The notes beneath the pieces were generated by a model. The model was not told where the DNA came from, made no database searches, and saw nothing but the letters and a program-made list of their open reading frames with translations. Both the position numbers and the translations under genes were made by a program. A stretch of 64,000 nt of DNA from positions 9,611 to 73,610 of the forward strand of contig JABDIN010000022.1 in assembly GCA_013003715.1 (NCBI GenBank), in the 5' to 3' direction. This document shows, in pieces, positions 1-64,000 of the stretch. The first letter of the stretch is position 1. Every line of letters begins with the position of its first letter. This stretch comes from Desulfobacteraceae bacterium (GTDB lineage Bacteria > Desulfobacterota > Desulfobacteria > Desulfobacterales > Desulfosarcinaceae).

Positions 1-177
1 CTGTATCGTATAATCGATAATTTCCAGGCGGGCCTGTTCAATCACAGGCACCTCCGGTTGATAGGTTACCGGCCTGGGGACGGGGCGGGCGCAACTGACG
101 GCACCACACAGCAGTATCACCGCGAGCAGGTATGGCAGGCTTTTTCGGCAACCTGAATTGTGTATATTCATTCTCAT
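1..177 (-). CDS. Lipoprotein, N-terminal fragment (gene runs off the window start)
   Basis: ATG at 177 on the minus strand opens a frame that stays open to position 1: MRMNIHNSGCRKSLPYLLAVILLCGAVSCARP... This is a hydrophobic signal peptide with lipobox-like Cys. It is missing from the ORF track because it is truncated. Confidence 0.4.
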   Translation of the reverse strand, partial: MRMNIHNSGCRKSLPYLLAVILLCGAVSCARPVPRPVTYQPEVPVIEQARLEIIDYTIQ

Positions 178-339
178 GGCCATGCCAAGGTAATATCCTA
201 TGGTTTTGATTTCAAGGCTTAATCCTCTTGACCCCATCGGGCCATAACGGATAAGTACAGACCTGAGAGGTCAGGTTGTGGAACAAACATCGCCGATGAC
301 AAAGGAGATCGATTCAACATCCAGGATGCAGGTGATATC

Positions 340-1194
340 GTGAAAAAAATAGGATTGGTTGTCAAGCCCGGTACTGAGGCCATTGAAAAAGCGGATGAGT
401 TTGAAAAATGGCTTCACGATAAGGGGCATCAGGTGGTCAGGCATACCGGCAATGTACCGGAAGATGAGTTGAACCGGGAAAAAAACACCGCAGCACCCAA
501 AGCTCTGTTCTGTGTGTTCGTGCTCGGTGGAGACGGCACTTTTCTAAGTGCTGTCCGGTGGATCGGGGATCAGGATACGCCCATTCTCGGTATCAAATTC
601 GGAGACGTGGGATTTTTAGCCGAAGCGACCGAAGACAGTCTGTTTTCCACCGCTGAAAACATCCTGAATTCGGAATTTTCCACCAAACCCAGGATGCGCC
701 TGTTGATCACCGTATTCAGGAATGGAAAAGAGATCGCCCGGGAAACGGTGTTGAATGACGTGGTCATCAGTAAAGGCGTTCTGGCCCGGTTGGCCAATAT
801 TAAAACCTATATTAACGACAACTATCTGACCGCCTATCGCGCCGACGGTCTGATCATTGCGACGCCCACCGGTTCCACGGCATACTCCCTGGCCGCCGGC
901 GGCCCTATTGTTCATCCGTCGGTGCCTGGCATTCTTTTATCGCCCATCTGTCCTTTCACCCTGACCAACCGGCCGCTGATTGTGCCGGATTCGGTCAGCA
1001 TCAAAATCCGGTTCGATGAGAAATCCTCCGATCTGCGCCTCACCTGTGACGGGCAGGTGGGCGTTGCCGTCGATGACCGGGATACCATTGTGGTGAGAAA
1101 GGGATCCCATCCCATTAATCTGATCACGTTGCCGGACCAGGATTATTTCGATGTGTTGAAGGCCAAACTGAGATGGAGCGGCAGCAGGGTGTAG
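340..1194 (+). CDS. nadK: NAD+ kinase
   Basis: GTG start. Carries the GGDGTFL motif, NDVVISKG and [24 protein letters not shown], all typical of NAD kinases. 284 aa. Confidence 0.9.
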
Positions 1195-1209
1195 CCTGTC
1201 GGTCCAGGC

Positions 1210-2250
1210 TTACTGCCGTAATCCCGAATCCGTTGACTCGCCCACGGGTTCAGGGGGCAGATTCTGGCGGATAAGGAAGCTGTTCTGGAGGCTCTTGACC
1301 ACTTTATCCACATTCTCGACGCCTTCGCGTATTTCCTTGATGCCGTTTTTGGTCGTCCGTGTGATGGTGGGAACATCTTCGCTGCCGATCCTGATATTGT
1401 TGAGAATTTGATCCAGGGTCCTCACGGATATGGACACCTCCTCCAATATCCGGGTGATGGTCTCAACGCCTACCTGAATCCCTTCGCCCGCGTTTTCTGC
1501 GGATTTCAAGGTGTTATTGACCCGGTCCATGGCAATGGGCGTTTTTTCAGCGGCGGCGCGGATGGAGTCGATCACCGGTTCGATTTTGTCAACATTGGCC
1601 ATGATGGCATCGATCAATTCCCGTGACCGCAGCAATTCGCCGATGGTGCCCTTGCCCTGCTCGATCTCGGCGGTGATGGATTCTATATGGGATGTGGTCC
1701 GCTCGACGTGGTCAAGGGTCCGCCAGAGCGGTCCGTTGGGATCCGTCAGGGTTTGTGATACTTCAGAAATTTCCTGGACAGCCTTGACCACCATCTTGGC
1801 TGTCTTTTCGACTTCAAACTCGTTTAAGATGTCGGTTATCGATTTCTTCGCCTTTGACGTGATTTCTCCGCCTTCGGCGATGAGTTCCGCCTCACCGGTC
1901 CCCGGGATGATGGATACATACTCAGACCCGATAAATGTCGGGCTTTCAACAATGGCCGTGGCGTCCTCTCTGATACGCAGACGGTAGTTCTCCAGAATGG
2001 CCAGCTCGACCCGGACTTTGTTCTCAACCAAAGTGATGCGCTTTACCTTTCCGATGTCGGTTTTAAACAGTTTTACAGCGGCATTTTCCTCCAGGTTATA
2101 GCTCTCATCGAAGATGGTGTAGAAATCGATCTGGGTGGCGAACCAGTTTTTGCCGCGGCCCACGATAACAACTGCTGCCAGAAGCAATACGATGATACCA
2201 ATGATGAAGGTGCCGACAATTTTTTCTTTTTTACTGAAATCAAGTTCCAT
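1210..2250 (-). CDS. MCE/MlaD-family protein (N-terminal TM helix, MCE domain, long helical C-terminal region)
   Basis: N-terminal TM (IVGTFIIGIIVLLLAAVVIV) is followed by an MCE-like segment (FYTIFDESYNLEENAAVKLFKTDIGKVKRITL...VESPTFIGSEYVSIIPG). It is the last gene of a permease / ATPase-like / MCE gene string. Confidence 0.8.
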   Translation of the reverse strand: MELDFSKKEKIVGTFIIGIIVLLLAAVVIVGRGKNWFATQIDFYTIFDESYNLEENAAVKLFKTDIGKVKRITLVENKVRVELAILENYRLRIREDATAIVESPTFIGSEYVSIIPGTGEAELIAEGGEITSKAKKSITDILNEFEVEKTAKMVVKAVQEISEVSQTLTDPNGPLWRTLDHVERTTSHIESITAEIEQGKGTIGELLRSRELIDAIMANVDKIEPVIDSIRAAAEKTPIAMDRVNNTLKSAENAGEGIQVGVETITRILEEVSISVRTLDQILNNIRIGSEDVPTITRTTKNGIKEIREGVENVDKVVKSLQNSFLIRQNLPPEPVGESTDSGLRQ

Positions 2251-2344
2251 ACATATTCCGTTTCATGGGAAGGTGCCGCCGTTTTCGTATCGAAGTGTCG
2301 AAAATGGCGGCATCTGTCATCGCTTCAATCTTTAGGTCCATCTT

Positions 2345-3019
2345 CTAGTTTACGCTGACAATTGTCAGGGTTTCTTCTTCAATGACCGCGATTTTATTGG
2401 CATACCGGTCAATAAAATTTTTATCGTACGATAGGAAAACCACCGGCGTCCCCTGATCGATTACAGCTTGAAATAGGTGTTTCAGCCGGTCCGCTTTCAT
2501 TCGTCCGATAAAATCTTCCGGTCGGTTGAGAAGAATCACTTCCGGCGATTTCGATATTTCTCTCAGGCACACTGCGATCTGAACATCCAACGGATTCAGC
2601 TGTCCCGGCCTCAGGTGGAGTTTGTCATATAGATCCAGCTTTCGGCATAATGATGCCAGACGATCATCGATGGTGATGCTCAAATTATCTTCATGATAGT
2701 ATCGTAAAAGCAACAGGTTCTGCAAGACGGACCGGTTGCTTATCAGAACGGCATCCGGTGCAATATAGCCGATTTTTTTCTTATAGGGCAGGAGATTCCG
2801 GTAATCAGAGAAATCTAACGGTTCGTCCTTGTACCGGTATTCTCCCTGAATCGGTGTCACCAATGTTGCCAGTGCTCTTAAAAAAATGCGGCCATCTTCC
2901 GGATAGCGTGTTTCGACGGCATACACATCATGTTCGGACAATGAAAAGTCGATATTCGTAATGCCGCGTCCGGTTCCCGTGGCCGGTATTGAAAAATTTT
3001 TCAAATCGATGATATTCAA
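2345..3019 (-). CDS. ABC ATPase-fold protein with degenerate catalytic motifs (in the MlaF position)
   Basis: TTG start 11 nt after the permease stop. The length and the N-terminal beta-strand pattern (IIDLKNFSI...) match an ABC nucleotide-binding domain. However, Walker A is replaced by VETRYPEDGRIF, the signature by LNPLD, Walker B by VILLNRPED, and the H-loop by LSYDKNF. Confidence 0.65.
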   Translation of the reverse strand: MNIIDLKNFSIPATGTGRGITNIDFSLSEHDVYAVETRYPEDGRIFLRALATLVTPIQGEYRYKDEPLDFSDYRNLLPYKKKIGYIAPDAVLISNRSVLQNLLLLRYYHEDNLSITIDDRLASLCRKLDLYDKLHLRPGQLNPLDVQIAVCLREISKSPEVILLNRPEDFIGRMKADRLKHLFQAVIDQGTPVVFLSYDKNFIDRYANKIAVIEEETLTIVSVN

Positions 3020-3030
3020 TGGGCGGCCGC

Positions 3031-3894
3031 CTATAGATAAAAGACAATGGAAATAAAAATGTTAATGATCAGACAATACAAAAAGCATTCCATGGCGGAA
3101 CGCGATGTGGCCAGTGGGATGTCGGTGACTTGTTTTTGGGTATCAAACCCGCGGTAAAGGCAGGTCACGGTGATGGTGATGCCAAACAAAACCGCCTTGA
3201 TCAACCCGACGGCAATGTCCGCAGGGGTTATGGCCTGGCCGATCTGGTGGAGCAGAAGATCAACCTTGATATCGGTTATCCCGCCCAGGATCATGGCGCC
3301 ACCGATGATCGACAATAAATCAAATACGATGAACAGGCTGACAATCGCAGATGTGATACCCACCAGGCGGGGTAGGCATACCACCCGGATGGGGTCGATA
3401 CCCGCCATTTCCAGGGCATCCATTTCGTGAAATACATTCATATAACTGATTTCGATGGTCACCGCGCTGGCTGACCTCAGGATTACCAGAAGCGAGGTAA
3501 TGATGGGGCCAAGTTCCCTGACAATCAGCAGAACAACGGTTTTACCAAGATCATATTGCCCCGAAATTTTGGAAAACTGGAAAATAATCATACAACCAAT
3601 GATCAGGGCAATGGGGGTGATGATGGGGAGCGCTTCCACGGCCGTGAAATAAACCTGCTCGATGATTACCCGCGAGATAAGCGCCCGGCCGGTCTTTGGC
3701 CGGTTCCGGGGTGTGGCGAACATGCGGTAAGTGAAGGCGAACAACTCCAGTATGTGATTTGCCGATCTTATGGTTCGCCTTCCGATATAACCGGTCAATT
3801 GTATCATACCATCACTACACCCCGGATGGCCGTGAGGCCACGGCAACATTGGCTGGAGCCACTGAATTTTTTTTGCGATTGTCTTGGGACTCAA
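3031..3894 (-). CDS. mlaE: MlaE-family ABC transporter permease
   Basis: Multi-TM protein with MlaE-like core (IIEQVYFTAVEALPIITPIALIIGCMIIFQ ... RSASAVTIEISYMNVFHEMDALEMAGIDP). The ORF opens with TTG at 3894. An internal ATG at 3807 (MIQLTGYIGRR...) would give a more typical 258 aa, so the start is uncertain. Confidence 0.8.
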   Translation of the reverse strand: MSPKTIAKKIQWLQPMLPWPHGHPGCSDGMIQLTGYIGRRTIRSANHILELFAFTYRMFATPRNRPKTGRALISRVIIEQVYFTAVEALPIITPIALIIGCMIIFQFSKISGQYDLGKTVVLLIVRELGPIITSLLVILRSASAVTIEISYMNVFHEMDALEMAGIDPIRVVCLPRLVGITSAIVSLFIVFDLLSIIGGAMILGGITDIKVDLLLHQIGQAITPADIAVGLIKAVLFGITITVTCLYRGFDTQKQVTDIPLATSRSAMECFLYCLIINIFISIVFYL

Positions 3895-3905
3895 TTTCCA
3901 TAGTG

Positions 3906-3934
3906 TTGACTTCCGCGAAATCTTACAATATATA
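3906..3934 (+). promoter_or_regulatory. Sigma-70-type promoter candidate for the 3985 gene
   Basis: TTGACT (3906-3911), 17-nt spacer, TATATA (3929-3934), about 50 nt upstream of the ATG at 3985. A divergent candidate lies on the minus strand (TTGACC at 3949-3944, 18 nt, TAAGAT at 3925-3920) facing the mlaE-like gene. Confidence 0.5.
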
Positions 3935-3984
3935 TTGCTTTTAGGTCAATAACTTAAGGAAAGTTCCAAAAATAGAATATTTAC

Positions 3985-4848
3985 ATGAATCACCGAATTT
4001 TTTTGCTGATCATATTTTTCGTGGTGTTTTTTCCCGGCATTGGTGCCGGTACCAACAACGGTGATTTCGTCCAGTATTTTGGTACCGGATTCATCAACTG
4101 GGGTTCGGGGGTCATCCAGGCCAAGGGAGTGAGTGGCGCATGTATACCACCATGTGAAGGCAGCGCCGCAAACACGGAAGATGAAGCCCGACGGAAAGCC
4201 GCTGATAATATTTTCAAGACACTCGAGTGTGTAAAAATAGACAATCGTCTTGTCGCCGGGGACCTTCTTTTGGAAGACGGTGATTTTGCGAATCGTGTGC
4301 AGGACATGATCACGGTTGCCGATGCCGTCGGCCGACAGACCATTGATGGCGGCAGGACGGAGATCACCTTGCAAATGTCGATCCATGGCGGTTTCGCACA
4401 ATTCGTGCTCCCCGAAGATATCAAACCATTGAAAACCGTCAGGCCCATCACCGCTCCGGTGGAAACCGAAAAAAACAACGGTGATGCGCAACACGAGAAC
4501 CAGGCGGATGTTTATACTGGCCTGGTGATTGATGCCCGGGGACTGGGTGTTATCCCGGCAATGTCCCCCACGGTCTTTGACGAAGACGGAGAAGAAGTAT
4601 TCGGACCGGCCTTCATAAGCCGGGAATATGCTGTTCAACACGGTGTCTGTTGCTATTTGACGGATGTGGATAGTGCTCTTGCCAATGAGCGGGTCGACGC
4701 CAAACCGCTTTTAGTGAAAGCCGTTCGGCTTCATGGAGCGGGTACCACTGATCTGGTCATCAGCAACGCGGATGCCGCCAGGCTTCGGAGCGCGTCGGAT
4801 CATCTTGGTTTTTTGCGGCAATGCAGGGTGATCATTGTGGCGGAATAA
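3985..4848 (+). CDS. Exported protein of unknown function
   Basis: N-terminal signal peptide (MNHRIFLLIIFFVVFFPGIGAG). 287 aa with no recognisable catalytic motif. Tightly followed by a lipoprotein gene. Confidence 0.6.
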   Translation: MNHRIFLLIIFFVVFFPGIGAGTNNGDFVQYFGTGFINWGSGVIQAKGVSGACIPPCEGSAANTEDEARRKAADNIFKTLECVKIDNRLVAGDLLLEDGDFANRVQDMITVADAVGRQTIDGGRTEITLQMSIHGGFAQFVLPEDIKPLKTVRPITAPVETEKNNGDAQHENQADVYTGLVIDARGLGVIPAMSPTVFDEDGEEVFGPAFISREYAVQHGVCCYLTDVDSALANERVDAKPLLVKAVRLHGAGTTDLVISNADAARLRSASDHLGFLRQCRVIIVAE

Positions 4849-4884
4849 CCGGGCTATCCATCGTCTACCCAAGGAGGAGTTCTT

Positions 4885-5259
4885 ATGTCGATTCCGAAAA
4901 AAAGTGTGATTCTCTCGATCTGTGCCATCTTTTTCTTCATCGGTTGCGGACCCGAGACTATTTTTCTGCGGCCGGGACTCGATACGCCTTCCCATCATGT
5001 GTCCAACGGCAATAAATTGTTGGATATGGGCAAGATTGAAGATGCTTTCCAGGAATTTTCCCGCGCCAAGGAACTCGATCCCGAGTACACACTCGCATAT
5101 GTCGGCATGGCAATGGTATACGGTCATCGCGGGGAGTATCAATTGGGCCGGCAGTACCTGGCGATTGCCGAAAGCCTGGCGGGGTCGGATGAAGAAGCTG
5201 CGGCGGTTCACACAGGTCTTGAAAAAATGAATGACATGGAGAAGAAAACCACCAATTAG
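4885..5259 (+). CDS. TPR-like lipoprotein
   Basis: Strong RBS AAGGAGGAG. Lipobox (FFFIGCG). TPR-like helical repeat (GNKLLDMGKIEDAFQEFSRAKELDPEYTLAYVGMAMVY). Confidence 0.7.
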   Translation: MSIPKKSVILSICAIFFFIGCGPETIFLRPGLDTPSHHVSNGNKLLDMGKIEDAFQEFSRAKELDPEYTLAYVGMAMVYGHRGEYQLGRQYLAIAESLAGSDEEAAAVHTGLEKMNDMEKKTTN

Positions 5260-5309
5260 AAGAAGCCGGTTGGATGAATCCGGCCGGACAAACTCAAATT
5301 ATGAAAACG

Positions 5310-5348
5310 AAAAGGCTTCAATCGGGGTGCTCCGATTGAAGCCTTTTT
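5310..5348. terminator. Bidirectional intrinsic terminator between the TPR lipoprotein gene and ahcY
   Basis: Perfect 15-bp stem, aaaggcttcaatcgg (5311-5325) pairing with ccgattgaagccttt (5332-5346), and a 6-nt loop. It is flanked by an A-run upstream and TTTTT downstream, between convergent genes. Confidence 0.8.
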
Positions 5349-5381
5349 ACATTTAACTTCAACGCAGACCGATATGACCGG

Positions 5382-6836
5382 CTAGTAGCGGTAGTGATCG
5401 GGTTTATACGGGCCCTCCACCGGTATTCCCAGATATTCGGCCTGAATATCGCTCAGGGTCGTCAGCTTTGCGCCCAATCGATCGAGGTGAAGTCTCGCCA
5501 CTTCTTCATCGAGTTTTTTAGGCAAGGTATAGACCTTGTTGTCATAGGTCCCCTTAGCCAGTTCGATTTGAGCCAGGCATTGGTTCGTGAAGCTATTGCT
5601 CATTACAAAACTGGGGTGGCCGGTGGCGCATCCCAGATTGACCAACCTGCCTTCGGCCAATACCACGATGGATCGCCCGGATTGCAGGGTCCACTTATCC
5701 ACCTGTGGTTTGATATTTGTCCGGATACAACCCGGTGTCTTCTCGAGGTAGGTCATTTCGATTTCGTTATCAAAATGACCGATATTGCATATGATCGCTT
5801 CATTTTTCATTTTTTCCATATGCGCGCCTGTAATGACGTTGTAACAGCCGGTGGCGCTGACGAAGATATCGCCGACAGCGGCCGCATCGTTCAGATCGAC
5901 CACTTCAAAGCCCTCCATGGCCGCCTGCAAGGCGCAAATCGGATCTATTTCAGTAATCAGCACCCGGGCGCCGAATCCACGCATGGAATGAGCGCACCCT
6001 TTGCCCACATCACCATAACCGCACACCACAATTATCTTTCCGGCAATCATGATATCCGTTGCCCGCTTTAATCCGTCCGCCAGGGATTCCCGGCAGCCAT
6101 ACAGGTTGTCGAATTTAGATTTTGTTACAGAGTCATTGACATTGAAGGCCGGAAAAAGGAGCTCATTTTTAGCGGCGAGTTGGTATAATCTGTGCACACC
6201 GGTGGTGGTCTCTTCGGACACCCCTTTGATGTTTGCCGAGATCCCGGTCCAGAAACCCGGATCTCTGTCGTAGGATGCGCTTAATCTATCCATCAGACAT
6301 CGCATGTCCACGTTGTCGTAGTTCTGATTCAGAATGCCTGGATCTTTTTCTATTGCGACCCCTTGGTGAACAAGCATGGTGGCATCACCGCCGTCATCGA
6401 CAATCAGATCGGGTCCACTGCCGTCGGGCCACACCAGCGCCTGTTCCGTACACCACCAGTATTCTTCGAGGGTTTCTCCCTTCCAGGCGAATACCGCCGC
6501 CGACCCGGCTGCGGCGATGGCCGCCGCCGCCTGATCCTGGGTGGAGAAGATGTTGCACGAGGCCCAACGGACATCCGCTCCCAATGCGGTCAAGGTTTCG
6601 ATCAGCATGGCGGTCTGGATGGTCATGTGAAGGCTTCCCATGATTTTGAGGCCTTTGAGCGGTTGTGTCTTGCCATATTTATCGCGAACCGCCATCAAGC
6701 CCGGCATTTCATTTTCAGACAATTCCATCTCTTTTCTGCCCAGTTCAGCCTGGGATATGTCCGCAATTTTATAGGACAGGGCCGTATCCAACAAGAGGTG
6801 GTCGTTTTTGTCGTTCATTTTCAAGGGTACACTCAT
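5382..6836 (-). CDS. ahcY: S-adenosyl-L-homocysteine hydrolase (adenosylhomocysteinase)
   Basis: Full-length AhcY-like sequence ([27 protein letters not shown]..., NAD-binding [11 protein letters not shown]-terminal PDHYRY). I place the start at ATG 6836 (MSVPL...), which is preceded by GGAGGA at 4-nt spacing. The ORF-track extension to 6902 translates a structured leader. Confidence 0.92.
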
Positions 6837-6850
6837 ACTATCCTCCATAC

Positions 6851-6900
6851 GCCGTCCGTTTGCAGGGCTGGGGCGAAAACCCCGGCTTTCGATGACGGCC
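6851..6900 (-). promoter_or_regulatory. Structured 5' leader of ahcY (possible SAH-responsive riboswitch-like element)
   Basis: Minus-strand RNA: GGCCGUCAUCGAAAGCCGGGGUUUUCGCCCCAGCCCUGCAAACGGACGGC. The outer stem pairs GCCGUC with GACGGC, and there is an inner hairpin GGGG-UUUUCG-CCCC. The element ends 4 nt before the Shine-Dalgarno GGAGGA. The family assignment is unverified. Confidence 0.3.
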
Positions 6901-7080
6901 ATTTTTTAATTGTTATGTTGTTTCTGATTCAGGGTAATTATATTGCCGGTCCGGGTAATCTTAATCCGATAACCAAATCGGTAAGGTAACAGTTGTCGTT
7001 TTTAATTGGGCATCATCACCGTTTTTTTTACAAAATGTAAACTTAAAAAATTCGAACTGATTCCAAATGGGGTTGCCCTG

Positions 7081-8250
7081 TCAAATACCGGCTTTTTCTT
7101 TCAACTTTTCGGCCATTGCCGTGTTTTCCCAGGAAAACTCCGGTTCCGTCCGGCCGAAATGCCCGTAGGCCGACGTGTTTTTGTAGATCGGCCTTAACAG
7201 ATCGAGATATTCAATGATGGCTGCCGGTCGAAGGTCGTATACGTCCAGCACAAGGTCTTCCACTTGTTTTTTGGGTATTTTACCCGTTCCCATCAGATCC
7301 ACCATAACCGATACGGGTTCGGCGACACCAATGGCATATGCGATTTGCACTTCGCATTTTTTAGATATGCCGGCCGCCACGATGTTTTTGGCGATATGCC
7401 GGCCCATATACGATGCACTCCGGTCCACCTTGGAGGGATCTTTGCCGGAGAAACAACCGCCCCCATGGCTGCCCTGGCCGCCGTAGGTGTCCACAATAAT
7501 TTTACGTCCGGTCAGTCCGCAATCACCCATGGGCCCGCCGATGACGAATCTTCCGGTCGGGTTGATGAAAAACCGTGTATCACCGTCGGTCATATTCGCC
7601 GGGATGACCTTTTTAATGACCTCTTCAATGATGGCCTCCCGCAAATCTTCATACACCACGTCCGGTTTGTGCTGGGTGGACACGACAATGGTGTCGACCC
7701 GTTTGGGGGTACCGTTTTCATATTCAATGGTCACCTGGGATTTGCCGTCGGGCCTCAGGAAATCAAGGGCACCGTTTTTCCTGACTTTTGCCAGTCGCCG
7801 GGTCAGCTTATGTGCATACATGATGGGCATGGGCATCAGTTCGGGTGTTTCGTCGGTGGCATAACCGAACATCAGACCCTGATCGCCCGCGCCCTGGTCC
7901 TTGTATAAACCCTCGCCCGCATTCACCCCCTGGGCGATGTCCTGGGACTGGCGGTCTATGCTGGTGATCACCGAACATGTCTGCCAATCGAAGCCCATTT
8001 GTGACGAGTGATAACCGATACCCCTGATGGTTTCCCGCACGATGTCCGGGATATCCGCATAGCAATCAGTGGTGATCTCACCGGCGATGAAGGCAAGACC
8101 GGTGGTGACCATGGTTTCACAAGCAACACGGCAATTCGCGTCCTTTTCGATGATGGCGTCGAGAATGGCATCGGAGATCGCATCGGCCACCTTATCCGGG
8201 TGACCCTCCGTAACGGATTCCGAGGTAAATAAAAAATTGTCCCTGCTCAT
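7081..8250 (-). CDS. metK: S-adenosylmethionine synthetase
   Basis: Canonical MetK motifs: [41 protein letters not shown]. 389 aa, directly upstream of ahcY on the same strand. Confidence 0.95.
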
Positions 8251-8380
8251 GTTATCGCTCCTTTTAATTGTTAATGGGCGTCTGTATCGGTGGGATTATC
8301 ACATCCACACATCAATGGTTTGTTCGCAAAACCGTAAATCGACCGCCCATGGTTGTTCTTGATGAATAATACCTGTTCAA

Positions 8381-9211
8381 TCAGCCAATCCCCGGCGGGC
8401 AGAGCATCATATTGTCAATCAGCCGGGGTGTACCGACCTTGACGGCCAGCGCCATCAAGGCCATGCCTTCTATTTTATCAATGGTTTCGAGCGTTTCCGG
8501 ATCACAGATGTCGATGTAGTCAATCTGCGTATCGGGATGGGAATCGATGAGGAACTTGGCGTTGTTTATAAGCGCTTTTGTATCCAATTCCCCATCCCCA
8601 ACCTGTTTTCGGGCGTTCTCCAGTGCATTGATCAAACCAAGCGCCTGGACGCGTTGCGCCGGTGTCAGATAAGAGTTGCGGGAACTCATGGCCAATCCGT
8701 CCGGTTCCCTGATGGTGGGGGCATCGATGATGGTTACCGGCATATTGAGATCCCGCACCATTTTTCGGATAATCATCAGTTGCTGGTAATCTTTCCGCCC
8801 GAATATGGCGAATGTGGGCGCCATAATATTAAAGAGTTTGGTAACCACCGTCGCCACGCCGCGAAAGTGTGTGGGGCGGTGAATGCCGCAGAGGTGATGA
8901 GGAAGATCCTCAAGCACCACAAAAGATTCGTAACCATGCGGATAAAAAGCATCTGCATCCGGTGTGAACAATATGTCCGCACCGGTCTTTTCCGCCAATT
9001 CGCGGTCCCGTTCAAGATCCTTCGGGTATTTATCCAGGTCTTCACCCGGCCCGAACTGCGCGGGGTTGACAAATATGCTCACCACGAGATGATCCGCCAA
9101 TTCTCTTCCTTTTTCCATCAGCGAGAGGTGACCGGCGTGAAAATAACCCATGGTAGGTACCAGGGCGATGGTCTTCGCTGACTGTCTGACCGTACGTAGG
9201 TGTTCGATCAT
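8381..9211 (-). CDS. panC: Pantoate--beta-alanine ligase
   Basis: PTMGYFHAGHLSLM (HxGH nucleotidyltransferase motif), FVNPAQFGPGEDLDKYP, MSSRNSYL. 276 aa. Confidence 0.9.
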   Translation of the reverse strand: MIEHLRTVRQSAKTIALVPTMGYFHAGHLSLMEKGRELADHLVVSIFVNPAQFGPGEDLDKYPKDLERDRELAEKTGADILFTPDADAFYPHGYESFVVLEDLPHHLCGIHRPTHFRGVATVVTKLFNIMAPTFAIFGRKDYQQLMIIRKMVRDLNMPVTIIDAPTIREPDGLAMSSRNSYLTPAQRVQALGLINALENARKQVGDGELDTKALINNAKFLIDSHPDTQIDYIDICDPETLETIDKIEGMALMALAVKVGTPRLIDNMMLCPPGIG

Positions 9212-9271
9212 CTCTGAAACGGTTTGTATGACGTCGATTGTATAGGCCCTCCCGGCCGGCGAACAGGTTTT

Positions 9272-9886
9272 TTACTTGGAATCGATCAGGGTCTCGATGA
9301 GGTTCATGGCTTTGGGGATGGTCATACGACTCATGTTGAGTACAAGATGATACAATGACGAATCATCATAATCGGTTTTTCCCAGTTTTTTGTACAGATT
9401 CAACCGCCGCTTGTCTTCATAGGTGACCACCTGCGCCGCCTTGTTTTTGGGAAGATCGTAGTTGTCCATCATGAATTTGATGCGATTGTCCACATTGTCG
9501 ATGAGCAGGACATGAAAAGCATCGGGGTGATCATTCAGAATATACTGACTGCCGCGGCCCAATACCACCACATTGCCTTCATCGGCGACTTGGGCAATGA
9601 TGAGTACCAGATAATCCAGATAGATCTGTTCATCAATATAACCGCGTTCATCAGCGAGGATCCTGTCCACCCACTTCATTGATACCATGCTGTTGATCAC
9701 CTTGGACAATTTGGTGCCGGCCTCTTTCTCCACCGATTCCACAAATTCCGGTGATACATTCGCCTCCTTGGCAATTTTCTGGATAATTTCCGTATCGGCG
9801 AACGTATATTGCAGTTTTTCCGATATCATTTTCCCCAGTGTCCTGCCCCCGGCGCCAAATTGTCTTGAAATGGTTATTACGGGCAT
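9272..9886 (-). CDS. Cytidylate kinase-like family protein
   Basis: I choose the internal ATG at 9886 (MPVITISRQFGAGGRTLGKMISEKL...), which is preceded by GGAGG. The longer ORF-track version (to 10171) would overlap the upstream usp gene and has a non-protein-like N-terminus. Confidence 0.75.
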   Translation of the reverse strand: MPVITISRQFGAGGRTLGKMISEKLQYTFADTEIIQKIAKEANVSPEFVESVEKEAGTKLSKVINSMVSMKWVDRILADERGYIDEQIYLDYLVLIIAQVADEGNVVVLGRGSQYILNDHPDAFHVLLIDNVDNRIKFMMDNYDLPKNKAAQVVTYEDKRRLNLYKKLGKTDYDDSSLYHLVLNMSRMTIPKAMNLIETLIDSK

Positions 9887-10026
9887 TAATACCTCCTGTT
9901 CGAGCGTTAAATCCTGCAGCCGAAGTGATATGCCGGTCGGTTCCGCACCGGCGTATGCTGATGGCTTATTATAAAGTCCGTTGTTTTTGTTGTGCCGCGC
10001 ATCATAAAGCGACAGCGGACTGATGT

Positions 10027-10914
10027 TTAATCTCCATCTTCCGCATTCAATGGTATCAGTAACGAGGGAAACATCGATTTTTCCGTCAGTGATTTGGGGA
10101 TGCTCCCGATCCACCGCTCTTTCCACGCGTCTTTGCCCGAGGTCCCGGTGATGATCATGGTGGCCTGGCATTCCCGGGCGGCCTTTTCAATCTCCGTGGC
10201 ACTGTCGCCAATATAGACATGCGCCCGGGCGTTTATCCCCGCCGCCTCCAGTTCCTCACAGACCTCTTCCAGCTTCCGCCGGCATTCCTTGCGGGTTTTT
10301 TGTACCGCCATAGCGGATGTGCCTTTCAGGCTTTTTTCCTGAACCACATGAATCACATGAACCTCTTTGACGACCCCTTTCAGTTTTTTCAAATAGGCTA
10401 CGGCTTTAGTGCTGGCCGGCATCCAGTCCGTGGCCAGCAGCGGCCTTTCGAAAGGCTCTCCGGAGAATTTTGAATCTTGAGACAAGTGTTTGTAAATCAA
10501 TACAGGCTTGGCGGATCGACGGACGATTTCCGTGACATCCGATCCCGAAAAAAACTGTTCCAGTTTCCCTTGCTTCGGCCGGCCAATGACGATAAGGTCT
10601 ACATCTTCCTTTCCGACAGCTTCGATGACTTTCCGGACAAGACTGCCTACAACGATATAAACCCCCACTTCCATGCCTTGTTCGAATAGGGTCTCGGCCC
10701 AATCGATAAATCGGATATTGGCCTTCTCCCTGAGCCTGATCTCTTCGGACTTCTGGTAGCCGGATCCCCTGCGCATAGCCACTTTTTCTCTTTCGATCAC
10801 GTTGAGGAAAACCACATGGTTCAGAGACGCATTCCTGAGGTTCAACAGGGATTGCAGTGCATCAAACCACAGCTCTTCAAATTTGGTCACGAATAATAAT
10901 TTTTTTATTTCCAT
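10027..10914 (-). CDS. Universal stress protein, tandem UspA domains
   Basis: Two Usp-like halves (KKLLFVTKF...DLIVIGRPKQG... and ...VHVIHVVQEK...ATMIITGTSGKD). 295 aa. Confidence 0.8.
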   Translation of the reverse strand: MEIKKLLFVTKFEELWFDALQSLLNLRNASLNHVVFLNVIEREKVAMRRGSGYQKSEEIRLREKANIRFIDWAETLFEQGMEVGVYIVVGSLVRKVIEAVGKEDVDLIVIGRPKQGKLEQFFSGSDVTEIVRRSAKPVLIYKHLSQDSKFSGEPFERPLLATDWMPASTKAVAYLKKLKGVVKEVHVIHVVQEKSLKGTSAMAVQKTRKECRRKLEEVCEELEAAGINARAHVYIGDSATEIEKAARECQATMIITGTSGKDAWKERWIGSIPKSLTEKSMFPSLLIPLNAEDGD

Positions 10915-11092
10915 GTTATCGACACTCGCGGTTGCGTTGGTTGATCAGATTGAAAGGAAACCAAAAACCATGGCCGAAAAATCCAATTTACATAGTGGGG
11001 TGATCATCCTGCGGCCAGACATCAAAATCGCCGGGAACCAAACGGAACGAATGCCCATTCCTGTGACCTGGGGTTTCCTCAGGCCGATGTCC

Positions 11093-11488
11093 TTATTCGC
11101 CCAGGACCTTTTTAAGGACTTCGGCGAGTTCTTCAGGCTCCACCGGTTTTTCCAGATATATTTCAGGCTCCGGGATTTCATCACCGCCAAACTCCGTCAG
11201 TGCTTTCTGGGAGCGGAGAAAGGTTTTTTTGGCGATACCGGACAGGATAATAACCCGTATGTCCTTCAGTGCCTTGCTGGTTTTAAGCTCACGATACAGC
11301 CGGATACCGCTCTGTTTGGGCATCAGTACATCCAGAATGACAAGATCCGGTTTCTTGTCCTTTAAAATGGCAAGGCCTTCTTCTCCATTGGCGGCCTCAA
11401 TGGGTGTGTAACCATTTTCTTCGCAAACGGTTGTATTGAATAATCTTACATCCGGATCGTCATCAACGACAAGTACGGTTTTCCCCAT
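11093..11488 (-). CDS. Single-domain response regulator (CheY-like receiver)
   Basis: VLVVDDDPDVR ... DLVILDVLMP ... receiver-domain pattern. RBS AGGAGGG. 131 aa. Confidence 0.85.
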   Translation of the reverse strand: MGKTVLVVDDDPDVRLFNTTVCEENGYTPIEAANGEEGLAILKDKKPDLVILDVLMPKQSGIRLYRELKTSKALKDIRVIILSGIAKKTFLRSQKALTEFGGDEIPEPEIYLEKPVEPEELAEVLKKVLGE

Positions 11489-11548
11489 TTGTGTACCCTC
11501 CTGATATTTCTAATTGATTGATCTGGTCGTCTATTGCAATTGTTGTCA

Positions 11549-13069
11549 CTATTCCCGGTTTGTCATTTCATAGGGCAGACGGATGATAAAACGGGTGCCT
11601 TCACCTTCCTCCGATTCGAACTCAATGGTGCCCCTATGTTCTTCAATGAGTTTCCTGGTGACAAGCAACCCCAATCCGGTTCCCTTTGGGCCCTTGGTGC
11701 TGAAAAAGGATGTGAATAATTTTTCCTTGACGTCCTTGTCCATGCCGGAACCGTTATCGATGATCTCAAAACGAATCCGCTGGTCTTCGTCCAGGGCTGT
11801 CGCAACTTTTACATGATGCGATTTCTGCAAACCGTCATCGAAAATGCAGGCGTCAATGGCATTGGAAACGAGGTTCAGCAATCCCCGGTGCAGGATTCGG
11901 GGATCCAGGCGAATCTCACCGATGTCGGGTGAAAATTGTTTCCGGATCTCAATGTCGTAATCGTTGGCATTTTCTTTCAACAATTCGCACACGTCGTCCG
12001 CGATTTCATTGGGCCGGCAAGGCTCGTATTCGACTTCTCTCTCCTTGGAATACGAGAGCAGGTCCAGGACCAGATCCGACGTCCTTGCAATGGTGCGCTG
12101 GATCATCTGCCAGCCGTTTTTTAGCTTATCCGTGTTATTTTTGTCAATGCCGATGTCCACGAGATAACTGCCGCCCTTGAAACCGTGGAGTATGTTTTTT
12201 ATGCAATGCGCCATGCCGGCCACCGTCTGGCCGATGGCTGCCAACCGTTCGGAGTTGACCAATTCTTTTTCCAGCCGCTTGATTTCGCGCAGATCCTGGA
12301 AAAAGGCCACACTTCCAATCATTTGGTTCTTTTCACGCAGGGTGGCACCTGAAAAACGAACGGGTATGGATTCACCGGATTTTGAGATGATATTCATCTC
12401 CTGCCAGGGTATCTCCTCGACACTGTCGGGATGCCTGGCATTTTCTTCTAATATATCAATTGCTTGTTTCGGGAAAAGCGCCCTGATGTCAGTCTTCCCC
12501 GCCGTATCGGCTCTGGAATAGCCGAAAATTTTCTGGGCGCCCGGATTGATGATGACAATGTTCCAATCTTCGTCTGTTGCGACAATACCGTCATTGGAGC
12601 TTCTGATCAATTTGGCCTGGAAATTGGATTTCCGTTCGAATTCTTCGGTGGCGATTTCGCACATGGTTTCCAGGTCATTGGTATAATCTTTCAACTGGCT
12701 GCGGATTTTCAGTTTTTCATGCGCCCGTTTCAACGCAATGGATAATGCTTCGTCCCTTACCGGTTTGTTGATAAAGTCGGATGCACCGAATTGAAGTGCT
12801 TCTATGGCTGAATCTATATCCCCGTGGCCGGTGATGATTATCACTTCCGTATCGGCCCGGCATTCCTTGATGCGGCGTAAGACCTCCAGTCCGTCCATCC
12901 CCGGCATCCGTATATCGGTCAGTATGATGCTCGGTGCTTCGCGCTCGAACAGTTTCAGACCTTCTTTTCCACCAAGAGCGGTGAAAACTTCATATCCGTC
13001 CGCTTTCAGCGACATGGACAACACTCTGAGTATATCCGGTTCATCGTCAATAAGTAATATTTTTGTCAT
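11549..13069 (-). CDS. Hybrid sensor: receiver domain, PAS domain and histidine kinase
   Basis: N-terminal REC (ILLIDDEPDILRVL...TDIRMPGMDG), a PAS segment, an H-box (AAIGQTVAGMAHCIKNILH) and HATPase motifs (DNGSGMD, GTGLGLLV). Starts 11 nt after the upstream kinase stop. Confidence 0.85.
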   Translation of the reverse strand: MTKILLIDDEPDILRVLSMSLKADGYEVFTALGGKEGLKLFEREAPSIILTDIRMPGMDGLEVLRRIKECRADTEVIIITGHGDIDSAIEALQFGASDFINKPVRDEALSIALKRAHEKLKIRSQLKDYTNDLETMCEIATEEFERKSNFQAKLIRSSNDGIVATDEDWNIVIINPGAQKIFGYSRADTAGKTDIRALFPKQAIDILEENARHPDSVEEIPWQEMNIISKSGESIPVRFSGATLREKNQMIGSVAFFQDLREIKRLEKELVNSERLAAIGQTVAGMAHCIKNILHGFKGGSYLVDIGIDKNNTDKLKNGWQMIQRTIARTSDLVLDLLSYSKEREVEYEPCRPNEIADDVCELLKENANDYDIEIRKQFSPDIGEIRLDPRILHRGLLNLVSNAIDACIFDDGLQKSHHVKVATALDEDQRIRFEIIDNGSGMDKDVKEKLFTSFFSTKGPKGTGLGLLVTRKLIEEHRGTIEFESEEGEGTRFIIRLPYEMTNRE

Positions 13070-13080
13070 GGGTCCTATTT

Positions 13081-16053
13081 TCAGATCTCTATTGCGGGGA
13101 AGCGAAGGCCGAAACAGGTTCCCTTGCCCGGTTCACTGGTAATTTCGATTTTACCATCGTAATCCTTGATAATGCCATAGCTGATGCTGACCCCCAATCC
13201 GGTTCCCTTCCCGACCTCTTTTGTCGTGAAAAACGGCTCGAAGATTTTATCCATGGTCTCTCTGGTCATCCCGATACCATTGTCCTTAACCGTTACGATC
13301 ACCTGATGGTTCTCCATGTAGGATTTAATGGATAATCTTTTTTGCCATTCAGGTAACGTTTCGGTTCTGGATCGTTCATCCATGGCATCGATGGCATTGG
13401 TCACCAGATTTATAAATACCTGTTCGAGGCGGTTGTGCTCTGCAAGGATGGGTGCAATGTCCGGGTCCAGGTCCATCGTCAACTCAACCCGATGGGCCTT
13501 CACCTGATGTCCCAGCACTTTAAAAACGTCCCGAATCGGTTCGTTGATATTGATCCGGTTTCGAATGACTTCAGACTGTCGGGCAAAATCACGCATGTGC
13601 CGTATAATCCCCGTGGCGCGCTGAACATTGCTATTGATATCATCAATCAATGTTCGCAAATCTTTTTCCCCGATGTCATGTCCTTTATTAATCATTTTTA
13701 AAAAATAATCTGAACATACCTGAATAACATTCAGGGGTTGATTGATTTCATGGGCGATACCCGCCGCCATCTGACCCAATGTGGTCATTTTACTGGCTTG
13801 AATCAATTGGGTCTCTTTTTCCACTGTTTCACTGATGTCCGTCGTCGTGGCTATAAACACATCCTTGTCTCCGCTTGACGTCCTTGAGACATTTATATTC
13901 ACATAAAAAGATTGTCCGTTTCGGCGGCGGTGCTTTTTTTTGGTGAACAGAATGGATTGGTCGCCGGAAATGGTATCCAGGCGTTTCTTCAATTCGACAT
14001 CGGTCTCGTGCCCCAGATTCAGAAAAGTCATGTCCAGAAATTCGGAGCGGGTATACTGGTAACAGTCTCTCGCTCTTTTGTTGATGTCCAGGATCTTTAA
14101 AGAATTGGTGCTGATGATAAAGATCGGGTTAGGATCGTTGTCAAACAGTGAACGGTATTTTTTTTCCGATTTTATATATCGACTGTGCAGCAGCGAGTTC
14201 TCAATGGCCACACCGATGCGGTTACCGATCAATTCCAGTATGTTTTTCCCTTCAATTGAGAAGTGGTTCGGATGCCGGCTGCCGATCCGGATTATCCCCA
14301 GGACGTCATTCTCCTTGCTGCTCACCGGGACGTATGCCAAAGACTTCAATCCCTCACGCCTGTCAAGGCCGATGTCGACATTGTCCGATTCGGATAAATT
14401 TTCAAATATGATCACTTCGTTTTTTTCCGCGATCCTGTGGATAATGCTCCTGCTGTCTGCCGATTCGAATTTTCGCCGGGAACTATCACCTGGCCCGTGG
14501 TTGACCTCGAGTCTGAAGCTACTGTCTTCCTGGCGAAGAAAGATACAGATACTGTCCGCCGCCAGAATGTTCGATATTTCGCCTACGGCGGCCTTCAGTC
14601 TCAGATCAAGGTCCAGGGAGGTGTTCAATGCAGTGTAAATGGAACAAAGTCCAGCGAGTTCGGTATAGTGACGCTCCCGTTCCTCCTCGGCTTTTTTATA
14701 TTCCGTCCGGTCCCAGAGGGTTTCCACCGCACCGATGATGTCACCCTGGGGTGATATGATGGGCGCTGCGGTAAAAAAACACCATTTCCCGTTTAATCCC
14801 AGTTTCGGGAAAAACTCTTCGGCTTCGTAGGCGCCCTCGATCAAAGGTGATTTCCGCCAATTCCGATATAGATTTTGAATCTCGCCTTCATCCAGTTGAT
14901 CGAGCACCACGTCGGCCATGGCAGGCCTTTCATTGTCCCAGAACGGCAGCCATTGCCTACGGGTTCCCACCATTTCTCCTGAAAGATAACCGGATAAATT
15001 TTCGAGTGCCTTGTTCCAATGGGTAACGATATGATCCTGATTGACGACGAACGTGGCCACCGTACTCCCCTGGATGATCTGGGCCATGGCCCTTTCGCTC
15101 TCGGCGAGTTCCTGGGTATGGCATTCACGTTCCTCCTCGGCTTTCTTGTCCTCTGTCCTGTCCCACAACGTTTCGATGGCGCCTACGATCCGCCCATCAT
15201 TCACCCGGATCGGCGCCGCCGTAAAAAATAGCCATTTGCCGTTATCGCCGAGATTCGAGAAATACTCCTCCGCCTCGTATGCACCGTCAATGAGAGAGGA
15301 TTTTTTCCATTTTGTGCCATAATAATGCCATACTTTTTCTTCATCGACACCATCGAGTATGAGGTCGGCCATTATGGGCCGTGCTTGCTCCCTGAATGGC
15401 TTCCAATGTTGATCCGTACCGACGATCTCATCCGCCTTATACCCGGTGAGCACCTCGCAGGCTTTGTTCCAGTGCGTGACCATGTGATTGCTGTTGATGA
15501 CAAAGGTTGGGATGGTACTGCCCTGAACGATTTGGGCCATGGCTCTTTCGCTGGCCATCAGATCGTTACGAATTTTCTTCGAGTCGGTATTTCTCTGTTC
15601 AGCGATGGACAATATGTATTGCCAGAACTTCTCGAATTCACCTCCGAGGGCCCGATTATCCAATACATTGCTCTCTATTTTTTTGAGGACGTTTTTTTTT
15701 TCTCGCTCGATCCTGAGGTAGTCAACAATCGTACGGGCTTCATAATGATCTAAAAAATCAACACCGTGTGGGATGACTTTCTTTATTCTTTCGCTGAGAA
15801 GATGATTATCAGTGGTGTCAATGATCAGTTCTACTTCATCATGAGAGCATAGTTTGTTATAGTCGGTGGTGGTGGAAATGCCCAGTTCACGGGCAAAGTG
15901 ACAGCAGTCCGTATCCGGATCGCTATCCGCAATGCCCAGTAAATTGGGTATCGGATTAATATGTTCTGAAATATACAACAATTCGATGAGATGTCTGCAA
16001 AGTATCCCTCCGCCTATAATGCCGATTTTAGAATTTCTCAGACGGTTGATCAT
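13081..16053 (-). CDS. Large cytoplasmic sensor histidine kinase (Rossmann-like N-terminus, duplicated PAS modules, GAF, PAS, HisKA-HATPase)
   Basis: 990 aa with no obvious TM helices. KIGIIGGG glycine-rich start. Two roughly 140-aa PAS-like repeats, a GAF-like middle, an H-box (MAAGIAHEINQPLN) and HATPase motifs (DNGIGM, GTGLGVSISYGI). Confidence 0.85.
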   Translation of the reverse strand: MINRLRNSKIGIIGGGILCRHLIELLYISEHINPIPNLLGIADSDPDTDCCHFARELGISTTTDYNKLCSHDEVELIIDTTDNHLLSERIKKVIPHGVDFLDHYEARTIVDYLRIEREKKNVLKKIESNVLDNRALGGEFEKFWQYILSIAEQRNTDSKKIRNDLMASERAMAQIVQGSTIPTFVINSNHMVTHWNKACEVLTGYKADEIVGTDQHWKPFREQARPIMADLILDGVDEEKVWHYYGTKWKKSSLIDGAYEAEEYFSNLGDNGKWLFFTAAPIRVNDGRIVGAIETLWDRTEDKKAEEERECHTQELAESERAMAQIIQGSTVATFVVNQDHIVTHWNKALENLSGYLSGEMVGTRRQWLPFWDNERPAMADVVLDQLDEGEIQNLYRNWRKSPLIEGAYEAEEFFPKLGLNGKWCFFTAAPIISPQGDIIGAVETLWDRTEYKKAEEERERHYTELAGLCSIYTALNTSLDLDLRLKAAVGEISNILAADSICIFLRQEDSSFRLEVNHGPGDSSRRKFESADSRSIIHRIAEKNEVIIFENLSESDNVDIGLDRREGLKSLAYVPVSSKENDVLGIIRIGSRHPNHFSIEGKNILELIGNRIGVAIENSLLHSRYIKSEKKYRSLFDNDPNPIFIISTNSLKILDINKRARDCYQYTRSEFLDMTFLNLGHETDVELKKRLDTISGDQSILFTKKKHRRRNGQSFYVNINVSRTSSGDKDVFIATTTDISETVEKETQLIQASKMTTLGQMAAGIAHEINQPLNVIQVCSDYFLKMINKGHDIGEKDLRTLIDDINSNVQRATGIIRHMRDFARQSEVIRNRININEPIRDVFKVLGHQVKAHRVELTMDLDPDIAPILAEHNRLEQVFINLVTNAIDAMDERSRTETLPEWQKRLSIKSYMENHQVIVTVKDNGIGMTRETMDKIFEPFFTTKEVGKGTGLGVSISYGIIKDYDGKIEITSEPGKGTCFGLRFPAIEI
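14674..15552 (-). repeat. In-gene tandem duplication of a PAS-type module (two units of about 426-429 nt)
   Basis: aa 168-310 (ERAMAQIVQGSTIPTFVINSNHMVTHWNKA...GAYEAEEYF...FFTAAPI...ETLWDRTEDKKAEEERE) and aa 319-460 (ERAMAQIIQGSTVATFVVNQDHIVTHWNKA...GAYEAEEFF...FFTAAPI...ETLWDRTEYKKAEEERE) are collinear and highly similar. Confidence 0.85.
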
Positions 16054-16109
16054 GTCAATGCCAATTAGTGTCGGATATAGTACTCATTCTCAGAATGATA
16101 CAACCCGGA

Positions 16110-17690
16110 TTAAAAGAATACAATGGTCACCAGAATAAACGGCGGTAACAGGAATATTATACTGAATTTCAGAATATACCCGAAAAAACTGGGCATGGGC
16201 GTACCGGCTTCTTCGGATATGGACCTCACCATAAAATTGGGGGCATTGCCGATGTAACTGCACGCACCAAAAAATACAGCCCCGGCGGAGATTGCTTTGA
16301 GGTAAATGCTACCCTCACCCATAAGCTGTGGAACGGCCTCAGCTTCCGGCATCCCCGGATAAAAGCTACCCAGGGCCGTATTGAAAAACGTAAGATAGGT
16401 GGGGGCATTATCCAGAAAACTGGACAGGGTGCCCGTCACCCAGAAATAGTGACGGGGTTCTTTAACCGCGTCGATTAAAATCGCCAGGGCGCCTTGTGAT
16501 CCGGCCTTGAGGATCAGGAGGCAGGGGATCATGGTGATAAAGATGCCGATAAAAAGATAGGCGACTTCAATAATCGGGAACCAGGTGAAATCATTGTCTT
16601 CACGCAGCAGTCTCGGTGTCACCGCCAGGGACAGGATTCCCATTAAAATGAGCAAACCGTCACGGACCCAATCCTGGATGGCGCGATGGACACCAAAGGT
16701 ATTGATTTCTCCCCAATCCACAACCCCGCTCATCAGGACGGCGCCGACCACACCGGCGAGAAAAAGGAAATTGTAGGTGCCTTCGAGTTTAAGAGACGCA
16801 GTGGTATTCGTTTGGGGATCCTTGCCGGGGTTGGATGCCGCAGCCTTCACTTCATCGATTTGCTGAAGGTGATCAGCCTTCTCCTTTCGGTAATAATATG
16901 TATCCATGATGAAGTACATGCCGAGCAAAATGATGGTGACGAACAACATGTGGGGGAAAAGGTTAAAGGTCCAGAAAAAACTGACACCATGTAAAAACCC
17001 CAGAAATAACGGCGGGTCGCCCAGCGGCGTCAGGGAGCCGCCGACATTGGCCACCAGAAAGATAAAAAACACCACCATGAACGTCCGGTTTTTACGATGA
17101 CTGTTGGCGCGCAGGAACGGGCGGATCATCAGCATGGCAGCACCGGTGGTTCCCATCCAGGAGGCCAGGATCGTGCCGATGGTCAACATGATGACGTTCA
17201 CCACCGGTGTGCCCGTCAGACTGCCCCTGAGCAGAATACCCCCTGATACCGTGTACAAAGACCATAACAAAATTATAAACGGCACATAATCCGCGAGAAT
17301 GATATGGATGATTTCATAGAGGGCCACACCTTTGAAAGCGAACAGAAATGGCAGGCCGAGACTCAATGCCCAGAACGCGGATATTTTACCGAAATGATGA
17401 TGCCAGAAATCCGGAAAAATCAGCGGAAACAATGCAATGGACAGCAGCATGCAGGCAAAGGGGATGCAGCTCCACAGCGGAAGGGATTCACCGAGGTTGG
17501 GGTGACCCGCACCATGGGCATCGTGCGGATCCGTCGACACCGAATGGGCTGTATCCGTATCACCGGTGACGTGATCCGGTGAGGATGCAGGGGAGGAGGT
17601 GTTGTGAGATGTGGATTTTTCGGCAGATACCGACACCGCCGGCACGAGGAGCAAAACAATGATGAAGCCAGTCATCAGGTGACGTATCAT
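16110..17690 (-). CDS. ArsB/NhaD-superfamily ion transporter (putative Na+/H+ antiporter) with signal peptide and His-rich N-terminal segment
   Basis: Polytopic membrane protein, 526 aa, RBS AGGAGA. The N-terminus MIRHLMTGFIIVLLLVPAVSVSA is followed by a Ser/His/Asp-rich stretch. The family call rests on overall pattern only. Confidence 0.6.
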   Translation of the reverse strand: MIRHLMTGFIIVLLLVPAVSVSAEKSTSHNTSSPASSPDHVTGDTDTAHSVSTDPHDAHGAGHPNLGESLPLWSCIPFACMLLSIALFPLIFPDFWHHHFGKISAFWALSLGLPFLFAFKGVALYEIIHIILADYVPFIILLWSLYTVSGGILLRGSLTGTPVVNVIMLTIGTILASWMGTTGAAMLMIRPFLRANSHRKNRTFMVVFFIFLVANVGGSLTPLGDPPLFLGFLHGVSFFWTFNLFPHMLFVTIILLGMYFIMDTYYYRKEKADHLQQIDEVKAAASNPGKDPQTNTTASLKLEGTYNFLFLAGVVGAVLMSGVVDWGEINTFGVHRAIQDWVRDGLLILMGILSLAVTPRLLREDNDFTWFPIIEVAYLFIGIFITMIPCLLILKAGSQGALAILIDAVKEPRHYFWVTGTLSSFLDNAPTYLTFFNTALGSFYPGMPEAEAVPQLMGEGSIYLKAISAGAVFFGACSYIGNAPNFMVRSISEEAGTPMPSFFGYILKFSIIFLLPPFILVTIVFF

Positions 17691-18031
17691 TAGGCAGTCT
17701 CCTATTCAGTCTAACGGATGATACGATTTACACACCAGGTCCGAATCAACGCCGCATGCGGATGCATGAAAAGTGTCGCCCGGTCTTAATGGTAAAGTCC
17801 CTTTGGATCGATTTGAGGGTACCCGTTCCGGTATACACATGTGAATGAATCGTATTTATTTTATGTGAATTGATGCATATAGTGAATTTCATTGATAAGT
17901 CAACACGAATATAGTTTGATTTTTTTTCCAACCCTTATTCAGATAAATGTTGCAATGTGGTTTCTTTTTTGATTAGTAATCTTTCTTTCATTGACATTTC
18001 AAGTTAACCCGCTTCCCTTCTTTATCGAGAT

Positions 18032-19060
18032 ATGCGTGAATTTGTAAATAAAATTTCCGGGATTATTCAAAAAAGCGGACTGAAATTAAACCGCATCAGC
18101 AAAGCATCGGGTATTTCACATACTTATCTCACCAAGCTTGTCCATGGCAACATCAACAGGCCGGGTAAGGATAAAATCGCTTCAATTCTGCTGGCCATGA
18201 ACTACTCCATCGGTGAGATCAACGCTGTTCTGGCCGAATACGATTATCGCTCGCTCAACGGGTTGGATATCCCCAGCATTCTTGTGAACAACCGAAGACG
18301 TAAAATAGAAGGCAACACCTTATCCCTTTACGACAGTATCCACATGCGGCTGCTGCTCTCGCCCCTGGAATGCATCGGTGGCACCAAGATCATGATAAAG
18401 GGCTTCCCTACGGTGTTGTTCATGCCGGAACAGCTTTACATGAAAGAGGACGAGGGCCTGATTGAAAACGATAAGGTGGCCTGGGATTTTCGTATGGAGC
18501 TGACGCGCGCCATTTTCAGGGAGCGCCGGCAAAATTTCGCTGACTGGCGCAAAGCGGGCAACCGGTCCGAAACATATATGTGCAGAAAATGTTTCTCCGA
18601 CTTTCTCAAGCGCAACCTCGCAGAAACGGCAAGAAAAGACGCAACCGGCCACCGGGATCTGATGGTCCAGTTCTTTGTCAATGTCATCGTGACACTGATC
18701 AGGGAGCCGGATCAACATATTATCAGAATCGTCGAACTCTGCCCCTATTTTGATTTTTTCATTCAGGACGCCGAAGGCGATAATTCAAAACTATTTTTTA
18801 TCGGACGCAAATATCATGAGTTCAAACACACCCACCCTAAAATGGAGCTCCAGGGGTTTACCTCCGATTCCGCTGTCATGATCGACTTGTTTGCCAAGGA
18901 GACCGAAATGTGCCGTCTCTCTGCAGATGAAAACCTGGCCGGTGATTATCCGTTCAAACTTGTCGACTACTTTTACCGTGAATTTGAAGCGTATGGGCTA
19001 GGCGACACGCTCAGGGCGGCAGTGGATCTGCGTATTAAAAGTGTGTCTTCCCATAATTGA
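18032..19060 (+). CDS. HTH (XRE-like) domain protein of unknown function
   Basis: N-terminal helix-turn-helix-like segment (LNRISKASGISHTYLTKLVHGN). The remaining ~270 aa has no recognised motif. Sits after a 340-bp AT-rich intergenic region. Confidence 0.55.
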   Translation: MREFVNKISGIIQKSGLKLNRISKASGISHTYLTKLVHGNINRPGKDKIASILLAMNYSIGEINAVLAEYDYRSLNGLDIPSILVNNRRRKIEGNTLSLYDSIHMRLLLSPLECIGGTKIMIKGFPTVLFMPEQLYMKEDEGLIENDKVAWDFRMELTRAIFRERRQNFADWRKAGNRSETYMCRKCFSDFLKRNLAETARKDATGHRDLMVQFFVNVIVTLIREPDQHIIRIVELCPYFDFFIQDAEGDNSKLFFIGRKYHEFKHTHPKMELQGFTSDSAVMIDLFAKETEMCRLSADENLAGDYPFKLVDYFYREFEAYGLGDTLRAAVDLRIKSVSSHN

Positions 19061-19118
19061 GATGGCGGCGCCTTCGACCTCCTAATCAATGATACCGGCC
19101 AATGATATACCGGTTCAT

Positions 19119-20108
19119 TTAGAACTCGGTTTTAGCCACTTCCGCCACATTATGGCAGGCCACATGACGATTTGATATTTCTAAAAACTCAGGCACTCTT
19201 TCCTCGCATATGCCGGTGGCATAAACACACCGGCGATGAAATGTACAACCCGGGGGGGGATTGAGCGGGGAGGGAAGCTCGCCCTGCAATCTGATCCTGC
19301 TCTTTCGTTCGCCTATGGCGACTTTCGGTGTGGATGCCAGCAAGGCACGGGTATAAGGATGCAGGGGATTTTTAAAGATGATCTCTTTTTCACCTTGCTC
19401 CACCGGGCATCCCAGGTACATTACCATCAATTCATCGGCAATGTGGCGCACCACACTCAAATCATGGGAGATGAACAGGTATGCGAGGTTCATCTCGTCC
19501 TGGAGATCCATCAGCAGGTTTAATGCCTGGGCCTGAACCGATACATCCAGAGCGGAAACCGGTTCGTCGGCCACCACCAGTGCGGGCTTGAGCATCAGGG
19601 CCCTGGCCACGGCTATGCGCTGACGTTGGCCCCCTGAAAACATATGCGGGTATCTGTTATATTGTTCCCGGCTCAACCCCACTTTTGCCATCATCTCGAT
19701 GGCCTGGTCGCGTCGTTCGGCAGCCGTGAAAGTGGTATTAATTTTCAATGGCTCTTCCAGTATCGCCCCCACTTTTTTTCTCGGATTCAAAGAGCCGTAG
19801 GGATCCTGAAAGACGATCTGAATGTATTTTCTGATCTTTTTCCGCAGGGCACGATCCGTTGTGGTACCATCCATTCCCTTTATCTGAAACGTCCCGGATG
19901 TCGGTGGTTCAATCATGGTCACCAGCCGCGCCAGGGTAGATTTGCCGCAACCTGATTCACCAACTACGGCAAGGGTCTGCCCCGCTCCGATAGAAAAAGA
20001 AACTCCGTCCAGAGCCTTCAAGGTCATGGATGGTTTAAAAAACCCTTCCTTCTTTACCTTGTAGTAGCGTCTCAGTTTATCCGCGGTGATAATGGCTCCG
20101 TTACTCAT
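19119..20108 (-). CDS. dppF: Dipeptide ABC transporter ATP-binding protein DppF
   Basis: Walker [10 protein letters not shown], signature FSGGQRQR, Walker [12 protein letters not shown], and a C-terminal Cys motif (CTFHRRC...C...C). I choose the ATG at 20108 ([10 protein letters not shown]...), which overlaps the dppD stop as ATGAGTAA. The ORF-track extension to 20267 is rejected. Confidence 0.85.
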
Positions 20109-21069
20109 TTGTCGCTGCTCCCTTGGAAAGCGGAAAATGGCATCGTACCATCCCGGTGCCGTCCGGTACCAGGGCCGGACGTTCATCAGAACATCTTTCC
20201 CGGGCAAAATCACAACGGGGATGAAAAAGGCACCCGTGCAGGTGATCGAACTTGCCTGGAACCACACCGGCGATGGTTGGCAGACGCTTCATCCCTGCAC
20301 TTCTTTCCGGTAGAGCGTTGAGCAATGCCGAGGTATAGGGATGTCTGGGGGTATTGAATATCTCTTCAACCGGATGTTTTTCCATGACTTGTCCTGCGTA
20401 CATCACCACTACATGCTCGGCGGTTTCCGCTACCACCGCCATGTCGTGGGTGATTAAAATCAATGCCATATTGTTTTTTTTTTGTAAGTCAATCAGCAGA
20501 TCCAGAATCTGCGCCTGAATGGTCACATCCAGAGCGGTTGTGGGCTCATCGGCAATCAGCAATCGCGGGTTGCAGGCGATGGCCATGGCAATCATCACGC
20601 GTTGGTTCATCCCGCCGGAAAGCTGGTGGGGGAAACTTCTCAATCTTTCCGCTGGTGCGGGGATGCCCACCTGGTCCAACAATTCAATCGTGCGCTGTTT
20701 CCGGGCGGCACGGTCACCGCCTTCATGAACCTTCAAGGCTTCCATGATCTGAAAGCCGACGGTGAAGCAGGGATTGAGACTGGTCATCGGCTCCTGGAAG
20801 ATCATCGAAATTTCCTTGCCGATGAGGCTGCGCCGGTGACGGGCATCCATGGCCAGCACATCCTTGCCGTCGAAGGAGAGCTTTTTCGCCGATACTTTTC
20901 CCGGGTAGGGAATCAATCCCATCAGCGCCAGTTGGGTGACGCTTTTTCCCGAACCGGATTCACCGACAATGCCGACCACCTGGCCCAGTTCAATGGTGAG
21001 GTCCACGTCATCCACGGCCTTGAAACCCGAGAAATCAACTGTCATTTTTTTTATTTCTAATAGTGCCAT
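20101..21069 (-). CDS. dppD: Dipeptide ABC transporter ATP-binding protein DppD
   Basis: [28 protein letters not shown], and C-terminal [14 protein letters not shown]. Its start overlaps the dppC stop by 1 nt (TAATG). Confidence 0.88.
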
Positions 21070-21968
21070 TAGCGTTTCAATTTTGGATCCAGGGCGTCGC
21101 GAAGTCCGTCGCCGGCAAGGTTAAAAGCCAAAACGGTCAGCAGAATTGCCAAACCGGGAAAAGTCACCATCCACCAGGCCCGTTGAATGAATTGAAGCGC
21201 ATTGGCGAGCATGGCGCCCCATTCAGGTGTGGGCGGTTGAGCACCCAGACCAAGAAAACCCAGTGCGGCGGCATCGAGGATTGCGGTGGAAAAACCCAGG
21301 GTCGCCTGGACAATTAACGGGGCCATGCAATTCGGCAGGATGACGATGAACATCAAACGGAAGGTGCCGGCGCCGCTGACCGTGGAGGCCGTGACATAAT
21401 CCTTGGTTTTTTCGGACAAAACGGATGCCCGTGTGAGGCGGACATAATGTGGCAGAATGACGATGGCGATGGCCAGGATGGCGTTTCTTAGACTTGGGCC
21501 TAAAATGGTCACAATGGCCATGGCCAGAAGCAAGGCGGGCATGGCCAACATGATATCCATCATCCGCATGATGGCGGTTTCATAATAGCCGCCGATATAC
21601 CCGGAAGTGATGCCCAGCAGTATCCCGGCGGCCAGGGAAATGGTAACGACGATGACCCCCACGAACAGGCTCAGCCGGGCGCCGTAAATGAGGCGGGACA
21701 GTATATCCCGCCCGACATCGTCGGTGCCCAATGGGTATGTCCATATTCCGCCGTCCATCCATGCCGGCGGTTTCAGAATGGCATCCCGGTATTGTTCAAA
21801 GGGGCCATGTGGCGCGATAAAGTTGGCAAAAATCGCCACCAGAATGACAATAACGATATAGTAAAGGCCCACCACGGCACCCTTGTTTTCTTTGAAGTAG
21901 AACCAGAACTCCTTGAGTGGATGAGGCGGCGCAACGGATTGGTTTACATATTCTACAGTATCGCTCAT
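21069..21968 (-). CDS. dppC: Dipeptide ABC transporter permease DppC
   Basis: BPD-transport permease with an N-terminal Dpp/OppC-type segment ([23 protein letters not shown]). 299 aa. Confidence 0.88.
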
Positions 21969-21977
21969 GGTTGTTTC

Positions 21978-22988
21978 CTACCGGGTATGCCGTATGCGCG
22001 GGTTGACAATGCCATAAAGGACGTCCACCCCGAGATTGACCAGTATGATCAGGGATGAAATGATTAACACCCCCCCTTGGATGGCTGGATAGTCGCGCCG
22101 ATGAATGGATTCAAGAATCCATTTGCCGATCCCCGGCCAGGCGAAAATCGATTCGGTCAAAATCGCGCCGGCCAGCAGCACACCGGTTTGCAGGCCGATA
22201 ACGGTGATCACCGGGATCGTGGCGTTACGCAGGGCATGGATCATGATCACCCGCCAGGGGGCCAGGCCTTTTGCCCGGGCGGTTCGCACATAATCTTCCT
22301 GCAGCACTTCAAGCATTGAAGATCGTGTCATCCTGGCGATGACGGCCAATGGAATGGTCCCGAGAACCAGGGACGGCAGGATCAAATGCCGTAGTGCTGA
22401 AATCCAAGTGCCTTTTTCCTCGGATCGCAGGGCATCGATGAGCATGAAACCGGTATCCGGCTCGATCCAGAAAAGCGCGGAAATACGCCCGGAAACCGGC
22501 GTCCATCCCAGATAAACCGAAAAAAACAGGATCAGCTGAAGGCCCCACCAGAAAATGGGCATGCTGTAGCCGGTCAAGGATAGTCCCATGACCGAATGGT
22601 CCAGAAACGTTCCGCGTTTGACACCGGCCAAAACACCCATTGGAAGACCCACCGTTATGGCAAAAGTCAAGGCGAAAAGTGATAGTTCCAAGGTGGCGGG
22701 GAAGAGGGTAAGGAATTCTTTGAGCACCGGTTGCTTGGTTACGAGGGACTTGCCGAGGTCGCCCCGCATCACCCCGGTGATGTAATTCAGATACTGAATT
22801 GGTAATGGCTTATCGAGGCCGAGTTGGGCCATGAGCCGTGCATGCCGAACGGGGTCGATGCCGCGTTCACCGGCCATCAATTCAACCGGATCCCCGGGAA
22901 TCAGGTGGATCAATGCAAAGGTCAGCAAGGTCACCCCGATAAATGCGGGGATAATCATGGCAATGCGTCGGAATAAAAATCGAATCAT
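21978..22988 (-). CDS. dppB: Dipeptide ABC transporter permease DppB
   Basis: MIRFLFRRIAMIIPAFIGVTLLTFALIHLIPGDPV..., the typical DppB/OppB N-terminus. 336 aa. Confidence 0.88.
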   Translation of the reverse strand: MIRFLFRRIAMIIPAFIGVTLLTFALIHLIPGDPVELMAGERGIDPVRHARLMAQLGLDKPLPIQYLNYITGVMRGDLGKSLVTKQPVLKEFLTLFPATLELSLFALTFAITVGLPMGVLAGVKRGTFLDHSVMGLSLTGYSMPIFWWGLQLILFFSVYLGWTPVSGRISALFWIEPDTGFMLIDALRSEEKGTWISALRHLILPSLVLGTIPLAVIARMTRSSMLEVLQEDYVRTARAKGLAPWRVIMIHALRNATIPVITVIGLQTGVLLAGAILTESIFAWPGIGKWILESIHRRDYPAIQGGVLIISSLIILVNLGVDVLYGIVNPRIRHTR

Positions 22989-23013
22989 GCGTCACTTCGT
23001 AATTATTTGGGCT

Positions 23014-23053
23014 GTAAAAAGAAAGCAGAGGGAAGGAGGGACCTCCCCTCTGC
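23014..23053 (-). terminator. Intercistronic intrinsic terminator/attenuator between dppA and dppB
   Basis: Minus-strand RNA GCAGAGGGGAGG-UCCCU-CCUCCUUCCCUCUGC forms a 12-bp stem (one G-U pair) with a 5-nt loop. It is followed by UUUCUUUUU and lies in the 84-nt dppA-dppB gap. Confidence 0.7.
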
Positions 23054-23072
23054 TACAGTGCTAGGATAACGG

Positions 23073-24665
23073 TTACTTCATTTCCACGTGGTAAAATTCA
23101 TGATTGCCGAACGGGTCGACTTTATAACCCGATACATTTTTTGCTGCGGGGATAAAAACGATGGAATGTGCAGTGGTTACCCACGGCGCCTGTTCTTTGA
23201 AGACAACCTGTGCTTCTTCATACAGACGGGTTCTTTCAGTAACGTCAGTGGTGATTTTGGCTTTCTGAATCAGGTCGTCAAAAGGCTTGTAGCACCATTG
23301 GGCGCGGTTGGAAGAACCCACTGCATCGCAACCCAGCAGCACGGCCAGAAAGTTGTCCGGATCGCCGTTGTCGCCGGTCCAGCCCAGAAGAACGGTTTCG
23401 TGTTCACCACTCATGGAGCGTCTGAGGTATTCACCCCATTCATAGGTAACGATTTTGGCTTTTACACCAACTTTTGCCCAATCCGCCTGGATGACTTCCG
23501 CCATGCGCCGGGCATTGGGGTTGTAGGGGCGTTGTACCGGCATGGCCCAGATATCGGTCTCAAATCCACCGGCCAGTCCGGCTTCAGCAAGGAGTTTCTT
23601 GGCGGCCGCCGGATCGTAGGGATAATCTTCAACCTTGTCGTTGTAGGACCAGATGGTCGGCGGCAGGGGGTTCTTGGCGATTTTTCCTGCACCCTGGAAT
23701 ACGGCATCGATGATGGCCTGCTTGTTGATGGCCATGTTCAGGGCCTGTCGAACCTTAACGTTGTCATAGGGTTTTTTGGCGGTATTGAAGGCCAGGTATC
23801 CGACATTGAGGCCTTCCTGTTGCATCAGGTTGATATTAGCGTCTTTTTCCATCATTGCCAGATCCGCGGGATACGGATAGGGCATGAGATGGCATTCGCC
23901 GGCTTTGAGTTTTGCATATCGGACCGATGCGTCGGGTGTGATGGAGAATACCAGCTGATCGATTTTGGCTTTGCCTCTCCAGTAATCCGGATTGGCTTTA
24001 TATCGGATAACAGCATCTTTCTGATATTGCACCAGAACGAAGGGACCGGTTCCCACCGGGTCCAGATCCACTTTTTCAGGTGTGCCTTTGGCCATCATAG
24101 CGTCGGCGTATTCGCCTGACAGGATGGAGGCGAACTCCATGGCCATGTTGGCGACAAACGGCGCTTCCGGACGATTCAGATTGAAGACGACGGTATAATC
24201 GCCTTTTTTCTCGATGCTTTTGATCAGTTTGTCCATGCTCATACTGGTGAAGTATTCATAGCTGCCGCCGGATACCTTGTGATACGGATGGTTGGGGTCA
24301 AACTGCCGGTTGAAGGAGTACAGAACGTCATCCGCGTTGAAGTCGCGGGTGGGCTTGAAGTCCTTTTTGGTATGAAACTTGACGCCTTTTCTCAGGTTGA
24401 ATGTGTATGTCTTTCCGTCGCTGGACACATTCCAGGATTCCGCCAGGCCGGGAATGGTGTCGGTGGTACCATACTCGAACAGCACCAGACGATCATAAAC
24501 GGCACGGCAGGCATCAAACGTGGTACCCGAGGTATACAATGACGGGTTGAAACCTTCAGGGCTGCCTTCGGAACAATACACACAGGTCGCCGCATAGGCG
24601 GATGTGCCGAAGCTCAGGAACAACAGGGCTGCACACAGTGCAACCAATCCTTTTCGATAACTCAT
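23073..24665 (-). CDS. dppA: Dipeptide-binding periplasmic protein DppA
   Basis: Start at ATG 24665 (MSYRKGLVALCAALLFLSFGTSAYA), preceded by AAGGAGGAG. Long runs match my recollection of E. coli DppA (YCSEGSPEGFNP, KVSGGSYEYF, AMPVQRPYNPNARRMAE, IQADWAKVGV, GWTGDNGDPDNF). Confidence 0.9.
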   Translation of the reverse strand: MSYRKGLVALCAALLFLSFGTSAYAATCVYCSEGSPEGFNPSLYTSGTTFDACRAVYDRLVLFEYGTTDTIPGLAESWNVSSDGKTYTFNLRKGVKFHTKKDFKPTRDFNADDVLYSFNRQFDPNHPYHKVSGGSYEYFTSMSMDKLIKSIEKKGDYTVVFNLNRPEAPFVANMAMEFASILSGEYADAMMAKGTPEKVDLDPVGTGPFVLVQYQKDAVIRYKANPDYWRGKAKIDQLVFSITPDASVRYAKLKAGECHLMPYPYPADLAMMEKDANINLMQQEGLNVGYLAFNTAKKPYDNVKVRQALNMAINKQAIIDAVFQGAGKIAKNPLPPTIWSYNDKVEDYPYDPAAAKKLLAEAGLAGGFETDIWAMPVQRPYNPNARRMAEVIQADWAKVGVKAKIVTYEWGEYLRRSMSGEHETVLLGWTGDNGDPDNFLAVLLGCDAVGSSNRAQWCYKPFDDLIQKAKITTDVTERTRLYEEAQVVFKEQAPWVTTAHSIVFIPAAKNVSGYKVDPFGNHEFYHVEMK

Positions 24666-25015
24666 TGTCTCTCCTCCTTGGAATGAATGGTTATTGTGAT
24701 CAAGAGCAATCATGGAGATGCTCTGTTGCCGAATTCTGTAAAGGTGAATTAAAAATCAAACTCAAGTGAAATTTATGTTGCAACCAATATCATATTGTCG
24801 CACCATGTCAAGCGTGATATAAGGGAGTCTCCGGTCATCTCCGTATGAAAAAACCAGCAATTTTATGAGTGGGGTAAGGTCTGCCCGATATGCATCGGTC
24901 CGGACTTTTTTCAGGGGGGGCTCACCGGCCCGACTTGAATTTTTGGCAGCGGCCGACGAGCCTTCCGTAGCCGATAGGATTGGTATACACTGTAGTACCG
25001 GGAAAAGCGAACTTT

Positions 25016-26419
25016 ATGTTTAGGTCAAGCATCTATCGGCAACGAAGACAGGTATTGAAAGACAAGGTCCAAACCGGGTGTATCGTCTTTACCGGCAACC
25101 GCCGCAGTCCCATCAATTACGCCGGCAATACCTATCCTTTCCGGCAGGACAGTTCGTTTTTATATTATTTCGGCCTGGATATGCCGGATCTGGCCGCCCT
25201 CATCGATGTTGATGGAGATGCCGATATCATATTCGGTGACGATCCGACCATGGATGACATCATTTGGGAAGGGCCGTCCCCCACGCTCGGGCAATGGTGC
25301 GAAAAAACCGGAATTTCGGCGAATTCCGGATCGGCCGGCCTGCAGCGCACCCTGGAAGAAGCCCTGACAGCCGACCGGCCCATACATTTTCTCCCCCAGT
25401 ACCAAGCCGGCAATGCTATGAAATTGGCTCAAATGCTGAACCTGCCGGTTGCCGAACTTGCCGAAAAGGCTTCCCCTGAGCTGTTGTCCGCTGTTATCGA
25501 TCAGCGATCCATTAAAACCGAACCTGAAATCGAGCAGATCGAAGCCGCCCTGGACATCAGTTTTATAATGCACACCACCGCCATGAGAATGTCCTCTCCC
25601 GGCCAGTATGAACGGGAGATCGCCGGCGCTGTTTCATCAATCGCCTTTGCCGCATCCGGTCGGATGCCGGCTTTTCCCATCATTTTTTCCATAGACGGGC
25701 AAACCCTGCACAACCATTCCCATGCGAATTTGATGCAGGAGGGGGATATGATCGTTCACGATTCGGGGGCCGAGTCCCCCTTGGGATATGCCAGTGATAT
25801 CACACGGACGATACCGGTCTCCGGAGAATTTACACCGCTTCAGAAAGATATCTATACCATGGTGCTTCGGATGCAGGCTGCCGCTTTTGCCGCCATGAAG
25901 CCGGGCATCGCATACCGGGATGTGCATTTGACAGCCTGCCGGCAACTGGCGGCGGACCTTGTGGACCTCGACTTATATACCGGTGATGTGGAAGCCATCG
26001 TGGAATCCGGCGCCCATGCCCTGCTATTTCCCCATGGACTGGGGCATATGCTGGGACTTGATGTGCACGATATGGAAGGGTTGGGGGAAGATTTGGTGGG
26101 ATATGACCGTCGGATCCGGCGCAGCCCCCAATTCGGAATATCGTATCTGAGGCTGGGTAAAGTTCTCGAATCCGGATTCGTGGTGACCGTGGAGCCCGGT
26201 ATTTATTTTATTCCCAAACTCATCGAACGGTGGAAAGCGGAAAAAAAATTCGAGGAATACATCAATTACGACCATATCACGGACCTGATGGATTTTGGGG
26301 GCATTCGCCTCGAGGATGATATCCTTGTCACGGAGAGCGGGATCCGTGTTCTCGGCCCGCCGATTCCCCGCACCATCGACGAGGTGGAGGCCTGCTGCGG
26401 CGAGCTGATAAGGTCCTAG
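25016..26419 (+). CDS. Xaa-Pro aminopeptidase (M24B family)
   Basis: M24 metal-ligand context (HDSGAES...ASDITRT, HGLGHMLGLDVHD, VVTVEPGIY, GIRLEDDILVT). ATG 25016 is preferred over the TTG at 24980. Confidence 0.85.
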   Translation: MFRSSIYRQRRQVLKDKVQTGCIVFTGNRRSPINYAGNTYPFRQDSSFLYYFGLDMPDLAALIDVDGDADIIFGDDPTMDDIIWEGPSPTLGQWCEKTGISANSGSAGLQRTLEEALTADRPIHFLPQYQAGNAMKLAQMLNLPVAELAEKASPELLSAVIDQRSIKTEPEIEQIEAALDISFIMHTTAMRMSSPGQYEREIAGAVSSIAFAASGRMPAFPIIFSIDGQTLHNHSHANLMQEGDMIVHDSGAESPLGYASDITRTIPVSGEFTPLQKDIYTMVLRMQAAAFAAMKPGIAYRDVHLTACRQLAADLVDLDLYTGDVEAIVESGAHALLFPHGLGHMLGLDVHDMEGLGEDLVGYDRRIRRSPQFGISYLRLGKVLESGFVVTVEPGIYFIPKLIERWKAEKKFEEYINYDHITDLMDFGGIRLEDDILVTESGIRVLGPPIPRTIDEVEACCGELIRS

Positions 26420-26519
26420 ATATTCCTGCGGATCCATCCGGCCGGTAATTAAGTATAGTTTGGAATTGATAAAAAAAGATCTAATATTTTCATGGAATCA
26501 TGAAATTTTAATTTGAAGA

Positions 26520-26549
26520 TTGACAAATCCATGAGAAATCAAGTAATTT
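26520..26549 (+). promoter_or_regulatory. Sigma-70-type promoter candidate for the second peptide ABC operon
   Basis: TTGACA (26520-26525), 18-nt spacer, TAATTT (26544-26549), in an AT-rich 225-bp intergenic region upstream of the binding-protein gene. Confidence 0.35.
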
Positions 26550-26645
26550 GCAGATTTATAAAAGTGAATTTTTAGGATTGCCCTGTTCCTGAATCAGATC
26601 TGTCATAGGGGCGTTGGCCATAATTGAAAAATCACAGGAGGGATC

Positions 26646-28202
26646 ATGAGAAAACTAATCGTATTGGCACTAACTTGTGCATTGGTTTTATCGTTTGGCG
26701 CCACAGTCGGGGCTAAAGTCTTAAAATTAGCCCTTGACGCAGACCCCAAAACCCTGGATATCCAGGAACAATTATCCGGCGGCACCTTGCAGTTTTCCCA
26801 CTGGGTATTCGACCCTCTGGTACGCTACCGTCAGGACATGAGTTTTGAACCGCGTCTGGCTGAAAAGTGGGAACGCATTGATGATCTTACCGTCCGTTTT
26901 TCGCTGAGAAAAGGGGTCACCTTCCATTCCGGCAATCCGTTCACGGCAAAAGATGTCAAATTTACCCTGGACCGCTTCAACAACAGCCCGGATTTCAAAG
27001 GCCTGTTCGAACCATTTGCCGAATCCGTAATTGTCGATGATTTCACCATAGACATCAAAACCAAGAAACCCTATCCGTTGATGCTCAACATGATGACCTA
27101 TGTTTTTCCCATGGACAGCATTTACTATACGGGAACGGATGATCAGGGGAAACCCAAAGACGCGCTGCTGAAAGTCGGCTATACCTATGCCAAGACAGCC
27201 TTGCCCAGCGGTACCGGCGCTTTCCGCTGCATTTACCGTGAACATGGTGTGAAAATGTTATTGAGCCGGTATACGGACTATTGGGATAAGGGCTCTCCGG
27301 GTAATGTGACGGAAATTATTCTTGCGCCGATCAAGGAAGAGGCCACTCGCGTGGCGGCGCTTCTGGCTGGTGATGTGGATTTTATCATGCCCGTACCACC
27401 CCAGGATTTTGCCCGTCTTAAAAAAGACAAAAAAGTTGAACTTTTCACTTACACCGGCGGCCGGATTATTACGGTTCAAATGAATCAAAATCGCCTGGAG
27501 CCCCTTAAGGATGCCCGTGTCCGTCAGGCCATCGTTTATGCGGTCAACAATGCCGGCATCAGTAAAAAGATAATGAAAGGCACAGCAACCGTGGCAGGCC
27601 AGATGAGCCCCAAGGGATATTATGGGTACAAGGAAAGCCTGGTCCCGCGATATGATCTGTCAAAAGCAAAAAAACTGATGAAGGAAGCCGGATATGCCAA
27701 AGGTTTCGAAGCGACGATGATTGCACCCAATAACCGTTATGTAAATGACGAAAAAATTGCGGAAGCATTTGTTTCCATGGTGTCCAAAATCGGCATTAAA
27801 ATAAATCTGAAAACCATGCCCAAAGCCCAGTACTGGGATGAATTCGACCGGCAACCGGCTGATTTCCAGATGATCGGCTGGCACTCGGATACGGAAGACT
27901 CCGGCAATTTTTATGAGTACCTGCTGATGTGCCCAGGCAAGGAAACCGGCTATGGCCAATATAACAGCGGAAACTATTGCAATCCGAAGGTCGATGAGTT
28001 GACCCTGGCCTGCCAGAGCGAGACCGACCTGGAAAAGCGCGCCATGATGCTTCAGGAAATCGAACAGATCATCTATGATGACGCCGCATATATACCGTTC
28101 CATTGGCAGAACCACTCCTATGGTGTGAAAAAAGGCGTTAAAGCCCAGGCGATTATCAATACCCTGAATTTTCCCTACCTGGGAGACCTGGTTGTTGAAT
28201 AG
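26646..28202 (+). CDS. ABC transporter substrate-binding protein, family 5 (peptide/nickel type)
   Basis: RBS AGGAGGG. Signal peptide (MRKLIVLALTCALVLSFGATVGA). Family-5 SBP pattern (LKLALDADPKTLD..., FHSGNPFTAKDVKFTLDR). 518 aa. Confidence 0.85.
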   Translation: MRKLIVLALTCALVLSFGATVGAKVLKLALDADPKTLDIQEQLSGGTLQFSHWVFDPLVRYRQDMSFEPRLAEKWERIDDLTVRFSLRKGVTFHSGNPFTAKDVKFTLDRFNNSPDFKGLFEPFAESVIVDDFTIDIKTKKPYPLMLNMMTYVFPMDSIYYTGTDDQGKPKDALLKVGYTYAKTALPSGTGAFRCIYREHGVKMLLSRYTDYWDKGSPGNVTEIILAPIKEEATRVAALLAGDVDFIMPVPPQDFARLKKDKKVELFTYTGGRIITVQMNQNRLEPLKDARVRQAIVYAVNNAGISKKIMKGTATVAGQMSPKGYYGYKESLVPRYDLSKAKKLMKEAGYAKGFEATMIAPNNRYVNDEKIAEAFVSMVSKIGIKINLKTMPKAQYWDEFDRQPADFQMIGWHSDTEDSGNFYEYLLMCPGKETGYGQYNSGNYCNPKVDELTLACQSETDLEKRAMMLQEIEQIIYDDAAYIPFHWQNHSYGVKKGVKAQAIINTLNFPYLGDLVVE

Positions 28203-28243
28203 CCCGTACTTTTAAAATGTTCCATTGTCGTTAAAAAAGGTTT

Positions 28244-28286
28244 ATGGGGCAGAAATACGCCGCATCAAGCGGTCGATCTGCCCCAT
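28244..28286 (+). promoter_or_regulatory. Intercistronic stem-loop between the binding-protein and permease genes
   Basis: 10-bp perfect inverted repeat, atggggcaga (28244-28253) and tctgccccat (28277-28286), enclosing a smaller ccgc/gcgg hairpin. Only a weak T-tract follows (cccttta). Confidence 0.5.
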
Positions 28287-28314
28287 CCCTTTATATTGAG
28301 AGATAAAATCAAAC

Positions 28315-29289
28315 ATGTTTGCATTTATCGTCAGGCGAATCATCCAATCCATCGTCGTCATGCTGGTGATCAGTTTCATCGGTTTTTCCGTCCAGCACAA
28401 TATCGGTGATCCGGTTCGGGATATGGTCGGGGAGCGGGTTTCCGTAGAGGAACGTGAAGCCATCCGTGACAAACTCGGGCTGAATGACCCCTTTTGGACC
28501 CAGTACATCCGGTTTGTGGGGAACGCGGCAAAGGGGGATCTGGGCACTTCATATTTTCACAGCAAGCCCACCCTTCAGGTCATATTATCCAAGGCACCGG
28601 CAACATTGGAATTGGTCCTGGTGTCCTCCATCATCATCATTTTGTTGACCTTTCCCATCGGGATTTATTCCGCTTTGTTTCCCCGGAGCCTCTTTTCGAA
28701 AATCGTTATGGGATTCAGTACCATTGGTGTCGCTGTACCGGTGTTTCTCACCGCTATTGTCCTGATCTATATATTCGGTGTGGAACTGAACTGGCTGCCG
28801 GCCTACGGCCGGGGCGAGACCGTCAATATCTGGGGATGGGAGACCGGCCTGTTGACCTGGGACGGCCTAAGGCATTTGATCCTGCCCAGTCTGTCCCTCT
28901 CTTCCATCATGCTGCCGTTGTATATTCGCCTGATTCGATCTGAAATGATGGAAGTGCTTGAGACCGAATACATAAAGTTTGCGTGGGCCAAAGGGTTGAA
29001 CAAAAACCGCGTGTGGCTCGTACATGCGTTTAAAAATACCCTGCTTCCGGTGGTAACGGTGTTTGGTGTTGAAATCGGCATCCTGTTCGCCTTCACGTTG
29101 CTCACGGAAACGGTTTTCCAATGGCAGGGTATGGGATTCATGTTCCTGGAAGCTGTTGAACGCTCGGATACCGCCCTTTTAGTGGCTTATTTAATGGTTG
29201 TCGGCGGCATGTTCGTGCTGATCAATACGGTGATCGATGTCATATACGGATTTATCAATCCGATGGTAAGGATAGCGGGCGCAAAATGA
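28315..29289 (+). CDS. Peptide ABC transporter permease (DppB/OppB-like)
   Basis: MFAFIVRRIIQSIVVMLVISFIGFSVQHNIGDPV..., the typical OppB/DppB N-terminus. 324 aa. Overlaps the next gene by 4 nt. Confidence 0.88.
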   Translation: MFAFIVRRIIQSIVVMLVISFIGFSVQHNIGDPVRDMVGERVSVEEREAIRDKLGLNDPFWTQYIRFVGNAAKGDLGTSYFHSKPTLQVILSKAPATLELVLVSSIIIILLTFPIGIYSALFPRSLFSKIVMGFSTIGVAVPVFLTAIVLIYIFGVELNWLPAYGRGETVNIWGWETGLLTWDGLRHLILPSLSLSSIMLPLYIRLIRSEMMEVLETEYIKFAWAKGLNKNRVWLVHAFKNTLLPVVTVFGVEIGILFAFTLLTETVFQWQGMGFMFLEAVERSDTALLVAYLMVVGGMFVLINTVIDVIYGFINPMVRIAGAK

Positions 29290-30203
29290 AAAGATGGCAA
29301 AGATTTAAAAGTTCGTATTTTCTTTATAGTTTCAGACGGGACCCTGTGGCGGTATCAAGCTTCACGGTGTTCTTTTTGCTGGTGGCCGTGGCCTTCCTCG
29401 CACCGGTCATTGCGCCTTTCAATCCTTATGATACGACCATAATTGATATCATGGATGCCGAGATCGCCCCTTCCTGGATGGAAGGCGGGGAGGACCGGTT
29501 CTGGCTCGGAACGGATATCCAGGGCCGAGACCTCTTCTCCACCATGCTCTATGGTTTGAGAACATCGGTCATTATCGGGCTAGGTGCTGTGATATTCCAG
29601 GCGATTCTGGGAATTTCCGTGGGATTGACTTCCGGATACCTGGGGGGCCGGATCGACGCATTTTTCATGCGGATTGCAGACATCCAGTTCTCAATTCCCT
29701 ATCTCATCGTTGCCATTATCACCAGTGCCATATTTCAATTGGCTTTTGGTGTCGGTCGATTTGAACAGATGGCAATGCCGCTGCTCATCGTCATCATCGG
29801 AATGTCCGAATGGCCGAAATATGCACGTACGGTGCGTGCGTCCGTGCTTGGGGAGAAAAACAAGGAATATGTGGAAGCGGCACGGGTGATCGGCCTGAAT
29901 CGCCGCATCATCATGTTCCGGCATATTTTACCCAACACGCTTACGCCGGTGCTTGTCATTTCCACGATCCAGGTCGCCCAGGCGGTCATGAGCGAAGCGG
30001 CACTCTCGTTTCTGGGATTGGGAATGCCGATAACGAAGCCGTCATTAGGCTCCTTGATCAATGCCGGATTTGAGTATGTGTTCAGCGGTTCCTGGTGGAT
30101 TACTTTTTTCCCGGGGATTTTGCTTGTTGTGTTTACTTTGGTGATCATTCTTTTTGGGGACTGGTTGCGGGATGTGCTCAACCCCAAGCTGTATAAGGGA
30201 TAG
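29286..30203 (+). CDS. Peptide ABC transporter permease (DppC/OppC-like)
   Basis: WLGTDIQGRDLFSTMLYGLRTSV OppC-type N-terminal motif. 305 aa. Confidence 0.88.
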   Translation: MKRWQRFKSSYFLYSFRRDPVAVSSFTVFFLLVAVAFLAPVIAPFNPYDTTIIDIMDAEIAPSWMEGGEDRFWLGTDIQGRDLFSTMLYGLRTSVIIGLGAVIFQAILGISVGLTSGYLGGRIDAFFMRIADIQFSIPYLIVAIITSAIFQLAFGVGRFEQMAMPLLIVIIGMSEWPKYARTVRASVLGEKNKEYVEAARVIGLNRRIIMFRHILPNTLTPVLVISTIQVAQAVMSEAALSFLGLGMPITKPSLGSLINAGFEYVFSGSWWITFFPGILLVVFTLVIILFGDWLRDVLNPKLYKG

Positions 30204-30205
30204 AT

Positions 30206-31189
30206 ATGGGGCATTTGCTGGAAGTTAGAAATCTGGAAGTCAAATTCGCATTGCGGTTCGGTGACCTGACGGCCATCGACAACATCAGCTTTACGCTGGA
30301 CAAGAAAGAAAAGCTTGGTCTGGTCGGTGAAAGCGGCGCCGGAAAGTCGGTAACCGGTTTCTCCATTATCAACCTGATCAGTAAGCCGGGGTATATTTCC
30401 GGTGGCAGTATCCTTTTCGAAGACCGTGATCTGAGCAAGCTCAGTACCGGGGAGATGCGTAAGCTCCGCGGCCACCGTATCAGTATGATATTTCAGGACC
30501 CGATGATGACACTGAATCCGGTGTTGACCATCGGCACCCAAATGACCGAAACGGTGCTGGCGCACATGAAGGTGTCCAAAAGCGATGCCATGGACATTGC
30601 GCTTGAAAAATTGAAAAAGGTGTATATCCCTTCACCGGAGAAGCGTTTGTTCCAATATCCCCATGAATGCTCAGGGGGCATGCGCCAGCGCATTGTAATC
30701 GCAATCGCCTTGTTGACCAATCCCTCGCTGATCGTTGCCGATGAGCCCACCACCGCCCTGGATGTCACCATTCAGGCCGGTATCATGGATTTGCTCCAGG
30801 AGTTATGCACAACCGAGGATATGGGGCTCATCCTGATTACCCATGATTTAGCGGTGGTCTCGCAGGTTACGGACAAGATCGCTGTCATGTATGCGGGTAG
30901 AATCATCGAAACCGGTCCCACGGAAGAAATTGTCAACAACCCCCGGCACCCATATACCAAGGGACTGATAAACTCACTGCCCGGCGGCCTTCAAGCCGGA
31001 TCGCGGCTGGCCCAGATACCCGGTATGATGCCGACCCTCACGGACATTCCCGATGGGTGCGCATTTAATCCGAGGTGCACCATAAACGGGCCCATTTGCC
31101 TGGAAAAATTGCCGGAGTTAAGGGTATTGGATGGGAAAAACCATTCAGCAGCGTGTCATATGCTGGAAAACGACCAACGAGACAAATAG
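30206..31189 (+). CDS. Peptide ABC transporter ATP-binding protein (DppD/OppD-like)
   Basis: [28 protein letters not shown], and C-terminal CAFNPRC...C...C. Confidence 0.88.
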   Translation: MGHLLEVRNLEVKFALRFGDLTAIDNISFTLDKKEKLGLVGESGAGKSVTGFSIINLISKPGYISGGSILFEDRDLSKLSTGEMRKLRGHRISMIFQDPMMTLNPVLTIGTQMTETVLAHMKVSKSDAMDIALEKLKKVYIPSPEKRLFQYPHECSGGMRQRIVIAIALLTNPSLIVADEPTTALDVTIQAGIMDLLQELCTTEDMGLILITHDLAVVSQVTDKIAVMYAGRIIETGPTEEIVNNPRHPYTKGLINSLPGGLQAGSRLAQIPGMMPTLTDIPDGCAFNPRCTINGPICLEKLPELRVLDGKNHSAACHMLENDQRDK

Positions 31190-31268
31190 CGGTATCCGTT
31201 CCTTTAGGCGATGATAACCGGATTGAAACCGATACCACTTTGCATGTACCTTTTCAGATGATAAAACT

Positions 31269-32288
31269 ATGGACAAATCGAATCACCTTCTGACCATTGA
31301 GAACCTTGTCAAACATTTTGATATCTCCGGCGGCTTGCTCGATCAGTTATCCATCGAGAAAGGGAGAGTCAAACGCCACCGAACCATTGTCAAAGCGGTT
31401 AATGACGTCAGTTTGTTCATCAAGCCCGGTGAAACCTTGAGCGTCGTGGGCGAGAGCGGTTGCGGTAAATCCACATTGGCCAGAACGATTCTGGGGCTTT
31501 ATCCCCCTGAGAGCGGGCAGGTGTTTTATCGCGGGGACCGTATCGATCACCTTTCATCGCAGCAGATGCTGCCTTACCGCACTAAGATGCAGATGATCTT
31601 TCAGGATCCATACGCGTCTTTGAATCCGCGTATGAATGTGGAGCGGATATTGGAAGAACCGGTTATTTTTCACAATAAATCAATACGTTCCGATGAAGTC
31701 ACCGAGAAGGTCGCCGAGGTCATGGACCTGGTCGGCGTCGATCCCAAATGGTCCGATCGCTATCCCCACGAATTTTCCGGGGGACAGCGCCAGCGTATCA
31801 GTATCGCCCGGGCATTGATGGTGGATCCGGAGTTTATCGTTGCGGATGAACCTGTGTCTGCCCTGGACGTTTCCATACAGGCGCAAATCCTCAATCTGCT
31901 GATGGATGCCCAGGAGAAACGCGGTCTCACCTATCTGCTGATCACCCACGATCTTTCCGTGGTGGAGCATGTGAGTACACGGGTGGCGGTAATGTATCTG
32001 GGATGTCTGTGCGAACTGGCCACGGTAAAAGAATTGTATAACTCACCACGTCACCCGTACACTAAAGCGTTGTTGAGCGCCATTCCAAGGCTTGGTGTAC
32101 GTCAGCCCAAGCATATCAGATTAAAAGGCGAGGTCCCCACCCCTATTAACCTCCCCCCCGGTTGTGTTTTCCACAACCGGTGCACCTATGCGGACGATCG
32201 CTGCATCGTTGAGGTCCCAAAACTTCTGGAACTGCCATCCGGTACCTTTGTGGCGTGTCACAGGGTGGAAGAGGGACGATTGGATTGA
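31269..32288 (+). CDS. Peptide ABC transporter ATP-binding protein (DppF/OppF-like)
   Basis: [29 protein letters not shown], and C-terminal CVFHNRCTYADDRC. Confidence 0.88.
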   Translation: MDKSNHLLTIENLVKHFDISGGLLDQLSIEKGRVKRHRTIVKAVNDVSLFIKPGETLSVVGESGCGKSTLARTILGLYPPESGQVFYRGDRIDHLSSQQMLPYRTKMQMIFQDPYASLNPRMNVERILEEPVIFHNKSIRSDEVTEKVAEVMDLVGVDPKWSDRYPHEFSGGQRQRISIARALMVDPEFIVADEPVSALDVSIQAQILNLLMDAQEKRGLTYLLITHDLSVVEHVSTRVAVMYLGCLCELATVKELYNSPRHPYTKALLSAIPRLGVRQPKHIRLKGEVPTPINLPPGCVFHNRCTYADDRCIVEVPKLLELPSGTFVACHRVEEGRLD

Positions 32289-32363
32289 GGATACAAAGGT
32301 ATTGGATGCCGCAGGTTCAACGCCGTCCGGTACTTTTTTCTCTGATCTTTCTAAATGCTTGTT

Positions 32364-33698
32364 TTACATGTCTTTGAGTAATTTATTTGCCGGAGAACCG
32401 TCGACGAGTCTCTTTAATTCGTCGAGTGAGTTCGCCATCAAATCCTGCCCGCCAAGGAACGGCATCGAATTCATCCGCCCCCTGCGCACCACACGGTCCA
32501 TCACGAATGCAATAGTGATGTTGTTAACATCCATGGCCGGCTGATAGCCGGGTGACTGTTTGTTGTTTCGACCATCGATTTCCGACAAAACACCACTGGT
32601 GACGAGGATGGACAGAATGTGCCGCAATGGCCGAAGGGGGATATCCAGTGCCGTGGACAGCCCTTCGGCGGACATGGGTGCCTTGCCTTCCGTAAAGACG
32701 TTCACGATGCAATGGGTGATCTTCAGCGCGAGAATTATTTCCAATCTTGGATTTAACGGACTGAACTCGGCACTTCGCTCATAGGCGTGCTCATTTTGAT
32801 GGGCATAGCTGATCTCCGCGCCCATCAGCACGATCATCCAGCTCACCTGGATCCAGACGAGGAACAGTGGTAAAGCCGCGAAACTCCCGTAAATGGCATT
32901 GTATTGCGCCACCAGGATCTGGAAATTTATGTAGAGACCCTGGGCGAACTGGTAGATGGTTCCGGCAATTATGCCGGCTGCCAATGCCGACCGGAATCGA
33001 ATCACCGTGTTGGGCATCACCATGTAGATCAAGGTGAAAAGAATCCATATGAGCATAAAGGGGGCGAGTTTCAATCCGAGGAATATCACCGGACCCAGCA
33101 ACTCGAGCAGGTGAAATTTGCCGGTTATCGCCGTTACCTGTGTTTTGATGAAGACCGTTGTACTGCCGGAAATGATCACCAGGATAGGACAAATAAGCAT
33201 GATGGACAGGTAGTCGCTGAATTTGCGAATGATGGTCCGGGGTTGGGTTTCCCAGATGGAATTGAGCGTACTTTCAATATGAAACAGCACCTTGATCACC
33301 GACCAGAAAAGAAGGAGGATGCCGATACCGGCGATGAGACTGCCTTTGGTGGATTCGAGAAGGGTGTGTGCAAATTCGATGATGCGAATCAATACGGCCT
33401 CTTGACCGGAAAACTGGTTTAATACCTCCCGTTCCATGATTTTTTCAAATCCGAATCCCTTGGCGATACCAAAGGCCATGGCGAACACCGGAACAATGGA
33501 CAGCAGGGTGAAAAACGTCAGGGCCGAAGCCCGCAGGGGACAATTATCCTTGGTAAACCCCTTGACCGCCAGCACCATGATCCTGATCCATCTGGTTTGC
33601 AGGGCGCTGAATCCGCTGAGGTCCATGACCCGGACCTGCCAGATGCCCACGTCTAAAAACCGTACGATCCTGTGCGACCATTGTGAAATCCGATTCAT
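32364..33698 (-). CDS. YihY/BrkB-family membrane protein with a ~130-aa C-terminal soluble extension
   Basis: YihY-like core (CPLRASALTFFTLLSIVPVFAMAFGIAKGFG ... AIYGSFAALPLFLVWIQVSWMIVLMGAEISY). The start could be ATG 33698 (MNRISQW...) or 33713. Confidence 0.75.
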   Translation of the reverse strand: MNRISQWSHRIVRFLDVGIWQVRVMDLSGFSALQTRWIRIMVLAVKGFTKDNCPLRASALTFFTLLSIVPVFAMAFGIAKGFGFEKIMEREVLNQFSGQEAVLIRIIEFAHTLLESTKGSLIAGIGILLLFWSVIKVLFHIESTLNSIWETQPRTIIRKFSDYLSIMLICPILVIISGSTTVFIKTQVTAITGKFHLLELLGPVIFLGLKLAPFMLIWILFTLIYMVMPNTVIRFRSALAAGIIAGTIYQFAQGLYINFQILVAQYNAIYGSFAALPLFLVWIQVSWMIVLMGAEISYAHQNEHAYERSAEFSPLNPRLEIILALKITHCIVNVFTEGKAPMSAEGLSTALDIPLRPLRHILSILVTSGVLSEIDGRNNKQSPGYQPAMDVNNITIAFVMDRVVRRGRMNSMPFLGGQDLMANSLDELKRLVDGSPANKLLKDM

Positions 33699-33972
33699 GA
33701 TGATTCCCGGCATGTGGAAGTAAATGAAGAAAACTAACGGTTATAATTGCAAATACAACCATATAACCAACCGGACGGGAAAGGCAAGATCCTTCTTCTG
33801 AAATTTCAGCCGACTGGCCGTTCAAAAATCTGTCCGTCACGTCTTCTTCCTGAGTCGATCCGCCTTGCCTTTACCCCGGTGAGATCTTTTTATCAACCCA
33901 GGTCAACCCAATAAAAAAAATAAAAAATGGAAAAAAAGGAGATTTTGTGATCCAGATCACAGATTTTCCGGG

Positions 33973-34308
33973 TTGGGTGGGGTAAGTAAAAGGGCAATGG
34001 ACCGGGATACAGTTAGACCCAGCGACGTTGAATGGCTTTGCTGCGTTCATGGGGCGTTTTTATGGACTGAATTCCAATTCGGGGGGGACCGCAGCATGGA
34101 TATATTTGAAAACCAGTCTTTCATAACCGAGTTCCTTGCTGCAACCCCTCCGCCATTTGCTGTCTGCTTCCGCACCCTTGCCGGCCGGCTGATCAGGGTA
34201 ATCTCAGGTGAGCACCAAACGCTCGCCGATCATGGTTTTAACGATTTGTACGAACTTTTTTCCAATGAGCGCATTCGGGGTTTTATTCAATATGAGCCGG
34301 CCAAATGA
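33973..34308 (+). CDS. Hypothetical small protein (doubtful)
   Basis: Open frame only. An internal ATG (MDIFENQSF..., ~70 aa) is preceded by a G-rich stretch. No motif. Convergent with the MinD-like gene. Confidence 0.25.
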   Translation: MGGVSKRAMDRDTVRPSDVEWLCCVHGAFLWTEFQFGGDRSMDIFENQSFITEFLAATPPPFAVCFRTLAGRLIRVISGEHQTLADHGFNDLYELFSNERIRGFIQYEPAK

Positions 34309-34309
34309 T

Positions 34310-35071
34310 TTACTTGCCCCATTTTTCGATTTTCGCTGCGATGGTGGATACGGCCATCCCGGCCGGGCATTCGGGTTCGGACTGAATAAAAGGGGTTTGG
34401 GCTTTCACCGCACGGTTCACCGCCGGATCAGCGGGAATCGTGCCTAGGAGTTCGAGCTCCATGGATAAAAATTGCGATACCACCTGTTGCAGATTGTTGT
34501 AGACCTTGCGGCCCTCCCTTTCATTGGCCACGGCATTCAGTATGGTAAAAAAGGCGTTTTTGGGGTGTTGCCGGGCCATCACCTTCATCAATGCGTAAGC
34601 ATCGGTAATGGATGTGGGATCCGGCGTCAGCACGACGATATTGTAAAGTGCCTGACGGTTGAACCAGAGAACCGATGGACCAATGCCTGCTGCGGTATCC
34701 AATATCACAAAGTCAAAACCCACGGCCAGATCCTCGATAAACCCATTCAGCCTGGATTGCTCGTCCGGTCCCAGTGTGACCATCTCGGGAACCCCTGATG
34801 TCGCTGGTAATATGCCGAGGTTTTCGATGGGAAATACCAGCGAATCCTGCGGGTTGCCGGATTCATCCAGGAGGTTGCGAATGGTTTGTTTGATGGGAAT
34901 TCCCAACAACAGGTCCACATTTGCCAGTCCTAGATCCCCGTCAACGAGCAGGACCCGGCTTCCGGATTTCACCAGTGCGTAGGCCAGGTTTACGCTCAAA
35001 CTGGTTTTCCCCACACCGCCTTTACCGCTGGCAACACAGATGGTCGTTGGCGGCCTTTTTTTTGCTGTCAT
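34310..35071 (-). CDS. MinD/ParA/FlhG-family P-loop ATPase
   Basis: Deviant Walker A SGKGGVGKTS, plus LVDGDLGLANVD and ILDTAAG. 253 aa. Starts 2 nt after the stop of the upstream GGDEF gene. Confidence 0.85.
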   Translation of the reverse strand: MTAKKRPPTTICVASGKGGVGKTSLSVNLAYALVKSGSRVLLVDGDLGLANVDLLLGIPIKQTIRNLLDESGNPQDSLVFPIENLGILPATSGVPEMVTLGPDEQSRLNGFIEDLAVGFDFVILDTAAGIGPSVLWFNRQALYNIVVLTPDPTSITDAYALMKVMARQHPKNAFFTILNAVANEREGRKVYNNLQQVVSQFLSMELELLGTIPADPAVNRAVKAQTPFIQSEPECPAGMAVSTIAAKIEKWGK

Positions 35072-35073
35072 AA

Positions 35074-35766
35074 CTACCTTTTTTGTTTCGTCGGGCGATC
35101 CGTTCCCAACAACAGGTTTTTCTCCTCATCACGGACGCCTGTCGATTCGGCAATTGATGAATATGTATCGTAGCAGACCCGGTTCCGCCCGTTGGATTTG
35201 GCGCGCAGTACCAGTTGATCCGCCGTTTCGATGATGGACCCCGAGGTCATGTCCTGATCTTGGACAATTCCTGTCACCCCGAAACTGCCGGTGAGAACAA
35301 TCGGTTTTCCGTCCAGAGAAAGCGGTGATTTCTCCAGTGAACGGCGCAGTCGCTCTGCCGTTTGTATGGCCTGGGGCAGACGGGTGCCGGGTAAAATAAA
35401 AACAAATTCTTCTCCCCCGTACCGGCAGGGGATATCTATCCGCCTCAGATTACTGCGCCAGATTCCGGCGGTTGTTTTAAGTACCAGGTTGCCGTTCTCG
35501 TGGCCATAGGTATCGTTGATGCGCTTGAAATAATCCAGGTCGCCCATGATCAGGCTGGCGGGAACCCCTGTCCGGCGGGTCCGTTCCATTTCCTGCTCCA
35601 GCGCATTCATCAAATACCTGTAGTTGAAAAAACCGGTCAATGCATCCACTTGGGACAACGCTTCCAGCTCCTTGCACTTTTCTTCGAGCCGGCGAATCCT
35701 ATCCTGCAGGGGACAGGTGTTTTTATCTGTAGGGCAATCTGGTTGTTTCTCTTCCAAGAGATTCAA
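35074..35766 (-). CDS. Diguanylate cyclase (GGDEF domain) with N-terminal coiled-coil
   Basis: DALTGFFNYRY, DLDYFKRINDTYGH, RYGGEEFVFILP (GGEEF active site). TTG start preceded by GAGGAGG. Confidence 0.85.
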   Translation of the reverse strand: MNLLEEKQPDCPTDKNTCPLQDRIRRLEEKCKELEALSQVDALTGFFNYRYLMNALEQEMERTRRTGVPASLIMGDLDYFKRINDTYGHENGNLVLKTTAGIWRSNLRRIDIPCRYGGEEFVFILPGTRLPQAIQTAERLRRSLEKSPLSLDGKPIVLTGSFGVTGIVQDQDMTSGSIIETADQLVLRAKSNGRNRVCYDTYSSIAESTGVRDEEKNLLLGTDRPTKQKR

Positions 35767-35924
35767 AAAACCTCCTCGTCACGCGTTTGCGGCCAGGGGA
35801 AGGAAACCATCGGAATGTCTTCACCCGGGCCCATGGATTACTATCGGCTGTTGGAGAAACAGCTAAAGCCGTCTTACCGTTTTTTAAGGAAAACCTTTGC
35901 AGAATCATTGCCGGCCGGAAACGG

Positions 35925-36296
35925 CTATAAGCCTTTTGCTTTCTTCACATCCAATTTGGGATTCTCCCGGTGGCGCTTGCTGTCTCTGCGGGTCTTTTTG
36001 CCAAAGTTACGATCTATGGCCGATGTCAGGTCGATGCCGGTTTGATTGGCGATACAGACCGTCACAAACAGAATATCCGCCAGTTCATCGGCCAGTGCAT
36101 CGGAGGTGTCTTTCTGCTTAAAACTTTGATCTCCGTACCTGCGGGTCATTATCCGGGCGGCTTCACCCACTTCTTCCATCAGAATCCCCAGGTTTGTCAA
36201 CTCACTGAAATATCGTACACCGAATCGCTGGATCCACCGGTCCACTCTTTCCTGATAGTCGCTGATGGTCATTTCCGGCATGATGTTTCCTTCCAT
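35925..36296 (-). CDS. MazG-like nucleotide pyrophosphohydrolase
   Basis: MazG/NTP-PPase helical motifs (LMEEVGEAARIM ... LADELADILFVTVCIANQTGIDL). An alternative ATG at 36281 (MPEMTISDY...) has a better RBS. Confidence 0.8.
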   Translation of the reverse strand: MEGNIMPEMTISDYQERVDRWIQRFGVRYFSELTNLGILMEEVGEAARIMTRRYGDQSFKQKDTSDALADELADILFVTVCIANQTGIDLTSAIDRNFGKKTRRDSKRHRENPKLDVKKAKGL

Positions 36297-36392
36297 ATCT
36301 GATATGTCCGCTATGGGATCCGTTACTGAAATCCCTGTGGGGGGTCATTTGAATTTCCTGATTATGGCTTTTGGACAGCCACCTTATACCCT

Positions 36393-37232
36393 ATGAAAAT
36401 AGAAATCAAAAGGCAACGGCACGGACCATGCGGGAACCGGGTGGAATGGGTTCGGGCGCATTCCGCAGATCCAGCGGCGATCGTGTTTTCACCGCCCTTG
36501 GTGGGCGGAAACGCGGTACAGCAAATCAAGCTCTTCCGGCCACTGGTTCGTTCCGGATATGATTTGATATCCTATACCTACACCGGGCATCGAAAGGTCT
36601 CCGGCCGGTTCTGTCTGTCGGGAACCCTTGATACCACCCGTGAAATATTGGATCAAGCCCGGACGGCGGCGACCACCGCCGGCTTGAATCTTTATGGGCT
36701 TGGCTGCTGCTATGGCGCCATCCCGCTTTTGTATAATGCGGCCCGGATGCCGGCGGCCTTTCACAAACTGATCCTGATAAATCCCATCGTCCGATTAAAC
36801 CTTGCCGAAAGTGCCGGCTCGTTTTTAGCGTATTATCGCCGATTGGTGCACCAGTATCGTATCCTTCCCGGCTTGCGCAGGGCACTGGCAAGCTACCTGG
36901 AATTTTTATTTCCGCATGTTCCCAGACGCCGCGGCGCTTTTGGAGAACTTCAGCTCAATCGTTTGAACGTTCAGCGAATCTTCTTCGACATCATGGCCTT
37001 TAATCCACTGATGAAAGGGCTTGCGGTGGAGCCACCGGTGCTATGTCTTTACGGTAGAAAAGACAGGATATTGCACCTGTTGTCCACCCGAACCCGGAGC
37101 CGGTATGAGAACGATATTCGATCCATCTGTCCGCTGGTGACCTATTATCCCGTGGACGGAGATCATTTGCTGTCAACTGCGGGTGTGCGACGGAAAGCCT
37201 TGAATCAGCTGGTTCATTTTCTGGAAGCATAA
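36393..37232 (+). CDS. Alpha/beta-hydrolase-fold protein (possible Cys nucleophile)
   Basis: Length and secondary-structure pattern fit an alpha/beta hydrolase. The nucleophile-elbow position reads G-C-C-Y-G (aa 104-108) rather than GxSxG. A C-terminal His (DGDHLL) is present. Confidence 0.55.
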   Translation: MKIEIKRQRHGPCGNRVEWVRAHSADPAAIVFSPPLVGGNAVQQIKLFRPLVRSGYDLISYTYTGHRKVSGRFCLSGTLDTTREILDQARTAATTAGLNLYGLGCCYGAIPLLYNAARMPAAFHKLILINPIVRLNLAESAGSFLAYYRRLVHQYRILPGLRRALASYLEFLFPHVPRRRGAFGELQLNRLNVQRIFFDIMAFNPLMKGLAVEPPVLCLYGRKDRILHLLSTRTRSRYENDIRSICPLVTYYPVDGDHLLSTAGVRRKALNQLVHFLEA

Positions 37233-37305
37233 TAGTGTTTTACCGAAAAAGGGAGGTCCCTGCCACAGTCACTCAGTTGAGCAAATCTTTCATGATAATT
37301 AATAT

Positions 37306-37326
37306 CGGTTTTCTGAAGGAAAGCCG
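37306..37326 (-). terminator. Candidate terminator hairpin after ilvN
   Basis: Minus-strand RNA CGGCUUUCC-UUCA-GAAAACCG starts 8 nt after the ilvN stop and is followed by an A/U-rich tail (AUAUUAAUUAU). Confidence 0.4.
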
Positions 37327-37333
37327 GTTGTGC

Positions 37334-37822
37334 TTAATCCGATTCCCGATACAACCCCAATATGCCCGACCGGGCCAGCTTCTTGATGCCCATGGGACGC
37401 AGGAGGTTGATCATGGCTTCGATTTTTTCAGGTCTGCCGGAAACTTCGATGATATAGTGCGAGGTTCCGGTATCAACGATTTTCGCGCGAAAATCATCTG
37501 TGATTCGTTGGATTTCGGACCGTTTATTTGCTTGCGCCTTCACACAAATCAATGCCATTTCCCGTTTGACCGCATCCTCCCCGGTCATGTCACGAACCTT
37601 GACGACTTTAATCAATCGCCGCAGCTGTTTCATTATCTGTTCCAGCCGTTCCGGATTGGCCTGTGTGGTGATGGTGATCCGGGACATATCGGGGTTGGCC
37701 GTGGGCGCCCCGCAAATGGTTTCGATATTGTAATTTCGACTGGCAAACAGACCGGAAACCCGTGCGGTGACCCCGGGTTCATTTTCCACCAGCATGGTGA
37801 TAACATGCCGTTCTTCTTTCAT
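37334..37822 (-). CDS. ilvN: Acetolactate synthase small (regulatory) subunit
   Basis: HVITMLVENEPGVTARVSGLFASRNYNIETI (ACT domain), collinear with IlvH/IlvN through the C-terminal ARSGILGL. 162 aa. No large-subunit gene is adjacent. Confidence 0.88.
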   Translation of the reverse strand: MKEERHVITMLVENEPGVTARVSGLFASRNYNIETICGAPTANPDMSRITITTQANPERLEQIMKQLRRLIKVVKVRDMTGEDAVKREMALICVKAQANKRSEIQRITDDFRAKIVDTGTSHYIIEVSGRPEKIEAMINLLRPMGIKKLARSGILGLYRESD

Positions 37823-37959
37823 CTCGCGCCTCTAATCCGGAGGTGGACGGCACTCTCAGCACCCGTCGATTCGGCCATGGGCGCGTACTTTACCGAAGGT
37901 ATGGTTTTCAATCATTTATCAAAGATGATCGGAATGCGCAAACGAAAGAGAGGGATGTA

Positions 37960-38058
37960 CCAGGGGGACGGTATTTAAAAATGATAGGGTTGGAATAGTG
38001 TCCGATGAAAACAGGTAATGTCAAATGTCAAAGCTCAAATGGCGGTATGCTATCCATT
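37960..38058 (+). repeat. Intergenic repeat module M1, copy A (solo)
   Basis: Shares ...tttaaaaatgata.ggg...agtgtccgatgaaaacaggtaatgtcaaat...ggcggtatgctatccatt with 63206-63324, including a 28-nt exact run. Also matches 53885-54048. Contains 3 heptamer units (38020-38040). Confidence 0.85.
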
Positions 38059-38149
38059 AGAAATTACCGATATCCGGAGGACATTTTTTTTACGGTAAAA
38101 TGTTGGCCGTTCGCGATTATATACTCAGGCGCATAGTCCCCTTGCCGGT

Positions 38150-39661
38150 CTATACCGCTTTTTCACCGGGTTTTCTTTTTTCCCACATGTAACAACGGTT
38201 ACGGCCGTCTTTTTTAGCCTTATACAGGGCCGTGTCCGCACGACTGATCAGCGCTTCTTTGGATAACCGGTTGTCCGGGTCGTTGGCGGCGGCCACCCCG
38301 AAACTCATGGTGAGGGAAAAACGGTTATCCTCGAAGTGGAGATTCATGCTCTCAATCCGTTTCCGCAAGGTCTGGGCCACCAGAAGAGCACTGCGCAAGG
38401 GCGTATTGAATAAAATGATGGCGAATTCCTCTCCACCATAGCGGGCGACATAGTATGCATCCTTCATCGACCGGGTCAGGCAATCCGCAACAGACTTAAT
38501 GGCCTCATCGCCGGCCAGGTGACCGTATGTGTCGTTGATGGCCTTGAAATGGTCGATATCCCCGATGATAAGGGACAAGGAGTTCTTGTCTTCATAAGCA
38601 CGCTCGACCTCCCGGTCCAGCAATTCATGGAAGAATTGATAATTGATCAACCGGGTCATGCCGTCCCGGGTGGTTTTTTCGGTCAAATTCCGGATCTTGA
38701 GAAGCTGGGCTTCCTGCTCGCGGATCATCTTTTGATTCAAGTTGGCCAGTTCATCCCGGGCCGCCTTCATGATTTGCTCCCGTTCATCGGATATCCCGCT
38801 GTCCAGCCTGAACAATGGGAAAATAGATTTTCCCTGATCCTCGATATTTTTACCGATTTCATCATAATCGATGGGATTCGGAAAACCGTATTGCTGGGTC
38901 TCTGTCTCAAGCCTTACTAAACACCGACCTTTATTCTTCGATGAGAAAAGATCAATCATCAGGGTGCTTAAATGCAATACTTTAATCATGGGGATCAATG
39001 ACTCATCGATATCTGTCAACGTACCGGGTTCATGATGTCTGCCGATAGGCGCACACAGCGATTCCGGCAAACCCCACCGGCGCAACAATGCCTCCCCAAC
39101 CGCCATATGGTTGAACCCGAGAATTCGTTCTTCGGCCTGGTGGCAGGCATTCTGATGTGCGTCGGACTCCGTGAGGACCAGGGCATATTGCCTGTGCATA
39201 CACTGGTTCAATGCGAGCCGGCCGATATCGTGAAGTAAGCCGAGGAGAAATGCATCCTCCGCCAATTCCGGGTTGACCTGTTGCATGATCAATCGGGAGG
39301 CCAGGGCGGCTATCAGAGAGTCTTTCCAGAACTGGCCATAGTCGAACTCTATGTGATCCTCTGTTGAGAATTGCTTCACCAGAGAAAAGCCCAACACCAG
39401 GTTTTTCACCGTGTTCACTCCCAGCAGGGTGAGGGCATTCATGATATCCGTCACTTTTACCGGCAGACTGTAAAATGCCGAGTTGACGAGTTTCAGGACT
39501 TCGGCGCATAAAGGGGGATCGGTGCACAGAATCTCGTGGATTTCTTTCAGATCCGTCTCTTCTTTTTGGATTGCGGCGAGTAATTTCAACGCAATAGCCG
39601 GTAGGGTGGGCAGTTTTTTACAATTATCCAGCAGCGATTCAATACTGACGGGCGCGTTCAT
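38150..39661 (-). CDS. HDOD domain - GGDEF diguanylate cyclase
   Basis: N-terminal HDOD-like region (LPTLPAIALKLLAAIQ...VLKLVNSAFYSLPVKVTDIMNALTLLGVNTVKNL...LLHDIGRL). C-terminal GGDEF (DIDHFKAINDTYGH, RYGGEEFAIILF). ATG 39661 is preferred; the ORF track opens at TTG 39682. Confidence 0.85.
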   Translation of the reverse strand: MNAPVSIESLLDNCKKLPTLPAIALKLLAAIQKEETDLKEIHEILCTDPPLCAEVLKLVNSAFYSLPVKVTDIMNALTLLGVNTVKNLVLGFSLVKQFSTEDHIEFDYGQFWKDSLIAALASRLIMQQVNPELAEDAFLLGLLHDIGRLALNQCMHRQYALVLTESDAHQNACHQAEERILGFNHMAVGEALLRRWGLPESLCAPIGRHHEPGTLTDIDESLIPMIKVLHLSTLMIDLFSSKNKGRCLVRLETETQQYGFPNPIDYDEIGKNIEDQGKSIFPLFRLDSGISDEREQIMKAARDELANLNQKMIREQEAQLLKIRNLTEKTTRDGMTRLINYQFFHELLDREVERAYEDKNSLSLIIGDIDHFKAINDTYGHLAGDEAIKSVADCLTRSMKDAYYVARYGGEEFAIILFNTPLRSALLVAQTLRKRIESMNLHFEDNRFSLTMSFGVAAANDPDNRLSKEALISRADTALYKAKKDGRNRCYMWEKRKPGEKAV

Positions 39662-39854
39662 CTTTGACCATTTTCCTTGCAATTATATATCAGTGATAGA
39701 AATTTCCGTTCCGTGAGAAAAGATGGCACCTACATACACCTGATAGGTGATATCGGCTTTTTTGGATAAAGCTTAAATGAAAGGAACGGAAAGCATGCGG
39801 GATTTGGCGGTGGGTGCGGGTCGGGTACGGCCGGAGATACACTGATGTGGACTC

Positions 39855-39882
39855 CATAAAACCGGCAGGGCGGTATTGCCGG
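39855..39882 (-). terminator. Intrinsic terminator after the aldo/keto reductase gene
   Basis: Minus-strand RNA CCGGCA-auaccgccc-UGCCGG followed by UUUUAU, about 30 nt after the stop at 39912. Confidence 0.55.
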
Positions 39883-39911
39883 TGATGGACGGCGTCCGTT
39901 GAGATTAATGA

Positions 39912-41420
39912 CTATGAGGCGGTGAGCCGCTCCCATGCGGCCTGCCGGTCCTCCCGGACAGTTACCCGGCGCAACTCCTGGAGCACATCCGCCACATATT
40001 GCGTTTTTCTCATGCCGACCAATACCGAGGATACGCCGGCGGTGGATCGGAGTGCCCGTATGGCGGTTTGACTGAGTGGCCGGTCTCCGGCCCAATCCGT
40101 GTCCGCCGCCGCTGTTTTTGCCTTGATTGCTTCGATGTCTTGCACGGCCTTCTCCACATAGACGGATCCAACAGCATCATATGCCCGATCCAGGTTTTGC
40201 GGATGTGTATGCATCCATGCGCTCAGTTCGTCATCGCCCTTCGCATGCGGTGTTAGAAAATCCAGCACCCCCTGGACACGCGGCATAAACATACCGGCCT
40301 TTGCCTGGCGCCATCGTTCATACGATCCGAAATTCCGCCAGTAGTGGGTCAGCATGTCACCGATGGCGATCTGTTGTTTTATCCGCACTTTCAGTCCCTC
40401 CCCGATGTCCAGGCGCGGGAGTATTTTTCGCCATAACTGTTTCTCGGATTTGCCCACCCGCCGTATATCCGCTATGATTTCATTGTAGGCCGCCCGTCTT
40501 TTCTTTTTCAGGTCGGTCAGGCGCATCATCCGGGAGCCGCTGATGGCATTCAAGGGGCGGTTTGTCAGCACGCCCAAACCATTTTCACGGCAAAATTGGA
40601 GGGTACTCTTTCCATCCGACTGATTTTTTTCCGTTACGGCACCGGTTTCAAGAAGGTTGAACGGGAGTTGAACAATGGAGAATCGGTGGGACGGACTTAT
40701 GGCGTCGGCAATATCCCATAGCCGGCCGGCACTGGTAAAATCCGGTGCTGAGTGTGCCAGGGGAAAGGTGTTGGAACTCACACCGTAGAAACGAATCCGT
40801 CCGTCATCCACTTCTTTTTCCAGATGGATGAACGCTTTTTTGATGCGGTGGTAATACTCGTCCTGCGCCGTTTGAGGGTTAATACCCTGCTTTTCCGCCC
40901 ACCCCAGGTAATATTCCGGATTATGAAGAAGATAGGCATCCAGCGTCTCGAGATTGAGTCGTTCGAGGCTTTGTGTCAGTTGATCGGCCAGGAAATCAGG
41001 GTGAATACAGTGCTCCAGGCCTTCACCATGGAGAACAAGATCCTGAAACGGGATTCCCTCCGCCTTGCGCTGTTGACTCAGCGTATAGTTCCGGCCCTGG
41101 AGATATCCGGCCTTGGATACCACGATGATCTCATCCCTGTTGACTTGCCGCGAACTGATCAGGTCCGTCAATACCCCACCCCCAAGGCGTTCGGCGTCGC
41201 CATCCACATAGTTGGCGCTGGTGTCGATCAAATTGATGCCGGACAGCAAGGCCTCTCTCAAGGCTTCGGCATGTTGCGGTACATCGATACTCACGCGGTA
41301 ACAACCGAAACCGGCCGTCTGGGTCGTCAATCCGGTTTTTCCCAGGATGTTGAAGTGAAGATCTCTGTGTTTTCCTGCATAGGCGGCTGTGCCTTCTGAT
41401 GTGGCATGTCCATTAATCAT
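39912..41420 (-). CDS. Aldo/keto reductase with a ~170-aa C-terminal extension
   Basis: AKR-like N-terminal two-thirds (GFGCYRVS..., INLIDTSANYVDGDAERL, LDAYLLHNPEYY, FYGVSSN). 502 aa, versus ~330 aa for a typical AKR. Confidence 0.8.
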   Translation of the reverse strand: MINGHATSEGTAAYAGKHRDLHFNILGKTGLTTQTAGFGCYRVSIDVPQHAEALREALLSGINLIDTSANYVDGDAERLGGGVLTDLISSRQVNRDEIIVVSKAGYLQGRNYTLSQQRKAEGIPFQDLVLHGEGLEHCIHPDFLADQLTQSLERLNLETLDAYLLHNPEYYLGWAEKQGINPQTAQDEYYHRIKKAFIHLEKEVDDGRIRFYGVSSNTFPLAHSAPDFTSAGRLWDIADAISPSHRFSIVQLPFNLLETGAVTEKNQSDGKSTLQFCRENGLGVLTNRPLNAISGSRMMRLTDLKKKRRAAYNEIIADIRRVGKSEKQLWRKILPRLDIGEGLKVRIKQQIAIGDMLTHYWRNFGSYERWRQAKAGMFMPRVQGVLDFLTPHAKGDDELSAWMHTHPQNLDRAYDAVGSVYVEKAVQDIEAIKAKTAAADTDWAGDRPLSQTAIRALRSTAGVSSVLVGMRKTQYVADVLQELRRVTVREDRQAAWERLTAS

Positions 41421-41502
41421 GGGTCAATCACCTGCGCGTGCACTTTATGTTAACCCATCCCGGGTAGGTGTCATCGCTCAGGGGGATGGAAGGAAACCGG
41501 CT

Positions 41503-42075
41503 TCAGGATACCGCCCGCGCCGGCAACTCGCATTTACCGAATGCATTATGGATGAGGTCGAATATATCGGACGATCGGAGCACGCCCACAATATCCTGGT
41601 TGTCGGTAACCAGAAAACTTTGTTGAGATGTCATCCCGAATTGGTGGATGGCCACATCAAGACTGGTGTCCGCCTTGATGTGGTCAGCCTTTTGTTGATG
41701 CACCAATAATTCTTTGACGCTGATGGCCGTCGCCTTCCGGCAGATTTCATCCAATGGTTTTTCCCAAAGTTGGTTCTTTTCGATGATCGACTTTATGAAT
41801 TTCGGATCATAACCGAAGTAGGTCAGCTTGTTCAGATCCCCTATTTTACGATAACCTTCCTCCAGTCCCAGGATCAGATCCATCATGTTCAGCTTGCCGA
41901 TGATGCGGTCGTCCGCGTCCATCACCAGGATGTCACCGGATTCCATTCTCTTGTTTGCCGATCCTTCTCCGGTGGTCTTCAAAAGATTTACCGCCTCGTG
42001 GAAGGTCGCTTCACTCCGCACCACCGGATATTCCGACAATGGTGTCATGATTTCTCTTACCGTATAAGTTTTCAT
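41503..42075 (-). CDS. CBS-domain pair protein
   Basis: VREIMTPLSEYPVVRSEATFHEAVNLL ... GDILVMDADDRIIGKLNMMDL and a second CBS-like half (VKELLVHQ...SFLVTDNQDIVGVLRSSDI). 190 aa. Confidence 0.8.
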   Translation of the reverse strand: MKTYTVREIMTPLSEYPVVRSEATFHEAVNLLKTTGEGSANKRMESGDILVMDADDRIIGKLNMMDLILGLEEGYRKIGDLNKLTYFGYDPKFIKSIIEKNQLWEKPLDEICRKATAISVKELLVHQQKADHIKADTSLDVAIHQFGMTSQQSFLVTDNQDIVGVLRSSDIFDLIHNAFGKCELPARAVS

Positions 42076-42518
42076 GGTTTTTTCCCCTATAAATCTTTTA
42101 CCATACGGGTAATATTGAAATCCTCTAAAATTAAAATGTTAGCCCCTAAAAACAATGGTTTTTATTCTTTCTCATTAATTTCATGCAAGATTCAGGTATC
42201 AACACCAGGCGATGGGTTTGGAATCAGTATTGATTTTCGCTTCTGAAAACAACGTCCATCAAACTTAAGCATCGGTGAAAATTCATGCAAGTCGTCACCT
42301 CGCGTTCTTGGTGCATCCGTTTGTGTTTCGTGGTACGGCAGACAATTAATACATTGTCGTTTTTAGAGGGGGCGGGGAGTTTTTCCCATTGAACCGCGTG
42401 CTGAATAATTTTCATTCCGTTGTGCAAACTCATGCGTAAAGACTCGAAACTTCCAACCTGGAATTGTCTGCGGTCAACCCACACGACGGCTCTTCGAACA
42501 GGGTTGCATCATCATCGG

Positions 42519-43424
42519 CTAATCCAGCCCATACACCTGGCGCGGCCCCAGATATCTCGGGAACCGGTCGATTAACGCGCGCCGGACTTCATAGCACATG
42601 TGACACTCATCCACATACGTCTCTTCCGTTTTTACCTTGTACATTTCAGCCAACAGCATGGGGCCGCCGGTAACCAGCGGCCCGATAATCGGATGTGAGG
42701 TTACTGAATAAACGGACATGATTTCAGACAGGGGCATGTCCAGGGTGTTACCGATGATCAATCCCTGACAGGCATGTACATTGCCGAAGGGGTCAATATG
42801 CACCCGTTTGGGATGTTCCAATTCCTCATGATGGCAGGCCTTGCATGACGCGCAATTGACTCTCGAAAGGCCTGCCGTCAATTTTTCCGCCGCACGGCCC
42901 TTGAATTTCGGCCCCCCACCGGTTACCGGCTCTCCCTTTTCATCCGTTCCCATATCCTTGTCGGTCACCGGGGCCTCAATACAAATCGAACTGACGGGAA
43001 TGCCCAGTTTTTCGGCCGCTGCCGCCGCATGCGTGGCCGGGGTAATGGGATCCTTCTCATTGCCGAAATGGTAAGTATCGTCACTTACCACGAGGGTGGA
43101 AAGCTTCAGATCCCGCAGTGGTTTGAGCCAGAGAGCGGCATCATCCTCACTGGTTGCCCAATAGGCGTTGGTGACAATCCCGGTTTGAAAACCTTTTGAT
43201 GCCGCGGACTGTATACCGTCCATCAACAACGGGTGGTATAGGAAGGGTTCCCCGCCTTCAAAAAAAATCCATTCAATACCGTTCATCCCGGCCGCATCAG
43301 CAAGGATGTTTTCCATGTGCTCACGGGTGAACACACCGTCCGCACGGGGGCCCGAGTATAGAAAACAATGGTCGCATTCAAAAAGACATGTATAGGTGAG
43401 AAGAAAATGGATGCCGTTCAGCAT
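42519..43424 (-). CDS. Radical SAM protein (with C-terminal Cys-rich auxiliary region)
   Basis: CLFECDHC (CX3CX2C) near the N-terminus and a GGEPFL motif. Additional Cys residues occur at CASCKACHH...HACQG and ...CHMC. Confidence 0.85.
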   Translation of the reverse strand: MLNGIHFLLTYTCLFECDHCFLYSGPRADGVFTREHMENILADAAGMNGIEWIFFEGGEPFLYHPLLMDGIQSAASKGFQTGIVTNAYWATSEDDAALWLKPLRDLKLSTLVVSDDTYHFGNEKDPITPATHAAAAAEKLGIPVSSICIEAPVTDKDMGTDEKGEPVTGGGPKFKGRAAEKLTAGLSRVNCASCKACHHEELEHPKRVHIDPFGNVHACQGLIIGNTLDMPLSEIMSVYSVTSHPIIGPLVTGGPMLLAEMYKVKTEETYVDECHMCYEVRRALIDRFPRYLGPRQVYGLD

Positions 43425-43464
43425 ATTCGTTCCTCCTTTATATGATCCTGTATTGTATCAGATA

Positions 43465-43902
43465 TCATGAGGTATCAATGCGTTTTCCCATGCTCAACAC
43501 CTTGTCGTCGGAGAAACCGCATCGCCTGTAGAATTCAATCACCTGGGTGTTGGCATGCCTGACCTGTAAATTGATTTTCGGACAACCGTGACCGGCCAGG
43601 AGCATCTGCGCATGTGTCATCATTTTTCTGCCCAACCCCTGACGCCGGCAATGGGGGGCCACCGCCAGGTAGTTGATCCAGCCCCGATGACCCTCATAAC
43701 CGGCCATCACCGTGGCAACCAAGACATCATTTCGGAATCCGGAAAGGAAAAGACCGGGTTGAAATGCGAGCTTTGCCTGAATATCCTTCTCCGGATTGTT
43801 TTGAGGCACCACCAACCCGCATTGGATCCACAGCGCGATTACCGCTTGCTGGTCATCGGGTTCGTAGGGTTTAATGATCAAATCTCCGGTGGTTGTGGAC
43901 AT
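43465..43902 (-). CDS. GNAT-family N-acetyltransferase
   Basis: I choose the ATG at 43902 (MSTTTGDLIIKPYEP...). Acetyl-CoA-binding motif RRQGLGRKMM, and C-terminal EFYRRCGF. 145 aa. The longer ORF-track N-terminus is not protein-like. Confidence 0.85.
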   Translation of the reverse strand: MSTTTGDLIIKPYEPDDQQAVIALWIQCGLVVPQNNPEKDIQAKLAFQPGLFLSGFRNDVLVATVMAGYEGHRGWINYLAVAPHCRRQGLGRKMMTHAQMLLAGHGCPKINLQVRHANTQVIEFYRRCGFSDDKVLSMGKRIDTS

Positions 43903-43945
43903 TTTCGATTTTGCTCCGAGCTGAAAAGCGGTTGTCATTATTTGG

Positions 43946-45430
43946 TTACCAGTCGTATAGAATTTCCCACTCCTGCTGGAATTGTGGGGAATCCGCCGTA
44001 AACCGGATGAATCGTGTGATACCGCTGGCAGTGGTTGTGGCGGATTGCGGATTCCAGATGCGCAGGCTGATGGCCGGGGTCCGCCGGCGTTGACCATTCC
44101 TGTCGGTGATCCCGTCCGATGGTTCCAGCCAGAGCTCTTTTTCCTCGATGACTTTCCAGATATCGCTTGTCCGCTTTTCCCGAACCCGTTCTCCCACATG
44201 GGGTAGATCCAGTTTTTCGCGGAGTTCCTTGAAGCGATACACGGAATCTTCGCCATGGTCCAGGATTTTTTCGCCCAGAACAGCGATGCCCACAGCCCCT
44301 ATGGGTGCAGTGACCAGGATGGACAGCACGGCAACGGCCAGTATTATATCCCCGGACACAACGCCGGCTGCCAGGGGGACTGCGCCGATGGCCGCCTGAA
44401 CGGTCGCCTTTGGGACATAGGCAACCACGCAGAATAATTTTTCCGCCGGTGTAAACGGCGTACCGAATAACGACAGGTACGTGCCGATACTCCGGCAGAC
44501 CAGCCCGCACAAAATGACCAGGATACCGGCGACGCCTGCATTCCAGGCGACGTGTATGTCCACCTGGGCTCCCACGAGCACAAAAAGCAGAATTTCTGCG
44601 AAGACCCAGATCTTTTTCAATCGCTGGGAAATGATATGTGCGATGGATTCAGATTTTTCAAGAATAATGAACCCGATGGCCATGACCCCCAGCAGGCCGG
44701 CCACCGGAATTGTCGGCTCGAGAATCTTCTCTATCCACGTCAACATGATGGAAACACCCAACACGATGAGGGTCCGTTTCGGCGGCCGGAAATCATAGGC
44801 GGTGAACAACCGGTAGAGCAAATATCCCGGTATGATGCCCAGCAAGATGCCGAGTCCGGCGGATATGGGGATGTTGGCGAGTTTCAGGGCAAGATGGCTG
44901 CTCTGGCCACCGTACATGCCCAGTAGAACAGTGAATACGACGATGACGAATACATCGTCCAGTGAAGAGGCGCCCAGTATCAGGGTCGGTATGCCCTTGT
45001 TGGCACCCCGGCCCCGGTCCATGAAGCCGATCATCAGCGGTACCACCACCGCCGGTGATACCGCCGCGAGAATGGCCCCGAGGATGGCCGCTTCCAGCAG
45101 TGATATGTTCAGCAAAAGCGGTGCAATCCACATGATCCCGGCAATTTCAAATATGGCCGGCAAGGCGCTCATGATGACCGCAGCACGCCCCACCCGGTGA
45201 AGAACATCTCTTCGAAGTTCAAATCCGGCGCGCAGCAGGATCACCACCAACGCGATTTTCCTGAAATCACCCGACACCTTCAACATCTCCGGGGCTAGCA
45301 AACCCATAACATAAGGCCCCACCACCACGCCCACCAGCAACATTCCCACCAGTCCGGGGAGTTTGATTTTACGAAACAGGTAATCGGCTGTTAAACCGAG
45401 TATGATGATGATTGCCAGGCTGAAGGCCAT
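43946..45430 (-). CDS. Cation:proton antiporter (CPA family) with a ~110-aa C-terminal soluble tail
   Basis: MAFSLAIIIILGLTADYLFRKIKLPGLVGMLLVGVVVGP..., a typical Na+/H+ exchanger N-terminus, with about 12 TM segments. 494 aa. Confidence 0.8.
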   Translation of the reverse strand: MAFSLAIIIILGLTADYLFRKIKLPGLVGMLLVGVVVGPYVMGLLAPEMLKVSGDFRKIALVVILLRAGFELRRDVLHRVGRAAVIMSALPAIFEIAGIMWIAPLLLNISLLEAAILGAILAAVSPAVVVPLMIGFMDRGRGANKGIPTLILGASSLDDVFVIVVFTVLLGMYGGQSSHLALKLANIPISAGLGILLGIIPGYLLYRLFTAYDFRPPKRTLIVLGVSIMLTWIEKILEPTIPVAGLLGVMAIGFIILEKSESIAHIISQRLKKIWVFAEILLFVLVGAQVDIHVAWNAGVAGILVILCGLVCRSIGTYLSLFGTPFTPAEKLFCVVAYVPKATVQAAIGAVPLAAGVVSGDIILAVAVLSILVTAPIGAVGIAVLGEKILDHGEDSVYRFKELREKLDLPHVGERVREKRTSDIWKVIEEKELWLEPSDGITDRNGQRRRTPAISLRIWNPQSATTTASGITRFIRFTADSPQFQQEWEILYDW

Positions 45431-45547
45431 AATCGTTATGCCATGAAAGATTTATTCCAACCGGTTTTCATTCGGTAGTTATTCAATACCCGGGGTTACC
45501 ATAGGGTTAATACTGAATAAAATCAAGTAAATCCATAAGTCCAACGA

Positions 45548-45576
45548 TTGACTTGAAGCGGATGGGATAGTATAGT
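45548..45576 (+). promoter_or_regulatory. Sigma-70-type promoter for the TPR lipoprotein gene
   Basis: TTGACT (45548-45553), 17-nt spacer, TATAGT (45571-45576), about 90 nt upstream of ATG 45666. Confidence 0.6.
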
Positions 45577-45665
45577 CCACGGAGTTCGCAACTCGTCCAT
45601 CATGAATGAGAGATTCGTAACGCCACTAACACCAGGGAACCATTGGAAAGAGACAGGACCTGTTT

Positions 45666-46607
45666 ATGAAAAATCTGATATCCACGGTACTCATCGGAAG
45701 CTTGCTGTTATCCATATGGGGGTGTACGGGCGGCGGTGCCCAGCGCATCACCAGGACCCCTAAACACCTTTCCGTCGGGACAAAGGAAGTGCAGAAAGGC
45801 ACCGGCTGGTACGAAAAAGGCTGTTATCGCCGCGCGTTGACTCATTTTTTCAATGCCCACGAATTGTTCACCGCCACCGACCAGCAGAAAGGGGTGGCCA
45901 TCAGCTTGAACAGCATTGGAAATGTGTACCGCCATTTGGGTGATAACAAGAGCGCACTGTTGTTCTTCGAGGAAGCCATCTCCGTGTATGCCGGATTGGA
46001 TGACCGCAGCGGCCTGTTGAATGCCATGTCCAATAAAACCGCGACGTTGATCGATGACGGCAGGTTGGCCGATGCCGAAACTTTACTTGATGAAGCGGAG
46101 GAGTTGGCCGGGGAAAACAACCTGCGCCCCTTCCAGGTGTTTAACAATCGCGGTGTACTCCTGACACGGAACAAAGACTACGGGGCTGCGGAGGAGAGCC
46201 TTCTGAAAGCAAAACGATATGCCGATATGGGCAATCCGCTGGAATCCGCCACGGTAAAATTCGCACTTGGCATTCTCAAGATGGAAACCGGTAAATACGA
46301 TGATGCCGTGGATCTGTTATCAGCAGCCCTTGATGCCGACAGGATTACCGGATTCCATGCAGGAGTGGCCGAAGACTTGAACGCCCTGGGAACCGCGTAC
46401 CTTAAAATGGAGAAATATCAAACCGCGGCCGCCTATTTCAAACGGAGTGTCAAGATATTCGCGCTGCTCGAAAACCGGGAAAAAACAGCCGGGGTATTAT
46501 CCGCGCTTTCGGAAATCTCCTTGAATGCCAAGGTGAACATGGACATGACGACCTATTTTGTGGATCGCTGGCTGGCGGGGGACATCAACGAAAATCCATG
46601 TAAATGA
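45666..46607 (+). CDS. TPR-repeat lipoprotein
   Basis: Lipobox LLLSIWGCTG. Multiple TPR-like units (ISLNSIGNVYRHLGDNKSALLFFEEAISVY ...). 313 aa. Confidence 0.75.
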   Translation: MKNLISTVLIGSLLLSIWGCTGGGAQRITRTPKHLSVGTKEVQKGTGWYEKGCYRRALTHFFNAHELFTATDQQKGVAISLNSIGNVYRHLGDNKSALLFFEEAISVYAGLDDRSGLLNAMSNKTATLIDDGRLADAETLLDEAEELAGENNLRPFQVFNNRGVLLTRNKDYGAAEESLLKAKRYADMGNPLESATVKFALGILKMETGKYDDAVDLLSAALDADRITGFHAGVAEDLNALGTAYLKMEKYQTAAAYFKRSVKIFALLENREKTAGVLSALSEISLNAKVNMDMTTYFVDRWLAGDINENPCK

Positions 46608-46624
46608 GGTTCGGCGGTTCGCGG

Positions 46625-47995
46625 TCAGATGTCCCGTCCGATATCGATTCCGTATTTCTTGATCCGTTTCCAGACAGTTATCCGACTGACCTGAAGCCTG
46701 CGGGCGGCCTCGGATTGGTTGCCGCCGGTTTCGCGTAGCACGCTGAGCAGTTCGGCCCGTCCCTTTTCCGCCATTGCCTTTGTGCCGGTTGTCCTGTTCT
46801 CCGGAGGTGCTGCCTGTCCATTTATGATTTTTGGCGGGAGGTGGCCGACATCGATGTTGCCGCCGTCGCACAGGACAAAGGCATACTCTATGACGTTTCG
46901 TAATTCCCTGACGTTCCCCTGCCAGGCATAGCCGGTCAATACCCGCATGGCCCGGGGGGTTAGCCCGGTTATCTTTTTGCCCGTATCCGCATTGTTGCGA
47001 CGGATAAAACTTTGCACAATCAGAGGGATGTCTTCTTTTTTATCTCGAAGGGGGGGACAGGACAGCGGGAAGACATTTATCCGGAAAAACAGGTCCTCCC
47101 TGAATTCTCCCTGTTCGATGAGATTTTCCAGATTTTTATGGGTGGCGGAGATGATTCGAACATCAACGGCAATGGGGCGGTTGTCGCCCATGCGTTCTAT
47201 CTCTTTTTCTTCAAGGACCCTGAGAAGTTTCACTTGTGTGGCCAATGGTATATCCCCGATTTCATCTAAAAAAATACTGCCCCCGTGAGCCGCTTCAAAA
47301 CGGCCGATACGTGTTTTTTCGGCACCGGTATAGGCGCCTTTGGTATGGCCGAACAATTCGCTTTCCAACAGGTTTTCATTCAAGGCGGCGCAATTGACCT
47401 TTACAAAGGGCCGGTCCCGCCGGGGACCGGCCTCATGGATCGCCCTGGCCACCACTTCCTTTCCGGTTCCGCTCTCCCCATACACGATCACCGGTGCTTC
47501 CGTCTTGGCCACATTGTCTATGAGTTCGTAAAGATTTTGCATGACATGGGATTTGCCGGTCAGGCCATGATAGCCTTCCTCCATATGAAGGGTTTTCTTA
47601 AGGGTGGATATCTCATTCTGCTGCATCACGATCTGGGACATATCCGTGAGGGTTTCAACCGCGCCGATCAGTTTACCGTCTTTATCGCGCAGAACCGACG
47701 CATTTTTAATAATGTTCACGGTCCGGTGCTCCTTATGGGTGATCAGACATTTTTTCGCCCTGACGCCACCGCTTGAATACAGGCCGCACCACTTTTCCCC
47801 CGATCCCTTTGCATATATTTCACACCCCGTGCAATCCAGCACCCGGCATGACCGGCCCACCAGTTCCCCGGCCGTGTAACCGGTGAGGTGTTCGGCGGCC
47901 GGGTTAACGGCCAGCACCTTGCCCCGGGGATCAACGACGATCACGCCGTCCTGTAGTGTGTCCACAATGGTTTTCCAGTGGGGGGAGAGATCCAT
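46625..47995 (-). CDS. Sigma-54-dependent transcriptional activator (Cys-rich PAS, AAA+, Fis-type HTH)
   Basis: PAS N-terminus. AAA+ motifs [23 protein letters not shown] (GAFTGA-type loop) and FLDEIGD. C-terminal HTH ([25 protein letters not shown]). Confidence 0.9.
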
Positions 47996-48015
47996 GTTTT
48001 TCTCCTGTTGGTTTG

Positions 48016-48043
48016 GTTAACTGCATGGTTAACACCTGTTAAC
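48016..48043. promoter_or_regulatory. Array of three GTTAAC hexamers next to the activator gene start (candidate activator binding / autoregulatory site)
   Basis: GTTAAC occurs at 48016, 48028 and 48038 (spacing 12 and 10 nt), 21-48 nt upstream of the activator ATG (47995, minus strand). Confidence 0.35.
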
Positions 48044-48271
48044 ATAGACGCTCATCGGTACAAATGCAAGTCCCCCGTTTTGGAAGATGGCCTTGTTTAA
48101 TTGTAATAACAACAATATGCGGTTTACTGACCGATTCATCGCGCCGGGGACGGGATGACACTCCTGTTTTGGCTCCCCCGACGAATAGATGCGCCATAAC
48201 TTATTATAATATAGGAGTATTAATTCTGTTTTCCAGCCGGTCTGTTCCGTCGCGCATGTTGGATGAGAAGT

Positions 48272-48285
48272 GTTAACCTGTTAAG
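48272..48285. promoter_or_regulatory. GTTAAC-ct-GTTAAG pair (candidate upstream activating sequence)
   Basis: tGTTAACctGTTAAG lies about 115-125 nt upstream of the -24/-12 promoter at 48399. It is related to GTTAACacctGTTAAC at 48028-48043. Confidence 0.4.
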
Positions 48286-48398
48286 TTAGCACCTCGTCTT
48301 CATTTGCCTGGGGGCCTTTGGCCGGAACCGGGTATTTTTTGGAAATAATCGTAAAATAACAATTGGTTATGAAATGTTTGCCTGTTCGAACCGTTGGC

Positions 48399-48414
48399 TG
48401 GCACATGGGTTGCT
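48399..48414 (+). promoter_or_regulatory. Sigma-54 (-24/-12) promoter of the rhodanese-cytochrome operon
   Basis: TGGCACatgggTTGCT. GG (48400-48401) and GC (48412-48413) are 12 nt apart, matching the consensus TGGCAC-N5-TTGCW. It lies 87 nt upstream of ATG 48501 and divergent from a sigma-54 activator gene. Confidence 0.8.
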
Positions 48415-48500
48415 AATCTGGCATGGAGACCATGATACCGGTCCGTATGATGCTGTCCGGTTCAAAAATATTATACCTATGAAAAGGAGCGTAAAAACCC

Positions 48501-48845
48501 ATGACGAAAAAATGGCTGATCATTGTAGCGATGACCCTGGCATCTGTGTATCTGGCAACAGCTGTGTTCGCAGAAGAAGCCGGAAATAAACGAAAAGGCA
48601 AATACCTCTACCGAAAGGTGTACAAGGCTTGCAACGAAAGGGGTGAGGTGGAATCCCCGAAGCCCAGCCTGAATCCGGATGCAAAAACCCAGGGTGAGTG
48701 GAAAGATATATTCGAGAATGAACTTTTTACGGAATTCGGTTGTACCGAGGAGTGGGAAGCGCTTTCGGATCAAGCGCTGCTGGATATTTTCACTTACCTT
48801 CACGATCATGCCGCTGATTCTCCCACACCGTTAAAGTGCAAATAA
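48501..48845 (+). CDS. Small periplasmic protein of unknown function (first gene of the sigma-54 operon)
   Basis: Signal peptide MTKKWLIIVAMTLASVYLATAVFA. 114 aa with three Cys and no CXXCH. RBS AAAGGAG. Confidence 0.6.
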   Translation: MTKKWLIIVAMTLASVYLATAVFAEEAGNKRKGKYLYRKVYKACNERGEVESPKPSLNPDAKTQGEWKDIFENELFTEFGCTEEWEALSDQALLDIFTYLHDHAADSPTPLKCK

Positions 48846-48922
48846 CGCATGGACGGGTGATGCAGGATAGGTGGACGACACAGATTCATAACCCTTTCTT
48901 TCAAATTTCAGGAGTTGTACCT

Positions 48923-50068
48923 ATGAGAGCAAAAACAATCATTTCCCTTTTGACGGCAATTACATTGGCAGTGGTTGCCGGTTGCGCCGGTACACAGCAG
49001 GCAGCCGCCCCCCAGGCCGAAGCCGGCGGTACGCCGGATTGGTTTTTCCATGACATCGTCGGCGCCGCATTTGTGGCCCAGTATGTTCAGATACCCATGC
49101 CCGAAGATGTGATGATCATCGATGCGCGTCCCAAGCGCACCAAATATGACAAAGGGCATATCCCCATGGCGGTCAGCATACCGGACAGCCAGTTCGAAAA
49201 GCTCACCGATCTGTTGCCCGAAAAAAAGGACGTGCTCCTGATCTATTATTGCGAAGGACCGGCCTGTAAACTCAGCCACAAATCCGCTCGAAAAGCCGAG
49301 TCTCTGGGATACACGAATGTGAAGGTGTATGCCGACGGATTTCCCGGATGGATGAAAATTGCCGGTCATTATGCCGCGGTTTCCGAGAACTGGGTAAAAA
49401 ATCAGTTGGACAAGCAGGCGGACATTACCCTGGTGGATTCCCGTCCCAAACGGACCAAATACGATAAAGGGCATATTCCCACCGCCATCAGCATACCGGA
49501 TAGTCAATTCGATAAACTCACGGCACAACTCCCCCGGGACAAGGAAAAAGCACTGGTGTTTTATTGTGGCGGACTTAAGTGCAAATTGAGTCATAAAAGC
49601 GCTGAAAAGGCCATTGCCGCAGGGTACACCAATGTCAAGGTCTTCGCCGCCGGATATCCTGCCTACACCGCCCTCATGGCCGATACCGGGGAAACGGCCG
49701 GGGTCGTGGCAGCGACTTCCATGAAATCCGGTGCTGATGAGGGAACCATAGACAACCAGGAGTTCGTGAATCTGGTAAAGAACCAACCCGACAGCCTATA
49801 CCTGGTGGATGTGCGGGATCCGGATGAATACGCCAAAGGAAGTTTCAAAACGGCCGTGAACATTCCCGTTGATCAACTTGAATCGAAAATCAAGACCTTG
49901 CCCACGGACAAGCCCGTCGTCTTTGTCTGCGGCACTGGTGCCCGCAGTGGAGAGTCATACTACATGGTTCAGGATTTGCGGCCGGAACTTAAAAACGTAT
50001 TTTACGTCGAGGCGGAATTGGCCTTTAAGAAGGATGGTTCATTCGATCTGACCGAACTGAAGAATTAA
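48923..50068 (+). CDS. Periplasmic lipoprotein with three rhodanese domains (sulfurtransferase-like)
   Basis: I choose the ATG at 48923 (RBS AGGAG). Lipobox LAVVAGCAG. Domains 1 and 2 are near-duplicates (D[AS]RPKRTKYDKGHIP.A.SIPDSQF.KLT ... YC.G..CKLSHKSA.KA...GYTNVKV). Domain 3 has a classical loop, VFVCGTGARSGE. Confidence 0.85.
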   Translation: MRAKTIISLLTAITLAVVAGCAGTQQAAAPQAEAGGTPDWFFHDIVGAAFVAQYVQIPMPEDVMIIDARPKRTKYDKGHIPMAVSIPDSQFEKLTDLLPEKKDVLLIYYCEGPACKLSHKSARKAESLGYTNVKVYADGFPGWMKIAGHYAAVSENWVKNQLDKQADITLVDSRPKRTKYDKGHIPTAISIPDSQFDKLTAQLPRDKEKALVFYCGGLKCKLSHKSAEKAIAAGYTNVKVFAAGYPAYTALMADTGETAGVVAATSMKSGADEGTIDNQEFVNLVKNQPDSLYLVDVRDPDEYAKGSFKTAVNIPVDQLESKIKTLPTDKPVVFVCGTGARSGESYYMVQDLRPELKNVFYVEAELAFKKDGSFDLTELKN

Positions 50069-50109
50069 CGCGGTATTACACTTTTTTATGATCACACCAG
50101 GACCGGGTG

Positions 50110-50140
50110 TTGACAATCCGGCTCCTGGTGCTGTTACAAT
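50110..50140 (+). promoter_or_regulatory. Possible internal sigma-70-type promoter ahead of the cytochrome genes
   Basis: TTGACA (50110-50115) and TACAAT (50135-50140), but with a long 19-nt spacer. Lies in the 166-nt gap between the rhodanese and cytochrome genes. Confidence 0.35.
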
Positions 50141-50234
50141 ACGGTGCGAGTGTTTTTCCCATCACGGAGCAGCCGGTATTAATAGAGAGATGGCGGCAAT
50201 CATGGCGCATCCCCTTCGTATCAAGGAGCAATCG

Positions 50235-51854
50235 ATGAAAATAGAGAGATGGCGGCCATTTTGGCATACCCCAGTTTGGTTTTTATCCCTAATTCTCGTG
50301 ATCGGCATCCTCCCCGTCCATGCTGATGAAAATGAGGCCCCTGCCGCCCCTGGCCGCACCATGGCCCGTCAGGCGATAAAAGGCGCCGAGGCATGGAGCA
50401 CCGTCGACCACGCCAAGCTTCAAGCGTTGAATAAAAACTTCGCCACGGGTGCCGAGATTACGGATGCCTGTTTATCCTGTCACAGCGAAGCAGATGCCCA
50501 GTTCAGGGAAAGCATCCACTGGACTTGGCTGGCCAACGGCGACCGGGAAAAAGGGAAAGCCGGGTATTCGTTGAATAATTTTTGCCTTTCCACCAATAAA
50601 CTGGCCGACGAAAGTTGCCTGGCCTGTCATCCGGGTTGGGGTACCCGGCGTGAAGCGATCAATTGCCTGGCTTGTCACAGCCGGAAAACCATGAATTTCG
50701 AAGAAGCCTTTGAAGACTACCAGGCTTTTTCCGTGGAAACCGATGATGAATCCATTGAAATAGCCAAGGAGATCCAGGTCAGCATCCAGGCCGCTGCCCA
50801 GGACATCGGCCGTCCCGTTCGCGATAATTGCGGTTCCTGCCATTTTTACGGCGGCGGGGGCGATGGCGTGAAGCACGGCGATTTAGATTCTTCCCTGGCC
50901 AAACCGAGTAAATCCCTGGATGTCCACATGGGCGTCGACGGACAAAATTTTGATTGTGTCCGCTGTCATACCACGGTTTCACACCATATTGCCGGACGGG
51001 TGTATACGACGCCGGCCGCCAGCCACCGCAAGAGCCTTGTCGAAGATGACCTGGCCGCGAAGATCACCTGTGAGTCCTGCCACACGGCAACGCCCCACCG
51101 TGATGGGTCGAAGGTGAACGACCACACGGACAAGGTGGCCTGCCAAACCTGTCACATCCCCGAGTTTGCAAGAGAGAAACCCACCAAGTTGTCATGGGAC
51201 TGGTCCCAGGCGGGGAAACTCAAGGACGGGAAACCATACAAAACCAAGGACGAATTCGGCCAATACGATTACATGAGCATCAAGGGCAGCATGGAGTGGG
51301 CGAAACAGGTGCGGCCCGAATATCACTGGTTCAACGGTTCCATCCGGAGCCTCACCCTGAAGGATGAGATCACGCCTGGAGAGACAGTGCCTGTGAGCCG
51401 GCCCGTGGGCGGCCGCGAGGATATAAATTCCCGTATATATCCATTTAAAATTCATCGCGGTGTGCAGCCTTATGACACCAAGACCAACCGACTGCTTGCC
51501 CCTTTGCTTTCCGGTGCCGACGGATATTGGACGACATTGGATTGGCAGCGGGCCCTGTCAACAGGGATGAAGGCGGTGGACCTGGAATACTCGGGAGATT
51601 TTGAGTTTGTGGAAAGCACCTATGTGTTTCCCATCACCCATATGGTGGCTCCCGGAGAAAAAGCCTTGAGCTGTAATGACTGTCATGTGAACACGGGCAG
51701 CCGTCTGTCCACCCTCACAGGATTTTATATGCCCGGACGTGACGCCGCAAATCCCGTCAACTCGATGGGCTGGTTGCTGGTACTGGGTTCCGTGGTCGGC
51801 ATATTGGTCCACGGTGTCGGCCGGTTTTTTACCAATGGCAACAAGGAGAAGTAA
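50235..51854 (+). CDS. Octaheme c-type cytochrome, tetrathionate-reductase (Otr) family-like, with a C-terminal hydrophobic anchor
   Basis: I choose the ATG at 50235 (RBS AAGGAG). Signal/anchor VWFLSLILVIGILPVHA. Eight CXXCH motifs: CLSCH, CLACH, CLACH, CGSCH, CVRCH, CESCH, CQTCH, CNDCH. Also CHFYGGGGDGVKHGD. C-terminal helix WLLVLGSVVGILVHGVG. Confidence 0.88.
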   Translation: MKIERWRPFWHTPVWFLSLILVIGILPVHADENEAPAAPGRTMARQAIKGAEAWSTVDHAKLQALNKNFATGAEITDACLSCHSEADAQFRESIHWTWLANGDREKGKAGYSLNNFCLSTNKLADESCLACHPGWGTRREAINCLACHSRKTMNFEEAFEDYQAFSVETDDESIEIAKEIQVSIQAAAQDIGRPVRDNCGSCHFYGGGGDGVKHGDLDSSLAKPSKSLDVHMGVDGQNFDCVRCHTTVSHHIAGRVYTTPAASHRKSLVEDDLAAKITCESCHTATPHRDGSKVNDHTDKVACQTCHIPEFAREKPTKLSWDWSQAGKLKDGKPYKTKDEFGQYDYMSIKGSMEWAKQVRPEYHWFNGSIRSLTLKDEITPGETVPVSRPVGGREDINSRIYPFKIHRGVQPYDTKTNRLLAPLLSGADGYWTTLDWQRALSTGMKAVDLEYSGDFEFVESTYVFPITHMVAPGEKALSCNDCHVNTGSRLSTLTGFYMPGRDAANPVNSMGWLLVLGSVVGILVHGVGRFFTNGNKEK

Positions 51855-51857
51855 ATC

Positions 51858-52502
51858 ATGGCGAATCAAATGGCCCACATATATTTGTATACCCGGTTTG
51901 AACGGTTCGGGCATTGGCTGCAGATGCTGTTGATCCTCATCCTGCTCGTTACCGGCCTCGAGGTACATGGCTCATTTGCCCTGATGGGATATGAACGGGC
52001 GGTATCCGTTCACAATTTTTGCGGTGTGGCCTGGCTGGTATTGTTCGCTTTCCTCACATTCTGGGTGTTTACCACGGGTGAATGGCGCCAATATGCCCCC
52101 ACCACCAAAAAGATGCTGGATGTGATCAAGTACTATGGTTACGGTATCTTCAAAGGTGAACCGCATCCGGTGCCGAAACGCAAGCACGCGAAACACAATC
52201 CGTTGCAACGCCTGACCTATCTCATTCTGGCGGCGGCATTGCTGCCGGTTCAGATGATCACCGGCCTTTTATACTGGGGATACAATTCATGGGAAACCCT
52301 GGGACTGTCGTCGTTGTCGTTGACGGCCGTCGCTTTGGTGCATCTTGCCGGTGCGTTTGCCGTTTTTTCATTTATCATTGTCCATGTATACATGACAACC
52401 ACCGGGCATACGATTTTCGCCCACACCCGCGCCATGGTCACCGGTTATGAATATGTGGAAGAGGGCCTTGAAATCGAGGCTTGGGAAAAAAAGGGTACGT
52501 GA
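51858..52502 (+). CDS. Membrane b-type cytochrome (Ni/Fe-hydrogenase / FdnI / PhsC-like cytochrome b family)
   Basis: Starts 3 nt after the octaheme gene stop. RFERFGHWLQMLLILILLVTG... Four TM helices with conserved His positions (HW, VHNF, VHLAGAF, IIVHVYM). 214 aa. Confidence 0.85.
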   Translation: MANQMAHIYLYTRFERFGHWLQMLLILILLVTGLEVHGSFALMGYERAVSVHNFCGVAWLVLFAFLTFWVFTTGEWRQYAPTTKKMLDVIKYYGYGIFKGEPHPVPKRKHAKHNPLQRLTYLILAAALLPVQMITGLLYWGYNSWETLGLSSLSLTAVALVHLAGAFAVFSFIIVHVYMTTTGHTIFAHTRAMVTGYEYVEEGLEIEAWEKKGT

Positions 52503-52590
52503 TGCCTTTCGTTTCCCGTTGAGTGGCGGTTTTTAATTGTTGTCGAATTCTGAGATAACCCGATACCAGTAATCATTGCTGGTCCGATTG

Positions 52591-52642
52591 ATACCGGGTG
52601 CCGATAATAATGCTTTCGGCACCCGGTATTTATTTTTGTTTT
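52591..52642 (+). terminator. Intrinsic terminator of the rhodanese-cytochrome operon
   Basis: 14-bp perfect stem, ataccgggtgccga pairing with tcggcacccggtat, with an 11-nt loop, followed by ttatttttgtttt. Confidence 0.85.
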
Positions 52643-52941
52643 ATCGGCACCGGTAGATCGCGTGGGAACCGAGATAAACAATGTGCGTATTCTCATATCC
52701 CTGTTTTGACCTCATTGTTTGCGGGAGGGCACCATGGCAGGGCGCGAGGGATGGGTAATAAGTACGCGGTTTCATCGGTTTCCGCGGGTAATTTTTACCC
52801 GGAAAGCGAATATCCGGCATCTGCGGTTCCACCTCGCCCACGGCATATGTTTTTTATCTTATCATTGAAAATTTAAATAAATATAACAACATGTTAAAAA
52901 AAAGGCAGGACAGTGGAAAATGTTGCCGTTTTTGCATTAAA

Positions 52942-52957
52942 TGGCCCATTCTTTGCT
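52942..52957 (+). promoter_or_regulatory. Sigma-54 (-24/-12) promoter candidate for the DUF4405-like gene
   Basis: TGGCCCattctTTGCT. GG (52943-52944) and GC (52955-52956) are 12 nt apart. It lies 94 nt upstream of ATG 53051. Confidence 0.55.
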
Positions 52958-53050
52958 ATCTGTAATACGTATCAAACACTTTTTAAGAGACAGATCCTTA
53001 ATATCAGGTAAATACAACTCTTCAGAATGATTATCGGAGGAAATCAAAAC

Positions 53051-53878
53051 ATGAAAATACGTAAAATCACCTCATTGACCGCATTGGTGTCTTTTCTGCT
53101 GCTCATCACCACCAGTTTTATTTTATATGTTGTACCGGCCGGAAGAGTCGCTTATTGGGCGAACTGGAAATTATTGGCGCTGACCAAGGAACACTGGACG
53201 GATGTGCATATAAACCTAGGTTTTTTATTCCTCATCTCCATCGGATTGCATATCTATTACAATTGGAAGCCGATCGTCTCGTATCTCAAAAACAAGACCC
53301 GTCAGGTCAAAGTGTTCACACCGGACTTCAATGCGGCCGTGATTATCAGCATTGCGGTCGTCATCGGTACATTGGTGGGCGTTCCCCCATTCAGCACCGT
53401 GATCGGAATCGGTGCCTCCATCAAGCAGACAGCGGCTGACAAATATGGTGAACCACCCTATGGACATGCGGAAATGTCCAATTTAAAATCGTTTGCCACG
53501 AGAATGGGGATGGATTTAGGGGAGAGCATGAATAAGCTCAAGGCCGGCGGCATAAAATTCGATAATGACATGCAGACACTGTCCCAGATCGCCGAACAGA
53601 ACGATATATCGCCCCAGCAGGTCTATCTGGTCATGGCACCGTCGGAAGAAGCGGCGACCGTATCCAATGGTTTACCCGCTGAGCCGAAAGCCGGTTTGGG
53701 AAACCGATTATTATCCGATATCTGCGAGGAGTATGCGCTGGACGTCACCCTGGTCGTATCCACACTCGAAAAAAATAACATTAAAGCATCTTCGGATATG
53801 ACCATGAAGACAATAGCGGCTGACAATGGTATGAGTCCGCATGACGTTTACGATGCCATAAAAGTCGCCATGCGTTGA
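53051..53878 (+). CDS. DUF4405-like membrane protein with two C-terminal soluble repeats
   Basis: I choose the ATG at 53051 (RBS GGAGGA). Three TM helices with His residues (HWTDVHINLGFLFLISIGLHIYYNW). Two ~55-aa internal repeats end in ...ISPQQVYLVM and ...MSPHDVYDAI. Confidence 0.7.
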   Translation: MKIRKITSLTALVSFLLLITTSFILYVVPAGRVAYWANWKLLALTKEHWTDVHINLGFLFLISIGLHIYYNWKPIVSYLKNKTRQVKVFTPDFNAAVIISIAVVIGTLVGVPPFSTVIGIGASIKQTAADKYGEPPYGHAEMSNLKSFATRMGMDLGESMNKLKAGGIKFDNDMQTLSQIAEQNDISPQQVYLVMAPSEEAATVSNGLPAEPKAGLGNRLLSDICEEYALDVTLVVSTLEKNNIKASSDMTMKTIAADNGMSPHDVYDAIKVAMR

Positions 53879-53884
53879 TTAAAC

Positions 53885-54048
53885 GCAGGGAGTGTTATCC
53901 TGCTGCAACCGCATTTAAAAATGGTATGGTTGGAATAGTGTCCTTTAAAACCAGGCAATCTCACCGGTAATGTCAAATGACAAAGCTCAAATTTCAAATG
54001 AAGGTATGCTATCCATTTTCAAGGAACGATTGGACCATAAAGTGAATA
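53885..54048 (+). repeat. Intergenic repeat module M1, copy B
   Basis: Homologous to 37960-38058 and 63206-63324 (gcaggga...catttaaaaatggta.ggttggaatagtgtcc...ggtaatgtcaaat...ggtatgctatccatttt...aaggaacg.ttgg.c.ataa.gtgaa). Has 4 heptamer units (53972-53999) and a 12-nt insertion. Confidence 0.85.
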
Positions 54049-54060
54049 CAAAACGACAGT

Positions 54061-54154
54061 ATTCCGCCATTTGACATTATCAACGTACCTTGTATCAAAG
54101 CAGAGCAGTATTTCAACGTATCCGATGCCATGACATATCTACATGCGATCACCC
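54061..54154 (+). repeat. Intergenic repeat module M2, copy B
   Basis: attccgccatttgacatta...gtaccttgtatcaa...gtatccgatgccatgacatatctacatgcgatcaccc, homologous to 55200-55312 and 63484-63577. Its 5' part is the inverted complement of the taatgtcaaatggcgg core of M1. Confidence 0.85.
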
Positions 54155-54205
54155 CATGGCTCATTTGGATTGTGTTATCGGAATAAGGTGTTATATGAAA
54201 ACCGG

Positions 54206-55135
54206 ATGACCCATGTGTTGATCATTTCGGATATCGAGGGGAGTTCCGCATGCTGGGATAGAGCCGGCGCCGCGTTTTTAACCCGGCAATGGCGAAAGGC
54301 ATGCATCGGCATGTCCCTCGATATCAATGCCGTGGTGACCGCTTTGTTCGCGGCGGGTGCGGCTTCGGTCCGGGTAAAGGATTTCCATCGCACCGGATAT
54401 AACCTGATCACCTCGGTCATTCATCCCGGCGCACAAATCGACCAGGGGTACCATGCGGGGCCCGTGCCCGGTGTGGGTGATCCGGGTGAATGCCGGACGT
54501 TGATGATGATCGGCATGCATGCGGCTTCCGGTACCGCCGGATTCATTCCGCATACATTGACTTCCCGGATTTCTTCCCTGGTGATAAATGGTTGCCCGAC
54601 GGCTGAGGTGTCGTTGTTCGCAGCCTCCCTGGCACCCTTCGGCCTGCGGCCGGCTTTTTTTTCCGGTTGTCCACGGGCATGCCGTCAAGCCTTGTCGGCG
54701 ATGCCGGAAATTCATACCCATGCCATTGACAAATCCGGTGGCCTGGAAGACTTCGATGCGGTTGCTTACCGGCACCGGCTTGCCGAAGCCGCGGTTGCAT
54801 CCCTGTCCAACGACGCCGCAGAACCATTCGATTGGCAGGGTCCTTTTGATGTCCGGGTGACGTTTCGGAACGGTCCACCGGCAGCGCGTCAGATTGGTGA
54901 CCGCTGGGGATATCAGGTGGACCGCGATATGGTTCTTTTTCGAGCGGATCACTTTCGTGAGATGTACATGACCCTGATCCGCATATGCTACCTGACCCCT
55001 TTGCGGGAAAAGATACTCCCTTTCAGCCTTGGGGCCTTCAATGCCATGGGCCGTCTTGGGCTGGCGTATGCGAAGATGATGGAAAGCAGCAGGATCCGTT
55101 CCTTGAGACATGCAGACGATGAACTAACTTATTGA
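54206..55135 (+). CDS. M55-family peptidase (D-aminopeptidase DppA-like)
   Basis: I choose the ATG at 54206 (MTHVLIISDIEGSS...). Collinear with my recollection of B. subtilis DppA motifs (S.D.EG.SG; V.V.D.H; G.HA..GT.G...H). The upstream part of the ORF-track version lies within repeat M2. Confidence 0.7.
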   Translation: MTHVLIISDIEGSSACWDRAGAAFLTRQWRKACIGMSLDINAVVTALFAAGAASVRVKDFHRTGYNLITSVIHPGAQIDQGYHAGPVPGVGDPGECRTLMMIGMHAASGTAGFIPHTLTSRISSLVINGCPTAEVSLFAASLAPFGLRPAFFSGCPRACRQALSAMPEIHTHAIDKSGGLEDFDAVAYRHRLAEAAVASLSNDAAEPFDWQGPFDVRVTFRNGPPAARQIGDRWGYQVDRDMVLFRADHFREMYMTLIRICYLTPLREKILPFSLGAFNAMGRLGLAYAKMMESSRIRSLRHADDELTY

Positions 55136-55199
55136 ATCATCACCCAACCCGCTCATCCCCCGCCACCTGTTCAATTACGCCCACATCCCTTGAATGCAT

Positions 55200-55312
55200 C
55201 CCTTCATTTGACATTTGGATTTCGTAAGTTGAAATTATAACCGTGCCTTATGTCAAAGGATATCTATCGTTTATAGTATCTGAGGCCATGCCGAATCCAC
55301 ATGCGATCACCC
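55200..55312 (+). repeat. Intergenic repeat module M2, solo copy
   Basis: cccttcatttgacattt...atgtcaaagg...gtatctgaggccatgccgaatccacatgcgatcaccc. The 37-nt 3' block differs from the 63541-63577 copy at 4 positions. Confidence 0.85.
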
Positions 55313-55434
55313 TGTGCGCAGCCCACCCCCTGATTGACTCTCTGTTCCATCTGACTTATACACATCAGGTCGTCATTGGGATATGGACCAGGTTCCACAA
55401 CTACGAACATCAACCCTTTTGAACATCAGAGATC

Positions 55435-57288
55435 ATGATCAGTATAGAAAATTTAAATAAAAGTTATGGTGCCCAGGTGCTGTTTGACAATGTGGGATTC
55501 AAGCTGAACGCCAAAGAACGCGTGGGACTTGTCGGCCGGAACGGACACGGAAAGACCACCTTGTTTCGAATCATCACCGGCGAGGAGGAGACAGACCTCG
55601 GCACCCTGATTGCCCCGAAAAATTATCGAATCGGTTATGTCCGGCAGCATCTTTCTTTTTCTGCGGACACGGTGCTCGGCGAAGGCATGACAGACCTGCC
55701 GCCGCAGGAAAAAGACCACCATTGGAAGGTGGAAAAAATACTCGCCGGCCTGGGTTTCAGCACGGCGGATATGCAACGGCATCCCAATGAATTTTCAGGC
55801 GGTTACCAGGTCCGGTTGAACCTGGCAAAGGTGCTCGTTTCCGAACCGGATCTTCTCTTGCTAGATGAGCCCACCAATTACCTGGATATCACCTCGATTC
55901 GATGGATAGAACGATTCCTGTTGACCTGGCCCCATGAGCTCATCCTTATTACCCATGACCGTGGATTCATGGACAAGATTGTGACACACGTATTGGGTAT
56001 TCATCGGCAAAAGTTACGGAAAATAACCGGAACCACCGATAAATATTACCAGCAGGTGGCGCAGGATGAGGAGATTTATGAAAAAACCCGTCTCAATGAT
56101 GAACGGAAACGAAAAGAGGTCGAGTTGTTCATCAGCCGGTTCCGGGCAAAGGCCCGTCTGGCCAATCTTGTGCAATCCCGGGTGAAAGCGCTGGAAAAAG
56201 CGGAAAAAAAAGAGAAACTGGTTGGTTTGAAGGATCTCGAGTTCTCCTTTCAATACAAACCCCTAAGGGCCAAGCAGGTATTGTCCGTCAGCGATTTATC
56301 GTTCGGATATCACAAGGATAACGCGCTGATCCGGAAACTGAACTGCTCCGTCACCGCCGGGGACAGGGTTTGTGTCGTGGGCAAAAACGGTAAAGGGAAA
56401 ACCACTTTGCTCAAGCTCCTGGCCGGCACCCTGGCGCCGTGGGAAGGCGATATCATTTATCATCCCCAGATAGACCGGGGAGTGTATGAGCAAACCAATA
56501 TTCAATCTCTCGTCGACAGCCGTTCCGTCGCCGAAGAAATATTATACAGCCATCCGGCAACCGATCAGCAGGCAGCCAGGAATATTTGCGGCGGCATGAT
56601 GTTTGAGGGGGATTCGGCGTTAAAAAAAATAAGTGTACTTTCCGGGGGTGAGAAGAGCCGGGTTCTTCTGGGTAAACTGCTGGTGACACCGGTGAACCTG
56701 CTGCTCCTTGACGAACCCACCAACCACCTGGATATGGATTCCTGCGATGCGCTGCTGTCCGCCATCGATAATTTCGAGGGCACCGTGATCATGGTGACTC
56801 ACAATGAAATGTTCCTTCATGTCCTGGCCACCCGCCTTATCGTTTTCCATGATGACGAGGTGATGGTGTTTGACGGAAATTACCAGGATTTTCTGGATAA
56901 GGTCGGATGGCAGGATGATCCCGGAGCAAAATCGCAGCCCTTGACGGTTGAGGCGTCGCAGCAGCCTGCCAGGCTCACCAAGAAAATGATGCGCAAACAA
57001 AGGTCGGAAATCGTTGCTGAGCGTTCCAAGGTTTTAAAGCCGATTGAGACGGCGATCGCCGCCGCCGAGGCGAAGATTCACTCCCGTGAAACCGAGCTCG
57101 ATACGCTCAACCGGGCCATGGTGGATGCTTCACGGGATAAGGACGGTCCGCGTATCGGCGAGTTGTCACAACAAATCCACACCTGTCAGACGATTATCGA
57201 TGAACAATTTAAAAAACTGGAAACCCTTTACGATCAGTTCGAAGAAAAAGACGAGCGATTCAAACGCATGCTGGGGGATCTGGAATAA
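55435..57288 (+). CDS. ABC-F family ATPase (two NBDs joined by a linker, no TM domain)
   Basis: Two ABC cassettes (GRNGHGKTT/FSGGYQVR/LLLDEPTNYLD and GKNGKGKTT/LSGGEKSR/LLLDEPTNHLD) and a C-terminal coiled-coil. 617 aa. Confidence 0.9.
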   Translation: MISIENLNKSYGAQVLFDNVGFKLNAKERVGLVGRNGHGKTTLFRIITGEEETDLGTLIAPKNYRIGYVRQHLSFSADTVLGEGMTDLPPQEKDHHWKVEKILAGLGFSTADMQRHPNEFSGGYQVRLNLAKVLVSEPDLLLLDEPTNYLDITSIRWIERFLLTWPHELILITHDRGFMDKIVTHVLGIHRQKLRKITGTTDKYYQQVAQDEEIYEKTRLNDERKRKEVELFISRFRAKARLANLVQSRVKALEKAEKKEKLVGLKDLEFSFQYKPLRAKQVLSVSDLSFGYHKDNALIRKLNCSVTAGDRVCVVGKNGKGKTTLLKLLAGTLAPWEGDIIYHPQIDRGVYEQTNIQSLVDSRSVAEEILYSHPATDQQAARNICGGMMFEGDSALKKISVLSGGEKSRVLLGKLLVTPVNLLLLDEPTNHLDMDSCDALLSAIDNFEGTVIMVTHNEMFLHVLATRLIVFHDDEVMVFDGNYQDFLDKVGWQDDPGAKSQPLTVEASQQPARLTKKMMRKQRSEIVAERSKVLKPIETAIAAAEAKIHSRETELDTLNRAMVDASRDKDGPRIGELSQQIHTCQTIIDEQFKKLETLYDQFEEKDERFKRMLGDLE

Positions 57289-57452
57289 GGCAACAAGGAT
57301 AGCTTCTATTGCTCCGGCGATTTAATATGTAACGATGTTATCTCTATTTTTATACAGAAATATTTGTTTTAGAAAACAACATCCCAAGCGGATATCGCCG
57401 GAAACTCCCTATGCGAATCGCATGTATTTCTGTGTTCAATTTAATTGCCGGG

Positions 57453-58352
57453 TTAATATTGGTATTTGCCACGCAGGGCGGCCAGCTCGGAAAGATATTG
57501 CTCCTTGTACATCCAGCCGGTTTGGTTGATGATGTCGTAGAATAGAAAATCGATGTGGGGGCGGATGTCGATGCCCACGCGATTGAGTTTCTCATCATTG
57601 GCGATATCCAGTATGAGGATTGAATAGTAGCTTACCAGAATTCTGATTTTGGATTCACGCCTCAACAGGTAGCTTCGACCTCCCAGAGTATTCAAAAAGT
57701 AACCGGCGTAATTGTAGAGATCTTCGCGGATTAATGAGGCGCCGGATGCCGTGTATTGATCCGGACAGGTTGTGGCCCAGTTAAAAAGTATGGCAAATGC
57801 CGGCTCAATTATCTCCGTCTCGTTGACGACAATTTCTTTCATGAGCTTCAACCGGTTTTTCCCCAATATCCGGTAAAAGTGGGTCACATTTCGCAGCAAG
57901 CTGAGTATATCCTCCAGTTCACCGGTCAATAGTGGGGCTTTGGTGGACAAGACGATGGTCATTTGATTGAAAAAACCGTGAAAGGGCATGTCCATGTCAT
58001 GGGCCGGAAGGTATTTTTGTTCATCCATGTACGAGAACAGGGCCATAACCCGGCGATTTGTTTCGTCGCAGTCGACTTCTCCCGCTTCCCATGACAATGG
58101 CGGTGTATTTTCGCCGAATATCGTGGACATGGTTTCCGGCGTTGGCGTCACTGCGCGATGTGCGGTCAACTCTTCCTGGAGAAGTGAAATTCGCGTTTCC
58201 AGGTCCGCCACAACACCAAGACAATCGTTTTCGGTCTGTTGTGTTGCGGCGGTCAATTGTGCCTTGTGCCAGCGTTTGACATGAACAAATCCCAGCCAGC
58301 TCGGAATCGCGAGAATGAAGATGATCACCAGCACCTTGATGGGTTTTTCCAT
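57453..58352 (-). CDS. Membrane-anchored hypothetical protein
   Basis: I choose the ATG at 58352 (RBS GGAG). Single N-terminal TM (VLVIIFILAIPSWLGFV), then ~270 aa with no recognised motif. Confidence 0.55.
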   Translation of the reverse strand: MEKPIKVLVIIFILAIPSWLGFVHVKRWHKAQLTAATQQTENDCLGVVADLETRISLLQEELTAHRAVTPTPETMSTIFGENTPPLSWEAGEVDCDETNRRVMALFSYMDEQKYLPAHDMDMPFHGFFNQMTIVLSTKAPLLTGELEDILSLLRNVTHFYRILGKNRLKLMKEIVVNETEIIEPAFAILFNWATTCPDQYTASGASLIREDLYNYAGYFLNTLGGRSYLLRRESKIRILVSYYSILILDIANDEKLNRVGIDIRPHIDFLFYDIINQTGWMYKEQYLSELAALRGKYQY

Positions 58353-58549
58353 GGGAAAGCTCCGTATACGTTTTTTTCGTTGAAGATCTCCTGCCACCGC
58401 CAATTCCGGATAATCTACGGCAGCAGATTCGGGATTGCAAGAGATGATTGTCCGATGGTGCGTGTGGGCTGTGGTTGAAATAGAAATGAATTCATGAGAT
58501 AAATATCAAAAATCCGACATTCCCGCATCTCAACCATCGACCGACCTGA

Positions 58550-58558
58550 TGATATAGT
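58550..58558 (+). promoter_or_regulatory. Extended -10 promoter candidate for pepN
   Basis: TGaTATAGT (TG at 58550-58551, TATAGT at 58553-58558), about 30 nt upstream of ATG 58589. The -35 is weak. Confidence 0.35.
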
Positions 58559-58588
58559 CATTCTTTTCCCATGGCAAAGGGGGCATAA

Positions 58589-61090
58589 ATGGACCACATG
58601 AAACCCATACATTACGATATTCATATTCATCCGGATCTGAATGACTTCAGATTCAAGGCTTCGGTTCAAATTCTCCTGGAAGCGAGGCAACCGGTCGACC
58701 GGGTGACATTGGACGCGGAGGACCTGGATATCGATACCTGTACGCTGGTGCGGGACGGTGCGGCAGTGTCATGCCGGTTTGATCATGACCGAACCCGTCA
58801 TGCCATGGATATCGAACTGCCCGGTCAATTATCCGGGCGATTCTCACTCACCATCGATTACACGGGTAATATCAACGATCGCATGAGCGGATTCTACCGG
58901 AGCCGGTATGTGGAAAACGGAGAGACCCGGTTTATTGGTGTCACCCAGTTCCAGGAGAATTTTGCGCGGATGGCGCTTCCCTGCATGGATCATCCCGGCA
59001 GAAAGGCCAGCTTCCGGGTGACGATGACCGTCGATGAAAAATATGAGGCCATCTCCAACACCAGCCCGGAAGAGATCAAGGCCCTTGATGATGGAACCAA
59101 ACGTATCCGGTTCGGGAAAACCCCTGTAATGTCCACCTATCTTCTGTTTTTCGCCGTTGGCGATTTCGTGTCATTGACCGACGAAACCGACAAGCGGTTG
59201 CGTGTGGTCACATTGCCCGACCTGATTTCCTACGCCGATACGGGATTGGCTTATGGGCGTAATTCGCTGCATTTTTGCGAAGACTACTACGATATAGCGT
59301 ATCCACTGGACAAGATGGATCTCATTCCAATACCGGATTTCGCTTATGGTGCCATGGAAAACTGGGGTGCGATCACCTTCCGGGAAAACCTGCTGCTGTA
59401 CTTCCCCGATGCCACCTCAAAGGCTGGTCTGGAACGTATCTTCGAAGTCGTCGCCCATGAAATCGCCCACCAGTGGTTCGGCAATCTTGTCACGCCTTCG
59501 GATTGGAAATATCTGTGGCTGAACGAAAGTTTCGCCACCTATTTCGGATACGGCGTGGTCGATCACCATCACCCGCAGTGGGGGGTCTGGGATCAGTTTC
59601 TGCACAACAACACCCATACCGCCATGGGCCGTGATGCACTCAGGGAAACCATTGCCATAGAGCTGCCCGGCGCCGAAAAAATGGCCATCAACAGCAGCAC
59701 CGCTCCGATTATCTACAACAAGGGCGGCAGCATCCTGAGGCAGGTGGAAGGATACATCGGCCAGACGAATTTCAAGAACGGCGTGCGTATGTACCTGAAA
59801 AACCATGCCTACGGCAACGCCGAGAGCCACCATCTGTGGGAGGCGTTTGAAGCGGCGTCCCAGCAGCCCATTATCGCCATGATGAAAAGCTGGATCGATC
59901 AACCCGGCCATCCCTTGGTGACGGTCGAGAGGCGGGGAAACGAATTGGTCCTCACCCAGCGGCGATTCACCTTCCTGCCGCTGGATAACGATCAGCAATG
60001 GCTGATTCCGATCACCATCACCACCTTTGATGATCAGGACCGGTCCGCACAAGTGAAGTTGTTGTTTAGCGAAAAACAGACCATCGTCCCGCTGGAGGAT
60101 ACGGTTCGCGCCTATAAGATAAATGAAGGGCAGACGGGGTTTTATCGGGTCCGGTACAAGGGGGCAACGGATGCCGAGGCGCTTGGCGACCTCGTCAGCC
60201 GGAAAATTTTGTCTCCCGTTGACAGATACGGTCTTCAGAATGATCTTTATGCTCTGGTGAGGGCGGGTGAGTCGACCATGGCCCGGTACCTGGAATTTTT
60301 ACACTATTTCACAGCGGAAGACGCGGTCCTGCCGCTGACGAGCATTGCGGACAATCTGTTTCGGAGTTTCATATTGACGGCCGGTGCGCAGCGGGACGCC
60401 ATACAGGCGTTCGGATGTGATTTCCTGGAAAGAATTCTCAGCGACATCGGTTATCTGCCGGGTGAGGACGACAGCCATACAACGACTATTTTAAGAGATC
60501 AGATCATTTGGCAGGCTGCTGTTTTCGGCGCCACATCCACAACCACCTTTGCCCTGGATCAATTTGCAGCACTTCAAAAGGCGACTCCCGTTCATCCGGA
60601 TATTTCACGAAGTGTCATGCAGGTCGGGGCTTTCGCAGGTGATCATAGCAGCCGTTCGTGGCTGGAATCCCGCTTCGGCACCACCGGCAGCGAACATGAT
60701 CGTATCAACTGCCTGACGGCTTTGGGCTGTTTGAGCAGTTGGGATGATTTGGAACCGGCACTTGAGTTCACATTGAAAAACGTTCCGCCACGAAATCAAT
60801 TCATTCCCATTGTTTCAGCAGGGATGAATCCGCTCAATGCCCATCGGATGTGGGACTGGTACCTGAGGAACCTGTCGCGTCTGGAAGCCTTCCACCCCCT
60901 GCTGTATGAACGGGTGATCACGGGTATCATCCCGACCGCGGGCATTGGCCGCAGGCAGGAGATCGGCGCTTTTTTCAACGGATACCTTGATAAAAAACCC
61001 GAACTCACAGACGCCGTGCATCTGGCCCTGGAACAACTGGCGGTGAATGAACTTCTTGGCGGTCAGCCCCACATATTACCGAGCAGGTGA
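58589..61090 (+). CDS. pepN: M1-family aminopeptidase (aminopeptidase N-like)
   Basis: GAMENWG exopeptidase motif and the zinc motif HEIAHQWFGNLVT...WLNESFA. 833 aa. RBS AAGGGGG. Confidence 0.9.
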   Translation: MDHMKPIHYDIHIHPDLNDFRFKASVQILLEARQPVDRVTLDAEDLDIDTCTLVRDGAAVSCRFDHDRTRHAMDIELPGQLSGRFSLTIDYTGNINDRMSGFYRSRYVENGETRFIGVTQFQENFARMALPCMDHPGRKASFRVTMTVDEKYEAISNTSPEEIKALDDGTKRIRFGKTPVMSTYLLFFAVGDFVSLTDETDKRLRVVTLPDLISYADTGLAYGRNSLHFCEDYYDIAYPLDKMDLIPIPDFAYGAMENWGAITFRENLLLYFPDATSKAGLERIFEVVAHEIAHQWFGNLVTPSDWKYLWLNESFATYFGYGVVDHHHPQWGVWDQFLHNNTHTAMGRDALRETIAIELPGAEKMAINSSTAPIIYNKGGSILRQVEGYIGQTNFKNGVRMYLKNHAYGNAESHHLWEAFEAASQQPIIAMMKSWIDQPGHPLVTVERRGNELVLTQRRFTFLPLDNDQQWLIPITITTFDDQDRSAQVKLLFSEKQTIVPLEDTVRAYKINEGQTGFYRVRYKGATDAEALGDLVSRKILSPVDRYGLQNDLYALVRAGESTMARYLEFLHYFTAEDAVLPLTSIADNLFRSFILTAGAQRDAIQAFGCDFLERILSDIGYLPGEDDSHTTTILRDQIIWQAAVFGATSTTTFALDQFAALQKATPVHPDISRSVMQVGAFAGDHSSRSWLESRFGTTGSEHDRINCLTALGCLSSWDDLEPALEFTLKNVPPRNQFIPIVSAGMNPLNAHRMWDWYLRNLSRLEAFHPLLYERVITGIIPTAGIGRRQEIGAFFNGYLDKKPELTDAVHLALEQLAVNELLGGQPHILPSR

Positions 61091-61154
61091 TGCCGCTCCA
61101 GAAGATATTATACGCCGCCCCATGGTTGAATGGAGGCGAAAGTAACATCGGGTC

Positions 61155-61170
61155 TGGCACGGGGACTGCA
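61155..61170 (+). promoter_or_regulatory. Sigma-54 (-24/-12) promoter candidate upstream of the small ORF and clpS
   Basis: TGGCACggggacTGCA. GG (61156-61157) and GC (61168-61169) are 12 nt apart. It lies about 100 nt upstream of ATG 61269. Confidence 0.65.
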
Positions 61171-61268
61171 TGTGAATACCGTGAAACGATAGTTCACTCA
61201 TTTTGAGAACTTGGTCTGAACAGAAATTCCGCTGATCAAAAATGACAAATGGATGAGAGGCCGCACCG

Positions 61269-61460
61269 ATGGATGCCATTACAATTGACTACAAGAATCA
61301 GAACATTGAAGTGTTTGCCAAAATCGCCAATAGTCTAGTGCGCAAATACAATTGCCGGGTAAAATATGACCATGACTCCGGGCAATTGCGGCTATTCGGT
61401 GATGACGATGCCAAATATGCCGCCATTGAGGTATTGCGGGAATATTTGGATGAAGGGTAG
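61269..61460 (+). CDS. Small hypothetical protein (63 aa) preceding clpS
   Basis: RBS-like GAGAGG 8 nt upstream. Hydrophilic, plausible protein sequence (MDAITIDYKNQNIEVFAKIANSLVRKYNCRVKYDHDSGQLRLFGDDD...). Lies 14 nt before clpS. Confidence 0.45.
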   Translation: MDAITIDYKNQNIEVFAKIANSLVRKYNCRVKYDHDSGQLRLFGDDDAKYAAIEVLREYLDEG

Positions 61461-61474
61461 TTGGAGAGATACCC

Positions 61475-61789
61475 ATGGGTACAAAAAAAACCGGTACGGA
61501 TCAGGAGATCCTTGAAGGTGTTGTGGACAAGACCACAGGCCCGCCTCTTTATAAAGTCTTGATATTTAATGATGATTTTACAACGAAAATGTTTGTTGTC
61601 CAGGTGCTGATGAATTTTTTCAATAAGAGTGAAGACGCGGCCACGCAATTGATGTGGCATATTCACCGGAACGGGATGGGGGTCTGTGGCATTTATCCGC
61701 TGGACGTCGCCGAAACCAAGATAAAGACGGTTACCGACTATGCCCGGAAGCATGATTATCCGCTGCGCGTGTCCATGGAGGCAGAATAA
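61475..61789 (+). CDS. clpS: ATP-dependent Clp protease adaptor ClpS
   Basis: PPLYKVLIFNDDFTTKMFVVQVLMNFF...AATQLMWHIHRNGMGVCGIYPLDVAETK, a canonical ClpS core. 104 aa. No clpA follows. Confidence 0.9.
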   Translation: MGTKKTGTDQEILEGVVDKTTGPPLYKVLIFNDDFTTKMFVVQVLMNFFNKSEDAATQLMWHIHRNGMGVCGIYPLDVAETKIKTVTDYARKHDYPLRVSMEAE

Positions 61790-61922
61790 CCGGCCATCCA
61801 ACGCCACCGGTCTTTTTTGCCTTCCTGTAACAAGTGCTGATTTCGCCACCGCGCCGGGGGGGCGATCCGCCTGATCCGGATGAGCATCAGCCCAGTGGCA
61901 AAGGTGACGTAAATTTGGCGGC

Positions 61923-63110
61923 TCATCCCGTTTTCCTGGCATATGGGGCCCTGCTGTTCAAGTGATTTATCTGAGTCCGCTCCATCTTGTTGATGTCATC
62001 GATGTACGACGCCATGATCCACTGCAACCGCGGGTCAAATAGTTGATGGTAACTATAGTTGCCCACGGCCCTAAATCCCCTTCTGATTTTATGCGTGGAA
62101 CCGGCTCCCGGATCAAAATACCTTATACCATGCCTTATCGCCCACTCCAGCGGCGCGTAGTAGCATGCATTGAAGTGCAAAGCATTGTAATAGCCCGAGC
62201 TACCCCAATAACGGCCGATGAGAGTGTCCTTTTTTTGCAGGAGAAGCGACATGCCCACCGGAACCTTGTCCGCGACGGGCTTCCTGTAACCCGCCACCAC
62301 CATCAGCCGGTGCCGAAACGACTCGTACAATCCGCTGAAAAACGCCTTGTTTAAATACTTGCATCCCCAGACACCGAATTTATCGTTGGTATTCTCGTAA
62401 TAGTCATACATCACGTCAAACAATTCCGGACCGATGTCATTACCGGTGTGTATTTGCACATCGATGCCCTCTGACGCCAAGGCCTTGCGTTCACGTTTTA
62501 TATTTCGGCGCTGGTTGGTATTAAACCGGACCAGGAAATCGTCAAAGGAACCATGCCCCGGATTTTCCCACAGGAAACTTTGGTGCAACCAGGGAATAAA
62601 GCCTCGTCCCTGTAGGATTTTTCGCCAGCCTGGATCCGCAAACAGGATGTTGAAACTGAATATCCGATTCGCCTTGCAAAACCGTTCTATTTCGTCAAGC
62701 ATCAGGTGGGTGAGCCTTGTTTCATCGACATCAGGGTCAACGAGAAACCGATACCCCACCGTCGGGGTTGCGGGGCTCATGCCAACAAGTTTAGGATAAT
62801 ACGGGATATTCATTTGATGGGCCGCCTGGGCCCAGATATGATCGAAAACAAATTCCCCGGCGCTGTGCGTCTTGATGTACAGGGGGGCGGCCGCCATCAA
62901 CCGGTGCTCTGATTGTACGATCAAATGTGCCGGTACCCACCCGTTATCCGCACTGATACTGCCGGATGACTCCAGTCCGTACAGCCACTCCCATTCCAAT
63001 ATGGGCGTGCTCAGCGGCACCGCCAATCGGTTCCACTGATGCCGGTCCACACCGGCTATGTTGTCCACCCATTTAAACAAAAGGGAAATATGTCCATGCT
63101 GTTGGTTCAT
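61923..63110 (-). CDS. DUF482/FemAB-like GNAT-fold protein
   Basis: WNRLA...PILEWEWLYGLESSGSI..GWVPAHLIV...APLYIKTHSAGEFVFDHIWAQAA....YYPKLVGMSPATP pattern, which I recall for the PF04339-type family. 395 aa. Confidence 0.75.
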   Translation of the reverse strand: MNQQHGHISLLFKWVDNIAGVDRHQWNRLAVPLSTPILEWEWLYGLESSGSISADNGWVPAHLIVQSEHRLMAAAPLYIKTHSAGEFVFDHIWAQAAHQMNIPYYPKLVGMSPATPTVGYRFLVDPDVDETRLTHLMLDEIERFCKANRIFSFNILFADPGWRKILQGRGFIPWLHQSFLWENPGHGSFDDFLVRFNTNQRRNIKRERKALASEGIDVQIHTGNDIGPELFDVMYDYYENTNDKFGVWGCKYLNKAFFSGLYESFRHRLMVVAGYRKPVADKVPVGMSLLLQKKDTLIGRYWGSSGYYNALHFNACYYAPLEWAIRHGIRYFDPGAGSTHKIRRGFRAVGNYSYHQLFDPRLQWIMASYIDDINKMERTQINHLNSRAPYARKTG

Positions 63111-63205
63111 GGGTATAACTATAAGCGTTGCCCTGAACTTGTCACGCGATCTGAGAAGAGGCCGTTCTGTGGACTGGTTATCACGAGTAATGGATAGTAA
63201 GACAT

Positions 63206-63324
63206 GCAGGGATAGCGCATGTAAAAATGATAAGGGTGTAACAGTGTCCGATGAAAACAGGTAATGTCAAATGGCGGTATGCTATCCATTTTTAAAGGAC
63301 CGCTTTGACGATAACGTGAAGATA
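63206..63324 (+). repeat. Intergenic repeat module M1, copy C
   Basis: gcagggatagcgcatgtaaaaatgataagggtgtaacagtgtccgatgaaaacaggtaatgtcaaatggcggtatgctatccattttt aaaggaccgctttgacgataacgtgaaga. Has a single heptamer unit (63266-63272). Confidence 0.85.
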
Positions 63325-63483
63325 TTAATCCGGCAACTAAGTAGGTAAAGTGACGTATCGCTGATTCGCGTAATGAGTTTCCGGCGGAACGTACTGGAGA
63401 CAAGCCTTCTTGCAGCCACCGCCTCCAATAAACCAGACATACGAGTTTTGCGTATTTATCCGCCGGAGCAATAAAACGCCGGC

Positions 63484-63577
63484 ATTCCTTCATTTGGCAT
63501 TGTGGTCGTACCTTGCATCAACGCATACCAATATTATAAAGTATCTGATACCATGCCGAATCTACATGCGATCATCC
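63484..63577 (+). repeat. Intergenic repeat module M2, copy C
   Basis: attccttcatttggcattg...gtaccttgcatcaa...gtatctgataccatgccgaatctacatgcgatcatcc. Lies about 160 nt downstream of M1 copy C in the same orientation. Confidence 0.85.
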
Positions 63578-63947
63578 TTGACAGGGGGCGCCAATATTTC
63601 TATACTTTGTAGCATTCTGCACAGGCGGCTCCATTTATTCATCTTTTTACGAAAACCATGGCCCGACATGACGGTGTTGCTTCAGGGCCGGACGCTGGCT
63701 TTTTCAAGCTTGGTGAGCACATTTCTTCCTGTGCGCAGAGTTTGTTCCTTTGGATTCCATTTCATTTGTACGCATTGATCATCTCGATCTTGGGAATTCC
63801 GGTATATTGCGGCAGGCAATCGGTGAAATTCTCAATATCAGTTGGTTTATTCACGCTGTAGAAGAAACGGTTTGCGCCTGTGAACCGTAAAACGGATCTC
63901 CGCCGATAATTTTTCAACGCTAACGAACATAAAGGGAGGAACCACCA

Positions 63948-64000
63948 TGATACGGTATCTTTTTTTGGTAATTCTCTGCTTGACCTTGGGCATTCATACC
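63948..64000 (+). CDS. Exported protein, N-terminal fragment (runs off the window end)
   Basis: RBS AGGGAGG 7 nt upstream of the ATG. MIRYLFLVILCLTLGIHT... is signal-peptide-like. Truncated by the window end. Confidence 0.4.

Follow-up and report, generated by a model that had tools for sequence, protein, structure and literature searches.

Background

The physiological substrate of the octahaem cytochrome c Otr is still disputed (PMC8528874, PMC12949373). Its best substrates in vitro are nitrite and hydroxylamine, and deletion of otr in Shewanella ANA-3 leaves tetrathionate respiration unaffected, and sulfite is the substrate that the authors suggest (PMC12949373). In sediment microcosms, tetrathionate gave a 36-fold induction of otr in Ca. 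Sulfomarinibacter (PMC8528874). A triple-rhodanese lipoprotein is reported to belong to a psr operon that is strongly up-regulated during sulfur disproportionation (PMC12142623), in Dethiobacter rhodanese genes adjoin an octahaem cytochrome induced by thiosulfate (PMC10376724), and the Sec-containing multihaem polysulfide reductase of Geobacter comes with a rhodanese lipoprotein and a porin (PMC13510729).

We analysed a 64-kb stretch of DNA (the window) from a relative of sulfate reducers, in which genes for a small secreted protein (p114), a rhodanese-like lipoprotein, an octahaem cytochrome and a cytochrome b follow one another (Table 1). With about even confidence we propose that the four genes form one sigma-54-dependent operon, turned on by a divergent PAS-type activator and encoding a menaquinol-linked periplasmic reductase of S-S-bonded sulfur compounds. 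An earlier note on this DNA had suggested a quinol-linked periplasmic sulfur module. Its family assignments, operon layout and dedicated sigma-54 control passed the tests that it had itself proposed, the rhodanese and otr genes proved syntenic, and the suggested sulfur role gained strength; the sulfane-sulfur transfer that it ascribed to the rhodanese lipoprotein stays a proposal and calls for revision in domains 1 and 2.

Table 1. Features of the locus (positions in the window)
Feature	Position	Strand	Basis or remarks
Sigma-54 enhancer-binding activator	46625..47995	-	Pfam PAS, Sigma54_activat (243.6 bits), AAA_lid_14, HTH_8
Candidate activator-binding repeats, cluster 1: GGTTAAC / GGTTAACA / TGTTAACA	48014..48049	.	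Read directly; adjoins the activator start codon
Candidate activator-binding repeats, cluster 2: GTGTTAACCTGTTAAG	48268..48290	.	About 125 nt upstream of the -24 element
Sigma-54 -24/-12 promoter TGGCACatgggTTGCT	48399..48414	+	Consensus scan
p114, secreted 114-aa cytochrome-c-like protein	48501..48845	+	Signal peptide, AGGAG ribosome-binding site
Triple rhodanese-like lipoprotein, 381 aa	48923..50068	+	Pfam Rhodanese, three stretches, 155.5 bits
Sigma-70-like hexamers TTGACA-19 nt-TACAAT, rhodanese-otr spacer	50110..50140	+	11/12 matches; doubtful significance
Otr-family octahaem cytochrome c, 539 aa	50235..51854	+	Signal peptide, eight CXXCH, C-terminal TM helix
Four-helix dihaem cytochrome b, 214 aa	51858..52502	+	Ni_hydr_CYTB 93.9 bits
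Intrinsic terminator	52590..52642	+	15-bp stem (52590-52630), 11-nt loop, U-rich tail

Results and Discussion

The octahaem cytochrome and the cytochrome b

The cytochrome belongs to the Otr family, as had been claimed: it scores 513.7 bits against TIGR04315 (cut-off 375) and matches PDB entry 1SP3 with E = 1.2e-101. This assignment in the HMM family search rules out MccA, Nrf and HAO. The start codon is preceded by AAGGAG at a distance of 7 nt. The protein contains the sequence CHFYGGGGDGVKHGD. All eight CXXCH motifs are conserved, as is the haem-ligand lysine Lys108, the counterpart of Lys56 in 1SP3, and 110 alignment positions are invariant across both clades. Specific to one clade are an N-terminal segment, an insert at residues 265-272 and the C-terminal transmembrane helix, which holds the invariant His526. 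This helix, previously called unusual, is a clade trait, kept in all 15 aligned relatives and missing only in the Shewanella-type branch.

The predicted four-helix b-type cytochrome indeed begins 3 nt past the otr stop codon. It shares the frame of otr, its ribosome-binding site AAGGAG sits within the otr 3' end, and the gene is translationally coupled to otr. The protein has four hydrophobic segments, with His19, His52, His162 and His176 invariant in 61 homologues. This four-histidine pattern resembles FdnI/PhsC, the PhsC-like score being 105.6 bits, under the 204-bit cut-off. The gene directly follows otr in 67 of 74 genome loci; in the other seven the Otr helix is kept without an adjacent cytochrome b. 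The four histidines, the coupling and adjacency to otr, and the clade-only Otr helix suggest a quinol link. The dihaem cytochrome b would oxidise menaquinol and pass electrons to Otr, which would be kept at the membrane through its own helix. Through the haems of Otr the electrons would then reach the periplasmic active site, whose haem is lysine-ligated; sulfite released from the S-S-bonded compounds may be reduced too.

One alternative, which we consider unlikely, is that the module is no more than a respiratory tetrathionate reductase. Otr by itself would convert tetrathionate to thiosulfate with quinol electrons, and the rhodanese and p114 would stay outside catalysis, merely processing the thiosulfate product or protecting the cell. 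The potential of menaquinol lies below that of the tetrathionate/thiosulfate couple, so that tetrathionate reduction would be favoured. The couple is at +198 mV as cited in PMC8528874, and in vitro tetrathionate reduction by Otr is cited in PMC8528874 and PMC12949373 from Mowat 2004. The induction in Ca. Sulfomarinibacter fits this reading, as does the YedE/TusA pair of related operons, a pair of the thiosulfate-uptake type (PMC11073785). However, the in vitro tetrathionate activity is described as very low, and otr deletions in two Shewanella strains have no tetrathionate phenotype (PMC12949373). Moreover, the near-obligate linkage of this rhodanese to otr (66/67 loci) and the selenocysteine of the rhodanese loops, both described below, argue for a role beyond product clean-up.

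The rhodanese-like lipoprotein and p114

The longest open reading frame of the rhodanese gene starts from GTG 48836. The likely start is the ATG at 48923, preceded by AGGAG 8 nt upstream and yielding a 381-aa product with the lipobox VAGC; the Pfam score and the lipobox bear out the proposed lipoprotein with three rhodanese domains. Domain 3 has the canonical loop C-G-T-G-A-R-S. Domains 1 and 2 contain the pattern YC-x-G-x-x-C-K-L-S-H, with the second cysteine codons at 49265 and 49580. Eleven related genome loci have an in-frame TGA exactly at the second cysteine, and a SECIS-like hairpin with compensatory changes among the loci lies downstream of each. The best NCBIfam match, under the cut-off, is the rhodanese/DsbD-like selenoprotein TsoB, and its motif U-x4-U has the same spacing as the C-x4-C/U pair of our proteins. 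The lipoprotein is the cysteine form of a C-x4-U selenoprotein, and domains 1 and 2, with their C-x4-C/U pair, are not classical sulfane carriers. The pair, in which Sec replaces the canonical loop arginine, points to thiol/selenol redox chemistry in these two domains.

In the proposed reductase the lipoprotein may take part in substrate capture or cleavage. Domain 3 would be the classical sulfane-sulfur acceptor, and domains 1 and 2 would work via the redox-active C-x4-C pair (C-x4-Sec in relatives). The proposal includes a putative rhodanese-to-haem step, and the putative substrate is an S-S-bonded compound.

A different rhodanese-like lipoprotein, ExtH, belongs to a selenite/tellurite reduction cluster of Geobacter, and MccSep from the same cluster supports selenite-dependent methyl viologen oxidation (PMC13510729). 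By this parallel, to which YedE-type genes in related operons can be added, the module might reduce selenite, tellurite or other chalcogen oxyanions. We regard this as very improbable. The lipoprotein scores only 15 bits (E = 0.0074) with the ExtH model, whose cut-off is 200, Otr and MccSep are unrelated, and selenium oxyanions are trace compounds whereas the operon is widespread among sediment sulfate reducers.

The secreted protein p114, correctly recognised before as the product of the first gene and then given no interpretation, has no CXXCH motif and three invariant cysteines, C44, C81 and C113. With the 109-aa monohaem cytochrome c encoded beside Shewanella-type otr it shares 40% identity (E = 6e-22), ECKACH of that cytochrome being changed to VYKAC[N/H/M]. 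The AlphaFold model is all-helical (pLDDT 81), and its PDB fold matches, none of them significant, are led by class I cytochromes c. Judging by the sequence similarity, p114 derives from the small cytochrome c adjoining Shewanella otr and has lost the haem motif. It may represent a former electron donor that has become a cysteine-bearing accessory subunit, and contacts among p114, the rhodanese and Otr would be expected.

Gene order in related genomes

We surveyed genome neighbourhoods in 80 Desulfobacterales genomes. Desulfosarcina variabilis, D. widdelii and Desulfospira joergensenii are among the cultured carriers of the operon. Upstream of otr, the p114 gene is present in 59 of 73 genome loci (missing from 14) and the rhodanese gene in 54 (missing from 19), so that Otr requires neither. 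Some loci combine p114, otr and cytochrome b but lack the rhodanese, which is dispensable in part of the clade. When the rhodanese served as the query in metagenome loci, otr followed it in 66 of 67 cases and p114 preceded it in 66 of 67. The neighbourhood check suggested earlier thus gave synteny of rhodanese and otr in both search directions, and the gene order is evidently not due to chance.

Some related operons include YedE/YeeE, TusA and DsrE-like genes, a YTD-type set (defined in PMC13490349), and DUF3373; none of the YedE, TusA, DsrE and DUF3373 genes was found in the window. These YedE, TusA and DsrE-like genes, together with the selenocysteine forms of the rhodanese, strengthen the case for a role in sulfur metabolism. 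YedE and TusA were seen in the operon only where the rhodanese is absent, which would be consistent with both handling the same sulfur species.

Promoter, activator and terminator

The promoter divergent from the activator gene, earlier described as near-consensus, is the sole perfect match to TGGCAC-N5-TTGCW within the window. In about 65 related loci a sigma-54 site precedes the leading gene of the operon by 20-165 nt. Which gene leads varies (p114 in 17 loci, rhodanese in 28, DUF3373 in 13, otr in 3), and the fact that the sites precede whichever gene is first argues for the unity of the operon. The short gaps, a ribosome-binding site at each start and a single strong terminator argue in the same direction for co-transcription of the four co-directional genes, all of which were found as described. 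The terminator proposed to close the unit is present (-29.2 kcal/mol, z = -5.65, equalled by none of 200 shuffles), with a stem of 15 rather than 14 bp.

The earlier note had allowed that an internal sigma-70 promoter might uncouple the cytochrome genes. The hexamers do exist in the 166-nt rhodanese-otr spacer and rank in the top 0.3% of random 200-nt segments, although their own spacer of 19 nt is long. One could then imagine neighbours of no shared function, p114 and rhodanese being a sigma-54 unit and otr and cytochrome b being transcribed from the sigma-70-like site. However, 80 related loci show no conserved counterpart of the site upstream of otr, the hairpin in the spacer (-10.6 kcal/mol, z = -1.19) is not convincing as a terminator, and the genes, in varying order, stay behind a single upstream sigma-54 site. 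The significance of the hexamers is doubtful, and we judge separate units to be extremely improbable.

The activator gene predicted earlier encodes an N-terminal PAS domain, an AAA+ domain with the GAYTGA loop and a Fis-type HTH; no receiver domain was found by the Pfam domain search. Of 60 related loci, 48 have a divergent homologue no more than 6.5 kb away from otr. In relatives the region that separates the activator gene from the operon retains the sigma-54 sites and also repeated TGTTAA/TTAACA half-sites. The mean is 3.75 half-sites per intergenic region over 52 loci, whereas random segments have 0.29. The distance of cluster 2 to the -24 element is typical of an enhancer site, and it may function as one. 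The PAS cysteines C50, C55, C58, C70 and C83 are kept in at least 95% of 55 homologues, and the activator would respond to a putative signal.

One possibility is that this cysteine-rich PAS domain senses redox or nitrosative stress and that the operon serves detoxification of nitrite, hydroxylamine or NO, or protection from oxidants. Nitrite and hydroxylamine are, as mentioned, the best in vitro substrates, and in Desulfobacula-type loci sigma-54 sites are also found before cydAB and a thioredoxin-like operon beside the same activator. The sites before cydAB would fit an oxidant-stress regulon equally well. However, nitrogen-cycle genes are not among the recurrent neighbours in 160 related loci, which are rhodanese, YedE, TusA, DsrE-like and DUF3373 genes, and the rhodanese with its selenocysteine would be left without a role. 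We consider this explanation quite improbable and retain the reduction of S-S-bonded sulfur compounds.

Comparison with known systems

The gene combination is not known from a characterised system, and no published description of it was found in the literature. The Otr family, whose role has long been unexplained, gains a testable set of partners in sulfur metabolism. Otr of the Shewanella type is soluble, lacks both the helix and a neighbouring cytochrome b, and is accompanied by a small cytochrome c that binds haem, whereas the Otr described here carries a C-terminal helix, adjoins a cytochrome b and is accompanied by p114, in which the haem motif is lost.

Operon structure

The operon consists of four co-directional genes, encoding a 114-aa secreted protein (p114), a triple-rhodanese protein, a cytochrome with eight CXXCH motifs (Otr, octahaem tetrathionate reductase family) and a cytochrome b with a Ni_hydr_CYTB domain (cytB). 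They are divergent from a sigma-54 activator gene. The feature list of an earlier note, made by a model from the sequence alone, was on the whole confirmed, including the activator, the near-consensus -24/-12 promoter and these four genes. The intrinsic terminator with a U-rich tail is present (free energy -29.2 kcal/mol, z = -5.65), with a stem of 15 bp instead of the claimed 14 bp. The hexamers of the suspected internal sigma-70 promoter are real; the site is not conserved in related loci, and was rejected as a conserved element. A hairpin in the same intergenic spacer folds no better than shuffled sequence. No RNA family was found in the window by an Rfam search. Flanking genes, encoding a TPR lipoprotein, a Na/H exchanger, an ABC-F ATPase, an M55 peptidase and others, were considered as functional partners and rejected, having no functional link.

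Features of the operon and of the adjacent region (positions in the window)
Feature	Position	Strand	Remarks
Sigma-54 activator gene	46625-47995	-	Pfam: PAS, Sigma54_activat (243.6 bits), AAA lid, Fis-type HTH; GAYTGA loop
TGTTAAC-type half-site clusters	48014-48049 and 48268-48290		the latter some 125 nt before the -24 element
Sigma-54 promoter TGGCACatgggTTGCT	48399-48414	+	read directly; 102 nt upstream of the first plus-strand gene
p114 gene	48501-48845	+	114-aa secreted protein; no Pfam or NCBIfam match
Rhodanese lipoprotein gene	start 48923	+	ribosome-binding site; lipobox VAGC
Second-Cys codons, rhodanese domains 1 and 2	49265 and 49580		TGT and TGC
Internal sigma-70-like site	50110-50140		TTGACA, 19 nt, TACAAT
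Otr cytochrome gene	start 50235	+	start set by the ribosome-binding site
Otr C-terminal transmembrane helix	51780-51840		residues about 512-535; His526 in the middle
Cytochrome b gene	start 51858	+	ribosome-binding site; 3 nt past the cytochrome stop, same frame
Sigma-54-like site TGGCCCattctTTGCT	52942-52957		one mismatch; 85 nt before the DUF4405 gene
DUF4405 membrane-protein gene	53027-53878		

Regulation

The promoter is a perfect TGGCAC-N5-TTGCT, and nothing else in the 64-kb window matches TGGCAC-N5-TTGCW perfectly. Related loci (2.1 Mb in all) have 125 sites that agree with the consensus at 10 or more of its 11 positions (about 20 expected by chance, from a base-frequency estimate), and about 65 of them are situated 20-165 nt before whichever operon gene is first. 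The AAA+ domain of the activator contains the loop GAYTGA (GAFTGA-type). With -24/-12 elements and a cognate activator, the operon has the sequence hallmarks of a sigma-54 unit.

The spacers between activator and operon contain TGTTAA/TTAACA half-sites, 3.75 per region versus 0.29 in random segments (about 13-fold), and 47 of 52 related loci have at least two. The TGTTAAC-type repeats are candidate activator-binding sites. The PAS domain of the activator has the cysteine pattern C-x4-C-x2-C-x11-C-x12-C (residues 50-83), conserved in at least 95% of 55 homologues, which suggests a metal cluster or thiol-based sensing. The Fe-S cluster of NreB and the sulfane-sulfur-reactive thiols of FisR are analogies only.

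Further candidate sigma-54 sites were observed outside the operon. One precedes the DUF4405 gene of the window. Genes for DUF4405 and M55 peptidase follow cytB also in the related loci L004, L075 and L123; no comparable site was found before DUF4405 in L004 and L075, the two scanned, and the window site, with its mismatch, was rejected. In Desulfobacula-type loci (L036, L037, L039, L043, L044, L053-L057, L060, L061, L065, L071, L072) extra sites lie by the same activator gene, before two other units. The first (15 loci) encodes a periplasmic thioredoxin-like protein, a Tat-signal 4Fe-4S protein and a 148-aa membrane protein; the second (9 loci) is cydAB. These units suggest that the regulon may extend further and that periplasmic thiols might be supplied with reductant. 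The sites before cydAB in some loci also give some weight to a role of the operon in nitrogen-oxide or oxidant defence, which we nevertheless consider improbable.

The Otr cytochrome and cytochrome b

The cytochrome scores 513.7 bits with the Otr model TIGR04315 (cut-off 375), covering model positions 1-440, and 217 bits with Pfam Cytochrome_cB; it matches the solved Shewanella enzyme 1SP3 with E 1.2e-101. Judged by these scores, it is a genuine member of the Otr family. Identity with MccA/SirA, NrfA or HAO was rejected: models of NrfH, NrfB and other multihaem proteins gave 16-23 bits, far under their cut-offs, and Otr alone exceeded its own. No CXXCK motif was found in the translation. The databases already have an identical protein, from a metagenome-assembled genome of Desulfobacteraceae.

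Comparison of 21 Desulfobacterales-type and 20 Shewanella-type Otr sequences revealed 110 positions invariant in both clades. These include each of the eight CXXCH motifs and Lys108, which is the same in all 41 sequences and aligns with Lys56 of 1SP3, presumably the unusual lysine ligand of the active-site haem. The identity of this ligand was reportedly established by Mowat in 2004. The Desulfobacterales-type proteins are longer (median 543 aa vs 462); they carry an extra segment at the N-terminus, an insert at 265-272 and, at the C-terminus, a GFYMPGRD motif and then a transmembrane helix that contains the invariant His526. The helix had been called unusual in the earlier note; being shared by the Desulfobacterales-type sequences, it is a trait of this clade and not an oddity. 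His526 may serve as one more haem ligand or touch cytochrome b. In seven related loci the helix is kept and the adjacent cytochrome b gene is missing.

Cytochrome b has four hydrophobic helices and the invariant histidines His19, His52, His162 and His176, and scores 93.9 bits with Pfam Ni_hydr_CYTB (cut-off 30.1). The predicted four-histidine ligand set is the dihaem pattern of FdnI/PhsC-type anchors. All equivalog-level cut-offs were missed: PhsC, the best NCBIfam match, gave 105.6 bits vs 204, hydrogenase cytochrome b 52.2 vs 121.5, and FdnI 46.2 vs 115.9.

The rhodanese lipoprotein

All three rhodanese domains pass Pfam PF00581. The loop of domain 3 is the canonical C-G-T-G-A-R-S. Domains 1 and 2 have the loop YC-x-G-x-x-C-K-L-S-H, that is, C-x4-C-K with Cys/Sec where arginine is expected. 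In 11 related genome loci, the loop of domain 1, of domain 2 or of both has an in-frame TGA as its second-Cys codon, after which the reading frame continues. TGA occurs in both domains in L008 (5854-6190), L010, L012, L014, L039, L067 and L074, and in domain 1 only in L006, L027, L033 and L059. A SECIS-like GC hairpin, in which compensatory changes are seen, lies 16-19 nt downstream of every such TGA. No SECIS-like hairpin was found after the Cys codons of the window gene. Given these relatives, and the Cys codons lacking the hairpin, the window protein is apparently the Cys form of a C-x4-U selenoprotein. Since Sec replaces the canonical loop arginine, the C-x4-C/U pair is likely to be redox-active. 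The best NCBIfam match of the protein is TsoB; the model NF040901 of ExtH, the rhodanese-like protein of a selenite/tellurite operon, gave 15.3 bits (E 0.0074), against a cut-off of 200.

The p114 family

p114 is 40% identical (E 6e-22) to a 109-aa monohaem cytochrome c encoded next to Shewanella-type otr. The ECKACH of the latter is replaced by VYKAC(N/H/M) in the p114 family, VYKACN in the window protein, so that p114 is missing the CXXCH haem attachment motif of class I monohaem cytochromes c (SO_4142 type). Three cysteines are invariant. p114 is homologous to the monohaem cytochrome c and should not be classed as a haem protein. A Foldseek search of the p114 model against the PDB gave no significant match (best E 2.6), several of the top ones being class I cytochromes c; therefore the homology claim rests on sequence.

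A profile search of 1.8 billion representatives yielded only 156 p114-family clusters at E up to 0.001. Full-length members of 64 of them were aligned with the window protein and the Shewanella-type protein; CXXCH or CX3CH is kept in 52 and lost in 14 of these 66 sequences. In this family of small cytochromes c by otr (clusters P0361-P0510), there is no conserved methionine, and among candidate distal ligands only a cysteine is invariant, two residues from the C-terminus; the haem-less branch keeps it too. This may mean His/Cys haem ligation, as in TsdA, SoxA or MccSep.

Conservation in related genomes

A scan of one genome per species with the Otr alignment as query produced 80 Desulfobacterales loci (52-67% identity), among them those of Desulfosarcina variabilis, Desulfospira joergensenii and an Olavius symbiont. 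Among loci that extend far enough to be scored, the gene immediately downstream of otr encodes cytochrome b in 67 of 74; on the upstream side, p114 is present in 59 of 73 and the rhodanese gene in 54 of 73, and 48/60 have a divergent activator gene no more than 6.5 kb from otr. Desulfosarcina-like loci have the order p114-rhodanese-otr, Desulfobacula-like ones rhodanese-p114-otr. In the reciprocal scan of metagenomes with the rhodanese alignment as query (80 loci), otr follows the rhodanese gene in 66 of 67 loci with room for it, and p114 precedes it in the same proportion (66/67). Hence the rhodanese is essentially dedicated to otr, while otr can occur without it. As linkage of rhodanese and otr was found in both scan directions, mere adjacency of unrelated genes seems most improbable. 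Two otr copies, or two rhodanese-otr sets, were observed side by side in L059 (473-3003, 5131-8524), L064 and L067.

Related operons have extra genes between the activator and p114, encoding DUF3373 (401 bits), YedE/YeeE, TusA, DsrE-like and small conserved proteins. YedE/TusA/DsrE-like genes are found inside the operons of L021, L045, L047, L051 and others, with YedE and TusA in the operon only in loci that have no rhodanese. The YTD cluster, of the same composition, has been discussed for sulfur disproportionation (PMC13490349). By tblastn, the DUF3373, YedE, TusA, DsrE, thioredoxin-like and Fer4 genes of relatives have no match in the window.

The Shewanella-type loci L081 (2748-6395) and L082 have a small monohaem cytochrome c, then DUF3373, then otr, and no cytochrome b. 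Their DUF3373 is a 570-aa predicted outer-membrane protein. As DUF3373 is present there and is first in many Desulfobacterales otr operons, it appears to be a conserved, uncharacterised partner of Otr. A likely history is that the Desulfobacterales branch gained the membrane helix and cytochrome b, and that the small cytochrome then lost its haem motif.

Possible function and significance

The operon places a known enzyme family in a membrane-bound module that is conserved and hitherto undescribed. The interpretation in the earlier note is partly supported: its anatomy, the families assigned, the synteny and the sulfur context hold, and delivery of sulfane sulfur by the rhodanese is still a proposal. 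The most likely reading, to which we give about even chances, is that the operon encodes a menaquinol-linked periplasmic reductase for S-S-bonded sulfur intermediates, with the rhodanese taking part in substrate capture or cleavage. In this model, what is reduced, which way electrons flow and how the proteins contact one another are all inferred.

A more specific and rather doubtful version is a respiratory reductase of a kind not described before, with its chemistry split over several polypeptides. The Cys/Sec pair of the rhodanese loops would attack S-S-bonded substrates and hold the sulfur covalently; the bound sulfur would be reduced at the lysine-ligated haem of the membrane-anchored, quinol-fed Otr; and p114, a haem-less relic of a cytochrome c, would serve as a cysteine shuttle or adaptor. 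Should this hold, the Otr family would gain the physiological role and the partners it has so far lacked, rhodanese selenoproteins would gain a new C-x4-U form, and Otr would be connected with the YTD genes of sulfur trafficking, which have been implicated in sulfur disproportionation.

That the system is simply a tetrathionate reductase, with the other proteins as accessories, is in our view similarly unlikely. Transcription of otr rose 36-fold with tetrathionate in sediment microcosms (PMC8528874). In Shewanella ANA-3, deletion of otr left tetrathionate respiration unaffected and sulfite reduction was suggested; in vitro, nitrite and hydroxylamine are the best substrates of Otr (PMC12949373, a 2026 study). 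Reduction of chalcogen oxyanions by this set of rhodanese, octahaem cytochrome and cytochrome b we hold to be very unlikely.

The sulfate reducers that dominate marine sediments have a different and widespread Otr architecture, membrane-anchored and paired with cytochrome b. It nearly always comes with a rhodanese-like protein of the Sec/Cys type and a cytochrome c that has degenerated, under one dedicated sigma-54 activator; in relatives, the operon also includes YedE, TusA and DsrE-like genes of sulfur trafficking. A crystal structure of Otr has been available since 2004, and there is still no agreed physiological role. The gene context points to cryptic cycling of sulfur intermediates and makes the question testable in cultured carriers of the operon, Desulfosarcina variabilis, D. 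widdelii and Desulfospira joergensenii. By-products are a selenoprotein form that is likely unlisted, as far as the passages available from a 2026 review go, and a family of cytochromes c in which a C-terminal cysteine may be a ligand.

Comparison with known systems

No description of this gene combination was found in the literature covered, to which most subscription journals did not belong; there are separate or analogous cases only. Among the closest known systems is Otr of Shewanella oneidensis (SO_4144, PDB 1SP3), of the same enzyme family, which shares the eight haem motifs, the lysine ligand and the 110 positions. Its locus (small cytochrome c, DUF3373, otr) likewise has a homologous small cytochrome-c-type gene nearby; DUF3373 is also present in many related Desulfobacterales operons, though not in the window. 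However, the Shewanella-type enzyme is soluble, about 462 aa long, without the C-terminal helix or an adjacent cytochrome b, and its partner keeps CXXCH, whereas the window system has a membrane helix, a coupled cytochrome b, a partner without the haem motif, a rhodanese lipoprotein and sigma-54 control.

The PhsABC and FdnGHI anchors are the same kind of four-helix dihaem cytochrome b with the same histidine pattern, and the partner subunit FdnH has its own C-terminal transmembrane helix, as does the window Otr. In those complexes, however, the partner is an Fe-S subunit, and here it is a multihaem cytochrome c.

A periplasmic rhodanese-type carrier combined with a quinol-linked sulfur reductase is known from Sud/PsrABC and from the psr operon of Desulfurivibrio dismutans. 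The latter encodes a three-domain rhodanese lipoprotein, as does the window, and is reported to be strongly up-regulated during sulfur disproportionation (PMC12142623). Unlike Otr, these reductases are molybdoenzymes with a PsrC/NrfD-type anchor, and C-x4-C/U loops are unreported there. In Dethiobacter, rhodanese genes lie beside a thiosulfate-induced octahaem cytochrome (PMC10376724).

The ExtHIJKL/MccSep system of Geobacter sulfurreducens combines a rhodanese-like lipoprotein and a porin with MccSep, a polysulfide reductase that is a pentahaem selenoprotein and has a Cys-ligated haem (PMC13510729). It has in common with the window operon a rhodanese-like lipoprotein next to a multihaem cytochrome c, with Sec/Cys chemistry proposed for S-S cleavage, and with the relatives of the operon an outer-membrane barrel gene. 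However, the pentahaem cytochrome is unrelated to the octahaem Otr, and the Geobacter cluster as described has no cytochrome b. Moreover, Sec and the haem-ligating Cys of MccSep are in the cytochrome, while the operon type studied here has the Sec/Cys pair in the rhodanese.

In the available passages of the 2026 review, the forms of rhodanese-like selenoproteins are UxxS, UxxG, CxU and UxxxxU, C-x4-U not being among them, and TsoB is listed with a U-x4-U motif. The proteins of our set are similar to them in the rhodanese fold and, in relatives, in Sec within the active-site loop, and the x4 spacing is that of TsoB. They differ in that the C-x4-U motif of the relatives is repeated in two domains of one secreted protein, and in that the window copy has Cys at both loop positions.
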